Below, in pieces: positions 1 to 64,000 of a DNA stretch of 64,000 nucleotides (position 1 is the stretch's first letter; the number at the start of each line of letters is the position of its first letter). The notes below the pieces were generated by a model that saw only the letters and a list, made by a program, of their open reading frames with translations, was not told the DNA's origin and did not search any database. Made by a program: the position numbers and the translations under genes. The stretch is taken from the IMG/VR virus record IMGVR_UViG_3300042467_002204; one strand, 5' to 3'. Origin of the DNA: an uncultured virus (IMG/VR IMGVR_UViG_3300042467_002204). Its lineage: Duplodnaviria > Heunggongvirae > Uroviricota > Caudoviricetes.

Positions 1-7
1 GGAATGA

Positions 8-199
8 CTACTGGGCTTCAAGCTCATCAGCAAAAGCGTAAAGCGTATGGGCTGAAGTGGGATGATCGAGTTGATCCGCAGCAGCTCGCAGGGCGGCGGC
101 AATCTGGCGGCTACGGGTGGCGTAATAATTGCCAGCGTCTACTGGGCTATTCATAAACGCATCCAGCACCGCCTGCGCCTGTGGTGATAGGTCAGCCAC
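8..199 (-). CDS. small hypothetical phage protein
   Basis: Track ORF 8..250; likely GTG start at 199 (MADLSPQAQAVLDA) overlapping the upstream stop; GC-rich. Confidence 0.65.
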   Translation of the reverse strand: MADLSPQAQAVLDAFMNSPVDAGNYYATRSRQIAAALRAAADQLDHPTSAHTLYAFADELEAQ

Positions 200-716
200 G
201 GTCGGCCTCCTGTTCAAGAGCAAAGACAAGTGCAGGTGGGAAATAAACATCAGGGTTGCTGGTCATCCAAGCTGCTACCTCGCGGATCGCGGCGCGGGCT
301 TCAGATGCCCAGTTGACGGCTTCCTCATCCCGTTCCAGGCCGTACTCAATCCCGCTGATGGCAAGCGCCACGCGGTTCACCAGCGACCTCCCAATTTGGG
401 AGGAGTCAGGAGCTTGCTTGGAGTTGGGAGCTAGCAGATCCCTGACCTGTTGCGCCTGCTCAGGCGTCAACTTCAGCGGCTTGCTGATTTCATAAACCTT
501 TGATGCTTGGCGTTCGGCAGCTTCTAGTGACTCAACACGGGTAAACAAGGCAACAATGTTGGAGTTGGTTTCGACAATGTGCTTGTGAGCTGCAGCCTCC
601 AGCGCCTCGACCCTGGCGCGGAGTTCAAGAATTGCAGAGCAATCAGAGCTGCCAACTACATCGGCGCATTTCTGAACTTGATTCCACTGATCGGACGTTG
701 CTTTGTAGTCAGTCAT
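192..716 (-). CDS. hypothetical phage protein (coiled-coil)
   Basis: Track ORF 192..785; likely ATG at 716 (MTDYKATSDQW) coupled to the upstream gene. Confidence 0.7.
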   Translation of the reverse strand: MTDYKATSDQWNQVQKCADVVGSSDCSAILELRARVEALEAAAHKHIVETNSNIVALFTRVESLEAAERQASKVYEISKPLKLTPEQAQQVRDLLAPNSKQAPDSSQIGRSLVNRVALAISGIEYGLERDEEAVNWASEARAAIREVAAWMTSNPDVYFPPALVFALEQEADRG

Positions 717-1041
717 CGAGTTGCTCCAGGGCGCGGCGAATAATGTTTGCTTGGTCCGAGCAAATCCCCTCTGGCGGGGTGTCATCAGCCATTTTGACGG
801 CCTCAGAAAGTGCTTGTAACGCCTGCTCCTTCAAGCTCGGCGGTTTGGGGCGGCGGCGGGCGCGGAGTTCTAGCGCAAGACTTTCGCGAAGATCGCGGGC
901 AAAGCAATGGCAGCACGCCTCCAGCTCCTGGTCGGCACCTGCCTGGAAAGCAGCAGCTATGGCTAGCGCCGGGGAGAGTTCCAGCCACTGCTGCACCAGC
1001 TCTTCTGGTGGCGTAATCGGATGCTTGTAATCTTGAGTCAT
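709..1041 (-). CDS. hypothetical phage protein
   Basis: 110 aa ORF MTQDYKHPITPPEELVQQW with GGAGG RBS upstream. Confidence 0.75.
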   Translation of the reverse strand: MTQDYKHPITPPEELVQQWLELSPALAIAAAFQAGADQELEACCHCFARDLRESLALELRARRRPKPPSLKEQALQALSEAVKMADDTPPEGICSDQANIIRRALEQLDD

Positions 1042-1109
1042 CGTCGATCCTCCAATCGGCGGTCATGGGGCGGGCAGGTAGCACTGCGCCGCTCCACAAC
1101 CATACCATG

Positions 1110-1202
1110 TGCTACAGTGCTGTGGCTGACCAGAAAGCAGCAACGCAACGGTCGTGATATTCCGTTGCACAAGGGGGCAGGGGTGACATCCTGTCCCTTT
1201 TT
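1110..1202 (+). ncRNA. candidate small RNA (extended -10, hairpin, intrinsic terminator)
   Basis: TGcTACAGT at 1110-1118, hairpin GCAACGG/CCGTTGC, then GGGGCAGG/CCTGTCCC followed by TTTTT. Confidence 0.4.
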
Positions 1203-1294
1203 AATGGGATGGGCTGAGCGTGATACGCCTCATCGGGACGCAACAGGGGCCCAGGCTCTGTCATTAAGCATTCTAGTCTTGTTCTCTAGTGGGG

Positions 1295-3823
1295 TCAGCG
1301 GGCTCTTGAGTAATTAAATGGTGACTCTGCCCAAGCGCAGTAAATGTATGTTTGGCCAGACTGGTTGCGCCCAGCAGTGGATGTTCTGATCTTGAATCCA
1401 TTACTAAGGATGTCCCAGCCGACACCTGCCGTGCTTGCTCCGCTCGAATCTTGATTTTCAGAAACGCTACTATTTGCGATTAGTTGAGTATCGCTAAGGT
1501 TGTATGTTGATCTGGCTGTGTCATGAATAATCCAGTCGTAACCTGAAGAGCCGCCAACCGAAGAAGACTTGACCATGATGTATCGCGGTCTAAACCCGGT
1601 ATACACAAAGGGACCATCCGAGCTGCCGTTGCCGGTGTAGCTGCCAAAGCTAGAGTACCCGACTACTGGGGCGAAGCAGTAGGCGACAAAGGTCGCAGAA
1701 GAACCGTTCACACCGCTCTCTGTTCCAAGTGAAAAAACTGTAGAAGACGGTGATGTAGTAAAAACAGTTCCCGCACCATCTGTGCGTTTTGCGCCAGTAT
1801 CAAACTGAAAATAATCACTTGCCCAATTAAAACCAGAGAAAGTAAATCCAATGACCCAGCCTCCTGTTGCACTACGCTTTTTCACGATCACCATGCTAGG
1901 AGCAACACCCAAACCATGCCCCACCGTGGCATTAGCACCCGTCCCCGTATAAGTAACAATCGAAAACCCCGCACTCGCATTAGCCCGCACCTGACTAGAG
2001 ATGGAGCCTGCTGTGTTGTTGGTGTCGGTGGAGCTTCCGGCGTCCCAGCACCAGGCCGCGTAGGTGGCTGAACTGGTGTTGAGTTTGGCAAGACTGCCGA
2101 TGGTGAAGGTGTTGGTGCCGAACGCTGTCAGACCAGTGCTTTGCGTTGTTTCTGCAGCGGTACTGTTGCTAGCAAGATCCTTCTGAACATCACGCACCGC
2201 GTCGTAGAGCGCATGATCAGTTGCCCCGGACCGACCTTTGATCCACACGAGGTCCGGCGTAAAAGCAATACTGGTTGGGGTGCTGCTGGCGTAGGGAAGC
2301 GTCAGGCTTGACCCAGTGCCGGTGTAAAGCACCACATCCATCACCGTCGAAGGCTTTGTGACTAATGGCGCGGGCAGGTTTGCCGTGCAGAGCGCTTTGT
2401 AGCCACCCGAAGGAGGAGAATAAGCAAACGGTCTTTGGCCGCAGTTCAGATAGCCAGAGTTGCTGTAAGCATTAACGACGAGGAACAGTTCAGCAGGCAG
2501 TGAGGTGAAGGTAGGATTTGAGCCGGTAGACGGATTGCCAGTTGTGCCACTAGACCCGTCACGCCAAGTATTGTTCTGTCCGGCCCAAGCACGATTATTT
2601 GCGGGGTCTACAGCAATCTGGATAATGTCTCCAGCAGCAAAAGACCCTGAGTAAGTATTGCCACCATCGTTACGGTTGATAATTATGGAACTGTAGCCGA
2701 AAAAATTCCACGAGTTAGACGCACTGCCCGCCACTGCATTTGTTGCGAGAGAAGCCGCACCCAAGCCAAAGCCAAGTCCAACCGATGAGTTAGTGGAGCT
2801 TCCGACAGTAAGTTCGGCGTACCAGAGTCCACTTGTCGGGATTGCAAAAGTGCTTTTGGCTAGACAATGGGCAGCACCCGCAGTGAAATCCAGATTGCCG
2901 TTTGAGAGTGTGCCGCCGTTGGTCAGCGGATTGAGAGTGCAGTAGTTGCCTCTTGTAGATCCGCCCGGATCGCCACCTGTGCTAGCGGTGCCATTAGTGG
3001 GAACGTCTGTCACTGAATCGTTTCCTGCACCAGCGGTGACCGACAGGTTGTTCGGCGTCCAGTTATTCGCCGGGGAGTTGCCACTAGTGTCCTTCCCTAA
3101 TGTGGTGGCGGTTGCTGCCGAGTTGTCCGCAAACTCCAGGTGGAAGCCGTTCACAGCCCCAGAGCCAACGTTGTAGCTGCCGGTGTATGCCTTGGGGATG
3201 AGCTGGCCGGTGGTGGCGTCGGTTTCGGTGAAGCTGCTGGGGGTTAGCGCTTGGCCGTCGATGAAATAGATGTCGGCTAAATAGCAGGTGCCTGCTGAAG
3301 ATGCACCAATGTAGGGGAAGTAGTTGATATTATGGGCCAAGGCCGTATTAACAAGCCCTTCAAAATTTTGCGTGGGATAATCGTACGCACCTTCTAGTAA
3401 TTCTGTTGAAATTAAACTTCCATTTACATAAAATTTCAATCGATCAGAAGCTGTAGCTGCCGTTGTGTCTTGAGCAATTACAACGTGCATCCAAGCAGAA
3501 AAATCTCTGAAAACTGCAATAGATTGCCTGCCATAGACGGCTGCACCACTAACTGCAACCCAGGAGAACTTATTCGTAGAACTAAATTGAATGTATGTAT
3601 AGTTTGGATAAGAATCTTGCCCAAATAAACGAATTGCTTGGTCTGGTGTCGACTTTTTGATCCACCCCGCCCAGGTCCAGGTCTTGCGGTTGCCTGCTGA
3701 TGCGGGAGTGCGGGACAAGTAGGCACTGTCACTACTATTGAATCTCAGACTCCTAGATATACCTCCAGCAGCTTCTTGCTGGGCATACGCTAATAAGAGC
3801 GGATTTTTAGAGAACAGACTCAT
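1295..3823 (-). CDS. tail fibre / receptor-binding protein, copy A (LamG/ConA-like, SPRY-like and C-terminal fibre domains)
   Basis: 842 aa S/G/T-rich; SRSLRFN..RKTWTWAGW, FIDGQALTP, GLWYAE, FTPDLVWIKGR, YCAWAESPF motifs typical of cyanophage fibre proteins. Confidence 0.8.
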   Translation of the reverse strand: MSLFSKNPLLLAYAQQEAAGGISRSLRFNSSDSAYLSRTPASAGNRKTWTWAGWIKKSTPDQAIRLFGQDSYPNYTYIQFSSTNKFSWVAVSGAAVYGRQSIAVFRDFSAWMHVVIAQDTTAATASDRLKFYVNGSLISTELLEGAYDYPTQNFEGLVNTALAHNINYFPYIGASSAGTCYLADIYFIDGQALTPSSFTETDATTGQLIPKAYTGSYNVGSGAVNGFHLEFADNSAATATTLGKDTSGNSPANNWTPNNLSVTAGAGNDSVTDVPTNGTASTGGDPGGSTRGNYCTLNPLTNGGTLSNGNLDFTAGAAHCLAKSTFAIPTSGLWYAELTVGSSTNSSVGLGFGLGAASLATNAVAGSASNSWNFFGYSSIIINRNDGGNTYSGSFAAGDIIQIAVDPANNRAWAGQNNTWRDGSSGTTGNPSTGSNPTFTSLPAELFLVVNAYSNSGYLNCGQRPFAYSPPSGGYKALCTANLPAPLVTKPSTVMDVVLYTGTGSSLTLPYASSTPTSIAFTPDLVWIKGRSGATDHALYDAVRDVQKDLASNSTAAETTQSTGLTAFGTNTFTIGSLAKLNTSSATYAAWCWDAGSSTDTNNTAGSISSQVRANASAGFSIVTYTGTGANATVGHGLGVAPSMVIVKKRSATGGWVIGFTFSGFNWASDYFQFDTGAKRTDGAGTVFTTSPSSTVFSLGTESGVNGSSATFVAYCFAPVVGYSSFGSYTGNGSSDGPFVYTGFRPRYIMVKSSSVGGSSGYDWIIHDTARSTYNLSDTQLIANSSVSENQDSSGASTAGVGWDILSNGFKIRTSTAGRNQSGQTYIYCAWAESPFNYSRAR

Positions 3824-3830
3824 CCCAGTC

Positions 3831-4652
3831 TTAAGCGATAGTGCCTGATCCGAAGTCTAGGAGAGCTGCTGCGTTGATTCGCGACGGATTAACAACGTAA
3901 TACAGCAGCGCATCCACGCCGCTGGCCGTCGTAGTCAAATCGGGTGCAATATTGCTGGGAAAGCGCCAACCGCCGCTATAAGTTAAAAGCCGAGATCCGA
4001 CGCTATCTTGGCGAAGAATAATGGTGCCGGTCTGACCGCCACTGGCGTTGGCGGGAGTAGCTAATGTCGAACTAGCCGCAGTTAAAACAACTTCAAAATT
4101 ATCGCGAGCACCGAATGCCAGCGTAATAACACCAGATCCCTGAATAACTCCGCTAGGGGAACCAATAGTCTGCGATTGAGCGACGACAGGACCCGAAATA
4201 GGACCGCCGGTTTTGTCATATTTATTTGCTACAGAACTGAGCGCTGCGTTACCTGATGCCTGGGCAGTAGCTGCAGATGAAAGAGCAGCATTACCGGAAG
4301 CAAGTGCAGCAGCAGAAGAAGTTAAAGCTGCGTTGCCGGAAGCAAGTGCAGTCGCCGACGAAACAAGAGCTGCGTTACCAGAAGCAAGTGCAGTGGAAGC
4401 TGATGCTAAAGCTGCATTTCCAGAAGCGATGGCAGATCCATCGATCCCGAGAGCATCGCCAACAAAAATAAGACCGCTAGCAGCCGGAGCAATCGAAGCG
4501 TTAACTGTGACCGTTCCGCCAGTTAAGGCGCCGCCACCGTCAAGGCCGCTTCCAGCAACGAGAGTACCGGCATTAGTCCCAACGACCGTATCGCCAGAAG
4601 GAAGTTCTGAAGTAACCCCACTAACTAGAACTAACGGTCGACGTGATGCCAT
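3831..4652 (-). CDS. tail fibre-associated protein with five 14-aa ASGNAAL repeats
   Basis: 273 aa; coiled-coil-like repeats and C-terminal RQD..GSR...WRF...PDLTT..VD motif; paralog of 8184-8912. Confidence 0.7.
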   Translation of the reverse strand: MASRRPLVLVSGVTSELPSGDTVVGTNAGTLVAGSGLDGGGALTGGTVTVNASIAPAASGLIFVGDALGIDGSAIASGNAALASASTALASGNAALVSSATALASGNAALTSSAAALASGNAALSSAATAQASGNAALSSVANKYDKTGGPISGPVVAQSQTIGSPSGVIQGSGVITLAFGARDNFEVVLTAASSTLATPANASGGQTGTIILRQDSVGSRLLTYSGGWRFPSNIAPDLTTTASGVDALLYYVVNPSRINAAALLDFGSGTIA

Positions 4653-4681
4653 CGCAGTATCCTCGTTATTTAAGTATAGCC

Positions 4682-5185
4682 TCAGTCGTAAAGAACAACA
4701 GGCGGTTCAATTTCGACTTGAAGCTCAGATGTACTTAGTGCCTGTCCAATGTTAACTAAAGCAGCGTATCCGCTGGCTAAGGTAACTAAACCAGAAGCGG
4801 TCGAATAACGAGTGAGCTGGCCGGTAAATTTCGATAAATAGTAGTATTCGCCGGGAACAAGTTGGGTATCACCCGTAAGGTTTGCGGATGAAACGACAGC
4901 GGTATCGTCCAGCGTCACAGCCACGGTGGCTGAAGTCGCGGCGGCTTGCGTGGTGATTCCGATTGCGTTGTACTGCGCAGGAGTAACTCCGCTAGCAGCA
5001 CTCGCAGGCAGCACATATGTACCGCTTACATACACGACTTGGCCCTGAATGAGGGTTGCACCAGCCGTAAAGTTTTGAGTCTGGGCCGCTGACGTTGTAA
5101 CCCCGGCACCATTAACCAACCAAACTTGTTGACCAGCTGGTGTGTAATCGGTGTACTGCCGATTAAAAATGGCTCGGGTTGTCAT
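4682..5185 (-). CDS. virion structural protein, paralog of 8915-9391
   Basis: FTAG..L..G.VVYVS, AIG, L.PGEYYY, GQALSTSELQVE shared with 8915-9391. Confidence 0.65.
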   Translation of the reverse strand: MTTRAIFNRQYTDYTPAGQQVWLVNGAGVTTSAAQTQNFTAGATLIQGQVVYVSGTYVLPASAASGVTPAQYNAIGITTQAAATSATVAVTLDDTAVVSSANLTGDTQLVPGEYYYLSKFTGQLTRYSTASGLVTLASGYAALVNIGQALSTSELQVEIEPPVVLYD

Positions 5186-5190
5186 AACCG

Positions 5191-5724
5191 TCAGAGCGTA
5201 AGGGTGTCAAAGGACCCGGAATCAACGGTTCCCGTATCCGATAAAACGGTGCCTGAAGGCGGTGTGGGAGGATTCAGCGGAGGCCAAACGGGATACTCAG
5301 GACCCGTGATGTAAACAGCAAGCGAATCGGTTGAATCGGTGCTGCGAATCGAGACGACTTTTTGCTCACAAGCCGTACGGGTTTCTTGGCGCCAAACTTT
5401 GACACCGCTGGACATCGGCGTTCCGTTGTCGATTTCGCGAACGACCATCCAATCGCTAGGAGCCAGAAGTGTGTTCGCAGTTTGACGGGTTTGATCCACC
5501 CAACCCGACACCAGAACTCCGTGATCTTTAGGAATTAAGGTGCCACTAGCGGTATAACCCCAATAGAAACGTTGATCCCAGGTCGGGGGATCAGGAACTT
5601 CTGTAATCCCCACGGCTGCACGATCATCCGGGGAGGATAAGCGGAGCCAGTTTGCAGGAAACAACGTTCCGTTTGCTTCAAACGGTGTATCCAGCGGTAA
5701 AGGTTTGCCGTCTAAAACAAACAT
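5191..5724 (-). CDS. tail fibre assembly / chaperone-like protein
   Basis: 177 aa directly after the fibre gene; FPANWLRLS..DR.AVGI, LLAPSDWMVVR, WRQ..R motifs. Confidence 0.65.
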   Translation of the reverse strand: MFVLDGKPLPLDTPFEANGTLFPANWLRLSSPDDRAAVGITEVPDPPTWDQRFYWGYTASGTLIPKDHGVLVSGWVDQTRQTANTLLAPSDWMVVREIDNGTPMSSGVKVWRQETRTACEQKVVSIRSTDSTDSLAVYITGPEYPVWPPLNPPTPPSGTVLSDTGTVDSGSFDTLTL

Positions 5725-5790
5725 CGTCGACTATGTTTTTTTAAATTCTAACCGCTAATAATGCGGGCGGACAAACTAAGTTTGCGGGGG

Positions 5791-8187
5791 TCAGCGGGCG
5801 CGGGCGTAGTTGAAGGGCGATTCGGCAAAGGCGGCGTAGATGTAGACACTGCCACTTGAGTTAAGCCCTCCAGATGTGCTTCTGATTTTGAAACCATTAC
5901 TGAGAACATCTAGGCTTGCGCCAAAAAATTCAGCATCTGCCAAGTTGGGATAAATCTGAGCGCCAGCAACGTTATAGGTATCTCTGGCGGTATCATAAAT
6001 AACCCAGACGTTGGTACCACTGCTGCTGTTCTTTAACAGTACCCACCTCGGGCGCATTCCCGTAAACACAAACGGCCCATCCGGGTTGCCGTCGCCGGTG
6101 TAGCTGCCGAAACTAGAGTATCCAACTACTGGGGCGAAGGCATACACAACAATCTTCTGATTTGACGCCGAAGCAATCGTTCCTTGGCGGATCCCGATGG
6201 TTGAGGAAGAAAAACTCCAGAGAGTCGAGCCACTTGTGGTTTTAGCTGCAGTGCTGTTTAGCTGCAAGTAGTCACTTGCGGGGTTTGAAAAATCAGACCT
6301 GGCCACGTACCAAGCGTCAGAAATGTCCCTGTTCTTTGCAATGAACATCACCGGGGACACATTCAGGCCGTGTCCGACGGTATCAAGAGATGATCCATTA
6401 CCGCCGGACGAGTATGTGATGATCGAGAACCCCGCCGTCGCGTTGGCCCTGACAGTGGAAGTTATGGAGCCTGCTGTGTTCGTGACGGTGGAGCTTCCGG
6501 CGTCCCAGGCCCAGGCGACATACGTTGAACTGCTTCCGTTGACCTCTGCGGTGTTGCCGACAGAAAACCCATTTGAATTAAAAGCCGTCAGTGTCTGAGC
6601 GTTGGTAGCCTCTGCGTTGGTGGAATTACTGAATAGTCGAGTTGTTGCTCCAACAATTGTATTAAACAGTGCGTTCCATTCACTCCCGCTACGTTGCTTC
6701 AGCCAGACAAGATCAGGGCTAAAACCGCCAGGCAATGTAATGCTTTGCGAGCTACCATTTCCGGTCCACAAAACTGTATCGAAAACCGTATTAGGCTTGA
6801 CGACTAATGGCGTTGTGAGGTTGGCCGTGCAGAGCGCCTTGAAGCCGCTGGGGGCCGTGTAGGCGAAGGCGCGTTGGCCGAAGTTCATGCTGGCCACGGA
6901 ACTTCCCGACGTGTAATCTCCTACTGCTGAATAAAAAGTTCCTGACAGTGACGAGAATGCTGTCCCTTGACTTGTGTTGTTTTTGTAAAAAACTAAGGTT
7001 CCTGCATCAAGATCAAGAGCTATCCCAATCACATCATTTGATGTGTAGGATGCGCCATAGGCAGTTGAAGAACCGTTGTTGTACTTGTTACCAGATTGCA
7101 AATATGCATAACCATCTGCGGTAGATCCAAGCTCGGCATTTGTTCCACCGATTTTCAAAACGCCCACTGAAATGCTAGTGGCTGTTGTAGGGGTTACCTC
7201 CCAGTACCATTTCCCAGAGCTAACAGCAATGGTGCCAACAGAAGTGGCGCTTCCGGTGGTTGATGTTGTTACATCCAGATTGCCATTGCTGAGTGTATTT
7301 CCAGAAACGAATAGGGGATTCAACGTCGCATAATTCCCCCTAACCTCACCCCCCACGCCCGTATCCGTCTGCGCCCCGTTAGTGGGCACATCTACGAGGC
7401 TGTCATTACCCGAACCAGCGGTGATACTTAAGTTATTCGGAGTCCAGTTGTTACCTAAATTGAAATTATCTTTACCTAAAGTTGTGGCTGTAGCAGCAGA
7501 GTTGTCGCTGAAAGGCAGCCAGAAGCTGTTACCCGTATAAGTACCGGTGTATGCCTTCGGGATGAGCTGGCCGGTGGTGGCGTCGGTTTCGGTGAAGCTG
7601 CTGGGGGTCAGCGCTTGGCCGTCGATGAAGTAGATGTCGGCTAGGTAGCCGTCGAAATAACGAGCAGAGAGTATAGATGCTCGTCCAATTTCATGCAGAG
7701 CCGCTTGATTAATGCCGTAGTCTTGGTTGCTGATGGACGCCCTATTGTCAATGCTGAAATCGGTAAGCTGGACGCTATTTACATACAGCTTAATCTTGTT
7801 TGCATTTGTTCCTTGTGTAGCATCAAAAGCCGCAACTATGTGATACCAAGCCGACACGTCCCTGTAGACAGAAGCGGAAACTAGGAAATTGCTAACAGCT
7901 CCAGCAACAGTCAACTTGTGATTATTGTCGATGTAGATACCCATAAAACCGGTATCGCTACTTGTAGTTCCACCGGTAAAAAGATTGACATCAAGTCCAG
8001 TCGATAGCGAAGCCCGCTTCACCCACCCCGCCCAGGTCCAGGTGCGGCGGTTGCCAGCAGATGCGGGGGTGCGGCTGAGATAGGCCGAATCGGCTGAGTT
8101 GAACCTCAGACTTCTACTAATACTGTATGCTCCGCCAGAAGCAGAAGCGGCTCCAAAAAACTCAGGAGTTGTATTTCCCGGAATCAT
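5791..8187 (-). CDS. tail fibre / receptor-binding protein, copy B
   Basis: 798 aa, colinear paralog of 1295-3823 with near-identical blocks and the same C-terminus (AESPFNY.RAR). Confidence 0.8.
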   Translation of the reverse strand: MIPGNTTPEFFGAASASGGAYSISRSLRFNSADSAYLSRTPASAGNRRTWTWAGWVKRASLSTGLDVNLFTGGTTSSDTGFMGIYIDNNHKLTVAGAVSNFLVSASVYRDVSAWYHIVAAFDATQGTNANKIKLYVNSVQLTDFSIDNRASISNQDYGINQAALHEIGRASILSARYFDGYLADIYFIDGQALTPSSFTETDATTGQLIPKAYTGTYTGNSFWLPFSDNSAATATTLGKDNFNLGNNWTPNNLSITAGSGNDSLVDVPTNGAQTDTGVGGEVRGNYATLNPLFVSGNTLSNGNLDVTTSTTGSATSVGTIAVSSGKWYWEVTPTTATSISVGVLKIGGTNAELGSTADGYAYLQSGNKYNNGSSTAYGASYTSNDVIGIALDLDAGTLVFYKNNTSQGTAFSSLSGTFYSAVGDYTSGSSVASMNFGQRAFAYTAPSGFKALCTANLTTPLVVKPNTVFDTVLWTGNGSSQSITLPGGFSPDLVWLKQRSGSEWNALFNTIVGATTRLFSNSTNAEATNAQTLTAFNSNGFSVGNTAEVNGSSSTYVAWAWDAGSSTVTNTAGSITSTVRANATAGFSIITYSSGGNGSSLDTVGHGLNVSPVMFIAKNRDISDAWYVARSDFSNPASDYLQLNSTAAKTTSGSTLWSFSSSTIGIRQGTIASASNQKIVVYAFAPVVGYSSFGSYTGDGNPDGPFVFTGMRPRWVLLKNSSSGTNVWVIYDTARDTYNVAGAQIYPNLADAEFFGASLDVLSNGFKIRSTSGGLNSSGSVYIYAAFAESPFNYARAR

Positions 8188-8912
8188 GAGACAGTTCCCG
8201 AACCGTAATTAGCGGAAAGAATGGCGCTTACACGATTAGGGTTGATCACATAATACGTAAGAATATCCACGCCGCTGGCCGTAGTCGTAAGGGTAGGCGC
8301 CGTATTTCCAGCAAAACTCCAAGAGCCGCTATATGTAACTAAACGACTTCCCGTGCCATCCTGACGAATCGCAATAGAACCACATTGACCACCACTGGCG
8401 TTTGTCGGAGACGCAAAAGTCGAATTATTAGTAAGAACAACCTCAAAATTATTACGAGTGCCGAAGTTAAAAATGCAGACACCCGACGAGTTGATAGCGC
8501 CAGTAGTGCCAAAAGACTGAGATTGGACAACAATGGGACCGGAAATTGGGCCACCCGTCTTGTCGTATTTATTAGCTAAAGAACTTAGAGCGGCATTGCC
8601 AGAAGCCTGAGCAGTAGAGCCGACAACTAAAGCTGCGTTACCTGAAGCTTGAGCTGTAGAGCCAACAACTAAAGCTGCGTTACCTGAAGCCTGAGCTGTG
8701 GCGGCGCTCGTTAAAGCGGAATTGCCAGAAGCAAGAGCTTGATTAGCGGTCGATTGAGCAGCGACACCGCTAGCAGCGAGCGTAAACCGAGCATCAAGAA
8801 CGCCAACTTCAACACGTTTATTTAGCGTCCCCGAAGCTTCAACGACAGGAAAGTAATCACCACTGGCTAACGTCGTGATCGCTGTAAATTGCGATATTTT
8901 CTGGCTAGCCAT
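8184..8912 (-). CDS. tail fibre-associated protein with four ASGN(A/S)AL repeats
   Basis: 242 aa; N-terminal KISQF motif; C-terminal domain paralogous to 3831-4652. Confidence 0.7.
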   Translation of the reverse strand: MASQKISQFTAITTLASGDYFPVVEASGTLNKRVEVGVLDARFTLAASGVAAQSTANQALASGNSALTSAATAQASGNAALVVGSTAQASGNAALVVGSTAQASGNAALSSLANKYDKTGGPISGPIVVQSQSFGTTGAINSSGVCIFNFGTRNNFEVVLTNNSTFASPTNASGGQCGSIAIRQDGTGSRLVTYSGSWSFAGNTAPTLTTTASGVDILTYYVINPNRVSAILSANYGSGTVS

Positions 8913-8914
8913 GT

Positions 8915-9391
8915 TTATGCAGTCTCTAAGTCAATTGTAGACCCATCTTCTTGAAGCATAGCATCCAGAAGAACACCAGCGCTGGTTTCAAGAAGAATTA
9001 CTGAAGTAGGGTTAACAACGAACGTAGGTCGCGATAATTCAACTTCAAGCGCAGAAGTTGATACAGCCCGACCAACAGTAGTTAAATAAGCCCCTTCATA
9101 CGCAGTCGCGGCTAAATCAGAACTCCAAGTGGAGTAAGAAACATTTACGCCCGAAGAAAGAATCGAAACGTAGCGATACTCGCCCGGAGTTAAACCACTT
9201 GCAGCCGTATATAAAAAGTCTCCGTTAACTCGAATAAGCGAGCCAGCGGAACCCGAATCGAGAGCCACGCCGATTGCGCTGGCTTGATTCTGTAAAATTG
9301 CACTGGATTTATAAATAAACCCAGTAGAACTTACGAAAACTGTATCTCCAGCCGAGATGGCTTCTCCTGCTGTAAACGAAGTTAAAGCCAT
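8915..9391 (-). CDS. virion structural protein
   Basis: 158 aa; paralog of 4682-5185; C-terminal LLE..MLQEDG.TI.LE motif. Confidence 0.65.
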   Translation of the reverse strand: MALTSFTAGEAISAGDTVFVSSTGFIYKSSAILQNQASAIGVALDSGSAGSLIRVNGDFLYTAASGLTPGEYRYVSILSSGVNVSYSTWSSDLAATAYEGAYLTTVGRAVSTSALEVELSRPTFVVNPTSVILLETSAGVLLDAMLQEDGSTIDLETA

Positions 9392-9415
9392 CTCGACCTT
9401 TTAGATAATTCCAGT

Positions 9416-9541
9416 TTAGCCCTTACCTTGGCCTCTCGTCTTTTTCCTCCCGTGTGAGGCCTTACTGTGCATACCCTCGCCCTGACGGGTTTTTTTAGGC
9501 TTGGATTCGATCTTGCTGAGGGGCGCTTTGGACTTAACCAT
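9416..9541 (-). CDS. small basic protein, 41 aa (below ORF-track cutoff)
   Basis: Hand-translated MVKSKAPLSKIESKPKKTRQGEGMHSKASHGRKKTRGQGKG. Confidence 0.6.
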   Translation of the reverse strand: MVKSKAPLSKIESKPKKTRQGEGMHSKASHGRKKTRGQGKG

Positions 9542-9585
9542 GCGGATAGTGCAACCGCACAAGCTTAGGAAAAAATACTAAATCG

Positions 9586-10494
9586 TCAAGTAACATCAAT
9601 GTCGACCCAAGCAGAGCCGTTCCAAACCTTCAACCGGTTCGTATCGGAATCCAACCAGCCAGCACCTTGAACAGAGGGAGCAGGAGCAGTCGAACCGTAA
9701 GCAAACGAGCGAGAAGGCCCAGCTTCGTACCAGCCACTTGAAGTCGCGTCGTAAACAAACAAGTTTCCGAGCAAAGTATTGAACCAGAGACTTCCGTCTC
9801 GCGGTGGTGCGTTCAGACCAGTGCCTGAAGGTGCAACTTCACCTTTGAGAGCAAGTGCTTCAGCATTTGTTTGATACCACGAGGGCGTCGAAACACCATT
9901 GCCGCTGGCATAAACGAACATGCGTCCCTGGTTGGTGTCGAACCAGAGAGCACCGTTGGCATAACCCGGACGCGGGGCGCCGGAAACAGTTATCGAAGCG
10001 GAATCTGCGCCACTAATCGCAACTAAACCGCCGTTATAAATTACAGAAGTGCTTCCTTCTCCATAAGCACCCAAATTAAACTTGGTTCCGCCATCAGAAA
10101 GATACAGACCAGAACCAGCAGTAAACGCAACACCAGATGTAGAAAGGACAGTGGCGTTAATAAACGCATATCGGCCACTATAAGTTACGTAAATACCTGA
10201 TCCGCCCTCAACAGCAGCGTTGACAACCGTAAACGCTCCGCTTGTGGTGGTATAGATACCGGAGCCAGCGATAACAGCGCCGCCCGAGTTAACACCACTC
10301 AGTGTCCAGTTAAGATCCTCAATGACCTGGACTAATCCCTCAAAGTTGGCGGCATACCCTGACGGGTCAATGGTGAAAGATGCTGTTCCCACGCCGCTAA
10401 TTGTGTAAATACATTCGACGAGGGCATCAACTGCCCCCCGAAAGTTGGGAGTGTGAAGACTATGACGAGACGGGTAGTGACCGCACGCGGACAT
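9586..10494 (-). CDS. tail / virion structural protein
   Basis: 302 aa; repeated AGSG.Y and G.LWF.T..G..FVY motifs typical of fibre proteins. Confidence 0.7.
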   Translation of the reverse strand: MSACGHYPSRHSLHTPNFRGAVDALVECIYTISGVGTASFTIDPSGYAANFEGLVQVIEDLNWTLSGVNSGGAVIAGSGIYTTTSGAFTVVNAAVEGGSGIYVTYSGRYAFINATVLSTSGVAFTAGSGLYLSDGGTKFNLGAYGEGSTSVIYNGGLVAISGADSASITVSGAPRPGYANGALWFDTNQGRMFVYASGNGVSTPSWYQTNAEALALKGEVAPSGTGLNAPPRDGSLWFNTLLGNLFVYDATSSGWYEAGPSRSFAYGSTAPAPSVQGAGWLDSDTNRLKVWNGSAWVDIDVT

Positions 10495-10511
10495 TAGTTT
10501 CCTTAAAAATA

Positions 10512-10874
10512 CTACCCTCCAACGTAAAGTCTAGCGCACTCGTTTATTTTTTCTTTGTTCAGCTTAGCCGAGACCCTTTTTACAAAACTGACATTGCAGC
10601 CCAGATTTTTAGAGACCGTGTTGCAGCTGTGTCCCGCATTCAACTGAGCGATAACTTCCTTACCCAGGAATGTTGAAAGTGCCCGTTGTTCAATACGTTT
10701 ACGAATTTCAGCGTACTGACCGGCAGAAGCAAAGCTTTTTATAATCTGCTGAACCCGTTGCTTCGAAATATTGAATTTTTTACCTATTTCAGCGTAGCTC
10801 TTCCCCTCCATCAAATAATCGTAAATATCCGCAAAACGCTGTTTAGCTTCCGGCGAAGGACAAAGACGACCCAT
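10512..10874 (-). CDS. HTH DNA-binding protein (sigma region 4-like, two HTH)
   Basis: GKSYAEIGKKFNISKQRVQQI and GHSCNTVSKNLGCNVSFVKRV. Confidence 0.7.
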   Translation of the reverse strand: MGRLCPSPEAKQRFADIYDYLMEGKSYAEIGKKFNISKQRVQQIIKSFASAGQYAEIRKRIEQRALSTFLGKEVIAQLNAGHSCNTVSKNLGCNVSFVKRVSAKLNKEKINECARLYVGG

Positions 10875-10898
10875 AATCAGCTTGAAACTGAGTCGACC

Positions 10899-11063
10899 TT
10901 ACCCAGCATCTACTTTGGTGTCAACCTCACGATGCTGATAAAACTCTTCAGCTATACGCCAAGCTGGGATATTTAACTTCATAGCTCTGCGGCGACACTC
11001 CGCCCAGAACTCCTCATCAGACAGGTCTATAGCTGCACTTGGTTTTAAGCTTGCTGTAGGCAT
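10899..11063 (-). CDS. small hypothetical protein, 54 aa
   Basis: Hand-translated MPTASLKPSAAIDLSDEEFWAECRRRAMKLNIPAW...; TAATAT upstream. Confidence 0.5.
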   Translation of the reverse strand: MPTASLKPSAAIDLSDEEFWAECRRRAMKLNIPAWRIAEEFYQHREVDTKVDAG

Positions 11064-11213
11064 GACCCATCCCTAGAAGATGTTGTTCGTATATTACCAG
11101 ATATTCCAGAAAAAGCGTAGTTTTGTACTCTTTGCCCTATAGTCGACAGTACGCGGGTTGCCACGGCTGCAAAAACCAAAACACCGTGTTTCAAAACTAT
11201 CTCCAGAAGCCCG

Positions 11214-11353
11214 TTTACTTAACGTGAATTTCGTTTTAAAACGTGCTTAGTTATATATTTAAAATTATATTATAAGTAATATGCGCTAACGCAAATTTCG
11301 CTGCAGTTAAATACTGTAAAACTTGCCGGTCAGGCGAAATTTACGTTAAGTAA
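11214..11353. repeat. 19-bp inverted repeats flanking an AT-rich core (candidate origin or operator)
   Basis: TTACTTAACGTGAATTTCG (11215-11233) vs CGAAATTTACGTTAAGTAA (11335-11353), 18/19 complementary, in a divergent intergenic region. Confidence 0.7.
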
Positions 11354-11448
11354 TCTAATGATTGAGGAGAAAATCAAAAAAGGGAGCACGAACGGCTAAG
11401 CTACCTACATGGTGCGCTGTGTGCGTTCCGTGCGTTGTGTGAGCTCAA

Positions 11449-12135
11449 ATGAGTACATCCGTATTCCTAACCCAGTACCTCGGGATCCTTGAACCCGTCC
11501 TTTCAGAGCCTCCAGGAGGCATTCCGGACGAAACACGAGAGCTAGGCAACTTCGAGTTGGCTGTCTACGGGCAGACCGGTGTCCTCCTCTGCCAGTGCGG
11601 GCGCCAGGACCCGATAGCCCTTCGGATGCGCGACGTGGCCCACGCTGCTCCGATTCGGGGCCTGATGGCCTGTCCTGCCTGCGTTGCCGAATCCCGCACC
11701 AACCCTGGTCGTTCGAAGCTGATCCAGGCTTGGTTCCGGCGCCGCAAACTGGCGATAAACCCTGATCAGCACTTATATCTTCCTGAGTCCTTGCACCGCC
11801 TGGTCGACGACGAGGAGATCATGCGCCCGCGTCGCTACATATATAAGGTGTTTTTTGATTGCGACTTGACTACGGAAGATAAAGTTCTGTGTTCGTGCGG
11901 GGATCAATCCTGTTTAAATCCTTATCACATGATGATCGGTAAAAGTCCTGCGCGTAAAATGACACCAGAAATGCTGGAGGCTGTACAAGCATGGCTAAAG
12001 AACGGCAAAACGACCAAATCGGTGGTGGAATTGCTCAAAATAAAATTTCAAAAGTCGTTTTCTATTCGGACTATACAATTGCTAAAAAAAGAGTTTCAGC
12101 AATCAGGCTTTACGAAGAGCTCGTTCAGCTGTTAG
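11449..12135 (+). CDS. Zn-binding His-Me-finger-like protein with C-terminal HTH
   Basis: CQCG..CPAC and CGDQSCLNPYHM motifs; C-terminal K.T.SVVELL...SIRTIQ. Confidence 0.6.
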   Translation: MSTSVFLTQYLGILEPVLSEPPGGIPDETRELGNFELAVYGQTGVLLCQCGRQDPIALRMRDVAHAAPIRGLMACPACVAESRTNPGRSKLIQAWFRRRKLAINPDQHLYLPESLHRLVDDEEIMRPRRYIYKVFFDCDLTTEDKVLCSCGDQSCLNPYHMMIGKSPARKMTPEMLEAVQAWLKNGKTTKSVVELLKIKFQKSFSIRTIQLLKKEFQQSGFTKSSFSC

Positions 12136-12323
12136 TATTTCGCCAACCTCTTTCCACGAAAGAGATACGCAGTGAGTTGTATTCACCTAAGGACAACTTA
12201 CTGAGGGCTTTAAAATCCCTAGTACAACTTGATTTGGTACGAAAAATCTCTTTCGAAACGCATACGCTGTATGTGCTAAATGGAGAGTACAATTCGTTAA
12301 TTAAAACTACACTTGGATTATGA
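11991..12323 (+). CDS. winged-helix DNA-binding protein (start uncertain)
   Basis: PLSTKEIRSEL..PKDNLLRALKSLVQLDLVRK...YVL pattern. Confidence 0.6.
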   Translation: MAKERQNDQIGGGIAQNKISKVVFYSDYTIAKKRVSAIRLYEELVQLLVFRQPLSTKEIRSELYSPKDNLLRALKSLVQLDLVRKISFETHTLYVLNGEYNSLIKTTLGL

Positions 12324-12751
12324 ACACAGAACTCGATAAGAAGCCCTTTCGGTGGGATGACGAATACGTTATTGAAAATCTTCCTACATGGATTTACACA
12401 GATAATGATCAACCACGCTCGATAAACGAGTGCAGGGCCAAGATCTCCTCTGTCGAATACACAATCGAAGACATCGACTTACAGATTCAGATACGAGATC
12501 TGGAATTAAAAACAGGTAACAGTCGTCATCAGTCCTCTTTCGATTTCGATAAGTGGAAAACTCAAGCGTTGCGAGCTAGGCAGACACATCTGTATCTTCT
12601 GAACGCTTATAAATACTGGTTGATCCTTAACGAAAAAGAACCGGATCCTAAGTATTTAGATAAAAAACTGAATCAGATCATTAAACTGCTAATAGAGGAG
12701 CCTGCTGATTTTGAACAACAACTCGCAGCACTCTACGATTTGCCTGCGTAA
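12320..12751 (+). CDS. hypothetical protein (coiled-coil)
   Basis: 143 aa ORF coupled by an ATGA overlap. Confidence 0.7.
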   Translation: MNTELDKKPFRWDDEYVIENLPTWIYTDNDQPRSINECRAKISSVEYTIEDIDLQIQIRDLELKTGNSRHQSSFDFDKWKTQALRARQTHLYLLNAYKYWLILNEKEPDPKYLDKKLNQIIKLLIEEPADFEQQLAALYDLPA

Positions 12752-13160
12752 CAGGAATCACATAAAAACCGATACGGTTTGCGAGGAGTGCCTGAAAACA
12801 ATAAATAATTTTGCCTGCGAACCACAGCTGCAGGACGTTGAGCCCGAACTCCGGGCTCTTTTTACGCAGCTAACTGCTCAAAACCGAGACCTATATACGT
12901 GTTGGAAAAGCTCTTACAAAACAATTACGGTTCTTGGTAAACGCCTGAATATAGAGAACGTCTACTACAACTTTTATAAGGGTGACATCGGAAACTTTGC
13001 TTTAAAACGAATTTGCGGAACAATTGGGTGTGTAAATCCAGCTCACCACAAATCACGCTTTGAGGCTGAAACAATCAAAAAGAAAGTGCAAAGTGGATTT
13101 AACAGAAAATTAAAAAACATGAGTGAGCTATCCACAGCGGAATGGCTGCGCCAACCTTAG
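12711..13160 (+). CDS. His-Me-finger (HNH-like Zn loop) protein
   Basis: CW..., Y..YKGDI, CGTIGCVNPAHH motifs. Confidence 0.6.
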   Translation: MNNNSQHSTICLRNRNHIKTDTVCEECLKTINNFACEPQLQDVEPELRALFTQLTAQNRDLYTCWKSSYKTITVLGKRLNIENVYYNFYKGDIGNFALKRICGTIGCVNPAHHKSRFEAETIKKKVQSGFNRKLKNMSELSTAEWLRQP

Positions 13161-13299
13161 ACTTCTGTCACTGGCTTTCGTAAGAAAGGCCGAAAGTCAG
13201 TATATTGGGGTACGCTCGGTTTTAGCCTTTTCCCGAGTGTGGCAACTGAACTCCATTGCCCGGCGCCGGGGGATGGGGCAGCCCCAAATTACTTAAATT

Positions 13300-13623
13300 A
13301 TGGAAGTTGAATCCCGAGAACTCCTGAGTCTGCTGCAAAGCATCGATGTATCGCTGCAGATTTTGGCGCAAAACAAAACAAAAGCAGCAAAAACTGTATT
13401 TGTGTCAAAGAAAGTGATCGCCTCTCGCTTAGGCGTGCCTCCTGTAACAATCGACAAGCTGATCTACCAAGGAATTACATCAGGTGGTAAATCCGGCCTT
13501 GTTGAACTGCGTCATTACTGTAAGCTAGATCCGACAGAACAAAATACGTCTAACTTTCTGTTCGATCCCGTGCAAATAACCACGGACGCTTGGGCTTCTT
13601 TCACTAACTACGACAATGTTTAA
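13300..13623 (+). CDS. putative DNA-binding protein
   Basis: FVSKKVIASRLGVPPVTIDKLI helix-turn-helix-like segment. Confidence 0.55.
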   Translation: MEVESRELLSLLQSIDVSLQILAQNKTKAAKTVFVSKKVIASRLGVPPVTIDKLIYQGITSGGKSGLVELRHYCKLDPTEQNTSNFLFDPVQITTDAWASFTNYDNV

Positions 13624-14032
13624 TTCAAACAAAACAAAACAAGCATTTAAAAACGTCTTTGGATTCTCAGAAATTCAAAATCGCATCGCTTTAAACACGG
13701 TCAAGATGATCGTGGGCGATATGGTGACTTTGTACTCAGAGTTCAAGAAAAATGAAGGGTCCGGAGCTCTGTTTTTTATCCCTTCGAATCCGAAGTGTTC
13801 ACGCTATGTGACAATCTCGGACATCCAAAAAGACATCATTTTGTCTGAGGAGTTGATGGACAAACCTCTGACAGAATTTCTACGCAAATTGGGAAATATC
13901 GTCGAAAAACACGAAGACGAAGAGAAACCCATCGTGGTGCTGGTGACAGAGAGCGGTATGAGTATTCATATCGTTAATCCTGACGAAGTTTCTGACAACA
14001 TCACGGATTATTTGACCGATGCCGCTAGCTAG
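13616..14032 (+). CDS. hypothetical protein
   Basis: 138 aa ORF overlapping both neighbours. Confidence 0.7.
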   Translation: MFNSNKTKQAFKNVFGFSEIQNRIALNTVKMIVGDMVTLYSEFKKNEGSGALFFIPSNPKCSRYVTISDIQKDIILSEELMDKPLTEFLRKLGNIVEKHEDEEKPIVVLVTESGMSIHIVNPDEVSDNITDYLTDAAS

Positions 14033-14597
14033 TGTCGATTTTGTTTCCCCGCCAGAAGTTATTGCAACTACGACGGCATTTTTTGACGGGGAAATAGCAC
14101 TCGATCCGGCATCAAGTGTCAGTGCCAATAAGTTAGTCTGTGCATCTAAATTTTTTACGTACGAAGACAGCGGATTAAATCAAATTTGGCGAGCTAAAAA
14201 CGTTTATTTGTTTCCGCCACGGGATTTTTTATTAGGTAGCGAGCAACCGGCGGACGCCTACTTGTTTAGAAAGCGGAGGCGCTTTCAAAAGTCTGCACAG
14301 CGGGTGTGGCTAGAGGAATGCAAACGAAAGTATCTAAGACAAGAGTTCGACGAAGCGATCGTTTTTTTAACTTCTACAGAAGTGGCTTTGTTGACGACTC
14401 AAAAACTTGAAATTGACTTTCCGCTGTGCATACTTAGAGACAGACCAAATTTGTATATAGATACACCTGAGTTAAATAAACTTGATAACACAAGATGCCT
14501 TGGATTTGTTTATTACTTTCCCAGCTCTATAAACACTGAGAAACGTATATACGACTTTAGTAACCTCTATAGTAACCTTGGTCGGGTGTTTGTTTGA
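14019..14597 (+). CDS. phage DNA N6-adenine methyltransferase-like protein (catalytic motif altered)
   Basis: PPE, LDPAS..AN, FFT.EDSGL..W motifs; FPPR where NPPY is expected. Confidence 0.65.
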   Translation: MPLASVDFVSPPEVIATTTAFFDGEIALDPASSVSANKLVCASKFFTYEDSGLNQIWRAKNVYLFPPRDFLLGSEQPADAYLFRKRRRFQKSAQRVWLEECKRKYLRQEFDEAIVFLTSTEVALLTTQKLEIDFPLCILRDRPNLYIDTPELNKLDNTRCLGFVYYFPSSINTEKRIYDFSNLYSNLGRVFV

Positions 14598-14862
14598 TTG
14601 GATCAGGCGTATCGTAAGTTTCGTCTGGTCCAAACTTATCATTCGCTCCAAAACCTAATCCCACGGCGACGTTGCGCATTTTGCGGAACATTCGCGTACG
14701 CATTAATCTACGGGTTCTTTCGTCAGAACCTTCCGCCCAGACTTTACCGGCTAAACGAATATCGGATCGCTGTCGATAACGGTAATCATGTTTAGCAAAC
14801 GGCGCTTCGGCGTGAAAATTAACTTCACGCTCATGAAACGAAGGACGTTTTACATTAAACAT
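14557..14862 (-). CDS. hypothetical protein
   Basis: 101 aa ORF overlapping the stop of the upstream gene. Confidence 0.6.
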   Translation of the reverse strand: MFNVKRPSFHEREVNFHAEAPFAKHDYRYRQRSDIRLAGKVWAEGSDERTRRLMRTRMFRKMRNVAVGLGFGANDKFGPDETYDTPDPIKQTPDQGYYRGY

Positions 14863-15412
14863 TATAGTCCGTGTACTGCGAATAACCCAGCTTACCTCGA
14901 TTCAACTCAGTCTTAATTGGAGGGTTAGTAGCTAACCTCATAATCTCGGGATCTAAAGCTAAATTAGTTGCGCTGCTTTCAGCCAAGCTTCGCGCTATTT
15001 GAGGACCCGCTAAAAGAGTGCGGTAAAGATCCGCAGAAGTCTTACGCCCCACATCACTTACACCTTGTGTAAAAGCTCCTGCAGATTGTAGAAGAGATTT
15101 ATTTAAACCCTCAGCAGATTCTGAACCGATAAGTCCAGGTCTAAAATTTAATAATGCTGGTTCATATTTCTTTGTTAAATCCGCTAAATAATTTTTATAA
15201 TCTTCACGGGTTCCAGTGACATATTCGGTCGGAGTTCTTCCGGCCATCGCACTTAAAACAGGAATAGCCTCTTTAGCTTTGGTTTCGTACGTAGTGGCTT
15301 TGTCACCAACGTCTTTTACAAGTTCTTTTTGACGTTCATAGGCTTCATTAGCAGCATTTTGAATTGCTTCTCGCGCAGCACGACTTTCTCTAACGGCTGG
15401 TGACTCGCCCAT
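14855..15412 (-). CDS. hypothetical, probable internal virion protein
   Basis: 185 aa helical ORF next to the lysozyme gene; GGAG and TAAACT upstream. Confidence 0.65.
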   Translation of the reverse strand: MGESPAVRESRAAREAIQNAANEAYERQKELVKDVGDKATTYETKAKEAIPVLSAMAGRTPTEYVTGTREDYKNYLADLTKKYEPALLNFRPGLIGSESAEGLNKSLLQSAGAFTQGVSDVGRKTSADLYRTLLAGPQIARSLAESSATNLALDPEIMRLATNPPIKTELNRGKLGYSQYTDYNV

Positions 15413-15472
15413 GTGTACAAAAAACTCCTAGCTTTAGTTTACAGAAATTACCGATAAACAGTCGAGTTTCAC

Positions 15473-16720
15473 TTATCCTCGTCCGCTTAAAGGACTTGAT
15501 CCTCGGGTTAGGTGCAGCAGCTGCACTTCACCTTTTCCAGGAATCTGAACACCTACAGTGTACCCACCGGCTCCTGTATCGCCATAGCTCCTGACTAATT
15601 TAGCTCCACCTGTTGTATAAATAGGGGTTCCGGCACCGACACCTATGTCGATTCCTCTGTGAAACGAACTAGCACCCGCAGTTGGGGCAGTTCGTGGACC
15701 ATAAGGGCTGGTTAATGGAAGCTCGCTAGGGCGTTTATTTCCAATGAGTAAATACTGATCTAATTCTTGAGGCGAAATAGGTTGACCACTTGCGTATCGA
15801 ATATCTAAATGTGGTCCCGTACTAACACCTGTACTACCTGTACGAGCGACAAACCCCATACCAGTCGTAGGTGTGTTTCTGCTAACTACATCATTCTCGT
15901 TTAACGATGCTTCAAGTTGAGCTGCTCGATCGTTAAACGATTTTACAGTCGCATAACCTTCAATCAGTTGTCCGGGTATCTGCGTAATACTGGAAACAAG
16001 ATCCGTATCGTCTGCCCCTGCTGCTTGAATAGCCAACTGTTGATATTTCGCAGCAACTTCAGGATCTTCAGCAAGAGCCGCAGCTTGTAAATAATCAGCA
16101 GCTTTGTCGCCCACGGAGCTCTGAGGCCCCATCACCTTGGTGCCGAACTGTTTTAAAACATTCCCCATTGTCTCAACAAAGCTCATCCGAGGAAGTTTTG
16201 CGGGAGCTTTAGCCGTCGTAGTCGGTTGCCCTTCTAATCCGATAGGAGATGCCTGTCCGTAGACACGCTGTAAATCACTAAAGGATTTAACAGGTTGGCC
16301 ATAGTAGCTAGCACCACTCAATGTGGGTAATGACGCCCACTCTGGAGCTAATGCAGCGGACACTCGCGGACTAAAACCCTCTTTCTGAAGGACAGCGAGA
16401 CCTCCTAGAGGCATTAAGCGGTTCCGGATACCACGCAGAGCTGCTAAATCTTGTTCACGCGGACCAAAAGATCCGAGACCAAGCGCTTTTGCGTGAGACT
16501 CCCAAGTTCCAGGAAGAAACTGATAGGCTCCAGCTGCCCTGCTTCTACCTTTATATAAAGTATTCGGATGACGGCTTAAATCCGATAAAGTTCCTCCACC
16601 AAAAGTAACAGCATATGGATTTTTTGCTCCGCCAGTACCTTCGGCATAACGAAGTACAGCCAATAACCGTTGAGCTTCAGGCGTAAATCGAGCTCGTTCT
16701 AATAACTCTTTTTCGGTCAT
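15473..16720 (-). CDS. lambda-R-like lysozyme/transglycosylase fused to a circularly permuted M23 peptidase
   Basis: LRYAEGT, AAGAYQF..TW, QD.AA, EWASLP; C-terminal STGPHLD precedes HRGID and LHL. Confidence 0.8.
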   Translation of the reverse strand: MTEKELLERARFTPEAQRLLAVLRYAEGTGGAKNPYAVTFGGGTLSDLSRHPNTLYKGRSRAAGAYQFLPGTWESHAKALGLGSFGPREQDLAALRGIRNRLMPLGGLAVLQKEGFSPRVSAALAPEWASLPTLSGASYYGQPVKSFSDLQRVYGQASPIGLEGQPTTTAKAPAKLPRMSFVETMGNVLKQFGTKVMGPQSSVGDKAADYLQAAALAEDPEVAAKYQQLAIQAAGADDTDLVSSITQIPGQLIEGYATVKSFNDRAAQLEASLNENDVVSRNTPTTGMGFVARTGSTGVSTGPHLDIRYASGQPISPQELDQYLLIGNKRPSELPLTSPYGPRTAPTAGASSFHRGIDIGVGAGTPIYTTGGAKLVRSYGDTGAGGYTVGVQIPGKGEVQLLHLTRGSSPLSGRG

Positions 16721-16754
16721 TGCGTACCGTAACCTTTATCGCCGTAATTCGATT

Positions 16755-17015
16755 CTAGACGCTTTCAGTTTGCGGTTCTTCATCGTCAAAAATACTCATG
16801 TTGGTATCTATAAGGACACCAACTTCTTGCATCACCGTTTTATAAGCTCGCTCACGGCAGATAAGACGAAACACCGTGGTCCAAAAGAAATTGTCGCGCT
16901 CGGGCCCAGATTTCAACGCGTGAGCCTTGCTTCGGATGCGTGTCAGCGTGAACTCGTCTTCCAGGGTCAGCCCGCAGGAGAGGTGGTTATGCCCCTTCGA
17001 ATTTTTCCGGCCCAT
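16755..17015 (-). CDS. nblA: NblA-like phycobilisome degradation protein
   Basis: LTLEDEFTL...ICRERAYKTVM matches the NblA pattern LSLEQEF.L...M.RE.AYK.L; size fits. Confidence 0.6.
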   Translation of the reverse strand: MGRKNSKGHNHLSCGLTLEDEFTLTRIRSKAHALKSGPERDNFFWTTVFRLICRERAYKTVMQEVGVLIDTNMSIFDDEEPQTESV

Positions 17016-17119
17016 GATCCGAGGTCATCTAAATACAGCATAGCTGTAACAAAAAATTTCCGCTCTAGCCGTATACTAACGTTTTCTTAGTATTTCTATT
17101 TAACACTACGTTGTTAAAA

Positions 17120-17377
17120 TTACCACATTTTACAAGACCAGTAACCTGGCGTTAGCTTGCTCTTCTTTTCATCACAGTTATGACGTGCTCTAAAGTTCTT
17201 TCTACGTTCTGGGTCGTCACTACGGTTCTCCATGTTTGCATCACCGAAGCGAACTAAGCGCACCTGATCGCCTTCTTTTGCAGCCACAGCGTATTGTTTC
17301 CCGCCCTGAATATCACGCTTTGGAGAGTTGTAGTTTTTGAAAACTTCTCCAGCAAGACGAATTGTCATGAGACTCAT
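17120..17377 (-). CDS. conserved small basic viral protein
   Basis: VRFGD..M..DPERRKNFRARHNC..GYWSCKMW; perfect TATAAT upstream. Confidence 0.75.
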   Translation of the reverse strand: MSLMTIRLAGEVFKNYNSPKRDIQGGKQYAVAAKEGDQVRLVRFGDANMENRSDDPERRKNFRARHNCDEKKSKLTPGYWSCKMW

Positions 17378-17496
17378 GAGCTCCTAATTGATTATACCGA
17401 TTGAAACCTTAAAAAGGCATTACGATCAACTTCTAACGTTGCAACACATGAAATCAGGGTTACTATGTCACAGTTGCTTCCTGTTAAAAGCACCAA

Positions 17497-17766
17497 ATGA
17501 CGGACAGTAAAACCCTTCTCACGATTGCGGAAACGGCAGAACTTCTTAATTGCAGCTCTGGGTTTGTCCGTAAGCGCATCGCGCTCTCTGAAGCCAACCA
17601 GCCCGGTGGGTGGCCTAAGTCGATCTATGTAAACCTTCAACCTAATGGTGCGAAGTCGCTGTATCGCGTTAATCGCACTGCTCTCGAAGAATACCTTCAA
17701 AACGCAGCACCCGCTAAAGTAGAAACGGAAGAAAACTTCGAACCCGCTGCAGCCTGCAGCTTCTGA
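17497..17766 (+). CDS. excisionase-like HTH protein
   Basis: LLTIAETAELLNCSSGFVRKRI ... YRVNRTALEEYL. Confidence 0.7.
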   Translation: MTDSKTLLTIAETAELLNCSSGFVRKRIALSEANQPGGWPKSIYVNLQPNGAKSLYRVNRTALEEYLQNAAPAKVETEENFEPAAACSF

Positions 17767-17767
17767 A

Positions 17768-18307
17768 ATGGTTTACTCAACTTCGAGCCCTGAAGATATT
17801 TCGGGGATGCTCCAACGGCAACCTGTTGCAGTAGAAACAATCGAAGTTGAAACGCAAGAAAGGGTCACAGTGGAGGGACTAGCTTCTCTCCTGGTGACCC
17901 TTTCATCTGCTCTAACACATTTGTACATACAATCACATTTAATTCATTTGAACGTTGAAGGGCCTTTATTTTTGCCCGTACACGAATTTTTAAAAGGGCA
18001 GTACGAATCCCACGTCGATCAGCTTGATAAAACCGCCGAGTTTGTTCGCACTCTCGACGTGTTCATGCCGATGTGCGAAAAAGGACTTTTAGGAGCGTGC
18101 AAGCCTTTTAAGCATGTTAAGAGCTACGAATGTCGCGATATGCTAATGACGTATTTAAAAAACTTAGAAGATATTGGTATGCAGGCTAAGGACGTCGGTG
18201 AGTACGCGAAAGAACTAAAAGCTCCCGATGTTGAAAATTATATGGCCGAACTCGTGGGCGAAATGTTCAAAGCTGCTTGGTTTATCAAGAGCACTCTTCG
18301 GGGTTAA
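17768..18307 (+). CDS. dps: Dps / ferritin-like protein
   Basis: HLNVEGPLFLPVHEFL..QY....D..AE motif and C-terminal KAAWF. Confidence 0.8.
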   Translation: MVYSTSSPEDISGMLQRQPVAVETIEVETQERVTVEGLASLLVTLSSALTHLYIQSHLIHLNVEGPLFLPVHEFLKGQYESHVDQLDKTAEFVRTLDVFMPMCEKGLLGACKPFKHVKSYECRDMLMTYLKNLEDIGMQAKDVGEYAKELKAPDVENYMAELVGEMFKAAWFIKSTLRG

Positions 18308-18897
18308 ACAAGCGCCCACGCGTTAGCCGCTCGCACATATAATCCGCTTGGAAAACTACCTGAAGTAACGGTTAAGTAAACCAAAGAACCTGACGGACTT
18401 GTGCTGGCAGCGGGAAGACCGCCAGGCAATACGGATGAAGTAACAATTGCTCCAGAAGCTGAAATAGCTCCTGACGCCATGATTGCTCCAGAAGCTGAAA
18501 TAGCTCCTGACGCCATGATTGTGGAACCAGCAACAGTAGCAAAGTTGGCGCTTCCTGCAGTTCCAGCAACCGTGGCCGAGTCAGCGATTAAAGCACCTAC
18601 TTTTTGCCACGTTGAGCCCGTCCATACACGCAAGTAATAAGAACTTGTCGAGCTGTCTACCCACTGTTCCCCTACTGAATTTCCGGCCAAACCGACGGGT
18701 GTTGAATTAGGTGCAGTAGCCCCATAATGCGTAGGGCCTACTTTTCGAATATTTCCTGCCGAATCTTTAAAGTACGCACCCGGATCAGTGGCACCAAAAC
18801 AGATTGCTGGTTCACCAGCGCTAACCGCCACGCCGCTTGGTCGATCCGAGGAATTACCTGATCTCTTTAATAAAATAGTTACAGGAGTTGAAGTCAT
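18304..18897 (-). CDS. virion / tail protein
   Basis: N-terminal ILLKRS...RP....GEPA motif, GEQWVD..LRVWTG.TW; ASGAI repeats. Confidence 0.7.
   Translation of the reverse strand: MTSTPVTILLKRSGNSSDRPSGVAVSAGEPAICFGATDPGAYFKDSAGNIRKVGPTHYGATAPNSTPVGLAGNSVGEQWVDSSTSSYYLRVWTGSTWQKVGALIADSATVAGTAGSANFATVAGSTIMASGAISASGAIMASGAISASGAIVTSSVLPGGLPAASTSPSGSLVYLTVTSGSFPSGLYVRAANAWALV
18446..18517. repeat. exact 36-bp tandem duplication encoding MASGAISASGAI
   Basis: ATTGCTCCAGAAGCTGAAATAGCTCCTGACGCCATG twice. Confidence 0.9.
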
Positions 18898-18898
18898 A

Positions 18899-20437
18899 TC
18901 AATAAGTTCCTCCGTTTATATAGAAAGATAAAGACGAAGGAGGTATCACAACACCGTTACTGTACTCGCCTCCATCTAAAACTGCAGTAGAAGTTGTAAC
19001 GGTAACGCCGTTCGAATACACTCCACCATCGTAAATATCTTGGGGTGTGCTAGCCGGGTTTAAAGGATTATATTGATCTAAAGTAAAAAGTTCAAAATTA
19101 GTATCTTGTAGCTCTGTAAAATCGTCTAACTGCCCGAAATTTAAAGTTTTTGCTACAACGTTATATTTGTCAGGATACAGAAGATGTTTTGGTAAACCGC
19201 TAAGAGACGGACTGTAGCGTTGCCACCAGATAAAATCTTCATTGCGCTTTAAAAAATCTGTTTGTTTTTGTAAATTCTTTTCAAACTTTTCTCTGTAATA
19301 CTCGTTTAGAGGTTCATCAGCAGGTTGCGTTAGATTATACGAAGTGTTATTACTTAAATTAAACTTTCGCTGCAGATCCCAGAAAGCAGCGTAAATGTGC
19401 TTACACCATTTTGGTTGATAATAATATAAATTTACATCTGAATATATAGGCGTATCATCATACCGGGGAGTCCTGTAAGCATTAGTTAAATATATAAATC
19501 CAAATGTTCTTACGTATCCAGGAAAGTCATTTGACAGCGCAACTCGGTCACTGTCTAGTGAACCAGTGTCATAAAAACCTGGGTCTAAGTTTAAGATTTT
19601 TGTATAGGGATATCTCTGTTTAAGCGATAAATTATAAAAGTTAAAACTTTCTCGAGCTAAAAAATCTTGACACGTACACTGAGTGCGAATTTCCGTGGTT
19701 AAAAATTCGCCTACAGCAGGCGGACCTAAAGCAGGAACAGACAGCTGTGTACTATCTACAACAGTCCAACTATTATCTTCAGAAAAAGATAAAAATAAAG
19801 TATTAAAATTTGGATCGACACTAGGTTCTTTAGGAACGCCGTTTAAACCCACAGCGATTACTGTGTAATTATTGTATCCGTACGGTTTTGCTGTGCCGTC
19901 AGCATTAAATCTATTTGAAAGAACTTCACCTTTAAAATATGAAATTGGAGAACCAAAATTTTGGCTCAGAATTACGGCATAAGTATTTTCGTTATATAGA
20001 CTCACAGAACTTACAGAAATACCAAAGTCCAAAAAATTAAACGTATCTCTGGGTCTAATACCTACTAAGTGCATTCTCATATCCGCTCTTTTTGTTGGAT
20101 ATGCAAAAAATATCCCCGGTATGTATCCGCCAACCCCTGCGGTACCAGATACATAATATTTGAAAGACGAATAAACTAAACCGGAATACGCTTGCTGCGT
20201 ATACATGCTTAGTTCATAACCACGGCGCCAACGTGCCCACAATGACGCGTAATCATAATCACTAAGTAAACTGAAATCTTTTGTGTTTGTTGCTGGACGA
20301 AATCTACGTTCAAAATGAAGCGGACGTGAAAGTTGACCTTGATTATCTGCTCCAAAAACATCGTGAGGACGTTTAACGCCCTCGTTGGCCTTAAAAGAGT
20401 TGAAATTAAAGTTGTCCGATCCTTTTCGGCGGCTCAT
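18899..20437 (-). CDS. hypothetical protein with split SWIM-type Zn finger and C-terminal DGG repeats
   Basis: CTCQDF ... WCKHIYA; DGGVYSNGV / DGGEYSNGV. Confidence 0.65.
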   Translation of the reverse strand: MSRRKGSDNFNFNSFKANEGVKRPHDVFGADNQGQLSRPLHFERRFRPATNTKDFSLLSDYDYASLWARWRRGYELSMYTQQAYSGLVYSSFKYYVSGTAGVGGYIPGIFFAYPTKRADMRMHLVGIRPRDTFNFLDFGISVSSVSLYNENTYAVILSQNFGSPISYFKGEVLSNRFNADGTAKPYGYNNYTVIAVGLNGVPKEPSVDPNFNTLFLSFSEDNSWTVVDSTQLSVPALGPPAVGEFLTTEIRTQCTCQDFLARESFNFYNLSLKQRYPYTKILNLDPGFYDTGSLDSDRVALSNDFPGYVRTFGFIYLTNAYRTPRYDDTPIYSDVNLYYYQPKWCKHIYAAFWDLQRKFNLSNNTSYNLTQPADEPLNEYYREKFEKNLQKQTDFLKRNEDFIWWQRYSPSLSGLPKHLLYPDKYNVVAKTLNFGQLDDFTELQDTNFELFTLDQYNPLNPASTPQDIYDGGVYSNGVTVTTSTAVLDGGEYSNGVVIPPSSLSFYINGGTY

Positions 20438-20440
20438 TTA

Positions 20441-20998
20441 TCAATAGAATCCGCCTTGCGACCAGATGGTAATACCGGAAGGACTCAAACCACCCGAAAC
20501 GGAGGTAGGTCCGTTACCGAGATAACCGGCACACAGAATGTAACCTTTTTCAAGGTATAAACCTTCACCTTTACCGATCTGAATAGGAGCGATCAGCGTG
20601 GTATCCCCAACTTGAGGAACAGGAGCATTAACAGCAAAAAGTTGAATTGGAAGCGGATAACCAAAAGTGCTGCCACTTAAACCGACTTCAAAGCGGCCAA
20701 CCATCAAAGCAGCAGAGGTGGAGGGAGCTGCTTGGTTAGGCGCATAGACATACAACGCAATGTCAGCAGTACGGATACCGCTGCGGTCCGGATAATCTTC
20801 GTTAGAAACGATAGTTATATCTTCTACAAAAGCACCATCCTCAGTTGGGAGGTCACCCACACGGACTAGCTGGATCAGATCCCCAAGACTCGGACTGGAA
20901 GGATTAGAAACGGTCGAAGTCGCGTTAGTGATCCGAGCACCCCGTAAAAAAGGGCGATCAATCAGACAAGGAGATTTGTTGGTGCTTGTTGTTGCCAT
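20441..20998 (-). CDS. probable virion structural protein
   Basis: 185 aa beta-rich ORF in the structural cluster, ends QGGFY. Confidence 0.65.
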   Translation of the reverse strand: MATTSTNKSPCLIDRPFLRGARITNATSTVSNPSSPSLGDLIQLVRVGDLPTEDGAFVEDITIVSNEDYPDRSGIRTADIALYVYAPNQAAPSTSAALMVGRFEVGLSGSTFGYPLPIQLFAVNAPVPQVGDTTLIAPIQIGKGEGLYLEKGYILCAGYLGNGPTSVSGGLSPSGITIWSQGGFY

Positions 20999-21007
20999 GA
21001 TTAAATT

Positions 21008-21412
21008 TTAAACAGAGAAGGTGTCAGCAAACATACCCGATAAAAGCGGGCGGATAAGAGGGTTATTCGTAGCGCCTTGTTTTTGAGAAATTTGCGCCAA
21101 CATTGCGGTTAGAGGATCTTGTTTCCCTTTATTAAGGTATCGTGCAAGGTTTTCTTGCGCCATACGCACCGGAGGGCCTCCACGGAGGGCGTTTCCTATT
21201 CCTTCAGCTAAAGCCCCTGCACCGTATAAAAAACCAGGAAAGTCAAATTTAGACTCTTCTGCTGTAGGCTTGAAAGATTGACTATAGTCTGTTTTTGGGA
21301 CAGCATAGTAATCTACTAAGCCGGGATTTGGTCCGTAATCACGGTAGGCGTCATAATCAGCGCTACCGTAATTATAAAAATTCGAACTGTTGTAGTTATC
21401 GAAATAGCCCAT
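21008..21412 (-). CDS. hypothetical virion protein
   Basis: 134 aa ORF with Tyr/Asn-rich N-terminus. Confidence 0.6.
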   Translation of the reverse strand: MGYFDNYNSSNFYNYGSADYDAYRDYGPNPGLVDYYAVPKTDYSQSFKPTAEESKFDFPGFLYGAGALAEGIGNALRGGPPVRMAQENLARYLNKGKQDPLTAMLAQISQKQGATNNPLIRPLLSGMFADTFSV

Positions 21413-21447
21413 AGTTTTTTAAAGTAAGGAATTTATCTACAGAAAGT

Positions 21448-22641
21448 CTAGTATCCCATAGGAATACGAGCTCGCGATAGAGCTATTGAGAAGTCGGTAG
21501 GAAGCGGCTTAAGGCTAGGAACTAATTGAGGCATAACAGTAGCTCCAATGTCAGAAGCTCCTTGTGATCCAAATGCGGTACCTACAGCAGCCGAAGCAGA
21601 CCCAAGAGCATTATTAGTAAAATTAGTACCCATTGGGGTAGAAATTTCAACGCCACGTGCCTGAGGCATTTGCTGCGAGGGCATAGCGCGATTTCCCTTC
21701 ATCCGCTCTAATAATTCATAAGTCAACTCGGGATTAGAACCAGCCCAAGTGCGAATATCAGCCTCCGAATAACGGGGATCTTGTTGAGCTAATTCGCCTA
21801 CGAGAGCGCGGGCAACATCGGGTTGATTAGCGTACCGTTCACGCTGAGCGTAATACGTAGCAATGTCTGGGTAGTTTTCAGCAGAGGGACTGCCAGGCAT
21901 GAAGGGCATCTGCGAAGTTGCCTTGGCCTGTTGAATAGCTTGAATCAACTCACTCTGCCTAGTACGAGCAGCGGGAGTACCCATAAATCCGGGAGAAGGA
22001 AGTTGTTGACCAGCTCCCATGGGAGAGAAGGAAGCTTCAACAATGCCAGTAACCGCAGGAGTCAAAGGGCCGGTTTCCGGGGTAGCCGTGGGCTGACCCA
22101 TCGGAGTTTGAGCTTGCTCAGCGTCGGGCCTAAAAGCATTAACTAAAGCAGCTGAACCTGCCATAGTTCCGGCAGAAGCAGCGACCAGACCAGCTCTACG
22201 CAAGAGTGAGCCGAGGTCTAATTGCTGAACACCACCGGCTGCATTTCCAAAAGCAACATCAACAGGAATATCTGCAGATGTCAGTGCTTGAGTATTAACA
22301 GTAAATTCCGGTTTAGGGGCCGGATTAATAGAAGTGCGGAAGTTGGGTTCTGGAGCGGGACGACCCATCGGAACATTCCGAGCAGGCATTGTCGTAGGAC
22401 GAACAGCCCTAACACCACCTAAAGGAAGCTCTAACTGACCAGGAGAAGTTCGCATAACTTCTCTGGCGGGGGCTGCAACCGGACGGACATTCGGCTCAAC
22501 AGGAGTCGTACGAATAAAGGGTGCGCTATTTCCTCTTACAGATTTCTTAAAGTTATAAGCTTCTCCTAGTGTGTTACCTGCTTCTCTTTTAAGAAGCTCA
22601 CCTTGCATAAATCTGCGGACCTGATCTAAAAGACTTGACAT
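21448..22641 (-). CDS. hypothetical Pro/Ala-rich virion protein
   Basis: 397 aa ORF. Confidence 0.7.
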   Translation of the reverse strand: MSSLLDQVRRFMQGELLKREAGNTLGEAYNFKKSVRGNSAPFIRTTPVEPNVRPVAAPAREVMRTSPGQLELPLGGVRAVRPTTMPARNVPMGRPAPEPNFRTSINPAPKPEFTVNTQALTSADIPVDVAFGNAAGGVQQLDLGSLLRRAGLVAASAGTMAGSAALVNAFRPDAEQAQTPMGQPTATPETGPLTPAVTGIVEASFSPMGAGQQLPSPGFMGTPAARTRQSELIQAIQQAKATSQMPFMPGSPSAENYPDIATYYAQRERYANQPDVARALVGELAQQDPRYSEADIRTWAGSNPELTYELLERMKGNRAMPSQQMPQARGVEISTPMGTNFTNNALGSASAAVGTAFGSQGASDIGATVMPQLVPSLKPLPTDFSIALSRARIPMGY

Positions 22642-22667
22642 CTAAGTACAAAAATCCTGTAGTTATC

Positions 22668-23288
22668 TTAGCGCCAGTTTGCATAGAAGTACAAACGATC
22701 AGATCGCGAAATATCAGGAGGTCCAGGTATAGCTTGAATAAATTCAGCACCACTACGTTCAAAACGATACCGAGCTGCCACGGGGTCTCTGTAATTTGGG
22801 ACGTAGAGCATGTGCGCTAAACGATCACACTCATATAGATAATTTTCCCGCCAAATCCGAGCAGTTTCCCGCTTATCTTGAATATTAATTGAACGACTAA
22901 CGTCACCAAGAATTGTTTCCTGACGGCTAGTTGCTCGACCCGTGGCAAGCTCAGTTAGCCTCTCAGCTTCCTCACAGCGCTCAATTTGCTGGACAATTTT
23001 ATCGTAGTAGAATTCACTAGGAATACTATTACACGCTTCCATTAACCTGGCGTAATCACCAGCAGGAACAGTAGCGATGTTATATCCTAGGTGATATGCT
23101 GTACGACTAAAGTTAAAATCGTCAAGCCTATAACCAAATACCTGTGCCGGATTACGCGTTAGCTGATTAATCGCGGCATAAACTACTTCGCGCTTAGTAG
23201 CGTCTGTAGTATCAGGTTGAAAAACAACACCTTGCTGAGCTAGGTAACTTTGAATTTGTTCTAGCTCTTGCGTGCTTAACTGTGCCAC
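22668..23288 (-). CDS. probable head-completion / neck protein
   Basis: 206 aa downstream of capsid genes; YHLGY and Y..E.DRLA.ML.V motifs; position-based call. Confidence 0.5.
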   Translation of the reverse strand: MAQLSTQELEQIQSYLAQQGVVFQPDTTDATKREVVYAAINQLTRNPAQVFGYRLDDFNFSRTAYHLGYNIATVPAGDYARLMEACNSIPSEFYYDKIVQQIERCEEAERLTELATGRATSRQETILGDVSRSINIQDKRETARIWRENYLYECDRLAHMLYVPNYRDPVAARYRFERSGAEFIQAIPGPPDISRSDRLYFYANWR

Positions 23289-23330
23289 GGGTGTTGTTAT
23301 CCTCTTTTTTTATTCTAAATTACTTAAAAA

Positions 23331-23765
23331 TTATTCGACATAAACGTGATCGCCTTCTAAAACTTCGTCCCAGTTGATGTTTTTAATGGACTTCAACTGA
23401 TCAAGTTTGGTAAAGCGCTCACCCGGTTGAGCTTGTTGTAGCTCCTTAATTTCAGTAGCGGTCTTCATTCCTACGCCTTTAAGAACCTGCGTTAAAAGCT
23501 GCGGTGTGGCGCTATTGATGTTGATGCGGGTGAATGCTTGCACCTCCGGCTTAACTACCTGCCGACCACGACGTTGCTTAACGTGTTTTTCGCTCTCCTT
23601 GGTTTCTGTAACTTTTTCATCAATCTGGTTCTTGTGGGCAAAGAAAACTTTTCCAGTCGTTAAAGAACGCACCATGAAGTATTCTCCTTCATCGTGTGAG
23701 CTGACAACCTCTACTTTTACACCGTTGGGGGTGTAAGTGAATTCTTTGGCCTGTGTAGCAGTCAT
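23331..23765 (-). CDS. helix-hairpin-helix (ComEA-like) DNA-binding protein
   Basis: ININSAT...L...LKGVGMKTATEI...F..LDQL. Confidence 0.75.
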   Translation of the reverse strand: MTATQAKEFTYTPNGVKVEVVSSHDEGEYFMVRSLTTGKVFFAHKNQIDEKVTETKESEKHVKQRRGRQVVKPEVQAFTRININSATPQLLTQVLKGVGMKTATEIKELQQAQPGERFTKLDQLKSIKNINWDEVLEGDHVYVE

Positions 23766-23823
23766 TATGTGAACAGTATCTGTGACAATTTTACATTAAA
23801 ATGACTTAAGAGCTTGAGAAAAA

Positions 23824-24348
23824 ATGCCTGCTTTTAAATTCGCGGGAAACTTGCGTGGACTATTAAGGGCTACTCCTGGTGTCGGTGACATATTAAATAC
23901 AGTTTTGGAAGCAGCTGATCAAATTCAAGCTGGAGTTCCTATACAGAGAGCTGTAACTAGAGCAATTCCTGTTGGTGCAGTTGGATTAGCTACCAATATT
24001 TATGATCCGTTGGGAGTTACTAATATGGCACCTACGGTAGTTAGATTAGCTGGAGATGTTGCTAAGCAATTAGATTTCGCAAAAAAAGCGCGATTACAAA
24101 GCCCTCCAATAACTTCAGGGAGAGATCCGAGAATTGTGAATGCTGCAGAAAATATTATGCTTCAAATGTGGCAGGATCCCCAAGAAGTTGAAAAAGCAGC
24201 AAAAGTTCTAGATAAATTTAACAGCGAAGCAGCAGCGCGTTATATTGTCGATAAAACTGATCCGTTAACAAAAGAAGGACAATTTTCCGCCGACCCTACT
24301 GAACGATTACAACAATTACAAGAATTTTTGTCCAGAACAAATAGATAA
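23824..24348 (+). CDS. hypothetical protein in opposite orientation to the structural genes
   Basis: 174 aa ORF ending at a bidirectional terminator. Confidence 0.65.
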   Translation: MPAFKFAGNLRGLLRATPGVGDILNTVLEAADQIQAGVPIQRAVTRAIPVGAVGLATNIYDPLGVTNMAPTVVRLAGDVAKQLDFAKKARLQSPPITSGRDPRIVNAAENIMLQMWQDPQEVEKAAKVLDKFNSEAAARYIVDKTDPLTKEGQFSADPTERLQQLQEFLSRTNR

Positions 24349-24381
24349 TAAAAAAGCCCCTCCGAAGAGGGGCCTTTATTT
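24349..24381. terminator. bidirectional intrinsic terminator
   Basis: AAAAAA GCCCCTC CGAA GAGGGGC CTTTATTTT between convergent genes. Confidence 0.85.
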
Positions 24382-24393
24382 TGCCGAAAATTA

Positions 24394-25272
24394 TCAGGCC
24401 GGGACAGTCGAAGTGTACACACTCGATTCCACGAGGCCGCCAGGCTGCAGGGCCAGATCGTCGCGCTTGGGCGCTTCGTCAGGAACCAACCAGCAAACTT
24501 CGCAAATAGCGAGAGCTTTGTTCTTACCAGACAGCTTACCTGCTTGAGCACGGGGGTCATAAACACCCGAAGCCAGAGTTAAGCCAGAGGCAACAACACC
24601 GCCAAGGTTGCGGGTGGCAAACAACTGCCAAGTCCTATCTGCAGTCAGAGCAGACAAGTTGTTGGAGTTGAAAATGTTCACCGAATTGTTAGTGCCGTTA
24701 GTGATGCGGCTATTTAAACCGCTCACAGTGACACCAAACTGACCGGACACCACGGTGCCATCTGCACGGAGACCTTGGTTCATAGCAGGAACCAGCGTCA
24801 GGCAAGGCGAAGCCACACCGCCGCCAACACCGCTGCTGACCACATCGCCGCCGTCAACGCGGAGCGAAGCACGGTAAACATAAGCGCCCGAAGGAACAGT
24901 AATACCGTTCGCAATATCAGCCCGAACATCCTTATGGTAATCAGGAGAGGGGATGATGACGTTGGCGCTGCTGAACGAACCGTTAGAACCGTTCAGACCG
25001 GAACCGTAAGGTTGAGCGTAATACTCAAGCTGGTTAACGCTACCAAGAGCCTGATAGGACAGGTCAACGTAGCCGATAGCCTGCTGAGCAATCCAGCCGG
25101 GCTGGAAGATAACACCAACAGGACCGCCAATAGGCTGGCTGGTCAGAGTTTGCGAAGTACCGTTCTCGTTCAGATAAACGACGGACTTCTCTTCGTGCCA
25201 ATAACGAAGAACGTTGGTGTAGTTACCAGGATAAATCTTGGCAACCGAGATTTGGTTGGGATTAACAGTCAT
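24394..25272 (-). CDS. probable capsid decoration / minor capsid protein
   Basis: 292 aa right after the capsid gene, strong GAGGAGG RBS, G/S/V-rich. Confidence 0.55.
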   Translation of the reverse strand: MTVNPNQISVAKIYPGNYTNVLRYWHEEKSVVYLNENGTSQTLTSQPIGGPVGVIFQPGWIAQQAIGYVDLSYQALGSVNQLEYYAQPYGSGLNGSNGSFSSANVIIPSPDYHKDVRADIANGITVPSGAYVYRASLRVDGGDVVSSGVGGGVASPCLTLVPAMNQGLRADGTVVSGQFGVTVSGLNSRITNGTNNSVNIFNSNNLSALTADRTWQLFATRNLGGVVASGLTLASGVYDPRAQAGKLSGKNKALAICEVCWLVPDEAPKRDDLALQPGGLVESSVYTSTVPA

Positions 25273-25286
25273 GATTAATTACCTCC

Positions 25287-26310
25287 TCAAGCGTTGAATG
25301 AGTAGGCAATGGTGGCGAAGTCAGCGTTCAGGAGTTCGAAACCTGCGTACAGGCTCCAAATCATCATGATGAAACGGCTGAAATCGTCATTGTTGTTGAG
25401 CAGCACTTGGGCGTTGTTACCGCCGATGCCGACACCAACAGATTGCGGACCGAAGAACATACCGATAGCAGACTCGTATGAAGACGAAGTACCGCCGATG
25501 GTCGCAGTTTGGCTCTGCGAAGGCATGTTGGTCGATTCGAAGAAGCGAACACCTTCGAACACGAAACCGGTCGGCATGATCGGCTCACCAGCCACGAAGG
25601 TGGCTTGGCCGAAGCCCTGACCCATGTAGATGGCAGCGTTGGGCTGCATCGAGGACATCAGGGGGTTGATCTGACCATTGCCGGGATAACGAGCAACTTC
25701 ACGGAAGTCGCTGTTCTGGCGCAGGTGCATCAGGAAGGTAGGATCGCAAACGCAGCGATAGAAACCATCCTGATAGGTAGGAGTGTTCCGCTTACGCAGG
25801 CTCTTCACCACGCGCAGCAGGTCATCCTTAACGTCGAACTTAGCTTGCTCGGCGTTGGCGTAGGTGAGGCTACCGACGGCGAGATCACCGGGGTAGTAGT
25901 AACCACCTTGGCTGTCAGAAGACTGACCCTTGGAAACAGCTTTCAGGAGTTCGTTGATGAACACCCGATCACGCCAACGACGATAGTCGTCGAGCAGAGT
26001 CAGGGAGCCGATCGACTGGTGGAAAGCGGTCAGGTTACCGGTATCCAGCAGAAGACGCTGAGCAGTAATAAGGGTTTCGCGAGCAATCTTAAAGGTGCTC
26101 GGCTGAGTGGGATCGGAAGGGTCCGCAGGACCGGTGTACTCACGAAGAGTAACCAGCACTTTGTCCTTCACAATGTTTCTGCTGTTGGCAGTACCGATGG
26201 TCTGCTCAGCAGTGCGCTCCCGAGACTCCTTAGAGCCAGGGTTGCCCCAGAAACGATAACGGTCAAGCTGAACGGTCTGGCCGGGTTGTTTGGAAAAGTC
26301 GTGAACAACA
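25287..26310 (-). CDS. major capsid protein, exon 2
   Basis: HDFSKQPGQTVQLDRY, G..FEGVRFFES, DDF.R motifs of HK97-fold capsid proteins; joins exon 1 in frame for 371 aa total. Confidence 0.85.
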
Positions 26311-27437
26311 CGTGTTAGGATTTGCGGGTTCAAATCCACTCTCTGAGTTTTTCATCCTCAGAGCACTGACTATATCTTGCTCCCAAAATGACTCGTTACA
26401 ATCGTTTTTCTCCCGACCCTGCTGTTATTCGAGAGTTGGCATCAAAAATGCCAGATGTCGAAGCAGCAAAAATTCTAGGAGTAACAATGGTGACGTTCTA
26501 TAAAGCTAGAAAGCAATTAGGTATTCCATCTTATTTTGAGCAAACAGGTAAACGAATAAGAAAATCAGGAGAAACTTACTCTTTTATGAGTTATGATGAC
26601 CGGTATTTTAAGGTCATCGATTCACCTGATAAAGCTTATTTTTTAGGTTTGCTGGCATCAGATGGAAACATAAGTCCTAGATTAACGGCTGTACGAATTG
26701 CTTTAAAAGAAGAAGATAGTCTAATTTTAGAGCAATTTAGAAAGTTTTTAGGTGAAGATGCACCTGAACTTAAAACTAAGACTTCTAAGATAAATGGGAA
26801 GCTTAGTGCTCCTCAAAAAGTCTTAGCTCTTAGTAAAAAATCCATGGTAGAAGACTTGTTGAAATTAGGAATAACTCCAAACAAATCACACACCTTAAAA
26901 CTTCTTTGTGACCTCCGTGAATTTAAAAAGGACTTCCTCAGAGGCGTGTGGGACGGCGACGGATCCATAACAGAACGACGCTTTAAAGTAACCACTGCTT
27001 CTGAAGAATTTGCCAACCAACTTCAAACTTGGATTCTCGATGTAAGTGCAGTCAAACTCCTTATAAAAAAGGAAACTACACAACGTGGAAAACAATTGTT
27101 TAATCTTCCAGGTTACATCAGGGACGCTAAAGCAATTAGAGCTATTTACGGAGAATCTAAGTTAGGTATTGAACGTAAATTAAAAAATTACGAACAATAC
27201 TGGGAGCCCCGGCGCTAGTGGACTTCATAATCCGGTCTGGATCGTATGTCCTAGTCGATGAACCTTCCACTCATTCCTGAGAGGCTTGGCTGCTGATTGC
27301 CCCAGAATCCAAACTTTTTAACCGTTCACGCTTACTGTCACCAGTTACGTTGTAGGGTTTGGATCTTTTAAGAAGGGTTTCCAGCAATTCACCGGGTTGT
27401 CACTTTCTGATTACTCAGAAAGGCGGCTGGGTTGTCA
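26311..27437 (-). mobile_element. group I self-splicing intron (subgroup IA-like), 1127 nt
   Basis: P AAUUGCUGGAAA, Q AAUCAGCAGCC, R UCAUCGACUA, S AAGAUAUAGUC; P1 CGGU|UG:CAGCCG with U.G at the splice site; terminal G at 26311; extra helix between P7 and P3. Confidence 0.93.
26388..27218 (+). CDS. LAGLIDADG homing endonuclease (two motifs), antisense to the intron
   Basis: AYFLGLLASDGNI and DFLRGVWDGDGSI; lies in the intron P8 loop. Confidence 0.9.
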   Translation: MTRYNRFSPDPAVIRELASKMPDVEAAKILGVTMVTFYKARKQLGIPSYFEQTGKRIRKSGETYSFMSYDDRYFKVIDSPDKAYFLGLLASDGNISPRLTAVRIALKEEDSLILEQFRKFLGEDAPELKTKTSKINGKLSAPQKVLALSKKSMVEDLLKLGITPNKSHTLKLLCDLREFKKDFLRGVWDGDGSITERRFKVTTASEEFANQLQTWILDVSAVKLLIKKETTQRGKQLFNLPGYIRDAKAIRAIYGESKLGIERKLKNYEQYWEPRR

Positions 27438-27529
27438 ACCGGTTCTGCAGCCATCTCTACAACATACGCGGGATGCGGACGGTAGAGCTCTGCACCGAGC
27501 AGCTTCGGAAAATCATTGTCGACGAACAA
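27438..27529 (-). CDS. major capsid protein, exon 1
   Basis: GGAGG RBS then TTG start; MFVDNDFPKLLGAELYRPHPAYVVEMAAEP plus GT; splicing gives ...EPVVVHDF. Confidence 0.85.
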
Positions 27530-27610
27530 AGCGTCAACCTCCGAAAAACTACATACTTAATTTAACGAAAAAACATCTATGTGAACACTTTCTTGTCGCA
27601 TTTTTAGCGT

Positions 27611-28360
27611 TTAACCTTTCTGATTGCTCGAATTAACAGACGCACTAAATGTCCTGACAAGGTTACGTACACCCTCAGAACCTTGGAAGTACACCGAACC
27701 CAAGTTCGAAACGTAACGCGTTGAGCCGCCACGATAGATGGTGCGGATTACAGCCGACATCAAGCCAGGAACTTGAGCCCTAGTGGCTTCCGTGTATGTA
27801 CGGCAATAGACCGGAGGGTTGTATATCCAGTCAGCTCGTGTAGCAACACCCGAACTAACAGCCGTGGTCAGTAGACCACCTTCGTAGCGACCGTGAGTTA
27901 CCCCACCTCCTGTAATACCTTCAGCAACCGTATTGGAATCTGGTGTTTTATAAGGAGAGTAATCTTGATTATCCGGCGCAACACCTCCGAAATACGTGTA
28001 AGGCAATGTTTGCCGAACACCGAAGTTCGAACTAAAGGAAGTTTGAACTTTGGCGTATGCGATTGTTGAAAAACCTAAAGGTCTATATCCTTCTTCAGCA
28101 CTAAGAGCCCCGCTTGGTTGATACGCAACACCAGGGGTGTAATCAATCCAGTAACCCGAGACAGCCTGTGGAGCTACACGCCAGTCATCCGTTAAATACC
28201 AGGAACCGCTATTAGGGGGTCCCGGTGTAATGCGACCGAGATCAGCTCCGACATCAACGATGCCAGAAGATACAACTAAATAAGATTCATGATTAGGTCC
28301 GCTTTGAATCTGATGCAGACCAGAATCATATTTATAGTTCGTCAGCGGAATGTATCCCAC
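27611..28360 (-). CDS. probable virion structural protein
   Basis: 249 aa G/S/Y-rich, GTG start, TAGAAT upstream. Confidence 0.65.
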   Translation of the reverse strand: MGYIPLTNYKYDSGLHQIQSGPNHESYLVVSSGIVDVGADLGRITPGPPNSGSWYLTDDWRVAPQAVSGYWIDYTPGVAYQPSGALSAEEGYRPLGFSTIAYAKVQTSFSSNFGVRQTLPYTYFGGVAPDNQDYSPYKTPDSNTVAEGITGGGVTHGRYEGGLLTTAVSSGVATRADWIYNPPVYCRTYTEATRAQVPGLMSAVIRTIYRGGSTRYVSNLGSVYFQGSEGVRNLVRTFSASVNSSNQKG

Positions 28361-28400
28361 GAGGCTATGGCATATAGCCTCATTCTAAGTTTTAACTAAA

Positions 28401-28571
28401 TCAGATTTGACCCGAAGCTGCAACGATATTGTTCAACGTGCTCATGTCGGCACTGATGTTCGCCATGTCGGCGTTGTATTGAGCTTTTAACAAATCCAGT
28501 TCCTGCTTCAGTTGTTCAACTTCCTGTGTAGAAGAAGTCGAAGACCGACGGCGACCAAGAGGATTCGGCAT
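28401..28571 (-). CDS. small coiled-coil protein, 56 aa
   Basis: Hand-translated MPNPLGRRRSSTSSTQEVEQLKQELDLLKAQYNADM... Confidence 0.55.
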   Translation of the reverse strand: MPNPLGRRRSSTSSTQEVEQLKQELDLLKAQYNADMANISADMSTLNNIVAASGQI

Positions 28572-28575
28572 GAAT

Positions 28576-28746
28576 TTATTTATTCTTAGATTCAGTATAC
28601 TTCTTCGCTTTTTTCTTCGCCTTTACACGCTCAGGAAGATCGCCTTTAGTTTCTTTTTCATACTCCTCAACCTTGGCTTTAGATATTTCTCCCCGCTCAG
28701 ACATCGCGTAAAATTTGCGTCTTTGGCTATCTGACACAAAGGGCAT
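28576..28746 (-). CDS. small basic phage protein, 56 aa
   Basis: Hand-translated MPFVSDSQRRKFYAM...LPERVKAKKK; TATAAT upstream. Confidence 0.65.
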   Translation of the reverse strand: MPFVSDSQRRKFYAMSERGEISKAKVEEYEKETKGDLPERVKAKKKAKKYTESKNK

Positions 28747-28771
28747 AAAAACCTCTAACTGGTTTAATTAT

Positions 28772-28803
28772 AAAAAAAATCCCCGAGATTTTACCCTCGG
28801 GGA
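28772..28803 (-). terminator. intrinsic terminator after the scaffold gene
   Basis: CCCCGAG/CTCGGGG stem with T8 tail on the minus strand. Confidence 0.75.
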
Positions 28804-28831
28804 CTCCCACGTTTCTTCCGAACAGATTCTA

Positions 28832-29743
28832 TCAGGCTTGATCCAGGAAAAGAAGCTTGCTGCGGAAAGCTTCGGGACCCATTTGGCTCAGGTAGCGCCA
28901 AGCTTGTTCGGGGCTCTGATTCATGACTTGGCCAAAGCCTTGCCATTGGATTTGGGGATCAGCGCTAGGAGCGCCAGCACCAGCCGAAGCCGGAACAGCA
29001 GGCAGCTGGTCGTAGCGGGGCTGGTAATTTTCGGTAGGAGCAGTCTCATCCACGGGGTAAACCTCGGTAAAGAACCGATTGGTGTAATCGGCCAAATGAT
29101 CCGGGTCAGTGAGGATGGTCTCCATAGCCAGACCGCGAGCTGCAACATTCTCCAGCACCGAGTGCTGCTGAATCAGTGCATCCTCAAGCACCGTGGCATA
29201 CTGATTCAGAATGCCGGGAGCTTCAATGCCGAAGTGATTAACGACGGCGGTTGTTGCGGGACTTAACTGAGCGCTCTGTTGCGCGTCCGTAGAAGTCGGA
29301 GAGGAAGTTTGGGTCGTATACCCGTTGCTGTACGAGGTCGGCTGAGCCGATGGTGCCTGGTAAAGATACGGTTGGGCCAGTGAACTCTGACTGTACAGTT
29401 GAGTATCCGGCATTTGTGCCGGGCTCTGCTGATACTGTGCTGTCTGGCTGGGGGACGGGGAGAGGCGTGAGACCACCCGTTCCAAACTGCCCATCGCTGC
29501 TTCCCACGGATTGGACGGGGAGTAAGCCGACGGATACTGGCTGGACTGGTTGCTGGTAGAAGGGGCCGTAACCTGTTGTACCGGCGACGGCGCTTGGGGC
29601 ATAGTTGCCGAAGGCGCCCCCTGGGTAGTTGCCACCCATTGCGGGTAGGCGGTTGAGCCCATATCCGCCGAGGGAGCGGCCTGAGGGGCTGCTACCGCCG
29701 GGGAGACCGGGCTCGGGATCGAAGCTGGGATCTGCTGGCTCAT
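28832..29743 (-). CDS. probable capsid scaffolding protein
   Basis: 303 aa between portal and capsid genes; Q/S/P-rich N-half, helical C-half. Confidence 0.65.
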   Translation of the reverse strand: MSQQIPASIPSPVSPAVAAPQAAPSADMGSTAYPQWVATTQGAPSATMPQAPSPVQQVTAPSTSNQSSQYPSAYSPSNPWEAAMGSLERVVSRLSPSPSQTAQYQQSPAQMPDTQLYSQSSLAQPYLYQAPSAQPTSYSNGYTTQTSSPTSTDAQQSAQLSPATTAVVNHFGIEAPGILNQYATVLEDALIQQHSVLENVAARGLAMETILTDPDHLADYTNRFFTEVYPVDETAPTENYQPRYDQLPAVPASAGAGAPSADPQIQWQGFGQVMNQSPEQAWRYLSQMGPEAFRSKLLFLDQA

Positions 29744-31475
29744 AGCTGCCCGAGTAAGTCAGTTCTTGCGCAAGGTGGTCAAACGTCCTATAAAGCAAGG
29801 GCGTTAGGTTTAGCCGAGGATCAGCCGCTAAGGGCGTATTCGGCGCGAGTGGATGTGGCGCTTGCAACATCTGATTCAATAATAGTAGAAATTGCTGAAA
29901 AGCGCCCTGAGTTTGTTGAATCATTCGGAAGGGAAAACCCTTCAACATTTCTGCACGCTCAGTATCCGTTTTATCCGGGAACAAATACTTCAGAGCTTCG
30001 ACGCTATCAACACCAAGCTCCTGAAGATTTCGAACGACAATAGATTTTTGGTTGACGTCATAGGCGGTGTCTTCATAAACATCACCTTGGAACCTATAAG
30101 TAACTTCCCGATCACCATCAGGTGGTAGACCGAAAACACCACGTGGGACTTTGTTCTCGGTGACAGCAGTCTGAATAGCAACCGTAACTTGATCTTCGTA
30201 CTTATTAATTTTCTTTTGATACCTAGCAACCGACTCTTCTGTTTCTTCTTTAGGTGCGTTAGGGGGCAGCATCCCCATAACCTGAATGAAACTCTCGCGG
30301 AAAACCTGCTCTTGATGGTAGAGAATCATCTCCAACAACTTGCAGAATCCGTAGGTCAAGAAGCTCTTGTTTTTACGAAGAGCTGTCGCCTGAGCCCGAC
30401 CCATCAGACCCTTAATCTCCGTGGCAGTGGCACCAGCCGAGATCGAAATCTCATCGACTCCACCTAAAGCAGTACGAATCTCTTCACGCAGTAATAAAGC
30501 GTAACGATTCATGTCCCCGTTTACCGGGTCCGGAGTCATGTAGCCCACGCGGTCGGAGGGCTCGACGTTCGCAATAATCCGAGGAACTCTTAATCCACCA
30601 AGAGCGGAATTAGAGCCGAACGGTTCAGATACCCGAGTAGACGGAGAATCGATGCCACCAAAACCACTTTGACTGCTGATTGTGGGCCTGAAAGTTCGAT
30701 CAGCGTCAGATGCTTCGACAAGATCGCTACGTGGACGCGAACTAATCAGCGTGGGATTACCAAAGAACTCAATATTCTTCGCAATATTCGAAACCATCTG
30801 ATCATGAAGCACAATCTGCTCCATGAACGGTTCGAATTCTCCTTCGCCGTCTGTTCCGCTTGCGTTCGGCTTGTTTAAAACCTCAACCGCAGGAATAAAT
30901 CCAAGCGTGTTTGGACGCCTATTTTTTGGCGTTAAAACAGTGCCAGGGTCGAGCTCAAAACTTAATTCACTATTGGATTCAAACTCAGAAATTGTATCTG
31001 CAGTAATCGACAGCCTTACATAGCGTTTATTTTGCCCGTAAGTCTCTGAAGGCAACCCGAGAGCCGAATTGCGAACTTTATAGCTGTAGATAATGATTAC
31101 TTCTTCAATCTCGCCGTTAATATCGTGATAAACCCTGTACTGGTTTTTATTAAAGAAATAAATTTGATATTTGAGCTTTTCATCTGGACGGAAGTAGAAC
31201 AAACCGCAGCCGTCGATCAGAAAATTGCGGATAACGGCTGGAAAACGAATGTCCAGCTTGTTAAGCGCAATTAAATCCTGTAAAAACTTGTTTCGAGCTT
31301 TGTAGGTGTCTTGCTCGCAATAGAAAAACAGACCCTTCTTCATCATCAGCAGCGTCATTTGCTGCAAATGACTCAGAACAACCATAGTGGCCGCCTGTTT
31401 ACTGCGATCCTGAGTGCGAGCCGACTCTAGGATCTCATTAAAACGTTGACGGACACTAAGGTTGTCGGCAGGCAT
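29238..31475 (-). CDS. portal protein with low-complexity C-terminal extension
   Basis: FIPAVEVLN...GEGEFE...HD..SN...FFGNP motif of SPP1-like portals; position between terminase and scaffold. Confidence 0.75.
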   Translation of the reverse strand: MPADNLSVRQRFNEILESARTQDRSKQAATMVVLSHLQQMTLLMMKKGLFFYCEQDTYKARNKFLQDLIALNKLDIRFPAVIRNFLIDGCGLFYFRPDEKLKYQIYFFNKNQYRVYHDINGEIEEVIIIYSYKVRNSALGLPSETYGQNKRYVRLSITADTISEFESNSELSFELDPGTVLTPKNRRPNTLGFIPAVEVLNKPNASGTDGEGEFEPFMEQIVLHDQMVSNIAKNIEFFGNPTLISSRPRSDLVEASDADRTFRPTISSQSGFGGIDSPSTRVSEPFGSNSALGGLRVPRIIANVEPSDRVGYMTPDPVNGDMNRYALLLREEIRTALGGVDEISISAGATATEIKGLMGRAQATALRKNKSFLTYGFCKLLEMILYHQEQVFRESFIQVMGMLPPNAPKEETEESVARYQKKINKYEDQVTVAIQTAVTENKVPRGVFGLPPDGDREVTYRFQGDVYEDTAYDVNQKSIVVRNLQELGVDSVEALKYLFPDKTDTERAEMLKGFPFRMIQQTQGAFQQFLLLLNQMLQAPHPLAPNTPLAADPRLNLTPLLYRTFDHLAQELTYSGSYEPADPSFDPEPGLPGGSSPSGRSLGGYGLNRLPAMGGNYPGGAFGNYAPSAVAGTTGYGPFYQQPVQPVSVGLLPVQSVGSSDGQFGTGGLTPLPVPQPDSTVSAEPGTNAGYSTVQSEFTGPTVSLPGTIGSADLVQQRVYDPNFLSDFYGRATERSVKSRNNRRR

Positions 31476-31513
31476 TCGAAATTAGAACCTAAAAAAGGTA
31501 AATATGTAGCTTT

Positions 31514-31654
31514 TTAGCCTTTTTGCTCCATTTTGCGCTTCATTTTAGCTTTTTTAGCTTTATGAAGAGCCTCTTTGTGCTTTTCTTTTTTGTCTTCTGA
31601 AGCGTTTTTCTCCTCAAAATGCTTACGGAGACCTTCAGGCATACGATCAGCCAT
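31514..31654 (-). CDS. small Lys-rich protein, 46 aa
   Basis: Hand-translated MADRMPEGLRKHFEEK...KAKKAKMKRKMEQKG. Confidence 0.55.
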   Translation of the reverse strand: MADRMPEGLRKHFEEKNASEDKKEKHKEALHKAKKAKMKRKMEQKG

Positions 31655-32489
31655 TTGGAAGCAAATACTCTCTTACACGATCTATCTTAAACAATTCTGG
31701 AGGCAAAAGATCATGCGAATACGGAACTAAAACGTGATCTTTACGCCCTAACGGGTCAGTCCCACCGGCTTCTGGTTGATATTGCTCGATAAAATCAAGC
31801 ATTTCCTGGCTATAGGCGGGTGCTACAGCATTAGGGATGTCGTCATAGCAGTGAGAGAACGAAGTTACCTTACGTTTTTTACGATTTGCGTCGCCCATCC
31901 ACGAGAAATGCCAACCTGCATCGCAGTCTCCAACGATATAGTCGTTTGGATTGCAACGAATTTGTGAGAGAGTCTGCTCCAGATGCTCGTGGAGCACAAC
32001 TGTCCCACAAGTCCAGTTTGTCGGAGGTTTAGAGGAATCCTGTTCGGGATCAACAACCCTCAAATCCGCACGTCCATAAAACATAGGCATAGACAGTCGG
32101 ATACAACGCTCGGGATTTGCTGTTGCAAGTTCGACTGCCTCTAACAAAGCTGAAGGTTTTGGAATCTCGTCTACGTCACTAAAGAAGAAAACAGAATCCG
32201 GAGGCGTCATCCGCATACCCACAGCGAGTGCATCGCGCTGGGCGTACTCTCGCATCCAAGGATTAAACACTTCTTCGGGAGAAGGTAGTTCCACATGGAG
32301 AACCTGAAGTTTATCTTCAGGAAAACCAAGCTCACGAATTGTATCTACGCACGTAAAAGGCTTAGGATCGCCCTTAAATGTTCTGTTTGCGTCCGTAATA
32401 ATAAAACCGTCTACAACGTCTTTGAGGATGTTGTAGCGAAGCTCTAACAGCTCTTTTTCGTCAAAATAAAGAAAGCAATCAAAGAGCAC
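31647..32489 (-). CDS. glycosyltransferase, GT17-like (beta-1,4-GlcNAc transferase family)
   Basis: DCFLYFDE.ELLELR, VD.FII, W.RE..QR, SDVDEIP, GWHFSW. Confidence 0.85.
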   Translation of the reverse strand: MLFDCFLYFDEKELLELRYNILKDVVDGFIITDANRTFKGDPKPFTCVDTIRELGFPEDKLQVLHVELPSPEEVFNPWMREYAQRDALAVGMRMTPPDSVFFFSDVDEIPKPSALLEAVELATANPERCIRLSMPMFYGRADLRVVDPEQDSSKPPTNWTCGTVVLHEHLEQTLSQIRCNPNDYIVGDCDAGWHFSWMGDANRKKRKVTSFSHCYDDIPNAVAPAYSQEMLDFIEQYQPEAGGTDPLGRKDHVLVPYSHDLLPPELFKIDRVREYLLPNG

Positions 32490-32515
32490 GGTGCCGACAT
32501 TTAACTGTCAACATA

Positions 32516-32827
32516 TTAGCTCATAGATTGGGTAGGAGTTCCGCCTCCAGCTCTGAATTTGATGCCGTTGGAACCATTTTGCTGCGAAAGTGACTTACGG
32601 AGCATAAAACGTTTCATATCTTCTACACGACCATCATCTTCTTTATACGCACCGAATGCGCCGAACTTAGGAGGAACGGGACCACCAGTCGGTTGGGACG
32701 CAAGATCCGTGGCGTATCCGACATTTTCAACACCGGGCTGCTGCAGAAATTGTTGAGCATCCGCAGCTTGACTTTGAGCGTCAAAAGCCTGAGCGTAAAA
32801 ATTAGCGGCGCGACGGAACTGATCCAT
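32516..32827 (-). CDS. hypothetical protein
   Basis: 103 aa ORF. Confidence 0.6.
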   Translation of the reverse strand: MDQFRRAANFYAQAFDAQSQAADAQQFLQQPGVENVGYATDLASQPTGGPVPPKFGAFGAYKEDDGRVEDMKRFMLRKSLSQQNGSNGIKFRAGGGTPTQSMS

Positions 32828-32829
32828 GA

Positions 32830-33042
32830 TTAAGAGTTCTTTCTTTCAATGTACTTGGAAGCTTTACGTCTTGCCTCTTTAGCCTTCTCGGTATTGGAAA
32901 CTTGAGTATTTACAGGTTTCCCACGGGTTGCGGCTTTCTTTTTTTCATCTGTAGCACGGCGTTCTTCTGCGGATAAAGATGCCCACGCGGATCTAGGTAA
33001 ATATCGTTCGGTTCTTCCGCCTTCGCGAGCCAAATCAGCCAT
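32830..33042 (-). CDS. C-terminal half of a DUF5872-like protein
   Basis: ERYLP..AW..LS.EER.ATD.KK...QV.NTEKAK.AR; ATG at 33042 coupled by TAATG. Confidence 0.65.
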   Translation of the reverse strand: MADLAREGGRTERYLPRSAWASLSAEERRATDEKKKAATRGKPVNTQVSNTEKAKEARRKASKYIERKNS

Positions 33043-33464
33043 TACTGTATCGGACCTCCATAAAGCCATGCGTCACAAGTACGTCTGGATGCACACTTAA
33101 ACTTAAATAACTGACAATATCCTAAATCAGCTAGCTCTTGAACATCCAAAGGATCAGCAGCATGTTTCTCATTAATACCCTCAATAATGCAGCCGATAAC
33201 CCGTTCAGATTGGTCGAAAGCTGCGCAATTACCGCACAAAGCACTTTGAACATGCTCTATATCCGTATTCCATAGTTCAGCTTTACGTTCCCAAAAAGAT
33301 TTATCGGGGTAGTCTGGATTTAAAGGACCGTAAGCAAATTTTTCTATAGTCCAATTACGATTTTTTACGTTCTCTTCTACATTTAAAGTTGCCGAGGGAC
33401 AAGTAGAGGATTTTTGCGTAATTTCCTTCTCTAAAAAAACTTTAGATCTACTGGTGTGTTCCAT
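33042..33464 (-). CDS. Cys-rich conserved phage protein
   Basis: CP.AT...N.KNR, YGP.NP, CGNC.AF, GYC...FKC...RTCDAW. Confidence 0.7.
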   Translation of the reverse strand: MEHTSRSKVFLEKEITQKSSTCPSATLNVEENVKNRNWTIEKFAYGPLNPDYPDKSFWERKAELWNTDIEHVQSALCGNCAAFDQSERVIGCIIEGINEKHAADPLDVQELADLGYCQLFKFKCASRRTCDAWLYGGPIQ

Positions 33465-33468
33465 ATCG

Positions 33469-33636
33469 CTATCCAATTAATTCTCCTCTCATAAGTTGGG
33501 AAGCTGCTTTTCTTAACAAATTTTCTTTTACACTAGGAACTAACACTGCGTAAATATCCTTAAATTCAGGTAGACCACTTTTTTCTCGATAGGATTCACC
33601 TCCGGAAAGAGCGGTTATAAGAGTCGAAAGATCCAT
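33469..33636 (-). CDS. small hypothetical protein, 55 aa
   Basis: Hand-translated MDLSTLITALSGGESYREKSGLPEF...; TAAAAT upstream. Confidence 0.5.
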   Translation of the reverse strand: MDLSTLITALSGGESYREKSGLPEFKDIYAVLVPSVKENLLRKAASQLMRGELIG

Positions 33637-33661
33637 AGTGAGTTTTCTTTAATTTTAAACT

Positions 33662-33889
33662 TTATTTTTTAGATGATTCATATTCTTCCCGAGTCTGCCA
33701 GTCTTCCTTACCCCACCGAGTAAGTCTGTTGCTTTCCGATTTTTTACCTTCATAACGTCCACCCATATCTTTATAGTATTTTGTCGCGAGCTGCATAGCC
33801 CGAGCACTGTGGCCACCAAGCTTTTTCCGAGCTTTAGCTTTTGCTTGCGCCCATTTTTCAGGGTCGCGTTTTTTAGCGATTTCAGCCAT
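33662..33889 (-). CDS. N-terminal half of a DUF5872-like protein
   Basis: DPE.W, SARAMQLA...YK..GG.Y, L.RWGKEDWQT. Confidence 0.65.
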   Translation of the reverse strand: MAEIAKKRDPEKWAQAKAKARKKLGGHSARAMQLATKYYKDMGGRYEGKKSESNRLTRWGKEDWQTREEYESSKK

Positions 33890-34173
33890 TAGTAAAGAAC
33901 AAAAACGCCATTAACAGTACCACTTATTAATGCTGTACAGGCTACAGGGAATAATTCGTCACCCTGTAGGTTATTAACAGTAAGTTCTTGATTAGGAGCG
34001 TCAGCAAGTTCAACAACTAAAACATCTTTACCGGAATGACTTTTAGCTTCAATAAAGATTCCGCGACAGACGGGAAAGTTCTTTCTCCCAGACGCTGGAA
34101 GCCACTCAAATCCGCTGCCATAAGGAAGCGAAGAAGTTTGTCCGTATACACTTCCAAAAGCTTTAACGTCCAT
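33889..34173 (-). CDS. hypothetical virion protein
   Basis: 94 aa beta-rich ORF, translationally coupled. Confidence 0.6.
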   Translation of the reverse strand: MDVKAFGSVYGQTSSLPYGSGFEWLPASGRKNFPVCRGIFIEAKSHSGKDVLVVELADAPNQELTVNNLQGDELFPVACTALISGTVNGVFVLY

Positions 34174-34174
34174 A

Positions 34175-34453
34175 TCAACCGAGTGTTTCTAACAGTTTAA
34201 CAAGATATTCAACAGCTTTTTCTAAATCCTGTTTTCCGTTTTTTTGTTCCCACCGCCAGAGATATTTTTGTGCACAACCTTCAAGATAGCCTTGATACTT
34301 TACGAGCCCCATAGAAGCCCGTTGCACGTCGTAACACTCTAAACCTTCACGAACGTAGTAATTAGGTCGGACAGGATCTTCAACTGGGGTTGAACCAATA
34401 GACGACTCCTCCATTGTTTTCGACATACTTTCGTAACCGGTACGCATCTTCAC
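34175..34453 (-). CDS. DUF3310-like protein (putative nucleotide kinase)
   Basis: P.YY...LECYD, GYL.G...KYLWR...KNG.QDLEKA..YL. Confidence 0.75.
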   Translation of the reverse strand: MKMRTGYESMSKTMEESSIGSTPVEDPVRPNYYVREGLECYDVQRASMGLVKYQGYLEGCAQKYLWRWEQKNGKQDLEKAVEYLVKLLETLG

Positions 34454-34531
34454 GACTAATAGTCTCGCACTTACGGAAGTTTTTTAGCACATAACAGACA
34501 GAAACAAAAGCCGCCCCACGGGAGACCACGA

Positions 34532-35401
34532 CTAGAGATCGAACATCTCCTTACAGTCTAAAACTCCACCTAACTTTGTGTATAACTCTGGCGCGTATTT
34601 TGTGTCATCATGTTGTAACAAACACCAAGGATGCGGTTGATACACACCCTTCACCTTTTTAATTGGAACACACCGTCTGTGTTCATGCCCCGCAGGCAGA
34701 TTCTCAAAAGCTAATCCCATTGAGCTCCGATCCGCTATCGGCCAGTTACGCACCCCGACAAGTTCATAACTCTTGTGGGGATCGAAGCTCTGAGATCGGA
34801 TGTATTTATCTGCGTCCGTTTGATCCAGAATCATCGCTCCGTAATACGGATTAGCGACCTGAACAAACAAATCGAAATCGTGGCTGATAACCAAAATCTT
34901 CGGGACTTTAAATCCGATGTCGTGCCAGACGTTTTTAGTTTCTTTCGTTAGTGAATACTTTTGGTAGTTATCAAATGGAACTTTTTTACCTTTGAAGTTT
35001 TCATACCGAATAAAGCCGGGTTCTAATTTGTAACGAGCTAGCGGTTGCTTCCACCGGAGCCAGTAATGAAAACTTTCGACCGGAATGATCATGTCATTTT
35101 CTTGATAAATATAAAAATCTGCTTCTTTACGTAAAACAGCTGTAGCTAGATCGTTTTTATGTGCCCAAGTTAAATACCAGCCTTCATATCCTGGCGACGC
35201 CACAATCACTTCGGTTTTAAGCGAGCTAAAAGCCTCCAGAACAGTTTCTAACTGCTCCTGATCATTTTGAGAATCGTAATCAATATAGATTTTTACAGTG
35301 ATGTCGTACGGGTATTTACTGTAAGTATTTAAGACGTTTACAAGAGTATTAATGCGCTCTAAAGGCTTGTGGGCGGTTATGGCCAACCAAATTTTCTTCA
35401 T
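34532..35401 (-). CDS. putative glycosyltransferase (GT-A fold)
   Basis: N-terminal AITAH, IYID, DFYIYQEND (ExD) motif and C-terminal H; family uncertain. Confidence 0.55.
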   Translation of the reverse strand: MKKIWLAITAHKPLERINTLVNVLNTYSKYPYDITVKIYIDYDSQNDQEQLETVLEAFSSLKTEVIVASPGYEGWYLTWAHKNDLATAVLRKEADFYIYQENDMIIPVESFHYWLRWKQPLARYKLEPGFIRYENFKGKKVPFDNYQKYSLTKETKNVWHDIGFKVPKILVISHDFDLFVQVANPYYGAMILDQTDADKYIRSQSFDPHKSYELVGVRNWPIADRSSMGLAFENLPAGHEHRRCVPIKKVKGVYQPHPWCLLQHDDTKYAPELYTKLGGVLDCKEMFDL

Positions 35402-35448
35402 ACGCTCAGCCTAGAGTGACAGCACTTTAAAAGCAAAATCGAGACTCA

Positions 35449-36969
35449 TCAGTATTCGATAGAAAAATTTCCCCTCCTCTGTAAGAACGTAATCAACCAC
35501 GTGTAGCTGTCCAGCAGATCATCGTGTGCGGTCGAACCGACGTTAATCAACTGATCAAACAAGGCGTCGAACTTGCGGTATTTGTTGAAGATAACTTTTT
35601 TGTTTTCGAGCAATCCCAGTGTGCCGCGAAAACGTGCGATCTTATCTCCACGGAAGCCTTTGACCTCGTGAATATGGAGGTTGGTTAGCTCTCGTTCGTT
35701 CAATAAAACACGCCTTAAATCCGCCGCAAGCGAAGCCTGATACGCAACGGATTCGACCACAAGAGTCACCGTGGAATACGTAGGGAAATAAATATCGCCT
35801 TGTTTATTTAAGATCCCCCACTCCAACAACATGTCGCAAAGCAAATCAATTTTTTCTAGGTTTCCGATGCTTCTACATTGGTGCGAATCGATAATGTAAT
35901 ATTTATCTTTTAGTCTTCCACCAAGCACAAACGCGGTGTAGTCGCTGGTTTCGTTTTTACTCGCCGAGAGGTCGATACCGACGGCTAAGGTGTCAAATTC
36001 TGTTACAACCTCACCTTTAATAAGGAGATCTGGTGACACGACCAGATCCGAAGTCATGACGGGTTGCTGTTGATACTGGAACGCAAATGCGACCGGATCC
36101 AGCTCCTTTTGTCCAAGCAGATAATCCACGGACCACTGCTCTGGCCAGTACGAAACAGGTTCTCCTCGGTCGCTATAAGTTAGTGCTTCTTGAACAACCT
36201 GTTTCCATCCTTTTGAGGGGATAAACATAGTTTTATGAATATCCAACGGGTGGAACCGAGTTCCCAAACAGATAGCCCGCCCACCTTCAAAAATAATTGG
36301 CGCGATAACTGAGCTCCAGTTCTGAAGCATTTCGTCCCGAATAGCTGGGTTGCGAATATCTGTACTACTTTTAATAGGGTCATCTAGTAATACCAAGTGA
36401 GCCCGCTTACTGGTAATACTTCCACGCAGACCTGCTGCACGTAGAGTAAATTCTTCGTCACCAACACGAGGAATATCCGCGTAATCAAAATCAATCGACC
36501 AACCGATGTCGCTTTGCATCCCTGGCTTTAATCGGCACGACGGGAAGATTTTCTTAAAGGTTGAGCTGTCGACGATCTGCTTAATAATCCGGCTTTTTGG
36601 GATAGCCGTAGCAATGTTGTACGACGTGTAAATAATTTGAAGGGGCTTCTTTGCTGCCGTATGCCGACCGATACACCACGCGGTAAACAGGTTTAAACAC
36701 GTGGATTTGGCCGAACCACGCGGGCTGAGGATGTCAGTGTTTGGGCCAGCAATATCAAGCAGATAACGGTTACTCTCGCCAGTTATAAGTTCTCTGTGCC
36801 ACTCCAGCATATGTCGTGCAGGAGGTTTCTCAAAGAGAGTACAAAACGTATGAAAGTTATTTGATGCTCTGTTATATATCGAATCTACCGACTCAGAAAG
36901 TTCACCTTGCGCACGCAACGCATTCATTTGCGCTGTACGCCGATAAGCAAAACTTTCCCGACTAGGCAT
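35449..36969 (-). CDS. terL: terminase large subunit
   Basis: Walker A PRGSAKST, Walker B LVLLDD, GTRFH, YQQQP, nuclease GIDLS..DY..HDDLLDS. Confidence 0.92.
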   Translation of the reverse strand: MPSRESFAYRRTAQMNALRAQGELSESVDSIYNRASNNFHTFCTLFEKPPARHMLEWHRELITGESNRYLLDIAGPNTDILSPRGSAKSTCLNLFTAWCIGRHTAAKKPLQIIYTSYNIATAIPKSRIIKQIVDSSTFKKIFPSCRLKPGMQSDIGWSIDFDYADIPRVGDEEFTLRAAGLRGSITSKRAHLVLLDDPIKSSTDIRNPAIRDEMLQNWSSVIAPIIFEGGRAICLGTRFHPLDIHKTMFIPSKGWKQVVQEALTYSDRGEPVSYWPEQWSVDYLLGQKELDPVAFAFQYQQQPVMTSDLVVSPDLLIKGEVVTEFDTLAVGIDLSASKNETSDYTAFVLGGRLKDKYYIIDSHQCRSIGNLEKIDLLCDMLLEWGILNKQGDIYFPTYSTVTLVVESVAYQASLAADLRRVLLNERELTNLHIHEVKGFRGDKIARFRGTLGLLENKKVIFNKYRKFDALFDQLINVGSTAHDDLLDSYTWLITFLQRRGNFSIEY

Positions 36970-36988
36970 ATCAGTAAACTAACAGTGC

Positions 36989-37000
36989 TGCTATATTAAC
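36989..37000. promoter_or_regulatory. overlapping divergent -10 elements
   Basis: TGcTATATT on + for 37022 and TAATAT on - for terL. Confidence 0.5.
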
Positions 37001-37021
37001 CGTATTAACAGCCAACATCAA

Positions 37022-38194
37022 ATGGCAAAGATTCTTTGGTACGGAGATGCCTGCAGTAATACGGGGTTTGGTAGAGTAACACACAGTGTTCTAGAGCACT
37101 TGTGCAAACAACATGAAGTTCATGTGCTAGGAATAAATTATAGCGGAGATCCTCATACATATCCTTACAAAATTTATCCTGCGGCAAATGTCCACTGCGG
37201 AGACCGCTTTGGGCTTCCACGGGTGCCTGAGCTCATCGAGAAAATATCTCCTGACGTTATTATCTGCCTTAACGATATTTGGGTTGTAAATCAGTTCTGG
37301 GAACGAGCTCAGTTTCTGAAAGAAAAGCACAAATTTAAATTTTTAGCTTATTTCCCAATCGACAGCGAGCGTTACTTTCCAGACATGCTGTCGAATATCC
37401 CGCACTGGGATATGGCGATTACGTTCACGATTCCGTGTGCTCACCGAATTCTGTCTCACGGAATTAAGCCAAGCAAGATCGGTGTACTTCCCCACGGTGT
37501 CGATAACACCCGTTTTTACCCGATCGACAAAAAAGAAGCTCGCCGTCAACTGCGTCTGCCAGAAGACAAATTCATCATTTTAAACGCCAACCGCAACCAA
37601 CCCAGGAAGCGGATTGATCTAACGATTCAAGCGTTTGCGAAGTTTGCTGTTGATAATCCGGACGCGATGCTGTACCTGCACATGGGTACAAAAGACCTAG
37701 GTTGGGACGTCATGGCTCTGTTCCAACAGGAGATGAAGCGCCGTGGATTGGAGGACAGCAAGCGCCTGATCCTAACGTCGCAAAACATTAACTACACAGA
37801 CGCCCCACCGGATGAACTGCTGAACGTTATCTACAACGCTTGCGACGTCGGCTTAAATACCGCTGATGGCGAAGGTTGGGGACTGGTTAGTTTCGAACAC
37901 GCAAGCTGCAAAAAACCGCAGATCGTTCCTAATCACACGGCGTGTGCTGACATTTGGAAGGAGGCCGGTGCTCTCGCCAACATTTCTACATGGATCATCG
38001 ACAAAGATCTTGGAGTGGAACGCGGATTAGTCGACACTGACCACGTGGTTCAGCTCCTAGATGAGCTGCAAAGCAATCCGGACATTTACGAGGATGTGGC
38101 GCAAGCTTGCTATGACGTCACGCAACGATCGGAATACCGCTGGGAGCACATCGCTTCCGGTTTCTCTCAAGCTGTCGAAGACCTCCTGAGCTGA
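37022..38194 (+). CDS. GT4 (GT-B fold) glycosyltransferase
   Basis: TGFGRV, PHGVD, NRNQPRKR, YNACDV...EGWGL..FE. Confidence 0.9.
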   Translation: MAKILWYGDACSNTGFGRVTHSVLEHLCKQHEVHVLGINYSGDPHTYPYKIYPAANVHCGDRFGLPRVPELIEKISPDVIICLNDIWVVNQFWERAQFLKEKHKFKFLAYFPIDSERYFPDMLSNIPHWDMAITFTIPCAHRILSHGIKPSKIGVLPHGVDNTRFYPIDKKEARRQLRLPEDKFIILNANRNQPRKRIDLTIQAFAKFAVDNPDAMLYLHMGTKDLGWDVMALFQQEMKRRGLEDSKRLILTSQNINYTDAPPDELLNVIYNACDVGLNTADGEGWGLVSFEHASCKKPQIVPNHTACADIWKEAGALANISTWIIDKDLGVERGLVDTDHVVQLLDELQSNPDIYEDVAQACYDVTQRSEYRWEHIASGFSQAVEDLLS

Positions 38195-38195
38195 C

Positions 38196-39275
38196 ATGCA
38201 AACTACACATCGATTTTTTCACAAATACAGCAACGTCGTACACCCCGTACGGGTCGAACAACCCGGTATAGTCGACGTCTATACGCAAGCGGAGAAGCTA
38301 GGCGGTACGTTCACTCGAATCGTCCACAACCTCCCCGAAAACTCCGTAGCTAATTTCAGCCCTTGCGTCATCAAACATAAGGACACCACCTACATAGCGT
38401 GGAGGTCCCAGGAGCAGCCGTTTGGTTTCCGCTGGGACAACAAGTATTTCTATTTAAACGACACACCTACAGATATTTATATTGGGCATTTAGCTAATGA
38501 CGAGACAATCTTAGGTGCAAAGAACATGCGTCCTAAGAAGCACCGACTCAGCTACGAAGACCCGAGGTTATTCGTAGGTCCCGATAACGAGTTGTACACC
38601 CAGTTCGTTGTTTCGGCTTACGCCAGTAAGTACGACAAAGGTCCGGAATCTAGATACGGTCAACCGAAGGTTGCTGTTTGCTACGTAGACGAAAACTGCG
38701 ATGCGGTGTCAGCTGCGTTTCCCCCGATCGGTAATAACCGTAAAAAAGGAATAGCAGAAAAAAACTGGTGTTTCTTCAGCAAAGACGATTACCTTCACTG
38801 TCTGTACTCGACAAGACCCTTAGTTATTGAGCGGGAACAAGGTGAAAAGTTGACGGTGGACACGTCCGTACTAGACGAAGTTACACAAAAATGTCCGACC
38901 TTTAACTCCACAGCTCCCATTAACCTGGGGTACGGCTACCTAGTGTTTTATCACTGGAAGCACATGGCAGCTACACCGACAGGGTTTAGCTTCCTTCTCT
39001 ACCATTTGGGTGCTTACATCGTTGATAAAGATTTTACCAAGATCCTGTATGTGGATAAAGAACCCCTGTTTTCAGGCTCGTTAAACGATCAGGTAATTCA
39101 GTGGACAAACTATGCGGGACAACCTGTGTCCACACAGCCCGCAGTAATTCTGCCATTTGGTGGCTTTATAGAAAACACAGATCTCGTGCTGTCGTTAGGC
39201 GTCAACGACGCATTTATGGGGATATTTAGGTGCCCGGTAGAGAAGATTATGAAGCGTATGACTAAAGTAAATTAG
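38196..39275 (+). CDS. five-bladed beta-propeller glycoside phosphorylase / mannosyltransferase-like protein (GH130/GT91-like)
   Basis: NFSP, EDPRLF, EKNW.FF, LYS..PL, LSLGVND motifs. Confidence 0.65.
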   Translation: MQTTHRFFHKYSNVVHPVRVEQPGIVDVYTQAEKLGGTFTRIVHNLPENSVANFSPCVIKHKDTTYIAWRSQEQPFGFRWDNKYFYLNDTPTDIYIGHLANDETILGAKNMRPKKHRLSYEDPRLFVGPDNELYTQFVVSAYASKYDKGPESRYGQPKVAVCYVDENCDAVSAAFPPIGNNRKKGIAEKNWCFFSKDDYLHCLYSTRPLVIEREQGEKLTVDTSVLDEVTQKCPTFNSTAPINLGYGYLVFYHWKHMAATPTGFSFLLYHLGAYIVDKDFTKILYVDKEPLFSGSLNDQVIQWTNYAGQPVSTQPAVILPFGGFIENTDLVLSLGVNDAFMGIFRCPVEKIMKRMTKVN

Positions 39276-39802
39276 TTCTTCTCTTCTCGCTCTAACGTAG
39301 ACCAGACCAAAATAGCGGCGTCGTCGACCAAGGTTTGCAGAGTGGGCTGACCATCGAGAGTCTGAATAAGCTCGCGAATACACCGGTCAGCCCCTGCAAG
39401 CAAAAGTCCACGGCGATCGAGACCGTCGGTAATTGAACGCACGGCTTGGATGTGGGACCGCAGCTCTTTCTGTAGCGCCGAAATTTTTGTCGCTGCAGTC
39501 GCGAAATCTAACATCCCCGTTGTAGTCATATCCCGCACGTTTTTAATGTCGTCGCTTATAGCGTCGATCTCAATTAGGAGGACTTTACGTAAGTCTTGTT
39601 TAGGGTACTTTTCCTGTACCCATGCAGTCAAATCAGCAATACTGCCGTTATACCCAGGCTTTAAAAATCGAGCGTATAGATACGACTCAATGTCACTTGT
39701 AGCATTCTTTGCATAATGTACAAACGCATCTTTTTGTGACTTGTCTAAACTTTCAAGCCACGATGCAACTGTGTCAGAACATCCAATAATCGACTTAATC
39801 AC
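39272..39802 (-). CDS. hypothetical helical protein
   Basis: 176 aa ORF coupled to the upstream gene. Confidence 0.65.
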   Translation of the reverse strand: MIKSIIGCSDTVASWLESLDKSQKDAFVHYAKNATSDIESYLYARFLKPGYNGSIADLTAWVQEKYPKQDLRKVLLIEIDAISDDIKNVRDMTTTGMLDFATAATKISALQKELRSHIQAVRSITDGLDRRGLLLAGADRCIRELIQTLDGQPTLQTLVDDAAILVWSTLEREEKN

Positions 39803-40575
39803 GCAAACATCCGCTGACCGGCAAGAGCCATACCGGCTCCGTACCGTTTCAGAGCTAACTGCCCTTCGATGTTACCCCGCTGAACAGCAAGTTGACTACG
39901 GGTATTCTCTTGCATTTTTGAAATATCTAAATTAGTACGCGAGATGTCGCTCACCATCTTATTCCGAGTTTGTGCGGCGTCTAGCGTAGCCTGAGCCTGC
40001 GCTTGAGCCCCAGGCTGGAGAAGAGAAGTCTGACCCGCAAGTGCAGTCTTCTGTAAATCTCCCACGGTTGAAGCGTAAGTCTTAGCCAAACTCGCCGCAG
40101 TCTCAGGACCAAGAAGCTCTGTAGCTAACTTGGCTGAGCCTGCTTTCGACTGAAGATCCAGAACATTACTAGCGTATTGAGAAGCAATTCCAGCTTGAAG
40201 CGCACCTTGCGTGGTGTCACGAGTAGAGGCTTGCTGAAACTGGTCGTACGAAGTCTGAGCGCCAAACTGAAGTTGGCCTTGCAAACTAGAAACATAAGGA
40301 GCCATTAAAGCCCCCAGTTCCTGGCCAGCAATATTCAGACGAGTTGTTCCCGGAGCTAGCGCATTAGCGTATAAGGATGCGAAGTCTTGAGTTTGGAGTT
40401 GTCCGCCACCGCCTCCTCCAAAAATACTTCCGACACCTCCGACAAAACTACCAAGTCCTCCCAGAGTTGAACCTAAAGCACTTCCGGATAAAGCTCCGCC
40501 TAAAAAGCCCGCACCAGCTCCTCCTCCGCCTGTAAGCAAAGGCATAGCAAGAGCAGTAGCAAATGGAACCGGCAT
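39799..40575 (-). CDS. probable internal virion / DNA-ejection protein
   Basis: Gly-rich hydrophobic N-terminus, A/Q-rich helical body. Confidence 0.6.
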   Translation of the reverse strand: MPVPFATALAMPLLTGGGGAGAGFLGGALSGSALGSTLGGLGSFVGGVGSIFGGGGGGQLQTQDFASLYANALAPGTTRLNIAGQELGALMAPYVSSLQGQLQFGAQTSYDQFQQASTRDTTQGALQAGIASQYASNVLDLQSKAGSAKLATELLGPETAASLAKTYASTVGDLQKTALAGQTSLLQPGAQAQAQATLDAAQTRNKMVSDISRTNLDISKMQENTRSQLAVQRGNIEGQLALKRYGAGMALAGQRMFA

Positions 40576-40577
40576 AT

Positions 40578-41312
40578 TTAAGCCCTCCCAGTTAAAGTAA
40601 TCGGCTTAAGAGCAGCTTGAAATGCCTGACTGACAACATTGGGATTCATTTGAGAGGAAGCCCAAACAGCTGAAGCCAATGCTGCCGCTTGAGTTGCATT
40701 TGCATTTATCTGAGCGACTCTAGCCTCACGCCACGCTTGGATATTTTCTTTTTCTATTTCGCGAGCAGTACGTTCTTTTGATTGTCGTTCAGCAAGGGCA
40801 CTTGTAACTATGCTGCGTTCTAGGGCCGCACGATTTTGAATATCACTTATAGCCTGCAACGTGGCAGGATCTCTAATTTTTTTAATCTCTTCTAAAATTT
40901 GTTGAAATTCGTTAAGTTGTTGTTGTTTAATAGTGTCTTGCGGTTTATCCCCCGTAAGAACCGGAGGAGCAGGAGGAGTATACGGACCTGCAGTACCACC
41001 ATACCCTTGACCACCAGTAGACGCGGGTTTTTTATCTTCCTTAGGAGCGGGCTCAAACCCCTTTGGATACCGCCCAGTCACTTTTCTAAAGCTTTCACCA
41101 GACTGAGGACCATAGCCAGGTATTGTATATTTAACATCACCATCGGGCATTTGAACAGGTTTACCTACCTGTGATTCGTCATAACCATAAGGTAGTTCAC
41201 CCCCAAAAACTTTTTCATCTAAAACGTTATAAGCCCGAGAGTGAAGACCGAAAGGGTTAAAAATAGTCCCTTCTAAAACGTTGTTTAAAAAACCAAGAGC
41301 ATCGGGATTCAT
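40578..41312 (-). CDS. probable internal virion protein
   Basis: 244 aa, GGAGG RBS, coiled-coil C-half. Confidence 0.6.
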   Translation of the reverse strand: MNPDALGFLNNVLEGTIFNPFGLHSRAYNVLDEKVFGGELPYGYDESQVGKPVQMPDGDVKYTIPGYGPQSGESFRKVTGRYPKGFEPAPKEDKKPASTGGQGYGGTAGPYTPPAPPVLTGDKPQDTIKQQQLNEFQQILEEIKKIRDPATLQAISDIQNRAALERSIVTSALAERQSKERTAREIEKENIQAWREARVAQINANATQAAALASAVWASSQMNPNVVSQAFQAALKPITLTGRA

Positions 41313-41321
41313 AATAACCTC

Positions 41322-41957
41322 CTATACAGCTGTAGCCAGCTGCTCAAGAACAGGGCTAGACGCAAGGTTTTCTTTAGCGTAAACAGTTTTTATGGCTTCA
41401 TTAAACATGTTTTTGGCTGCGTCAAAACTAGATTCAACACGTTGTCGTTGAATGTCCCCTAAAGAAGATAACTCCTGCTTTCTAACACCAGCCTGTGCTT
41501 CCATTGCACGTGCCATGTAATCAAATTCTTTCTCGGCGCGAATTTTTTCAATCTCACGACGAGTTAAGTCTTGAGCTTGAATAAGTTGACGCTCAAGAGC
41601 TTTGTTAATAAACTCATCCGTACTAGGAAGTTCGCCAAAAATATCGCCACGCCCGAAAATATTTGAAATAAAGTTATAAAGTTCTCGTTTGGGTATTTGC
41701 TCTAAAAGTAACTGCTCATACCCAGCCGCAGGTTCAGTACCTAAAAAATATCTTCCAACTGGAGCAAAACCAGCAGATTGAGGGCTAGTTGCTTGGTTAA
41801 CAGCACCAACTGCGCCAGGAATTTGATTAGCTAAAATTTCCGCAAGAATCTCTAAACCGGCTTGACCTGCAAACCGCTTAAGTCCAGCACCAGCAGCGGA
41901 AGCTCCACCAGCCTCTAAAACTCCAACGCCAGCAGGTAAAACAGCAGGTGCAGCCAT
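41322..41957 (-). CDS. probable internal virion protein
   Basis: 211 aa, A/G-rich N-terminus, coiled-coil C-terminus. Confidence 0.6.
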   Translation of the reverse strand: MAAPAVLPAGVGVLEAGGASAAGAGLKRFAGQAGLEILAEILANQIPGAVGAVNQATSPQSAGFAPVGRYFLGTEPAAGYEQLLLEQIPKRELYNFISNIFGRGDIFGELPSTDEFINKALERQLIQAQDLTRREIEKIRAEKEFDYMARAMEAQAGVRKQELSSLGDIQRQRVESSFDAAKNMFNEAIKTVYAKENLASSPVLEQLATAV

Positions 41958-42190
41958 TAATAAGAGGCCGGATTATCGAATCCGGTTCCAGTCCTAACCT
42001 TCTTAAATTGTACATCCTTTGAAGAACCTTGTGGATAAACTCCAAGGTCCTTCTGTTCCTTAGAAGGAAGCGCAGCAGTTTGAGGAAAAGTAGAAGCGAC
42101 GTACATGTCTAAAAAAGACACAGGATCCAACGGAGGAGCCGTCTTTCTTACATCGTTTTCCTGCAACTGGGCTAATCGATTCATGATCAA
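41957..42190 (-). CDS. hypothetical protein
   Basis: 77 aa coupled ORF. Confidence 0.55.
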   Translation of the reverse strand: MIMNRLAQLQENDVRKTAPPLDPVSFLDMYVASTFPQTAALPSKEQKDLGVYPQGSSKDVQFKKVRTGTGFDNPASY

Positions 42191-42690
42191 CCTAACTCTT
42201 GATACTCAACCGAAGGCGGAAGAGAACTATTTGAAGGAGCGTTTAATAACGAATACTGCCCACCGTAGTTCGGAAGATCGTATTCGGCTGGACGCTGACG
42301 ACTGAGGTATTCAGCTCCGTCTTCAGCCATTTGATTTTCGTTCTTTATAAACTCTAAAAATGCAGCGATAAGCTCGGGATCCTCCATAATAATCTGAAGG
42401 AGCTCGGCTGTTTCTTCTTCCGAAATATCATTTGTTACACCAGCCTGCAAGCGCCGTTCAAGCTGAACCTTAGCTTCAGGCTGACTCACCATCGGATACG
42501 CATTCAACGAGCGAGTAGCTGACGTATTAACGCCTTCACCCTCAAACCCAGGCTGAGGTGCAGGCATACGGTAGTAGCTACGCAGAATCTGCGAAACCAG
42601 AGGGGCGGCAGCGGCTTGCTCAGCTGGAGTCCTGGGAACAGGTAACCCAGTTAAGCGAGATGCGAGCTCATAATCGCTTGAACTAAACAC
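42187..42690 (-). CDS. hypothetical protein
   Basis: 167 aa, GTG start. Confidence 0.65.
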   Translation of the reverse strand: MFSSSDYELASRLTGLPVPRTPAEQAAAAPLVSQILRSYYRMPAPQPGFEGEGVNTSATRSLNAYPMVSQPEAKVQLERRLQAGVTNDISEEETAELLQIIMEDPELIAAFLEFIKNENQMAEDGAEYLSRQRPAEYDLPNYGGQYSLLNAPSNSSLPPSVEYQELG

Positions 42691-42952
42691 CCGAACACAC
42701 CACCATTACTGATTCTATTGTAGGCGTAATACTCAAAATATCGCCAGGCTGAACATTTAAAACGATACAGATCTTCTCTAAAACATCCGGTGAAGGAATG
42801 TATTTTTCATCCTGATAAATTTTCCTAGTTGTTGTTGGAGAAAGCTCCGAAATTTTACTTAATTTGAAAGATGTAAGATTTTTAGAATCCAACAAGGACT
42901 TCAGATTATTAATTAACCGCCCGCAAGATGTATAAGACGAGTAGTAGGGCAT
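42683..42952 (-). CDS. Cro/CI (XRE) family HTH regulator
   Basis: LK.LL..KNLT..KLS..SELS.TT...LEKIC..LNVQPGDIL. Confidence 0.85.
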   Translation of the reverse strand: MPYYSSYTSCGRLINNLKSLLDSKNLTSFKLSKISELSPTTTRKIYQDEKYIPSPDVLEKICIVLNVQPGDILSITPTIESVMVVCSGV

Positions 42953-42988
42953 CGTATTACTATGCTGCTAACTTTACATAGTTTAAGG

Positions 42989-43765
42989 TTAAAAACCTAA
43001 ATTTTTCTGACGAACAAACTGCAAATTATACGTAGTGAAGTCTAGAGGAATCTCTGCGTTGTTAAAAGGGTATTCGTACACCTCCCCCTCTACATGAGCC
43101 TGCCACGCTGGGCTCCACTTGGCATGGAGATACGTCTTATTCAGCTCATGAGCGATGTGGATTTTGTGGGCCAGCTCCGGCTCCGAACGCCAGGTCTGAC
43201 TCCCGTCCGCGTAATCCCCGCTTGTTTCACCGTGGTAGTAAGGCACGCCAACGGATAGGCAACGCTTCAGATCCTTATGCTTAAACCGCATACCGTAGTC
43301 CATGTCCTCGCAGTACGCCGGATACAAGTTTTCATCGAATAGTCCAAAATCTTGTACAACCCAGTCCTTCATCAAGAAGACATCCCAGCTTCCGTTTTCT
43401 CCGTGAACTATACCGATTTCTGAATCTTGCGCGTGCGCCACCATGCGCTCCAGAAACCCAGGGGTAAACATGATGTCATGATTCACAATGACCCAATACG
43501 GGCACATCATGTAGCACTTAATAATTAAGTTCCAGTATCCGCTACACCCGATATTAGAAGGCATGTGGCACACGACCACCTTCTTCACATACTTGTGGGG
43601 GACCTTGGTCAGCAGATCTAGCTCTTCGGTTATCTGATCGCGCCCGTTATTATCGAATACAACAAAAGTATCTACAGGATAATCTATGCTATACAGTAAC
43701 CTGTATACCCAATGAGGAGCATTAACACATGCTGTACCGATAACGGGTATGCTCATACCACTCAA
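42989..43765 (-). CDS. GT2-like glycosyltransferase
   Basis: VVFDNNG, NIG.SG.WN, IVNHD, GLFDEN.YPAY.ED.DY..R. Confidence 0.85.
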   Translation of the reverse strand: MSGMSIPVIGTACVNAPHWVYRLLYSIDYPVDTFVVFDNNGRDQITEELDLLTKVPHKYVKKVVVCHMPSNIGCSGYWNLIIKCYMMCPYWVIVNHDIMFTPGFLERMVAHAQDSEIGIVHGENGSWDVFLMKDWVVQDFGLFDENLYPAYCEDMDYGMRFKHKDLKRCLSVGVPYYHGETSGDYADGSQTWRSEPELAHKIHIAHELNKTYLHAKWSPAWQAHVEGEVYEYPFNNAEIPLDFTTYNLQFVRQKNLGF

Positions 43766-43799
43766 ATGCTGCTATTATATTAACACTTAAGTTTCGAAA

Positions 43800-44501
43800 A
43801 TGGCTACTTATTATTGGTTGCCGGAGAAAAACGAAGCGATTCCCACCGAAGGCCCAGCATTCTTAATGCATGATGACCCATCCGGTCGGGCTCAGATGTT
43901 CCACATCGGGATCCCGGAGTTAGCAATTATCGAATGGGCACGTCGATTCTGCGATAAAAGCAAAACCTTCATCGACTGTGGCGCCCACATGGGCTCATAC
44001 TCGATAATGCTGGCTGACGGATTTAAATATGTAGAAGCTATAGAAGCGCAGCGCCGGACGTACTACCAACTGTGCGGCAACATCTTCGCCAACGAAAAGT
44101 ACAACATCCACCCGCAAAACGTTGCGATCACGTCGCACCAAGAAGCAAACGATGAAGTAACCCTATCAATCGTTTCAGAAGATGGCGGTGGTTCAACAAT
44201 CTGTGAAACAAACGAAAAGGTCTTAAAAACGGAAGTCGTACGCACTAAATCAATCGACGGCCTGATGCCCACGAACGTCGGACTGATCAAACTCGACATC
44301 GAAGGCAACGAGTTAAAAGCCCTCAAAGGCGCCGACTGGACAATCAAACGCGACAAACCTCCCATCATCTTCGAGTCCAACAACACGCCCGAATTCCCCG
44401 AGCGCCGAACTGAATTATTTAAATATTTGCAAACTATAAATTACTCGATCTCCGAAATCCGCCCGTTCGAAAACATGTACTTCGCTGAGTTCAATCAGTA
44501 G
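43800..44501 (+). CDS. FkbM-family methyltransferase
   Basis: FIDCGAHMGSYS, AIEA, IKLDIEGNE..L.GA, PIIFE. Confidence 0.88.
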   Translation: MATYYWLPEKNEAIPTEGPAFLMHDDPSGRAQMFHIGIPELAIIEWARRFCDKSKTFIDCGAHMGSYSIMLADGFKYVEAIEAQRRTYYQLCGNIFANEKYNIHPQNVAITSHQEANDEVTLSIVSEDGGGSTICETNEKVLKTEVVRTKSIDGLMPTNVGLIKLDIEGNELKALKGADWTIKRDKPPIIFESNNTPEFPERRTELFKYLQTINYSISEIRPFENMYFAEFNQ

Positions 44502-44943
44502 GGTAATCCAACAGCACAAAATCAACCTCAGCTTCCCTAAGCATTTCTTGCGAGAGCGAAAAGCTCGTGTGCCAGCGATCTGGGATCGGGTGATTAGGTG
44601 CTACCACGCGGCGTATACCCGACTGAATAAGCAACGTGCAGCAGTTCGCACAAGGCATGAACTTCCAAACATAAATACATGCGCCGCGCAAACTGATGCC
44701 ATCCTTGGCAGCGTGAGCAACTATGTTCGCCTCAGCGTGTACGGTGCGCAGGAGCTTCTCTTCGCGGTTGTTGAGCCGACCTGGAAGGTCTCCGATGCGA
44801 TGCGGGAACCCGTTGTAGCCGGTCGCAAGGATCCTGCGATCCCGCACTGCGATTGCACCAATCTGACTTGACGGATCTTTACTCCACGAGCTGATGCACT
44901 CAGCCAATTTTAAAAATCTGTAATCCCACTTTGTATCGTTCAT
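44491..44943 (-). CDS. dCMP deaminase
   Basis: SKDP..QIGA, GYNGFP, HAEAN, PC..C. Confidence 0.9.
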   Translation of the reverse strand: MNDTKWDYRFLKLAECISSWSKDPSSQIGAIAVRDRRILATGYNGFPHRIGDLPGRLNNREEKLLRTVHAEANIVAHAAKDGISLRGACIYVWKFMPCANCCTLLIQSGIRRVVAPNHPIPDRWHTSFSLSQEMLREAEVDFVLLDYPTD

Positions 44944-44946
44944 CCG

Positions 44947-45339
44947 TCAATCCTCGTCGTTATCACGCGGATCAAACCAGTTACATTCGTCTGCTTCTTC
45001 AGTTCCAGCTTCTGGGAACTCATAATCACAGATGTTTTTACGGTAATGAAGACACCCGAAACACTTTATGTCGAACTCTGAGCTGCTGTTTTCTTCCACG
45101 TGGCTGTCGAGTAACGGCCGAATTAACTTTAAAGCTTTCTTTTTAAACTCAAGGGCTTCAGCAAACTCCTTATACATTTTCTCCGTCAGTTCAAACGTGC
45201 TAAACCGGTGTCCACAATGACCGCACTGCATTCTCCTTCTAAGACCAATCTTAGATCTGCGAATCTCGAGGACTGAACTACGTTGTTCAAGGCAATTAGG
45301 GCACGAGGTTTTTACTCGTTCGTTAATAACGGGGCTCAT
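44947..45339 (-). CDS. NrdR-like N-terminal Zn-ribbon protein (no ATP cone)
   Basis: CPNC....VLE.R....RRR..C..CG.RFSTFE; second Cys cluster at the C-terminus. Confidence 0.7.
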   Translation of the reverse strand: MSPVINERVKTSCPNCLEQRSSVLEIRRSKIGLRRRMQCGHCGHRFSTFELTEKMYKEFAEALEFKKKALKLIRPLLDSHVEENSSSEFDIKCFGCLHYRKNICDYEFPEAGTEEADECNWFDPRDNDED

Positions 45340-45355
45340 TTTCAGCTATTTAAAT

Positions 45356-45541
45356 TTACAGATTGTGAGGATCTTCGTCTAAAGTTTTTATATTCTCAAG
45401 AATTACCCGAGAATCGCGAGTTTGTTCATACTGTTTAATAACGTCAGTAATAGCCCAAAGCACGGAGGTACTGTCTTTATATGCGAGTAACCAATTAACC
45501 ATGTGTTTTTTTACTTCTCGATAAAAGTCATCGCTGTTCAT
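45356..45541 (-). CDS. hypothetical protein
   Basis: 61 aa ORF in an overlapping gene chain. Confidence 0.55.
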   Translation of the reverse strand: MNSDDFYREVKKHMVNWLLAYKDSTSVLWAITDVIKQYEQTRDSRVILENIKTLDEDPHNL

Positions 45542-45695
45542 GATTCAAAATTGGAGAAAGAAGTTCAAGTAGGTCTAACAAATACGCGGAAAACTCCACG
45601 TGGGTTGTGATCAGGTCGTCAGACGGTGCTGATAAATGAGGATAAGTATCTTCCCACCAATCTAAAAACGCTGCTTTAATCGATGTTTTGTTCAT
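45528..45695 (-). CDS. hypothetical protein
   Basis: Likely start MNKTSIKAAFLDWW within track ORF 45528..45752. Confidence 0.55.
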   Translation of the reverse strand: MNKTSIKAAFLDWWEDTYPHLSAPSDDLITTHVEFSAYLLDLLELLSPILNHEQR

Positions 45696-45966
45696 TGTTG
45701 GCTGTAGCCAGTGGGTATTCATAAATAATGTTTGACAGAGTGCCGCCAGCATCCTCTCGAAGATTCAGCTTTCGTCTGCCCTTGAGAAGGTAGCCCCAAT
45801 CGCGGGTCTCTGTCACGGGAATGTCCTCCCTCCCGCACACATCACACACATCTTTGTATACAGAAGAACATCCGACGCTATACGTCCCGTACTTCTCACC
45901 ACACGATGTGCAGCACTTGTACGCATCTTTTAGACGTTGTTCCAGGGAGAGTTCAGGTTTAAACAT
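45676..45966 (-). CDS. Zn-finger hypothetical protein
   Basis: C..CG.KYG...CDVCG...TE.RDWGYL. Confidence 0.65.
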   Translation of the reverse strand: MFKPELSLEQRLKDAYKCCTSCGEKYGTYSVGCSSVYKDVCDVCGREDIPVTETRDWGYLLKGRRKLNLREDAGGTLSNIIYEYPLATANNEQNID

Positions 45967-45985
45967 GTGACTGAGTAACTTAGTA

Positions 45986-46068
45986 TGCCTCCGGCGGGAT
46001 TCGAACCCGCAAGCTTTTTAGGGCGGCGCATTTTAAGTGCGCTATGTCTTCCATTCCATCACAGAGGC
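45986..46068 (-). tRNA. tRNA-Leu(TAA)
   Basis: Cloverleaf with anticodon arm GCGCA-CTTAAAA-TGCGC, long variable arm, GTTCGAATC; CCA not encoded. Confidence 0.92.
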
Positions 46069-46072
46069 GATG

Positions 46073-46145
46073 TGCGCGTCGTGAGGATCGAACTCACCTT
46101 CGTCCGATTATGAGTCGGAAGCAGTCACCAGATTGCTAGACGCGC
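46073..46145 (-). tRNA. tRNA with CAT anticodon (elongator Met or Ile2)
   Basis: Acceptor GCGCGTC/GACGCGC, anticodon arm TCCGA-CTCATAA-TCGGA, GTTCGATC; 1-72 pair intact, so not initiator. Confidence 0.9.
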
Positions 46146-46350
46146 TTTCGACACGCCGAAGGAACTGTTCCCGGCGAGTAGCAATAGCAAACTGGACGTT
46201 TGCTTTGCCTGAGCAACGATAGTTGCAATAGGGGCCACGGATGGTTGGATTGCGGTTTTTCTTAATCAGCCAAAGCCGGAGCTTTCGTCCCTTTAAAAAA
46301 AACTCAGTGTCGCAAGAAGGGCAGATGAAAGAAGTCTTTTGACCCGGCAT
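46108..46350 (-). CDS. small Zn-finger protein overlapping the tRNA
   Basis: CPSC..EF ... YC..RC. Confidence 0.55.
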   Translation of the reverse strand: MPGQKTSFICPSCDTEFFLKGRKLRLWLIKKNRNPTIRGPYCNYRCSGKANVQFAIATRREQFLRRVESASSNLVTASDS

Positions 46351-46415
46351 GAGGTGCGTGGAACCTCTGGTAGTAAACCACGCCGATCAAAAGCCCGCAA
46401 GCACCTGTGCGAGTC

Positions 46416-46733
46416 TTACAACGACTGCTTATAGAGCGTGGCCTGACTTTTGCAATATTTCAAGATGTCGTAGCCGTCGGCTCGCGGATGCTCGATTTGC
46501 ACCTGCGCATAACAAGAATCATAAAATTCCTGTGCTTTGCGGGTCTTTTCACTAAAAGCAGGAGCTTCCGCCAAGATGGGCACGGAAAGAACAAGTCCAA
46601 GAAGACCGACAGTACCTCCTATGGCTACGCCAAAAAAGATCCGGAGGATCTCAGGAGCTTTCCAAGCTAAAGCCGTGGTGGCGAGATGAACTGTGTTGGC
46701 GTCGAGTTTGAGGTTGGAGTTCGGTTTACGCAT
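46416..46733 (-). CDS. putative membrane-anchored protein
   Basis: Hydrophobic helix IFFGVAIGGTVGLLGLVLSVPILA. Confidence 0.55.
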   Translation of the reverse strand: MRKPNSNLKLDANTVHLATTALAWKAPEILRIFFGVAIGGTVGLLGLVLSVPILAEAPAFSEKTRKAQEFYDSCYAQVQIEHPRADGYDILKYCKSQATLYKQSL

Positions 46734-46825
46734 CGGTTTAGAGCGGTAGTGTGCTCACCAGCAATCCTACACTAGAACTAAACGCGAGAAAAGCTGGTAA
46801 CCTAAATTTGTCCTGAAATCCCATC

Positions 46826-47443
46826 ATGGTTTTTAAATTAGATAAAAAGTACCAGATTACACACGAGTGGTACCATCAACTTTTAAACGGCTACAAAGTA
46901 ATTACAGAAGAACCACGGGCGAGGAAACTAATTTTCGACCCGGCAAAACAACGCACCATTCTGGAGATCGGCGTTTACGAGGGCGCATCAACCTGCTGGT
47001 GGTCTGACAACTTCTTGAATCACCCAGACAGCAGACTGTACTCAGTCGATCCATTTACAGGAAACGACGAATACAAACAAAACCGCGCCAGTTTCCCCAC
47101 GCTGGATCACATCGAAGTGATCGCTCGTTCAAACGTAGCTAAATCAAACAACGCAGGCAAAGTTGACATCCGTAAAGGATGCTCCTGGGATCTATTTCCC
47201 GCTCTAGCTCAGGAGCTTAAAGCGGGCGTAGACATTTTGTATGTAGACGGCGAACACACTTCGAACGCCGTGGTACGCGACTTGTCTCTGTATTATCCAC
47301 TATTAAAATCAGGTGGCGCTTTAATCCTGGATGATTATGGTAACGAAGAGGTAAAAAAAGGTGTTGACGGAGCGCTAAGCGCATTCGGAGGAATAGAGAG
47401 CGCATTTTTCACAGGGTGGCAGTTGTGGTTGGTTAAGGCGTAA
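46826..47443 (+). CDS. class I SAM-dependent methyltransferase
   Basis: ILEIGVYEG.S, SVDPF, DILYVDGEH, LK.GG.LILDDY. Confidence 0.88.
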   Translation: MVFKLDKKYQITHEWYHQLLNGYKVITEEPRARKLIFDPAKQRTILEIGVYEGASTCWWSDNFLNHPDSRLYSVDPFTGNDEYKQNRASFPTLDHIEVIARSNVAKSNNAGKVDIRKGCSWDLFPALAQELKAGVDILYVDGEHTSNAVVRDLSLYYPLLKSGGALILDDYGNEEVKKGVDGALSAFGGIESAFFTGWQLWLVKA

Positions 47444-48215
47444 AGTAAAGCCTATAGTGCTTACTTAAAGCAAACTTTGTACCTTGTTGCACAGGCGCTT
47501 CCCCGTGAAGCGTCTTTTTATTTGGTTTACCTTCGATTGTGAGATTGTTCCAAAGAACAACTAAACCAGTCTTTGGTTGAATCTCAACTTTCAACTCAGG
47601 AAAAAATAAATCACCTCCGATAACATCTTCATTTAAAAACGCGTGGATACTCCACGTGCGCTGACCTCCTTCTTCGAGCGAACCTTGTCTAAGCAACTCG
47701 GCTGAGTCAAAGAAAGAAAATCGAGGAGTAGAGCCGTCACCGATGTACGTACATTGTCCGTACATAGTCTCTGCCGACCGACGCGGCAATTTAGCGAAGA
47801 CCTCAAACAGATCTGTGATGTTTTTATCTAGTTCTGCCAGATCTTTTGTGAACTTGACGTAAAAATTTTGATCAGATTTGAAACAGTCCTCCGAAACCGG
47901 GGACGACTCATCAGCGCGGGAACGAATATGGTCACAGAGGTAAGAGCAAAAGTCGGGAGAAAGAAAGTCTTTATAAATATAGAGTTGAGTTTCGTCGTTT
48001 GAGACCTTCACAAAGTTGTTATGGAGACTTCGGTTAGCCACCACAGCGAAGTCGGCCTGAAAAGGTGACTTTTCTGCCTGCAAAAGCTCTAAAATATTTA
48101 AAATTTCTGACTCAGAGTATCCCCTAGAGTCTAATTTCAAGATAATTTGCTTTTTTGTAGCCCGATTGCGAATCCAATCATTGACTTCAGAAAGAATTTC
48201 GTTGTCGATAATCAT
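47433..48215 (-). CDS. prolyl-4-hydroxylase-like 2OG-Fe(II) oxygenase (HxD motif altered)
   Basis: DFLS..C, GGQRTW, LN...GG...FP, WNNL, TLH...PV..G.K. Confidence 0.75.
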   Translation of the reverse strand: MIIDNEILSEVNDWIRNRATKKQIILKLDSRGYSESEILNILELLQAEKSPFQADFAVVANRSLHNNFVKVSNDETQLYIYKDFLSPDFCSYLCDHIRSRADESSPVSEDCFKSDQNFYVKFTKDLAELDKNITDLFEVFAKLPRRSAETMYGQCTYIGDGSTPRFSFFDSAELLRQGSLEEGGQRTWSIHAFLNEDVIGGDLFFPELKVEIQPKTGLVVLWNNLTIEGKPNKKTLHGEAPVQQGTKFALSKHYRLYFTP

Positions 48216-48319
48216 ATAGAACTATGTAAGACACCCAGAAAAGCTCTGGGAGCCTACTGTAAAGCAAGTTTTTTAATAACGCAACCGCATAACGTGCTGT
48301 ATATGCGCTACAGCACACA

Positions 48320-48400
48320 AAATAGGGGATAGATGGATCCGGTGTGAGCGGGGTGGGGGCTCCCGGCAGGGACCGGACCTCTATCGAGAGAACTGTAGCA
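48320..48400 (-). ncRNA. candidate small hairpin RNA with its own extended -10
   Basis: TGcTACAGT (48392-48400, -) followed by stem GATAGAGG.TCCGGT / ACCGGATCCATCTATC with a C-rich loop. Confidence 0.35.
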
Positions 48401-48419
48401 CCGAAAACGAGCTTGTTGC

Positions 48420-51400
48420 TTAACGTCCGAATAAAAGTTCGGATAAACCAAACTCGCCACGGCGGGGGTTAAACCGCTCTTTAACTAAATCGATACGTTT
48501 TTGAATTTCGTTTCGATTGTCCTGACGCGTTAGTTCTGACCGTTGAGATGACGTTAACGGTTTGAGTGTCGCAGTAAGCGGTTTTTCACCTGTTCGAGGT
48601 TGTGCTGTTGCACCTGTGCGAGGAGCCGTTCCAATAAACTGACGCAATTTTGGAACAATACCTTCACCCGTCTCTTGACGAACAACTTCATTTAAAGCAC
48701 GTGCACCGGCAGTACCAACAAGACCCGCACCGACTCCAGGAGTAAACAGTGCTGCCAACGGTGCTACCAGAGGAGTGGATAAAACACCAGCTGTTCCTGC
48801 TGTTATCGGTAAACTTTGTAAAAACTCTTGTCCTATTTGTCTACCCATGGCCACGGGTCCTCTAGCGTAACCGGTTTGAATTGCTTCAGGACTAGGAATA
48901 AGGTCAGCAGCACCGGGGAGAAGAGCAGAAGGAGTGCGGCGTAACGCACGTATAAGTTCTAATGCGCCAGGACCGGTACTTGCGACCGGATCTGTAGATA
49001 AATATCTCGGTGCGCCACTAAGGGGTAAAACGTCTTGATCAACCCTAAACTGTTCACCTGCCCGTGTAACCGTTCCCCTCAAAGCCGGTTCGGCTCTTTT
49101 TGGTTGAAGCGGTATTACGTTTCCTTGTAGATCCACATAAGCATATTGCGTTCTTGCGCTATCTACAGGACCAAAACCGGCAGACATATATGCAGCTCCG
49201 CGTAAATTCGGAAGGTTTTGATTTTTAGTTTTAAAAGGTATAAGTTTACGAACAGTGCTGCTTGTGTCAGCGGTCTCTCCTTCTTTAAGTCGTTCTTTTA
49301 AAAGATCATCTGAAGGCATAGGAGAGTTATACACTAGAGTTCCTGGACGTGTCTCAGCCATAGCACGATTGCGAATAAACTGTTCAAACTTATCTGTAAC
49401 TTCCTTAGGTAAATCTGTTGAAGCTATATAATTTGCCCAACCCTCATTAGGTTTGCGAGTATCAAAACTAATATCAGCTTTTCCTGTTACAGGATTATTA
49501 GCTAAAAACCTTAAAGTGTTTAATGAAATCTCGTCCGTAGAACCACTTAAAATATCGTTTATTCTTCTAACTAAAAATCCTTGAGGATTAGCGGGAGAAA
49601 CTTTAACTTCATAAGCGTCAGGGTCTCCAATTGCAGCAGGCATAACCTCTTTAGTATCTGGATTGAAACTAAAAGCTGCGTTTGTCGGTAAATTAGTCGA
49701 AGACCGCGCTAATCCAGGAAATTGTTGTTCCAATAAATTTGGACCAAGAACATCCAAAACTTGTTTATAAGCATCATTAAATTTTCGCGCTCGCTTATTA
49801 ATACGATCAGTGAGATTTCTTACTTCTTCTTCATATTCGGGTTCCGATCTAGAGGGATCATAAACGTTTACATACCCTCCGCCGCCCACGATGGGTCGTT
49901 GCGGACGAAAAGCATTTTGTTCAATTGCCCGTAATTCGTTTTCAAATCCTTGTGCACGAATTAAATCTCTAGCTAGCGCTTGAGATTTAGGATCTCCAGA
50001 ACTATATAAATCTTCAATTGGAGATAAAATATTAAGACCTACTTTTTTTAATTCAGGGTCACCATAACTCGACAATATTTTATTGTATAAAGCTGCACGA
50101 TCAGCAGGAGTGGATATGGTTTGTTCAGTATCTACGTATTGCATGTAGGGCTTAAACAGTTCCTGTTTAACCCTTTGCCGTGGATTTTGGTTTTCAACCC
50201 CATAAACAAGATCTTTAAGTTCAGGAAATTCCTGTAGAACTTGTTTAAAGTTTTCTAAACTTTCACTTCCGCGTTCAAGACGAGCGTCGTTAAAAACTCT
50301 AGAAAGATCTTCTTGAAGTCCCGGAATAATTCTTTGTCTACTTCTTGTGGGCATATCAAACGGCTCATCAAGTTGGACCTCTCTCAATGGAGTTTGTTGT
50401 ATATTCTCTAATGCTCTTTCAATTAATTCACGTTGTTCACCTGGACGCATTCTCGCTGCTGCTCTGTTTGCACGCTCAGCTAACCTCTGAGCAAACAATA
50501 AAGGATCAGCATCTGCATCACTAATAGGGGTATTTTGTCGAGTTCTAGATTCTTGATAAACCCGCCTAGCAGCGTTAATAGCTGCATCTTCACCAATCAC
50601 TCTACGAACAGATGGAAGTACATCAGAAGCATAATCTTGACCAGAATTAATTCTGCGAGCATAAGGTGATGTAGTGTCAAAAGTAGATAGATCTCTTTGA
50701 ATTTGATTAAGAATATTACGTTGATCTAACGCATCTTGAAGAGTAGCCGGAATCGTTTCTGATGGTACACGAGAACTTATCTCATCTAACCGATCATATA
50801 ACTGTGGAGTAAATAAAGGATCACTTTCACGTGAAATTTCATTAAAACGACGATCAATAGTATCTCTTATAGTATTACGTTCCGTTTCTAAATTAGAAGG
50901 CAAATCAGCAATAAGACGTAAACGATCTAAATCTTCCTCTGCTGCAGTAAAACCTTCGTAAATATCACGATCTAATCCTTCACTACGTCCACGGGTTCCT
51001 TCTCTTTCGACAAAATTTGCTGCTTCCCATTCAGAAAACCCCGGAGAATTGTCGTTTAAAACATCAGATCTAAATGATTCACGTAAAGAATCTAAATCAC
51101 GTCTATCTAATCGTCCAGTTATGACATCTTCATAAACGCGATCTGAGAGTTCAGGAGAAGTATCAGGGTTATTTTGTAAGTAGTTAATAAAAAACTGTCT
51201 CGCTTTTGGATCTTGACCAGCTAAGCGATAAGCATCGTACCTTTCATTATCGGGATCAACGTCAAGCTCGTTAAAAGGTATTTCGTCACGTAAATCTTCT
51301 ACTGTAAAAAAATTACGAGCTTGATCTGGATCTACATCTTCAACATAAATACGTTCCTGCTCAGCTATTTGTTCTGCAGCAAGATCATCAAGTTCACCTG

Positions 51401-51530
51401 CATCTCTAGCTCGATTGAATAAAGCGCGTCTAGCATCAGAAGAAAAATAAGGATATGTATAATCTTCTTCCTCTACAGCATCCGCTACCTTACGAATTAA
51501 TTCGGGCGAATAAAAATCAGGAACCGGCAC
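48420..51530 (-). CDS. large hypothetical protein, probable internal virion protein
   Basis: 1036 aa; acidic N-terminus, hydrophobic G/A-rich segment near the C-terminus. Confidence 0.75.
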   Translation of the reverse strand: MPVPDFYSPELIRKVADAVEEEDYTYPYFSSDARRALFNRARDAGELDDLAAEQIAEQERIYVEDVDPDQARNFFTVEDLRDEIPFNELDVDPDNERYDAYRLAGQDPKARQFFINYLQNNPDTSPELSDRVYEDVITGRLDRRDLDSLRESFRSDVLNDNSPGFSEWEAANFVEREGTRGRSEGLDRDIYEGFTAAEEDLDRLRLIADLPSNLETERNTIRDTIDRRFNEISRESDPLFTPQLYDRLDEISSRVPSETIPATLQDALDQRNILNQIQRDLSTFDTTSPYARRINSGQDYASDVLPSVRRVIGEDAAINAARRVYQESRTRQNTPISDADADPLLFAQRLAERANRAAARMRPGEQRELIERALENIQQTPLREVQLDEPFDMPTRSRQRIIPGLQEDLSRVFNDARLERGSESLENFKQVLQEFPELKDLVYGVENQNPRQRVKQELFKPYMQYVDTEQTISTPADRAALYNKILSSYGDPELKKVGLNILSPIEDLYSSGDPKSQALARDLIRAQGFENELRAIEQNAFRPQRPIVGGGGYVNVYDPSRSEPEYEEEVRNLTDRINKRARKFNDAYKQVLDVLGPNLLEQQFPGLARSSTNLPTNAAFSFNPDTKEVMPAAIGDPDAYEVKVSPANPQGFLVRRINDILSGSTDEISLNTLRFLANNPVTGKADISFDTRKPNEGWANYIASTDLPKEVTDKFEQFIRNRAMAETRPGTLVYNSPMPSDDLLKERLKEGETADTSSTVRKLIPFKTKNQNLPNLRGAAYMSAGFGPVDSARTQYAYVDLQGNVIPLQPKRAEPALRGTVTRAGEQFRVDQDVLPLSGAPRYLSTDPVASTGPGALELIRALRRTPSALLPGAADLIPSPEAIQTGYARGPVAMGRQIGQEFLQSLPITAGTAGVLSTPLVAPLAALFTPGVGAGLVGTAGARALNEVVRQETGEGIVPKLRQFIGTAPRTGATAQPRTGEKPLTATLKPLTSSQRSELTRQDNRNEIQKRIDLVKERFNPRRGEFGLSELLFGR

Positions 51531-51636
51531 GACCGTAAATTAACCCATATACCATATTAGCCTCTTCCTTACAAGAAATAAAAACCCGCAGGCCCGCGCA
51601 CGTAGTGCTATACTAAGCACGCAATACCAACATCAC

Positions 51637-52017
51637 ATGCAAAACGCTATGTACGTCATTGAAATCTACCGCCACGCGGGCACGTGGTGTTTCACAGACG
51701 ACAAACGAGGCTTGGTGCACGAACCTTTTGTACTCGGAATCCCTGAATTCATTGACGAAGTTATTGATTTGTTGTCTTTAGGTGAACTAAACGGCACCTA
51801 CAAGGTAATTTTCTCCGAAAAAGTATTCCCGGCCTACCAAGGTTGTCTCTCTTTTAAAGAAACAGAGCACGGAGGCGCGTGGTACAGGATGTCTGTACTT
51901 AACCAAGACGCCAAAAACAGCGAAAATGGACGCGGTTGGCTCTGTCCGGCGACTTTAAAGTTCTTTGAATACTTTCCGCCCGAGATTTATTTCAAACTAG
52001 AGGCGCTGAAAGCTTAA
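51637..52017 (+). CDS. DUF6717-like protein
   Basis: MQN.M.VI..Y...GTW.F.D...GLV.EPFV.G, GWLCPA...FF..FP..IY; TGcTATACT upstream. Confidence 0.7.
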   Translation: MQNAMYVIEIYRHAGTWCFTDDKRGLVHEPFVLGIPEFIDEVIDLLSLGELNGTYKVIFSEKVFPAYQGCLSFKETEHGGAWYRMSVLNQDAKNSENGRGWLCPATLKFFEYFPPEIYFKLEALKA

Positions 52018-52518
52018 TTTCACGTCTTCCCACGCAATCGGAGCATAATTTGTCTGTTCGACACAGACACAAAGGTATCGCGGGTCGATTTTGCCTTCAC
52101 AAAGGACCCGACCCGCGTGCAGGTGTCCGTGAACGTTGCCCTTAAATCGCATTAAAGCGTCCGGGTGCACAGGTATGTGTGAAAAGGAGTAGTTATCCAT
52201 TACCCAGTACGCTCTAATGTCGCGAAACCTAGGGTAATAGTCTGCAATTTTAAAGGTGTCGTGATTACCTTTAATCAGAATCTTGTCACCGTTAAGGCGA
52301 TCAAGCACTTGCAAGCCTTTTCGTTGAATCGCAACGTCACCTAAGTGGTAAACCTTGTCGTTAGGTTTAACAACTCGGTTCCAATGTTCGACTAAAGCCT
52401 CGTCCATTTCATCAACATCACGCCACGGGCGTAAAAAGGACCCGTCCGGTGTTGTAAAAGTGCAGACTTTAGCGTGAGAGAAATGAGTGTCGGCTGTTAA
52501 AAAGATGTTCACGTTCAA
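51997..52518 (-). CDS. calcineurin-like metallophosphoesterase
   Basis: DTHF.H, LGD, GNHD, SH.P, HGHLH. Confidence 0.88.
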   Translation of the reverse strand: MNVNIFLTADTHFSHAKVCTFTTPDGSFLRPWRDVDEMDEALVEHWNRVVKPNDKVYHLGDVAIQRKGLQVLDRLNGDKILIKGNHDTFKIADYYPRFRDIRAYWVMDNYSFSHIPVHPDALMRFKGNVHGHLHAGRVLCEGKIDPRYLCVCVEQTNYAPIAWEDVKLSFQRL

Positions 52519-52555
52519 TATTCACATTATTAATAATTGGAATTTACTTAAAAAT

Positions 52556-52714
52556 TTAATAACCGCCCGAAATTTGACGCATTTTCTTGATGGCTTCTTC
52601 TGTCGCTCGATTACGTTCTTGTAGCTTGTCGGCTACACTCTGCGCTTCTTGCACAAACCCACCGGGATTAACCAGCGCGCCGATGTATTTACGTAAAAAA
52701 GTGAGCGGGTCCAC
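52556..52714 (-). CDS. small hypothetical protein, 52 aa
   Basis: Hand-translated GTG-start MDPLTFLRKYIGALVNPGGFVQEAQ... Confidence 0.45.
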   Translation of the reverse strand: MDPLTFLRKYIGALVNPGGFVQEAQSVADKLQERNRATEEAIKKMRQISGGY

Positions 52715-52926
52715 GGCGCTGCATGACGGTCTGAACTAAGTCTATCAAGTGAGCGCCGAAAGTTTGTGCTCCTATAGTGCTACCCAAAAAATTTTTTACC
52801 TAGTTTGCCAGCAAAATTAATTTATTGTTCTCGCCGCCCCCGTCGTCGAAAGTCTATATATAAAAAAAAGGGCAAATTGCGGGCAGATTTCTTTACACAT
52901 TGCGGGTCGCTAAGTATAACGAACCT

Positions 52927-53009
52927 CGCGTGCGCGTATGTGCGTGCGCGTGCGTATGCGTGTGCGCGTGTGTGCTCGCGTGTGTGCGCGGGCGTGCGCG
53001 TATGTGTGT
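52927..53009. repeat. alternating purine-pyrimidine (CG/TG) tract
   Basis: CGCGTGCGCGTATGTGCGTGCGCGTGCGTATGCGTGTGCGCGTGTGTG... Confidence 0.9.
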
Positions 53010-53079
53010 TTCATTTTACCTAAACACAGCCCGTGTACTACTGTGTACTATGGACAATTAGCTAAGTGTCCCAACCCCC

Positions 53080-53109
53080 TTGACCTTTGCTGCTCCCCTG
53101 GGCCATGCT
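53080..53109 (+). promoter_or_regulatory. sigma70-type promoter opening the early region
   Basis: TTGACC-18nt-CATGCT, preceded by the GGACA..TGTCC inverted repeat. Confidence 0.55.
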
Positions 53110-53114
53110 GTGCA

Positions 53115-53745
53115 CATCGATCGGAACCCGGTCGACGCACCTAGACAATTCGAGACCGCAAGGGAAGTAGGGTCAAGCCGTGAGGCGCCGAAACGAACTG
53201 CGGGTCAGATATATAAAGACTTCAGAATGGAAGCGCAACGTTCCCGAACACAAGTAGGGCGCCGCAAGGTTGGATAAACGCCGACTCCCATTCTCTCCAG
53301 ACTCGTAGTGTGTGCCACTACGACGGCGCACACAATGTAACTATTGGCGCTAAACATTAATCACACTCGCCAAGTGATAACTGAATACATAAGTTGCACA
53401 TTCAGTTAGTTACAGTTCACAGATAACTTGTCAGGTTGCACCTTAGTTGTGTGTCCTGATTCTTATCTTTGTATGATTCTCACGATGTCGTTTTACATTC
53501 GATGGCGAATCATACAGTTCTAGATGAGATTCATTCTGTGATCTGTAACTAACTAGGTGCTAACTTTTATGTTTTACTTGTCTCCCGGTAGTTAACTTTA
53601 CAGGGGGAGCATGTAACACCTAGATGATTAACTTGTCCGATCACAGTTTGATCTTGTTAGGATCATTCTTGATCACAGTGATTCTCTCCCTCTGACTTCT
53701 TGTCAGACTGAGGGATTCATTCCCTCATTGTTGTCAGCTGCCAGC
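53115..53745 (+). ncRNA. large structured non-coding RNA or leader
   Basis: No credible ORF; GNRA-capped hairpins, AGUA/GAA motif, 19/20 stem 53404-53423:53535-53554, further nested stems. Confidence 0.6.
53117..53150 (+). promoter_or_regulatory. boxB-boxA-like antitermination site
   Basis: Hairpin TCGATCGG/CCGGTCGA followed by GCACCTAGACAATT, resembling cyanobacterial rrn boxA. Confidence 0.55.
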
Positions 53746-53764
53746 TCTATTGCTGGTGAATGTT

Positions 53765-54073
53765 ATGAACCTCAAAACTAATCATCAACCACGCGAGTTA
53801 AAGTATCTGTCTGACTTTAACTCTGCAGATCAACATAAGATCCGATCACAATACGATTGGATGGATAAAGATAATCTTGAATGTAACTACGGATTCTTTA
53901 AGTACCGTGGTTGTTTTTATCATCTTCAAGACTTTCTTCGTGTAGCTAATGAATCAACCGGTGATCTTGTCGGTTGGGATGGTTACTCAAGTGATTCATT
54001 CTTTAGTGGTGTTGTTATCAAGTTAGTTGATAATGACTGCGATTCTGTTATTGTCGGACGCTATTGCTGCTGA
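53765..54073 (+). CDS. early hypothetical protein
   Basis: FFKYRG.FY.L.DF.R...WDGY.SDSFFSG..IK. Confidence 0.7.
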   Translation: MNLKTNHQPRELKYLSDFNSADQHKIRSQYDWMDKDNLECNYGFFKYRGCFYHLQDFLRVANESTGDLVGWDGYSSDSFFSGVVIKLVDNDCDSVIVGRYCC

Positions 54074-54120
54074 TTAGTCTCACCTAAGTCAACACATTCC
54101 CACAATCATTTGCAATCATC

Positions 54121-54375
54121 ATGAACAACTTACAGGAAACAACTTACATCTTGCCCGCACACTGGGCCAGTGTTCTTATCAATTTGGACTATAGCGGACT
54201 AAGTGATGACGAAGAGAATCAGTTAGATTCATTTATAGATGGTGAGTTCGGTGAACATTTGTTCTGCACAGTTAATGTATCGGAAGATGCAGAACCTTCG
54301 TTTTATAAGTATCACGATGCACAACCTTATGGTGTGCTCGCATGTGATTGCTTAGAGTTTACTTTCACTCACTGA
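54121..54375 (+). CDS. early hypothetical acidic protein
   Basis: LP.HWA..LIN.DYSGLSDDE. Confidence 0.7.
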   Translation: MNNLQETTYILPAHWASVLINLDYSGLSDDEENQLDSFIDGEFGEHLFCTVNVSEDAEPSFYKYHDAQPYGVLACDCLEFTFTH

Positions 54376-54395
54376 TAACTCTAACTAACATCATC

Positions 54396-54653
54396 ATGAA
54401 CTACACATTCACTCGCGCACATTATCCAAACACTGTTAATTGGTACAGAGAACTTGTGCACCTTGATGGTGAACTTGTCGCTGAGATCAATGAACCTACA
54501 GACTCAACATTCGCCAACAGGATCTACAGGGTTCGCAAGTATGAACCCCTACAAGTTGCCGATGATGTTGTTTACATTCTCGGTGATGATGTAGCACGAT
54601 TCGATACAGTTTGCGACTGTAAAGACTTCATCAACAACGGAGGAATCCAATGA
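54396..54653 (+). CDS. early hypothetical protein
   Basis: ATG after AACATCATC. Confidence 0.65.
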   Translation: MNYTFTRAHYPNTVNWYRELVHLDGELVAEINEPTDSTFANRIYRVRKYEPLQVADDVVYILGDDVARFDTVCDCKDFINNGGIQ

Positions 54654-54859
54654 ACACATTCACATTGGCCACGGGGCGTGTTGTTACTAAAGACGCAACA
54701 CATTGTGTGGCGGTTAAAGCTCGCGGCAGGTGGAATCATAAGTTCTACAAGTCATTCAAAGGCGCAGATAATGAGCTTAAGTTTCTGCGTCGGATGCACG
54801 ATGACACGCGAGCTTACTATGACGTGCAGGATTTCAAACTAATTAAACCTGAATCATGA
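54650..54859 (+). CDS. early hypothetical protein
   Basis: 69 aa, ATGA coupling, GGAGG upstream. Confidence 0.65.
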   Translation: MNTFTLATGRVVTKDATHCVAVKARGRWNHKFYKSFKGADNELKFLRRMHDDTRAYYDVQDFKLIKPES

Positions 54860-55059
54860 ACAACACACTTAGCGCAACAACTATCTGGACAGCACTTGTT
54901 GACTATCGGGCAGAACTTCTGCGCATGAGTAACAAGTATCCCCAGATGTTTGCCGCCAATGAAACAGTCATCAAGGAGATTGATGATGCCTTGTTGTCTA
55001 TCTCAGGCAACATAACCTCAGTTCAAATTATCCCCAACACTTGCAACCCCAACATCTAA
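54856..55059 (+). CDS. early hypothetical protein
   Basis: 67 aa, ATGA coupling. Confidence 0.6.
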   Translation: MNNTLSATTIWTALVDYRAELLRMSNKYPQMFAANETVIKEIDDALLSISGNITSVQIIPNTCNPNI

Positions 55060-55061
55060 TC

Positions 55062-55256
55062 ATGAGACGCAAACTTTCTAAGAAGGAAACTGTATCTATG
55101 TTCCTTGAAACATGGCGCGAGAGTATTAGTTTCAACCGCAATCTTCGCGGTGATGCTGTTGCCAAGCGAACAGCATTTAATGACTTCGTCGATGGTCTCA
55201 ACAAGGATGGTTTAGTTAGTGACCATCAAGCGTATACATGGAGCAACCCTTTCTAA
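55062..55256 (+). CDS. early hypothetical protein
   Basis: D..AKR.AFNDFVD.L.KDG.VS..Q...W.NPF. Confidence 0.65.
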   Translation: MRRKLSKKETVSMFLETWRESISFNRNLRGDAVAKRTAFNDFVDGLNKDGLVSDHQAYTWSNPF

Positions 55257-55263
55257 CACCAAC

Positions 55264-55806
55264 ATGAAACATGTAACTAAGACAACGCGAGCATCCAAGG
55301 ATGGTAAGTTTATTTATTGTCCTAAGTGTGGAGCTGTAGCTAGAGTGTTTCACTTTAGTTGGAGCGCATTAGGTTGCTGCAGCTGCAATGAAATGATCCC
55401 TAAGTATGATTGGCTTTTAGAAGATCCGTGTATCCCACGGGGTGAGAATCGTATGGTGTTTTCTTTAGTGTTTGACAGAAACTATACAGACTTTGTGTTT
55501 AAGTTCAACGAGAAATATTTACATGAGCACGGATATTATCTCGATGAAGTAGACGCATCAGGTAGCAGAACTGTATGGTGCTGTTTACCATTGGGTTCCT
55601 CTAATTATGAGGACGCTATAGATTTTCCTCAATGGATGTATGACGACTTCAGACAGTGGTTACTCATGCGACACAGAATGAAAGAGGATGACTTCTCAAT
55701 CTGTAGAAGAATGCCTGATCCCGGATTAGGGATCATGCTACCTGAAGACTTTGAACTTCTAAAGAAAGGTGGCACGCCGGATGGTTGTATCCGTGTAACT
55801 ACTTAA
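55264..55806 (+). CDS. early Zn-ribbon hypothetical protein
   Basis: CPKC....VFHFSWSAL.C.SC. Confidence 0.65.
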   Translation: MKHVTKTTRASKDGKFIYCPKCGAVARVFHFSWSALGCCSCNEMIPKYDWLLEDPCIPRGENRMVFSLVFDRNYTDFVFKFNEKYLHEHGYYLDEVDASGSRTVWCCLPLGSSNYEDAIDFPQWMYDDFRQWLLMRHRMKEDDFSICRRMPDPGLGIMLPEDFELLKKGGTPDGCIRVTT

Positions 55807-55850
55807 CACACAAACACACAAACACACAAACACACAAACACACTCACACA
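55805..55850. repeat. (AACACACA)n tandem repeat, about 5 copies
   Basis: Directly visible, intergenic. Confidence 0.9.
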
Positions 55851-55858
55851 TTAACATC

Positions 55859-56212
55859 ATGAGACTCATTGAACGCAAGATGATCGCTGCTATCTATGAA
55901 CGTAAGGATTGGAAGTGTGACAACACGCGTGTTATCTGCACGCAGTTTGTACACTCTGATCACATCATTGATCGCGTGTCTGTTATTCTCCACGGCTCAA
56001 CAATCGCAATCATCACACCGACAGACGTAGATGTATCCGACTGCGGATACCAAACACCCACAACAAAGTCCAGACTAAATGCAATCTTGCGCGAGTTCTG
56101 TGGCGCTGGTATTTATCAGAAGAACCATAAGTGGTTCGCATGTGCTGAGGGTGAGAAAGATTGGGAGGTACGTAAAGGATCGCGGCAGTTGTTTTATAGG
56201 GGGGAAGGATAA
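55859..56212 (+). CDS. conserved cyanophage-type early protein
   Basis: MR.IE..M..AI....W...NT.V..LHG..IA...TTKSRLNAIL. Confidence 0.7.
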   Translation: MRLIERKMIAAIYERKDWKCDNTRVICTQFVHSDHIIDRVSVILHGSTIAIITPTDVDVSDCGYQTPTTKSRLNAILREFCGAGIYQKNHKWFACAEGEKDWEVRKGSRQLFYRGEG

Positions 56213-56361
56213 AGCTCTATCATCAATCCTCCCTCGCTTCGCTCAGTCCGGGCCGCCGCATTATTTCACTTTATCAACACAGGATGGATCATTAAAGAGC
56301 ATCCCGATTCTCCCATGCAGGAGAAGAAACCTACATTCACCTGACACAACATCGTGGAATT

Positions 56362-56538
56362 ATGGAGTATTTACTGACACTAGAGCCGCACGAAGCAGGT
56401 TTAATCGCATTTATTTTGAACAGTGAACTGAATCGCATCGAACTTGAAACACCTTGTGAACTCAGAGAGCCCGACTCTTATGAACACAGAGTGAAAGATC
56501 TTCACAGAAAGATTATGAAACTCACCCCAAACATTTAA
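56362..56538 (+). CDS. small hypothetical protein, 58 aa
   Basis: Hand-translated MEYLLTLEPHEAGLIAFILNSEL... Confidence 0.55.
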   Translation: MEYLLTLEPHEAGLIAFILNSELNRIELETPCELREPDSYEHRVKDLHRKIMKLTPNI

Positions 56539-56552
56539 CTTCTGCAATCATC

Positions 56553-56735
56553 ATGACTTATCACATCGTACACTTCAAAATAGGCGATTTGGAATCTTTA
56601 GAATCCTTTGATACCTACACAGAAGCCGACTTAGCTTACGATTCTTACTGCGACAAACACCCTAATGCGTGGCTTGAAATCTTCTCCCACGCTGAATACA
56701 TCGAGTTTCGCGATTCGCAGCAAGCACGCCAATGA
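56553..56735 (+). CDS. early hypothetical protein
   Basis: 60 aa, ATG after TGCAATCATC. Confidence 0.6.
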   Translation: MTYHIVHFKIGDLESLESFDTYTEADLAYDSYCDKHPNAWLEIFSHAEYIEFRDSQQARQ

Positions 56736-56956
56736 AAACTCTTTATAGATCTGGCGACACGCTAATCGAGTATGAACCGCTCAATTTTCTAGGCAACCTT
56801 GAGTGGTTCAACATTGCTAGATGTGCCAGAGAAAGGATGACGGAAGCTACACAGAAGGGCGACTTTACTATGTGGCGAAGACATCGTAAAACATTTTATG
56901 TCGCTCTAAATAGGATGATACTGTATCCAACAAACCTTATACTATGTGACGGATGA
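56732..56956 (+). CDS. early hypothetical protein
   Basis: 74 aa, ATGA coupling. Confidence 0.6.
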   Translation: MKTLYRSGDTLIEYEPLNFLGNLEWFNIARCARERMTEATQKGDFTMWRRHRKTFYVALNRMILYPTNLILCDG

Positions 56957-57132
56957 ACAACCGCTCAGGTTATGCCGTATGGTTAGACAATCGGTTTGAT
57001 TGTTTCGCCTTTACTTTTCAGAGTGCATACAAACGTCGGGAGCAATTACTCCGAAAAGGTAAAGATCCTAAGCGTTGTTTCATAACACGAGACGACATCA
57101 ATTCTAAGTATCTTCGACTTGTACCTAAGTAA
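56953..57132 (+). CDS. small hypothetical protein, 59 aa
   Basis: Hand-translated MNNRSGYAVWLDNRFDCFAFTFQ...; ATGA coupling. Confidence 0.55.
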   Translation: MNNRSGYAVWLDNRFDCFAFTFQSAYKRREQLLRKGKDPKRCFITRDDINSKYLRLVPK

Positions 57133-57147
57133 CTTGTACACACAACA

Positions 57148-57333
57148 ACTTAAGTTTCAAATTCGTACATACCATAAAGTACGCCCGCAAAGAAGCAGTA
57201 CATAAACCAATGTGTCAGGTCAATAGGAAGATCAATCATGGGTAGGAATAAATGCCTACCAATTCAATCTGCCTTGACTCTCACTTTGGTACATGTATCT
57301 TGGGCGACCATGTGAGGCGATCAAAACTTAAGT
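57148..57333 (+). ncRNA. candidate structured RNA, about 185 nt (strand inferred)
   Basis: Closing stem ACTTAAGTTT/AAACTTAAGT, inner CGCCC/GGGCG and a long imperfect rod capped by GGTAGG/CCTACC. Confidence 0.45.
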
Positions 57334-57402
57334 ATGTTTCAGCTTTTACCCGGTTCCCCGCACCGTGGGTATGATTAAACGCCAACCATCTTATGTTGCA
57401 CC

Positions 57403-57588
57403 ATGGCTGAGTTCCGTATCTATTTTTCTGTCACCGATTCCGGTTACATCACATGCCCAACTGAAGCAGAAGCAAATGCAGCTTACAAATTGCTGACAAC
57501 GACTAACTGCACAGTTGAAGAGTTAGGTCACATTGTCGAATGGAATGATTCTGAGTTTGTTGCAGATGAACCTGCACGTTATAACTGA
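57403..57588 (+). CDS. hypothetical protein
   Basis: 61 aa ORF, TATGAT upstream. Confidence 0.6.
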   Translation: MAEFRIYFSVTDSGYITCPTEAEANAAYKLLTTTNCTVEELGHIVEWNDSEFVADEPARYN

Positions 57589-57599
57589 AGTACACACTA

Positions 57600-57836
57600 A
57601 TGAAGTACAAAGTAGTCTCAGTCTCGTTCGACATCGAACCTGTTGATTTAACAGAACAAGAAGTATCCCTTGTGCACTCACAGATTTGTGATGAAGTGCG
57701 CAGTAAAGATTGGGACGCTAAAGATCCTGAGGATCTCTGTTCACAAATAGCGAATACTTTTAAGTATCCGTTGTCTTCTATTATCTTTGCTCCTTCACTT
57801 GCTGATGAAACCTACAACTTTTATCAAGACGGCTGA
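57600..57836 (+). CDS. hypothetical protein
   Basis: 78 aa acidic ORF. Confidence 0.6.
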   Translation: MKYKVVSVSFDIEPVDLTEQEVSLVHSQICDEVRSKDWDAKDPEDLCSQIANTFKYPLSSIIFAPSLADETYNFYQDG

Positions 57837-58011
57837 ACTCGTCGAACTAAAACCTAAGAAGTATTTACTTTGTGTGGAAGAAAGTAACGCCTACATTGAA
57901 CGAAACTCTTTTAATTCCACGGGGGCTGCGTACGCTTTTGCGCTTACACGTTATTCACTTCCTAAGCATCTGATTAACTTTTATCCTCTGGAGGATTATG
58001 AATCATTCTGA
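57805..58011 (+). CDS. hypothetical protein
   Basis: Likely ATG at 57805 within the track ORF. Confidence 0.5.
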   Translation: MKPTTFIKTAELVELKPKKYLLCVEESNAYIERNSFNSTGAAYAFALTRYSLPKHLINFYPLEDYESF

Positions 58012-58300
58012 TGAAATTGAGGTAAAGCCTGAAATGCAAGGCTTTACATTATCTTTTTCTCAAGCTTACCAGCTCTTCGATTTCGACAACATCGACAAAG
58101 CGTTAGATCGTGGGGACATGGAGGAAGCCTACAACATAATGCTGGAAGATGTAGATGAAGTAAGACGTATGTTGGTGAACCTTAAGTTCAACAAGTTTGA
58201 AATACGCAGTGTGGATGCTAACGGGATTGTGTTCTATGGAGAGTCTTTAGAAAAACTTACAGACTTTAATGATCTTTGCTGGTCCGTTACTGAACTCTAA
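57998..58300 (+). CDS. hypothetical acidic protein
   Basis: 100 aa, GGAGG RBS. Confidence 0.65.
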   Translation: MNHSDEIEVKPEMQGFTLSFSQAYQLFDFDNIDKALDRGDMEEAYNIMLEDVDEVRRMLVNLKFNKFEIRSVDANGIVFYGESLEKLTDFNDLCWSVTEL

Positions 58301-58302
58301 AC

Positions 58303-58554
58303 ATGATCAAACCTTCTTCTTTCGGTTTCAACAGAGGACACCTAATCGGATTTAGTTTGGCGTTCTTTATGTGGGTTGTTTTTTGCTTGATTCAAGCACA
58401 AATGAACAGCCTTGTTAAAGACAGCTGCCCAGAGAAGACGCACAGACTAGAAACCCTGAAAGGTACAGTCCCAGATCAATACATTTGTGTGCGCAAACCA
58501 ATTAACCCTAAGCACACGCTGAACATTATGCGTAAGAACAGTACGGAAGTTTAA
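58303..58554 (+). CDS. putative membrane protein
   Basis: One hydrophobic helix LIGFSLAFFMWVVFCLI. Confidence 0.55.
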   Translation: MIKPSSFGFNRGHLIGFSLAFFMWVVFCLIQAQMNSLVKDSCPEKTHRLETLKGTVPDQYICVRKPINPKHTLNIMRKNSTEV

Positions 58555-58670
58555 GCGATAGCTCCCTTCTTTTCTTTTAACTCTCGAATCAGAGCTGCCT
58601 TACTGGCTTTCTGAGAATTGATGATAGAGAGCTTGAGTGAAGCCCAGGAAATAAGGAATGGTTTTTTCAT
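58551..58670 (-). CDS. small basic protein, 39 aa
   Basis: Hand-translated MKKPFLISWASLKLSIINSQKASK...; TGcTACAGT at 58695-58703 on -. Confidence 0.4.
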   Translation of the reverse strand: MKKPFLISWASLKLSIINSQKASKAALIRELKEKKGAIA

Positions 58671-58749
58671 AATCGCAACTTTGTATCTATTGATACTGTA
58701 GCAACGTATGGTTTTTACTGTTGTTCACTGAGATACATAAAGACGACGA

Positions 58750-58773
58750 AAAACGAAATTTACGTTAAGTAAA
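58750..58773. repeat. distant copy of the 11.2-kb inverted-repeat motif
   Basis: AAAACGAAATTTACGTTAAGTAAA, 23/24 match to the reverse complement of 11214-11237. Confidence 0.8.
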
Positions 58774-59100
58774 AGCAGAAACTAAAGGAAAGTAATTATG
58801 TATTGTATTTTCGGCCGAGCTATCGCGTTATGTCAAATAATGTAATTGTTACAACTAAGTAACCATGATGATAAGTTTAGTGTTGTCTGATAAACTTTTG
58901 ACGTTGCACTTTTCCGATGCACCCTTCAAAGACCAAGACTCAGCACGAATTTGACGTTTTCGTGAAAAAGCCCAAGATCGGATGGAGATTCGACAGCAGG
59001 GTTCAAGCAGATTCGCTGGAAAAAGCGAAAATAAAGTTCTTAGAAGAAAATCCATACGTTCCTAATAACTATGTGACCGTCTACCCCCGACGCTAAGGGG

Positions 59101-59129
59101 TTGACGGATGCACCCGTTTTCAGTACGAT
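59101..59129 (+). promoter_or_regulatory. sigma70-type promoter of the AAA/VWA operon
   Basis: TTGACG-17nt-TACGAT embedded in two inverted repeats. Confidence 0.7.
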
Positions 59130-59191
59130 ACAGACCATGGGTGGCACCGACCCTTAACGGGGTGCACCAACATCACATCCACTTCAAAACC

Positions 59192-59614
59192 ATGATCCGC
59201 ACAACTGACTTGGTAAGTCTCGGCGCCACGGCTGCTGAAGCTTACGATGAATGCGACACTGCTCAAACCGAACTGAACGCTTCCTTTGGCGTTACGTTCG
59301 AAGCAGCTAAAGACAACCTCCTGCGTGACTTCAAACTCGCAGAGTCTGAGGGTATGGATCTGAGCTGCTTTCAGGGTTCCGACAGCCGCTTTAAGTACAA
59401 CCAGTTCAATACGAACATCGTTGTTCGCGTCACCAGAATCCCCACGCCTCATTCCAAACTGGAGAAGCTTGCTGCTCGGGTTGAGAAGCTGGAAGCAGAG
59501 CTGAAGATTGCAAAGATGCAGCTCAAGCACACGGCTGAACAGCTCGTGGCCAGTGGAGACTGCGACGAACTGACCGATAAGGTTTCGCTCGCCTTCACGC
59601 GACTTAAGCGTTGA
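59192..59614 (+). CDS. hypothetical coiled-coil protein
   Basis: Likely start MIRTTDL downstream of the promoter. Confidence 0.7.
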   Translation: MIRTTDLVSLGATAAEAYDECDTAQTELNASFGVTFEAAKDNLLRDFKLAESEGMDLSCFQGSDSRFKYNQFNTNIVVRVTRIPTPHSKLEKLAARVEKLEAELKIAKMQLKHTAEQLVASGDCDELTDKVSLAFTRLKR

Positions 59615-59735
59615 TTGTAAAGACTGTTACAGATAAGATCTTCAAAACAGTATAAACCGCATAAGATTCTACAAATCGTGTAGGATCTTCATGCGGTCAC
59701 ACACCGCTCCTGTACTTCATTTCACTTTTACTGCT

Positions 59736-60941
59736 ATGCTTTCTCACTACCTTCTTTCCTGCTCCATCTCTGCTGATGTTCGGCAGAGTGTTCAGATCAA
59801 GTTCGACGATCTGAAGCTTCCTAAAAGTGTGATCGACACTCTTGAAGAAGCAAACACTGTGAGCATTCGCCCCAACCTTTCAAATGCTCTCAAGAAAGAA
59901 CTGGATCAACTTCGCATCCGTCAGCGTGAACTTTATGACGGCTATTGCATTCATTACGGCGATTCTCATTTTGTCACTAGCAGTTATTTTTATGACGCTA
60001 ACGAATTGATTAAAGAGATCCGTAAAGAAGCTGAACAAGCAAACCTCCGAATGAAGGAGGTTTGGGAAGACGAGTTCGACCGCTGGCAAAAGACAACCGA
60101 AAGCATTCTGCGTCCTCTGTTTGTGGACGATGTGGAATACAAAATGGCGTTCGAAGCATACATGAGGTTCTTTCCAACTAAGGAAGAGTACAAGAAACCA
60201 ATTCGCGTAAGCGTTCTTGGTCCGCTGCCCGTAACTCTAGAGAAAGTGAGTAAGCCAATCGAAGAAGATGTGGATGCTCTAATCGCTTACGAGAACAGCG
60301 TCAACACACAACAAGTTCTTCAAGCAGCCAAACAAAACGCAGCTGATCGCGCACTTAATCTCGGCGCACAACTTCTTGATGATCTTGATGCCAGACACGT
60401 TAGCAAGATCGGTAAGCAGCAAACAGGTTCACCTAAAAAGCGTGGATCCTGGCAAATTACTGCTGAACGACTGCAACTGATCAGTAACTCTGTTCCTGGT
60501 TTTGAAGTTCTTACCCGGCTCACCGAAAATCTTTTGGACATCGGTAACAGACTACAAGCAAAGGACTTCAATGTTCGTAACGAAGCTTCGACAGATCTTG
60601 TCGCCACGCAAGATGAAATTCGTAAGGAGTTAGCAGAGATCTGCTCTTCACGCGATTCCTCACAGGGATTGGAAAAGCTCAAGCAATCACTTGCGCTTTC
60701 AACTTCGTACAAGACTTTGTGCGAAAAGATTAAATCAGCAGAAAATTCCAACGCACTGAATTTGCTTATGCGCGATGTAAACCTTGAGGTTGACATCTAT
60801 GAGCAACGTTCGAAACAACTTAAGAAACTCATTGCTCAACGTAAAGAACTTATTGAAGATGCCTCCGACAACATCGATCAACTGATCAGTGAAGTCAAAG
60901 AAACGGATGCAACAACCGACGACCTTGAAACGGATTTCTGA
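59736..60941 (+). CDS. helical protein, possibly DUF3150-like
   Basis: Likely start MLSHYLL; coiled-coil; upstream of the AAA-VWA pair; family call tentative. Confidence 0.6.
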   Translation: MLSHYLLSCSISADVRQSVQIKFDDLKLPKSVIDTLEEANTVSIRPNLSNALKKELDQLRIRQRELYDGYCIHYGDSHFVTSSYFYDANELIKEIRKEAEQANLRMKEVWEDEFDRWQKTTESILRPLFVDDVEYKMAFEAYMRFFPTKEEYKKPIRVSVLGPLPVTLEKVSKPIEEDVDALIAYENSVNTQQVLQAAKQNAADRALNLGAQLLDDLDARHVSKIGKQQTGSPKKRGSWQITAERLQLISNSVPGFEVLTRLTENLLDIGNRLQAKDFNVRNEASTDLVATQDEIRKELAEICSSRDSSQGLEKLKQSLALSTSYKTLCEKIKSAENSNALNLLMRDVNLEVDIYEQRSKQLKKLIAQRKELIEDASDNIDQLISEVKETDATTDDLETDF

Positions 60942-61153
60942 TGAAAAAATCAATTTATGTCATTCAATCGGACAAAGGTTTCCTTTGCGACGTTGAAAAA
61001 TACACAAACGACATTCACAAAGCTGCTGTATTTGTAGATTACGATGTAGCAGTTAAGAAGCTATGTGCAGTTAGTGGTGTACTAACTACCGAATGTACAG
61101 TAACAACCTCGGCTATCGACTTTCCGCGACTCTATCCAATTTCAAAACAATGA
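60941..61153 (+). CDS. hypothetical protein
   Basis: 70 aa coupled ORF. Confidence 0.6.
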   Translation: MKKSIYVIQSDKGFLCDVEKYTNDIHKAAVFVDYDVAVKKLCAVSGVLTTECTVTTSAIDFPRLYPISKQ

Positions 61154-62340
61154 ACGAAACTCTCTTTATCAAGCTGCAAAACTTCCGATCCGCTCTCAAT
61201 AACTCGGCCCTTGAACGTGAGGAAATTGTTGACGGACTTCTGGCAACTTTGCTAAGCAAACAAAACGCATTCCTTTTGGGAGAACCAGGAACAGGTAAAT
61301 CAGATCTTGTCCGAACATTGTGTTCTGGTATTGAAGGGGCTAACTACTTTGGTTATCTCCTTACTCCCACGACGGATCCATCTGAAGTGTTCGGTCCTGT
61401 AGCAGTAACCAAACTGCTGCAGGATGAATACACAAGGGATGTGGACGGTTATCTTCCTTCTGCGCACATCGCATTTTTGGATGAACTCTTCCGTGGGTCA
61501 TCAGCGATTCTGAATTCGTTGCTGACTCTGCTTAATGAGCGGACGTTTAACAACGGAAAGCAAAACATTAAAACTCCGATTCAATCGATCATTGCTGCTA
61601 CGAACACATGGGCAGATGAAGAATCTCTGCAGGCATTTGCCGACAGATTTTTGTTTCGACCGACGGTTCGCAAACTACGTAAGCCTGCTTCAAAAGCTCT
61701 GCTTGATCAGTGGGCAGCTGGCATTCAAGAAAGACCAGAGGTAGCTTGCTTCTTAAGTTTGGATGAGCTAGCCGAGCTTCAGGCAGCTGCAGCAAACATA
61801 AATATCTCAGAAGATTTTCTTTCAAAATTCAGTAGTGTGTGGGAAATGCTCGAACAGCGAAGCATCAGCATCTCAGATCGTCGACGCGTACAAATTCTTA
61901 AGTTCCTTAAAGCTTGGGCGATTGTACAGGGCGACGATGAACTAAGCCCAGAACATATGCACAACTCAGTGATTCACATCGTGTATCAATCTGAGGAAGA
62001 CAAAGACGTTATTAAAGCAGTTCTGGAGCAGGAGATTCCCACGGCTGAGCGTGTACTGAACGATGCACGGAGAGCAGCGACAGGAATCATGGCTGAGTAC
62101 AGCGCTGTGCACGCCAGACATCAAGCCAGGGGTTTGGGCGATCTGAATGACATGGTTATCCAGCTTCGTAAGTTTCACAAAGATATGTCTACAGTTCACG
62201 AGAAAGTGAACGAGGTTTTAGACGGAAACAAATTTAAAATGTCAGTAACCGTTCGAGCGAACGGAGTCAAACTTACACGACAACTTCAAACTCACTGCGA
62301 AACCCTGGCTAAATCAATCAACGACCTTACAACATCATGA
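61150..62340 (+). CDS. MoxR/RavA-family AAA+ ATPase
   Basis: GEPGTGKS, T.P.EVFGP, FLDELFR.SSAILNSLLT.LNER, AATN, DRF, SDRR. Confidence 0.9.
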   Translation: MNETLFIKLQNFRSALNNSALEREEIVDGLLATLLSKQNAFLLGEPGTGKSDLVRTLCSGIEGANYFGYLLTPTTDPSEVFGPVAVTKLLQDEYTRDVDGYLPSAHIAFLDELFRGSSAILNSLLTLLNERTFNNGKQNIKTPIQSIIAATNTWADEESLQAFADRFLFRPTVRKLRKPASKALLDQWAAGIQERPEVACFLSLDELAELQAAAANINISEDFLSKFSSVWEMLEQRSISISDRRRVQILKFLKAWAIVQGDDELSPEHMHNSVIHIVYQSEEDKDVIKAVLEQEIPTAERVLNDARRAATGIMAEYSAVHARHQARGLGDLNDMVIQLRKFHKDMSTVHEKVNEVLDGNKFKMSVTVRANGVKLTRQLQTHCETLAKSINDLTTS

Positions 62341-63893
62341 ACTTCTCTCTCGAAACTAAAACCGAACTGATCCACCTTGTAGACAATGCCCCTCTTACTC
62401 TGGCGTGCTCAGCTCTTGCTGATTTTCTCTGGGATGATTTTGTTCGTGAAGCTCGTCCATCAGTAAAGTATCTCATCGAGAAATACAACATTAAACAGCT
62501 TTCACGTTTCGGGAAAGAACTATTTGAGCGCTTGTATAACGCAGACAGTGTTAAATGGTTAGTATCTGAAGAAGACTACGAGAACTATTACAGGAAAGTA
62601 TGTAACGGAGAAAAAACAGATCTGCCTGAGGGATACAAACCTGAGAATGGTTTCTGGTGGGCGATTATGTCTGAGCTCAGCCAAGCTGCAGCGTGGGGAG
62701 AACTTCTTAAAAGAAGTTATGGTTCTCAATTCAACGCAGGTAACAACGCAATCAATATCCTTAACGAGCTGTCTGAATACATTGAACAGCTTATTGAATC
62801 TCAATCAGTTGACATCGAACTGTTAACTCAAAGCGGTGAAGAACTAGAAAAACTCAGGCAAAAATTCAAAGACGCGATTAAAGCTGGAGATAAAGCCACA
62901 GCGGCAAAAGCTAGGCAGGATGGCAAGGAGTTAAATCAAAAACTGACTGAAGAAATTCAAAAGGCTCAGCAGTTGGTACAGGCACAAGTAGATAACGTTG
63001 TTGACGGTGCAGTAAAAAGCAATGACGAGATGTCTGAGAACATGAGCAATATGTATGGAGATAACGAAGGCTCGCTTTCGGAAACAACAGATTTAAACGA
63101 GAAGAAAGCTTTAGCTAAAAAGCTGGAGCAAAGTAAGCACTTAAGGGAAATCGCTAAGAAGTTGGGTGCGTTGAAACGCGCTTGGATAATGAGGAAGCGA
63201 CAGAAAAAAATTACAGCATCATACGAATCAATTACTGGAGCTCGTTATGGAAACGATTTAACGAAAGCTTTTCCTAGCGAGATTGCACTAGCGAATACGC
63301 CAGAAGGCAAAGCTCTTTTTGCTCTTAAATACTCGCAAAAGACACTGTTTATTAAGGACTACACCGCCACGGCAAAAGATCTAGCGAAAGGACCTGTGGT
63401 TATGTATGTCGACGTGTCGGGTTCGATGCTGGGAGAATCAGAGCTCTGGAGTAAAGCCGTTATGTTTGTTGTGGCGGAGAAAGCGTTGAAGGAAAAGCGA
63501 AGTGTACACGTTTATTTGTTCGATACAGCTATTAAAAGTGAAACTGTATTGGATTCCGTTAGGAAGAACAACAGTGAACTACTTGATCTAGTGGGACGAA
63601 GAGTCTCCGGCGGAGGTACAGCATTTAATTGTGTCATTTCCCACGCGCTCAACAATGCCGAGCTGGACGATCGTGCTGACATCCTCATGATCACGGATGG
63701 GCATTCAGACGTAAACCCTAAACTACTAAAAAGGTTGGAGGAATTCAAAAACAGTACAGGTACTCAATGGTCCACCATTTGTATTGGAGACTCAATGCCT
63801 TCTGTCTGTAAATCTTTTAGCGACGAAGTGTTCACGGTTGATATCCGCAATCAGAATGAAACGGTCGATGCCCTTTTGAAATGCGTTCGATGA
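62337..63893 (+). CDS. VWA-domain protein (ViaA-like)
   Basis: MIDAS DVSGSM, GGGT.F, ITDG; P.E.ALA motif. Confidence 0.88.
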   Translation: MNFSLETKTELIHLVDNAPLTLACSALADFLWDDFVREARPSVKYLIEKYNIKQLSRFGKELFERLYNADSVKWLVSEEDYENYYRKVCNGEKTDLPEGYKPENGFWWAIMSELSQAAAWGELLKRSYGSQFNAGNNAINILNELSEYIEQLIESQSVDIELLTQSGEELEKLRQKFKDAIKAGDKATAAKARQDGKELNQKLTEEIQKAQQLVQAQVDNVVDGAVKSNDEMSENMSNMYGDNEGSLSETTDLNEKKALAKKLEQSKHLREIAKKLGALKRAWIMRKRQKKITASYESITGARYGNDLTKAFPSEIALANTPEGKALFALKYSQKTLFIKDYTATAKDLAKGPVVMYVDVSGSMLGESELWSKAVMFVVAEKALKEKRSVHVYLFDTAIKSETVLDSVRKNNSELLDLVGRRVSGGGTAFNCVISHALNNAELDDRADILMITDGHSDVNPKLLKRLEEFKNSTGTQWSTICIGDSMPSVCKSFSDEVFTVDIRNQNETVDALLKCVR

Positions 63894-64000
63894 ACGACAC
63901 TAGAAAACTAGGCAACATTTTAAATGAAATTGAACAAGTAAGTAACTCCTATAAAGAAAGAGTTAACAAGGTTGCTGGGATTGCTTCGTTTGACGCGCCT
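63890..64000 (+). CDS. partial ORF running off the window
   Basis: ATGA-coupled MNDTRKLGNILNEIEQ... Confidence 0.5.
   Translation, partial: MNDTRKLGNILNEIEQVSNSYKERVNKVAGIASFDAP

What the first reader, a model, noticed from the sequence alone, without database searches (positions are those of the whole stretch)
53115..53745. About 630 nt of densely structured non-coding RNA at the head of the early region
Seen: directly after a TTGACC/CATGCT promoter there is no credible ORF until 53765. Two tandem modules share AAGUAGGG...CC-GNRA-GG...CGCCGA (53165-53190 and 53252-53284). The first has a loop-E-like AGUA/GAA pairing; the second is closed by AGAAUGG/CCAUUCU. A large multibranch domain is closed by a 19/20 stem (53404-53423 with 53535-53554) and contains TGTATGATTC/GAATCATACA. 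Further stems follow, including CTAGGTG/CACCTAG and CCCTC-TGAC/GTCA-GAGGG. I do not recognise an RNA family. Inference: a new large phage ncRNA or an antitermination/decoy leader, likely among the first transcripts made.
Basis: partly seen in the sequence, partly recalled or inferred. Interest (0 to 1): 0.72.

Follow-up and report, generated by a model that had tools for sequence, protein, structure and literature searches.

The report
Folded cyanophage early leader RNA
The gene-free stretch is a real, conserved and heavily folded RNA of about 620 bases that heads the early genes of an uncultured freshwater cyanobacterial virus; it matches no catalogued RNA family and begins with a near-copy of the signal its host uses to keep RNA polymerase running through ribosomal RNA genes.

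Summary
Window 53116-53734 (+) has no conserved ORF and folds better than shuffles (z -6.6).

About 60 metagenomic phage contigs carry a homologous element. A conserved TTGAC promoter sits upstream of it.

Covariation is strong in three separately tested parts:
- Core three-way junction: 38 of 57 pairs compensatory, 85% paired against 28-38% for slid partners.
- Two 5' modules: 32 of 36 pairs compensatory, with a GNRA loop in 33 of 35 rows.
- A pseudoknot: 98% paired on an alignment made by sequence alone.

G.U pairs outnumber A.C 205:55 and 155:59, so the + strand is the one that folds. No Rfam family matches.

The transcript starts with a hairpin followed by GCACCUAGACAA. That is one base from the rrn-leader boxA that I found in two cyanobacterial genomes.

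It ends in two mutually exclusive hairpins, one of them terminator-like.

Best reading: a Nus/boxA-type antitermination leader of the early operon, fused to a large folded RNA whose own role is unknown. Transcription has not been demonstrated. The closest cultured phage, S-EIV1, lacks the element.

The parts
53080..53109 (+). Promoter: -35 TTGACC (53080-53085), 18-nt spacer, -10-like CATGCT (53104-53109)
   Evidence: Read from the sequence. A TTGAC-N17-20-NANNNT candidate lies upstream in 47 of 53 unique relatives; the other 6 hold less than 380 nt of upstream sequence. The consensus scan did not list it.
53117..53135 (+). 5'-terminal hairpin H1 (UCGAUCGG-AAC-CCGGUCGA), boxB-like in its position
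   Evidence: Single-sequence folds put a hairpin 6-8 nt after the -10 in 33 of 34 distinct relatives, with different stem sequences.
53137..53148 (+). boxA-like word GCACCUAGACAA
   Evidence: It is 11 of 12 identical to GAACCUAGACAA, which I found in the rrn leaders of two cyanobacterial genomes 162-177 nt before 16S. It is 9 of 12 identical to the ITS boxA GAACCUUGAAAA (passage of PMC8461337). Relatives carry exact copies at the same offset.
53154..53206 (+). Module 1: closing stem GACCGC/GCGGGUC, AGUAGG strand, GNRA hairpin GCC-GUGA-GGC (53177-53186), CGAAAC strand
   Evidence: Model R2 alignment: closing helix 90.7% paired with 6 of 6 pairs compensatory. The loop is GNRA in 33 of 35 distinct rows.
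53224..53294 (+). Module 2: closing stem AGAAUGGAAG/CUCCCAUUCU, inner hairpins, AAGUAGGG, CC-GCAA-GG
   Evidence: Inverted repeat I15, 90% complementary. In the family the closing helices are 87% paired with 12 of 12 pairs compensatory. The model aligned the window's own closing stem a few bases out of register.
53310..53333 (+). Hairpin GUGUGUGCC...GGCGCACAC, specific to the window's clade; other clades have a hairpin with a GUAACUA loop here
   Evidence: Single-sequence fold and alignment A5. Not tested for covariation.
53346..53378 (+). Interleaved helices S1 (53346-53349 with 53368-53371) and S2 (53360-53364 with 53374-53378): an H-type pseudoknot, or two alternative hairpins
   Evidence: On a sequence-only MAFFT alignment S1 is 98.2% paired (GC:22, AU:20 at one pair) and S2 is 98.6% paired (AU:21, CG:18, GU:3 at one pair).
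53398..53560 (+). Core three-way-junction domain: closing helix P1 (53404-53423 with 53535-53554), hairpin P2, long hairpin P3 with conserved CAC...CGAUGGC
   Evidence: The same architecture appears in 22 of 22 single-sequence folds. Model R1 hits at 77-158 bits in 56 of 56 sources. 85.3% paired and 38 of 57 pairs compensatory.
53553..53623 (+). Domain closed by CUAGGUG/CACCUAG, containing hairpin D1 (CUCCC 53582-53586 with GGGGGAG 53603-53609)
   Evidence: Inverted repeat I7 and single-sequence folds of 21 relatives. Covariation not counted.
53639..53674 (+). Four GAUC words at 53639, 53650, 53661 and 53671 (spacing 11, 11, 10)
   Evidence: Positions. Three GATC words are invariant alignment columns in 50 relatives, spaced 11 and 10. 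The flanks do not covary, so these are conserved as sequence.
53680..53715 (+). X-Y hairpin: GAUUCUCUCCCUC (X), inner hairpin CUGAC/GUCAG, GAGGGA (Y); antiterminator-like
   Evidence: Folds in 46 of 46 distinct relatives, mean -16.4 kcal/mol.
53710..53734 (+). Y-X' hairpin GAGGGA-UUCAU-UCCCUC followed by AUUGUUGU; terminator-like and mutually exclusive with X-Y
   Evidence: Listed by the terminator scan. Folds in 46 of 46 relatives, mean -9.6 kcal/mol; the tail is U-rich in 31 of 46. The two states differ by 0.3 +/- 2.0 kcal/mol.
53735..53767 (+). Short leader of the first early ORF: CCAGC/GCUGG hairpin, GGUGA, ATG 53765
   Evidence: Identical between the window and L004 although the RNA upstream is only about 50% identical. 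A different first gene follows the element in 16 of 43 relatives.

Best explanation
The stretch is the roughly 620-nt untranslated leader (about 53116 to 53734, + strand) of the phage's early operon. I infer that host RNA polymerase makes it from the conserved TTGACC/CATGCT promoter.

The RNA opens with a terminal hairpin and then GCACCUAGACAA, a near-copy of the cyanobacterial rrn-leader boxA. I infer that NusB-NusE and the other Nus factors assemble there on the polymerase, as they do on rrn operons and at lambda nut sites. The polymerase would then run through terminators across the long early region.

Four covariation-supported folded parts follow:
- two GNRA-capped modules;
- a pseudoknot;
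- a three-way-junction domain closed by a nearly invariant helix of about 22 bp;
- a hairpin/GAUC region.

The RNA ends in two mutually exclusive hairpins that share GAGGGA, one of them terminator-like. I read this as a gate in front of the first early gene.

Shown here: the fold, its conservation, the folded strand, the single copy per genome, and the identity of the boxA word.

Inferred: transcription, Nus binding and the gate. The role of the roughly 500 nt of folded domains remains unexplained.
For: - The promoter is conserved in relatives, and a hairpin begins 6-8 nt after the -10 in 33 of 34.
- The distance of the boxA-like word from GAACCUUGAAAA is 0, 1 or 2 in 21 of 42 elements and 3 in 17 more, at a fixed offset of 19-34 nt. 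Sites with at most 2 mismatches number 51 on the sense strand and 3 on the antisense strand.
- GAACCUAGACAA, the commonest form in the family, is the word in the rrn leaders of two cyanobacterial genomes, between a TTGACA promoter and 16S.
- Covariation is strong in the core, the 5' modules and the pseudoknot.
- G.U outnumbers A.C 205:55 and 155:59.
- Model R2 hits the sense strand only.
- Both 3' hairpins fold in 46 of 46 relatives.
- The first gene differs in 16 of 43 relatives while the RNA stays, so the RNA belongs to the head of the operon and not to one gene.
- There is one copy in each of 4 complete 80-87 kb genomes.
- No ORF is conserved across the element.
Against: - The window's own word has C at position 2, and the host's boxA is not known.
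- boxA accounts for 12 of about 620 nt.
- No transcript start or end is shown. RNA-library contigs cover 53137-53553 but also cover the promoter and upstream DNA (52900-53221), so they may be DNA carry-over.
- The terminator-like hairpin lacks a U-rich tail in 15 of 46 relatives. The near-equal energy of the two states follows largely from X and X' being the same word.
- The near-invariance of helix P1 and of the GAUC words points to sequence-specific recognition that this model does not explain.
- S-EIV1, the nearest cultured phage, has no match.
Confidence: 0.5

Rival explanations
1. A free-standing early ncRNA. The RNA would be released by termination at the Y-X' hairpin, or by cleavage of the long P1 helix, and would then act in trans as a scaffold, decoy or antisense regulator. 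For the antisense option, its unique AGUUAGUUACAG strand would pair with CUGUAACUAAC words in early messages.
For: - Its size and multi-domain fold, with GNRA loops and a pseudoknot, are like those of large stand-alone RNAs.
- The tail is terminator-like in 31 of 46 relatives.
- The word of the P1 3' arm recurs about 25 nt before early-gene start codons in roughly 21 of 44 relatives, nearly always on the sense strand: 58 seven-letter matches outside the elements, few of them reversed.
- One RNA-library contig spans 53137-53553 and ends at the end of P1.
Against: - 15 of 46 relatives have no U-rich tail.
- The X-Y hairpin is the more stable and forms first.
- The intergenic word is nearly absent from 4 complete genomes that carry the element. 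In the window only one degenerate copy lies before an early-gene start, at 54379.
- Contig ends say nothing about RNA ends.
Confidence: 0.22
2. A transcription-activated replication origin. The folded transcript would serve as a primer precursor in the manner of ColE1 RNA II, with the GATC cluster and the alternating purine-pyrimidine tract acting as DNA-level origin features.
For: - The element lies at the point where the leftward structural genes and the rightward early genes diverge.
- It is a long folded transcript with alternative 3' conformations.
- Three or four GATC words sit at helical-turn spacing and are conserved as sequence.
- An alternating tract of up to 49 nt lies about 70-160 nt upstream.
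Against: - Cumulative GC skew shows no turn near 53 kb.
- GATC is not unusual in the window as a whole: 298 seen against 246 expected.
- The alternating tract is long in only some lineages.
- The boxA word and the 5' hairpin are not explained.
Confidence: 0.07
3. A DNA-level element only, such as operators, a packaging site or single-strand DNA hairpins, in which RNA folding plays no part.
For: - The 12-bp arm words and the GATC words are nearly invariant rather than covarying.
- The reverse strand also folds better than shuffles.
Against: - Compensatory changes occur in 38 of 57, 32 of 36 and 8 of 15 pairs.
- The G.U excess is strand-specific.
- A GNRA loop is kept in 33 of 35 rows.
- The helices are interleaved.
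- The structure begins exactly behind a conserved promoter.
- In a genome with terminal repeats the element lies 7 kb from the ends.
Confidence: 0.03

Closest known systems
Bacterial rrn operon leader (boxB-boxA-boxC, Nus-factor antitermination complex) and the cyanobacterial 16S-23S spacer boxB-boxA-D4
   Same: - A hairpin followed by a 12-nt boxA word shortly after a TTGAC-type promoter.
- The family's commonest word equals the rrn-leader word of two cyanobacteria.
- A long helix (P1) encloses a folded domain, much as the leader-trailer helix encloses 16S (abstract of PMC10250234, seen in the listing).
   Different: - No rRNA follows.
- The window's word differs at one base.
- About 500 nt of unrelated folded domains follow the word.
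- Nus binding is untested.
Lambda nutL/nutR and HK022 putL/putR early-leader antitermination RNAs
   Same: A cis-acting RNA signal placed directly behind the early promoters of a phage. nut contains boxA (abstracts of PMC2800207 and PMC2724277, seen in the listing). What I say about put is recalled.
   Different: Those signals are about 20-70 nt. This element is about 620-1100 nt. No N-like protein is known here. Sequence similarity beyond boxA was not tested.
Large phage-associated 'ornate' RNAs (GOLLD, ROOL) and other large bacterial ncRNAs (OLE, HEARO, raiA)
   Same: Hundreds of nucleotides long, multi-domain, heavily covarying, found through metagenomes, function unknown (abstract of bioRxiv 10.1101/2024.12.08.627333, seen in the listing).
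   Different: None of the 4227 Rfam models scored the element or 8 relatives at the thresholds used, E up to 10 for the window stretch and up to 1 for the relatives. That these families are in that library, and that they sit near tRNA genes, is recalled. This element sits at the head of an early operon behind a promoter.
Terminator/antiterminator attenuators and riboswitch expression platforms
   Same: Three strands in which the middle one can pair with either neighbour. The downstream hairpin is followed by a U-rich run in the window and in 31 of 46 relatives.
   Different: No sensor or ligand is known. A third of the relatives lack the U run. The upstream partner is the more stable.
Candidate structured RNAs predicted from IMG/VR (Fremin et al. 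2023, PMC10690425)
   Same: The same data source, and unnamed covarying motifs in phage intergenic regions (passages read).
   Different: Those motifs average 67 nt. The arm words were not found in the 6 supplementary files that could be searched; files 1, 2 and 4 could not be searched. A sub-motif may therefore be listed there.

Membership tests
boxA / Nus-factor antitermination signal (rrn-type, nut-type) | A boxA word matching the host's rrn boxA | tested here: inconclusive
   The window has GCACCUAGACAA. That is 11 of 12 against the rrn-leader word GAACCUAGACAA of two cyanobacteria and 9 of 12 against the ITS boxA. Relatives carry exact copies of both forms. The host of this phage, and so its boxA, is not known.
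boxA / Nus-factor antitermination signal (rrn-type, nut-type) | Promoter-proximal position on the transcribed strand | tested here: met
   The offset from the inferred start is 19-34 nt in 41 of 42 elements. Sites number 51 on the sense strand and 3 on the antisense strand. The start itself is inferred from the promoter.
boxA / Nus-factor antitermination signal (rrn-type, nut-type) | An adjacent hairpin (boxB) | tested here: met
   A hairpin lies directly 5' of the word in 33 of 34 distinct relatives. Likeness to any known boxB was not tested.
boxA / Nus-factor antitermination signal (rrn-type, nut-type) | Binding by NusB-NusE and terminator read-through | not testable with these tools
   Needs binding and reporter assays.
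Any Rfam 15 family (4227 models; I recall that these include GOLLD, ROOL, OLE, HEARO, raiA, riboswitches, introns and RNase P) | A covariance-model match | tested here: not met
   No match in 53115-53745 at gathering scores or at E up to 10. In 8 relatives only noise on a GT/GC tract.
Intrinsic-terminator attenuator | Mutually exclusive antiterminator and terminator hairpins | tested here: met
   Both fold in 46 of 46 distinct relatives and share GAGGGA.
Intrinsic-terminator attenuator | A U-rich tract after the terminator stem | tested here: inconclusive
   The window has 5 U in 8. The tail is U-rich in 31 of 46 relatives and not in 15.
RNase III processing helix (leader-trailer type) | About two turns of nearly perfect duplex | tested here: met
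   P1 is 20 nt at 95% complementarity, plus three flanking pairs of which two show compensatory changes. Cleavage is not testable here.
Protein-coding gene | A conserved open frame | tested here: not met
   The longest + strand ORF inside the elements has a median of 43 aa. tblastn finds only 10-28-residue matches, in several frames and on both strands, over the DNA-conserved islands.

The most novel reading that the evidence does not exclude
The element is a new class of large, autonomously folding phage RNA, 0.6-1.1 kb with at least five covarying domains. It imitates the layout of a ribosomal RNA operon: a promoter, a boxB-like hairpin, boxA, and a leader-trailer-like helix that encloses a folded core. 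On this reading it captures the host's rRNA transcription and processing machinery at the first moment of infection. The core, once released from the invariant helix, would then act on its own, for example as a scaffold that multimerises through its palindromic GAUC words, or as a decoy.
Probability: 0.25. Interest if true: 0.85.

Novelty: new variant of a known kind. Interest (0 to 1): 0.75.

Why it matters
- RNAs longer than 500 nt with covariation support across many domains are rare. Each new one has opened questions about what RNA can do without protein.
- This one sits at the first position transcribed by a group of uncultured freshwater cyanophages. It joins a host rRNA antitermination word to a large fold of unknown role.
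- If the boxA reading is right, these phages take over the host's rRNA transcription machinery without an N-like protein, and the idea can be tested with a simple reporter.
- My five literature searches found no paper that describes this.
- Three earlier reports of this scan describe similar leaders in other cyanophages, so the theme may be general.

Tried and rejected
- A blind scan for covarying column pairs on plain MAFFT alignments gave mostly noise, because MAFFT misaligns the helices that vary. I replaced it with single-sequence folds and covariance-model alignments.
Only 6 of the 80 loci held carried the core, two of them new.
- blastn of 52700-54100 against 50,697 phage records found no match.
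- The exact-arm pattern gave 0 matches in 185,579 prokaryote species genomes.
- Models R1 and R2 found nothing in Synechococcus phage S-EIV1, 79 kb searched in full. R1 also found nothing in 10 loci that encode distant relatives of the first ORF.
- RNA libraries: four runs laid as contigs. Parts of the stretch without cover (53563-53920 in all four) say nothing, and cover of the promoter and upstream DNA means DNA carry-over cannot be excluded.
- The nearest held record ends at window 53020, inside the GT/GC tract, so it could not be used.
- I considered that the P1 3'-arm word is a general early-gene signal. It recurs before early genes in about half of the relatives, but not in four complete genomes and hardly in the window.
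- Coding potential was rejected.
- Look-ups of earlier findings by place and by sequence returned nothing.
- The supplement search of PMC10690425 had no hit in 6 files; 3 files were not searched.

Full report
**What is in the window**

The window is a tailed phage.
- From 1 to 52518 nearly all genes run leftward. They include tail-fibre-like proteins, a lysin, the major head protein, a portal-like protein and the large terminase.
- From ATG 53765 small genes of unknown function run rightward.
- The terminase is 52% identical to that of Synechococcus phage S-EIV1, the best hit among 50,697 phage records.
- The finding lies in the gap where the two gene arms diverge.

**The observation**

No ORF longer than 72 aa lies between 52518 and 53750.

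The + strand folds to -220.1 kcal/mol against -170.2 +/- 7.5 for 20 shuffles (z -6.62). The reverse strand gives z -5.62, so energy alone does not say which strand matters.

Rfam gives nothing:
- At gathering scores, only two tRNAs at 45986-46145.
- At E up to 10 on 52700-54000, eight weak matches. All lie on the GT/GC tract at 52901-53072 or at 53767-53792.

**Relatives**

- The protein of the first ORF found 13 viral loci. Only the closest of them shared the upstream DNA.
- Two conserved words found more. All shared the same arm-to-arm spacing of 137-142 nt.
- A gapped pattern of the two arm words then found 18 viral and 52 metagenome loci.
- After orienting the loci and removing duplicates, 53 distinct sequences remained. 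They fall into 23 clusters at 80% identity. Most are only 42-58% identical to the window over the region.
- The same pattern has no match in one genome each of 185,579 prokaryote species.

**The core domain**

Folded one at a time, 22 of 22 diverse relatives give the same three-way junction:
- a long closing helix P1;
- a hairpin P2;
- a long hairpin P3 with conserved CAC and CGAUGGC.

RNAalifold on the plain MAFFT alignment already shows compensatory changes in 12 of 30 pairs.

A covariance model (R1) finds the sense strand in 56 of 56 sources at 77-158 bits. The antisense strand scores 22-47 bits, owing to the palindromic arms.

On the model's alignment (46 distinct rows):

| Measure | Observed | Partners slid | Shuffles |
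|---|---|---|---|
| Cells paired | 85.3% | 28-38% | 73% |
| Covariation score | 0.373 | 0.056-0.122 | 0.160 (0 of 500 reach the observed value) |
| Pairs with a compensatory change | 38 of 57 | | |

That alignment is fitted to the structure, which favours it. The slid controls and the unfitted result limit this concern.

G.U plus U.G cells number 205, against 55 for A.C plus C.A. The + strand is therefore the folded one.

**The pseudoknot**

On a sequence-only alignment of 51 relatives, two interleaved helices are each about 98% paired and carry clean swaps:
- S1, window 53346-53349 with 53368-53371: GC:22 against AU:20 at one pair.
- S2, window 53360-53364 with 53374-53378: AU:21, CG:18, GU:3 at one pair.

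They form an H-type pseudoknot if both exist at once. I cannot exclude that they alternate.

**The 5' modules**

A second model (R2) covers window 53139-53315. It hits 43 of 58 sources, all on the sense strand.
- 85.4% of cells pair, against 33-41% when partners are slid.
- 32 of 36 pairs carry compensatory changes.
- The covariation score is 0.462 against 0.179 for shuffles.
- The hairpin at 53177-53186 has a GNRA loop in 33 of 35 distinct rows (GCGA 19, GUGA 9, GUAA 3, GAAA 1, GCAA 1), with stems that change.
- G.U to A.C is 155 to 59.

The AGUA/GAA 'loop E' remains a resemblance.

**Start of the RNA**

TTGAC, followed 17-20 nt later by a -10-like hexamer, stands upstream in 47 of 53 relatives. 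The other six hold too little upstream sequence.

A hairpin begins 6-8 nt after that hexamer in 33 of 34 distinct relatives, with quite different stem sequences. In the window it is 53117-53135.

Directly after it comes a conserved single-stranded word, GCACCUAGACAA at 53137-53148.

**boxA**

I had noted this word only as conserved. Three earlier reports of this scan describe cyanophage early leaders with a copy of the host's rrn boxA, and I tested that lead here.

- A passage of PMC8461337 gives the cyanobacterial spacer boxA as GAACCTTGAAAA and D4 as CTGCATA.
- In four of five cyanobacterial genomes a second word, GAACCTAGACAA or GAACCTAGAAAA, lies 1.8-2.1 kb upstream of each spacer boxA on the same strand.
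- In the two genomes I fetched, it sits between a TTGACA promoter and the 16S gene, 162 and 177 nt before 16S.
- GAACCUAGACAA is the commonest form in the phage family. Exact spacer-type copies also occur.
- Over 42 elements the distance to GAACCUUGAAAA is 0 in 1, 1 in 9, 2 in 11, 3 in 17, 4 in 3 and 6 in 1.
- The offset is 19-34 nt in 41 of the 42.
- Close matches number 51 on the sense strand and 3 on the antisense strand.
- The window's copy differs from the rrn-leader form at one base.
- Most relatives carry a second copy about 150 nt further on, behind an extra domain that the window's clade lacks.

**End of the RNA**

GAUUCUCUCCCUC (X), an inner hairpin, GAGGGA (Y) and UCCCUC (X') follow one another at 53680-53726. 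Y can pair with X or with X'.
- Both hairpins fold in 46 of 46 distinct relatives. X-Y averages -16.4 and Y-X' -9.6 kcal/mol.
- With the whole 3' region folded around them, the two states differ by 0.3 +/- 2.0 kcal/mol. This largely follows from X and X' being the same word.
- The most divergent lineage (L104) has changed all three strands and keeps both hairpins.
- A U-rich tail follows X' in the window and in 31 of 46 relatives. The other 15 have none.
- U-poor tails go with other downstream genes in the relatives where I compared them.
- The element ends here: a relative 95% identical up to 53726 is unrelated beyond it.
- The first gene belongs to the window's family in 27 of 43 relatives and to other small-gene families in the other 16.

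**Features conserved as sequence, not as pairs**

- The 12-bp arm words of P1 are fixed in all members found with them, which is partly ascertainment. Two members found by an independent pattern still have them nearly unchanged: one has U-A changed to U.G; the other has a matching insertion on both sides and one mismatch.
- Three GATC words are invariant columns spaced 11 and 10 nt apart. The window has a fourth.
- I have no tested explanation for either feature.

**Copy number and range**

- One place matches per genome in four complete records of 79.7-87.5 kb. In the record with terminal repeats it lies 7 kb from the ends.
- S-EIV1 has no match to R1 or R2 anywhere in its 79 kb. Its corresponding intergenic region looks different.

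**Expression**

- DNA runs from lake water hold the stretch in full.
- Four RNA libraries, available only as contigs, hold parts of it. One contig of 417 nt covers 53137-53553 with 16 differences.
- Others cover 52995-53221, 53031-53202 and 52900-53080, that is, the promoter and upstream DNA.
- This shows presence in RNA libraries. It shows neither transcription nor ends.

**Reading**

The evidence shows a conserved, strand-specific, multi-domain RNA fold that begins behind a conserved promoter. It carries a host-type boxA word at its start and a two-state hairpin at its end.

I therefore read it as an rrn-like, Nus-dependent antitermination leader of the early operon with a gate before the first gene (confidence 0.5).

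The folded bulk is unexplained. It could make this a free RNA with a function of its own (0.22). An origin primer (0.07) and a purely DNA-level element (0.03) are less likely.

**Novelty**

- No Rfam family matches.
- Searches for S-EIV1, for candidate structured RNAs in phages, for cyanophage noncoding RNA, and for cyanophage with boxA listed no paper that describes it (listings and abstracts only).
- The IMG/VR survey of PMC10690425 reports motifs averaging 67 nt (passages). A part of this element may be among them; three of its supplementary files could not be searched.

Noticed in passing
window 52921-53012: A GT/GC tract with a perfect purine-pyrimidine alternation of 49 nt lies about 70-160 nt upstream of the promoter. 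Several relatives have a tract of 34-66 nt at the same place; others have only 10-20 nt. The nearest held record ends inside it (window 53020), and RNA-library contigs break there with many loose ends. It is Z-DNA-prone by composition. Its role is unknown.
   Followed up: partly
window 55803-55856: An (AACACACA)n tract forms the leader of the gene at 55859-56212, which matches Pfam Kyano_Gp96. The early genes here lack a Shine-Dalgarno sequence, have C/A-rich leaders, and often start ...AUC AUG AAC.
   Followed up: partly
relatives, e.g. L045, L044, L053, L070, 590-1020 nt after the 5' arm: In about 21 of 44 relatives the word CTGTAACTAAC, identical to the 3' arm of helix P1, follows the stop codon of an early gene and lies about 25 nt before the next ATG, always on the sense strand. 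It carries stop codons in all three frames. It is nearly absent from four complete genomes that have the element, and the window has only CTCTAACTAAC at 54379.
   Followed up: partly
window 53727-53767 and L004 2960-3003: The 40-nt leader of the first ORF is identical in lineages whose upstream RNA is only about 50% identical and whose protein is 65% identical. This suggests exchange of gene cassettes behind the element, or a strong constraint on that leader.
   Followed up: no
L117 (IMGVR_UViG_3300034062_004332): A divergent member carries two copies of the X...Y pattern about 500 nt apart. It matches both models (R1 44 bits, R2 102.5 bits).
   Followed up: no
window 52794-52886: A block 76% identical to relatives, containing an A8 run and GGGCAAATTGCGGGCAG, lies between the leftward genes and the GT/GC tract. 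It may be a signal of the leftward operon.
   Followed up: no
KJ410740.1 54080-56620: The S-EIV1 terminase gene spans 2.5 kb and matches the window's 506-aa terminase in two pieces. It therefore carries an insertion of about 1 kb that the window's gene lacks.
   Followed up: no
window 48420-51530 (-): A 1036-aa acidic, low-complexity protein with a glycine-rich C-terminal part has no Pfam or PHROG match. Its gene lies about 1.5 kb to the left of the element.
   Followed up: no
window 1295-3823 and 5791-8187 (-), 4243-4427, 8602-8699: Two paralogous genes resemble tail-fibre or virion-structural proteins. Each is followed by a smaller paralogous gene that carries 42-nt tandem repeats.
   Followed up: no
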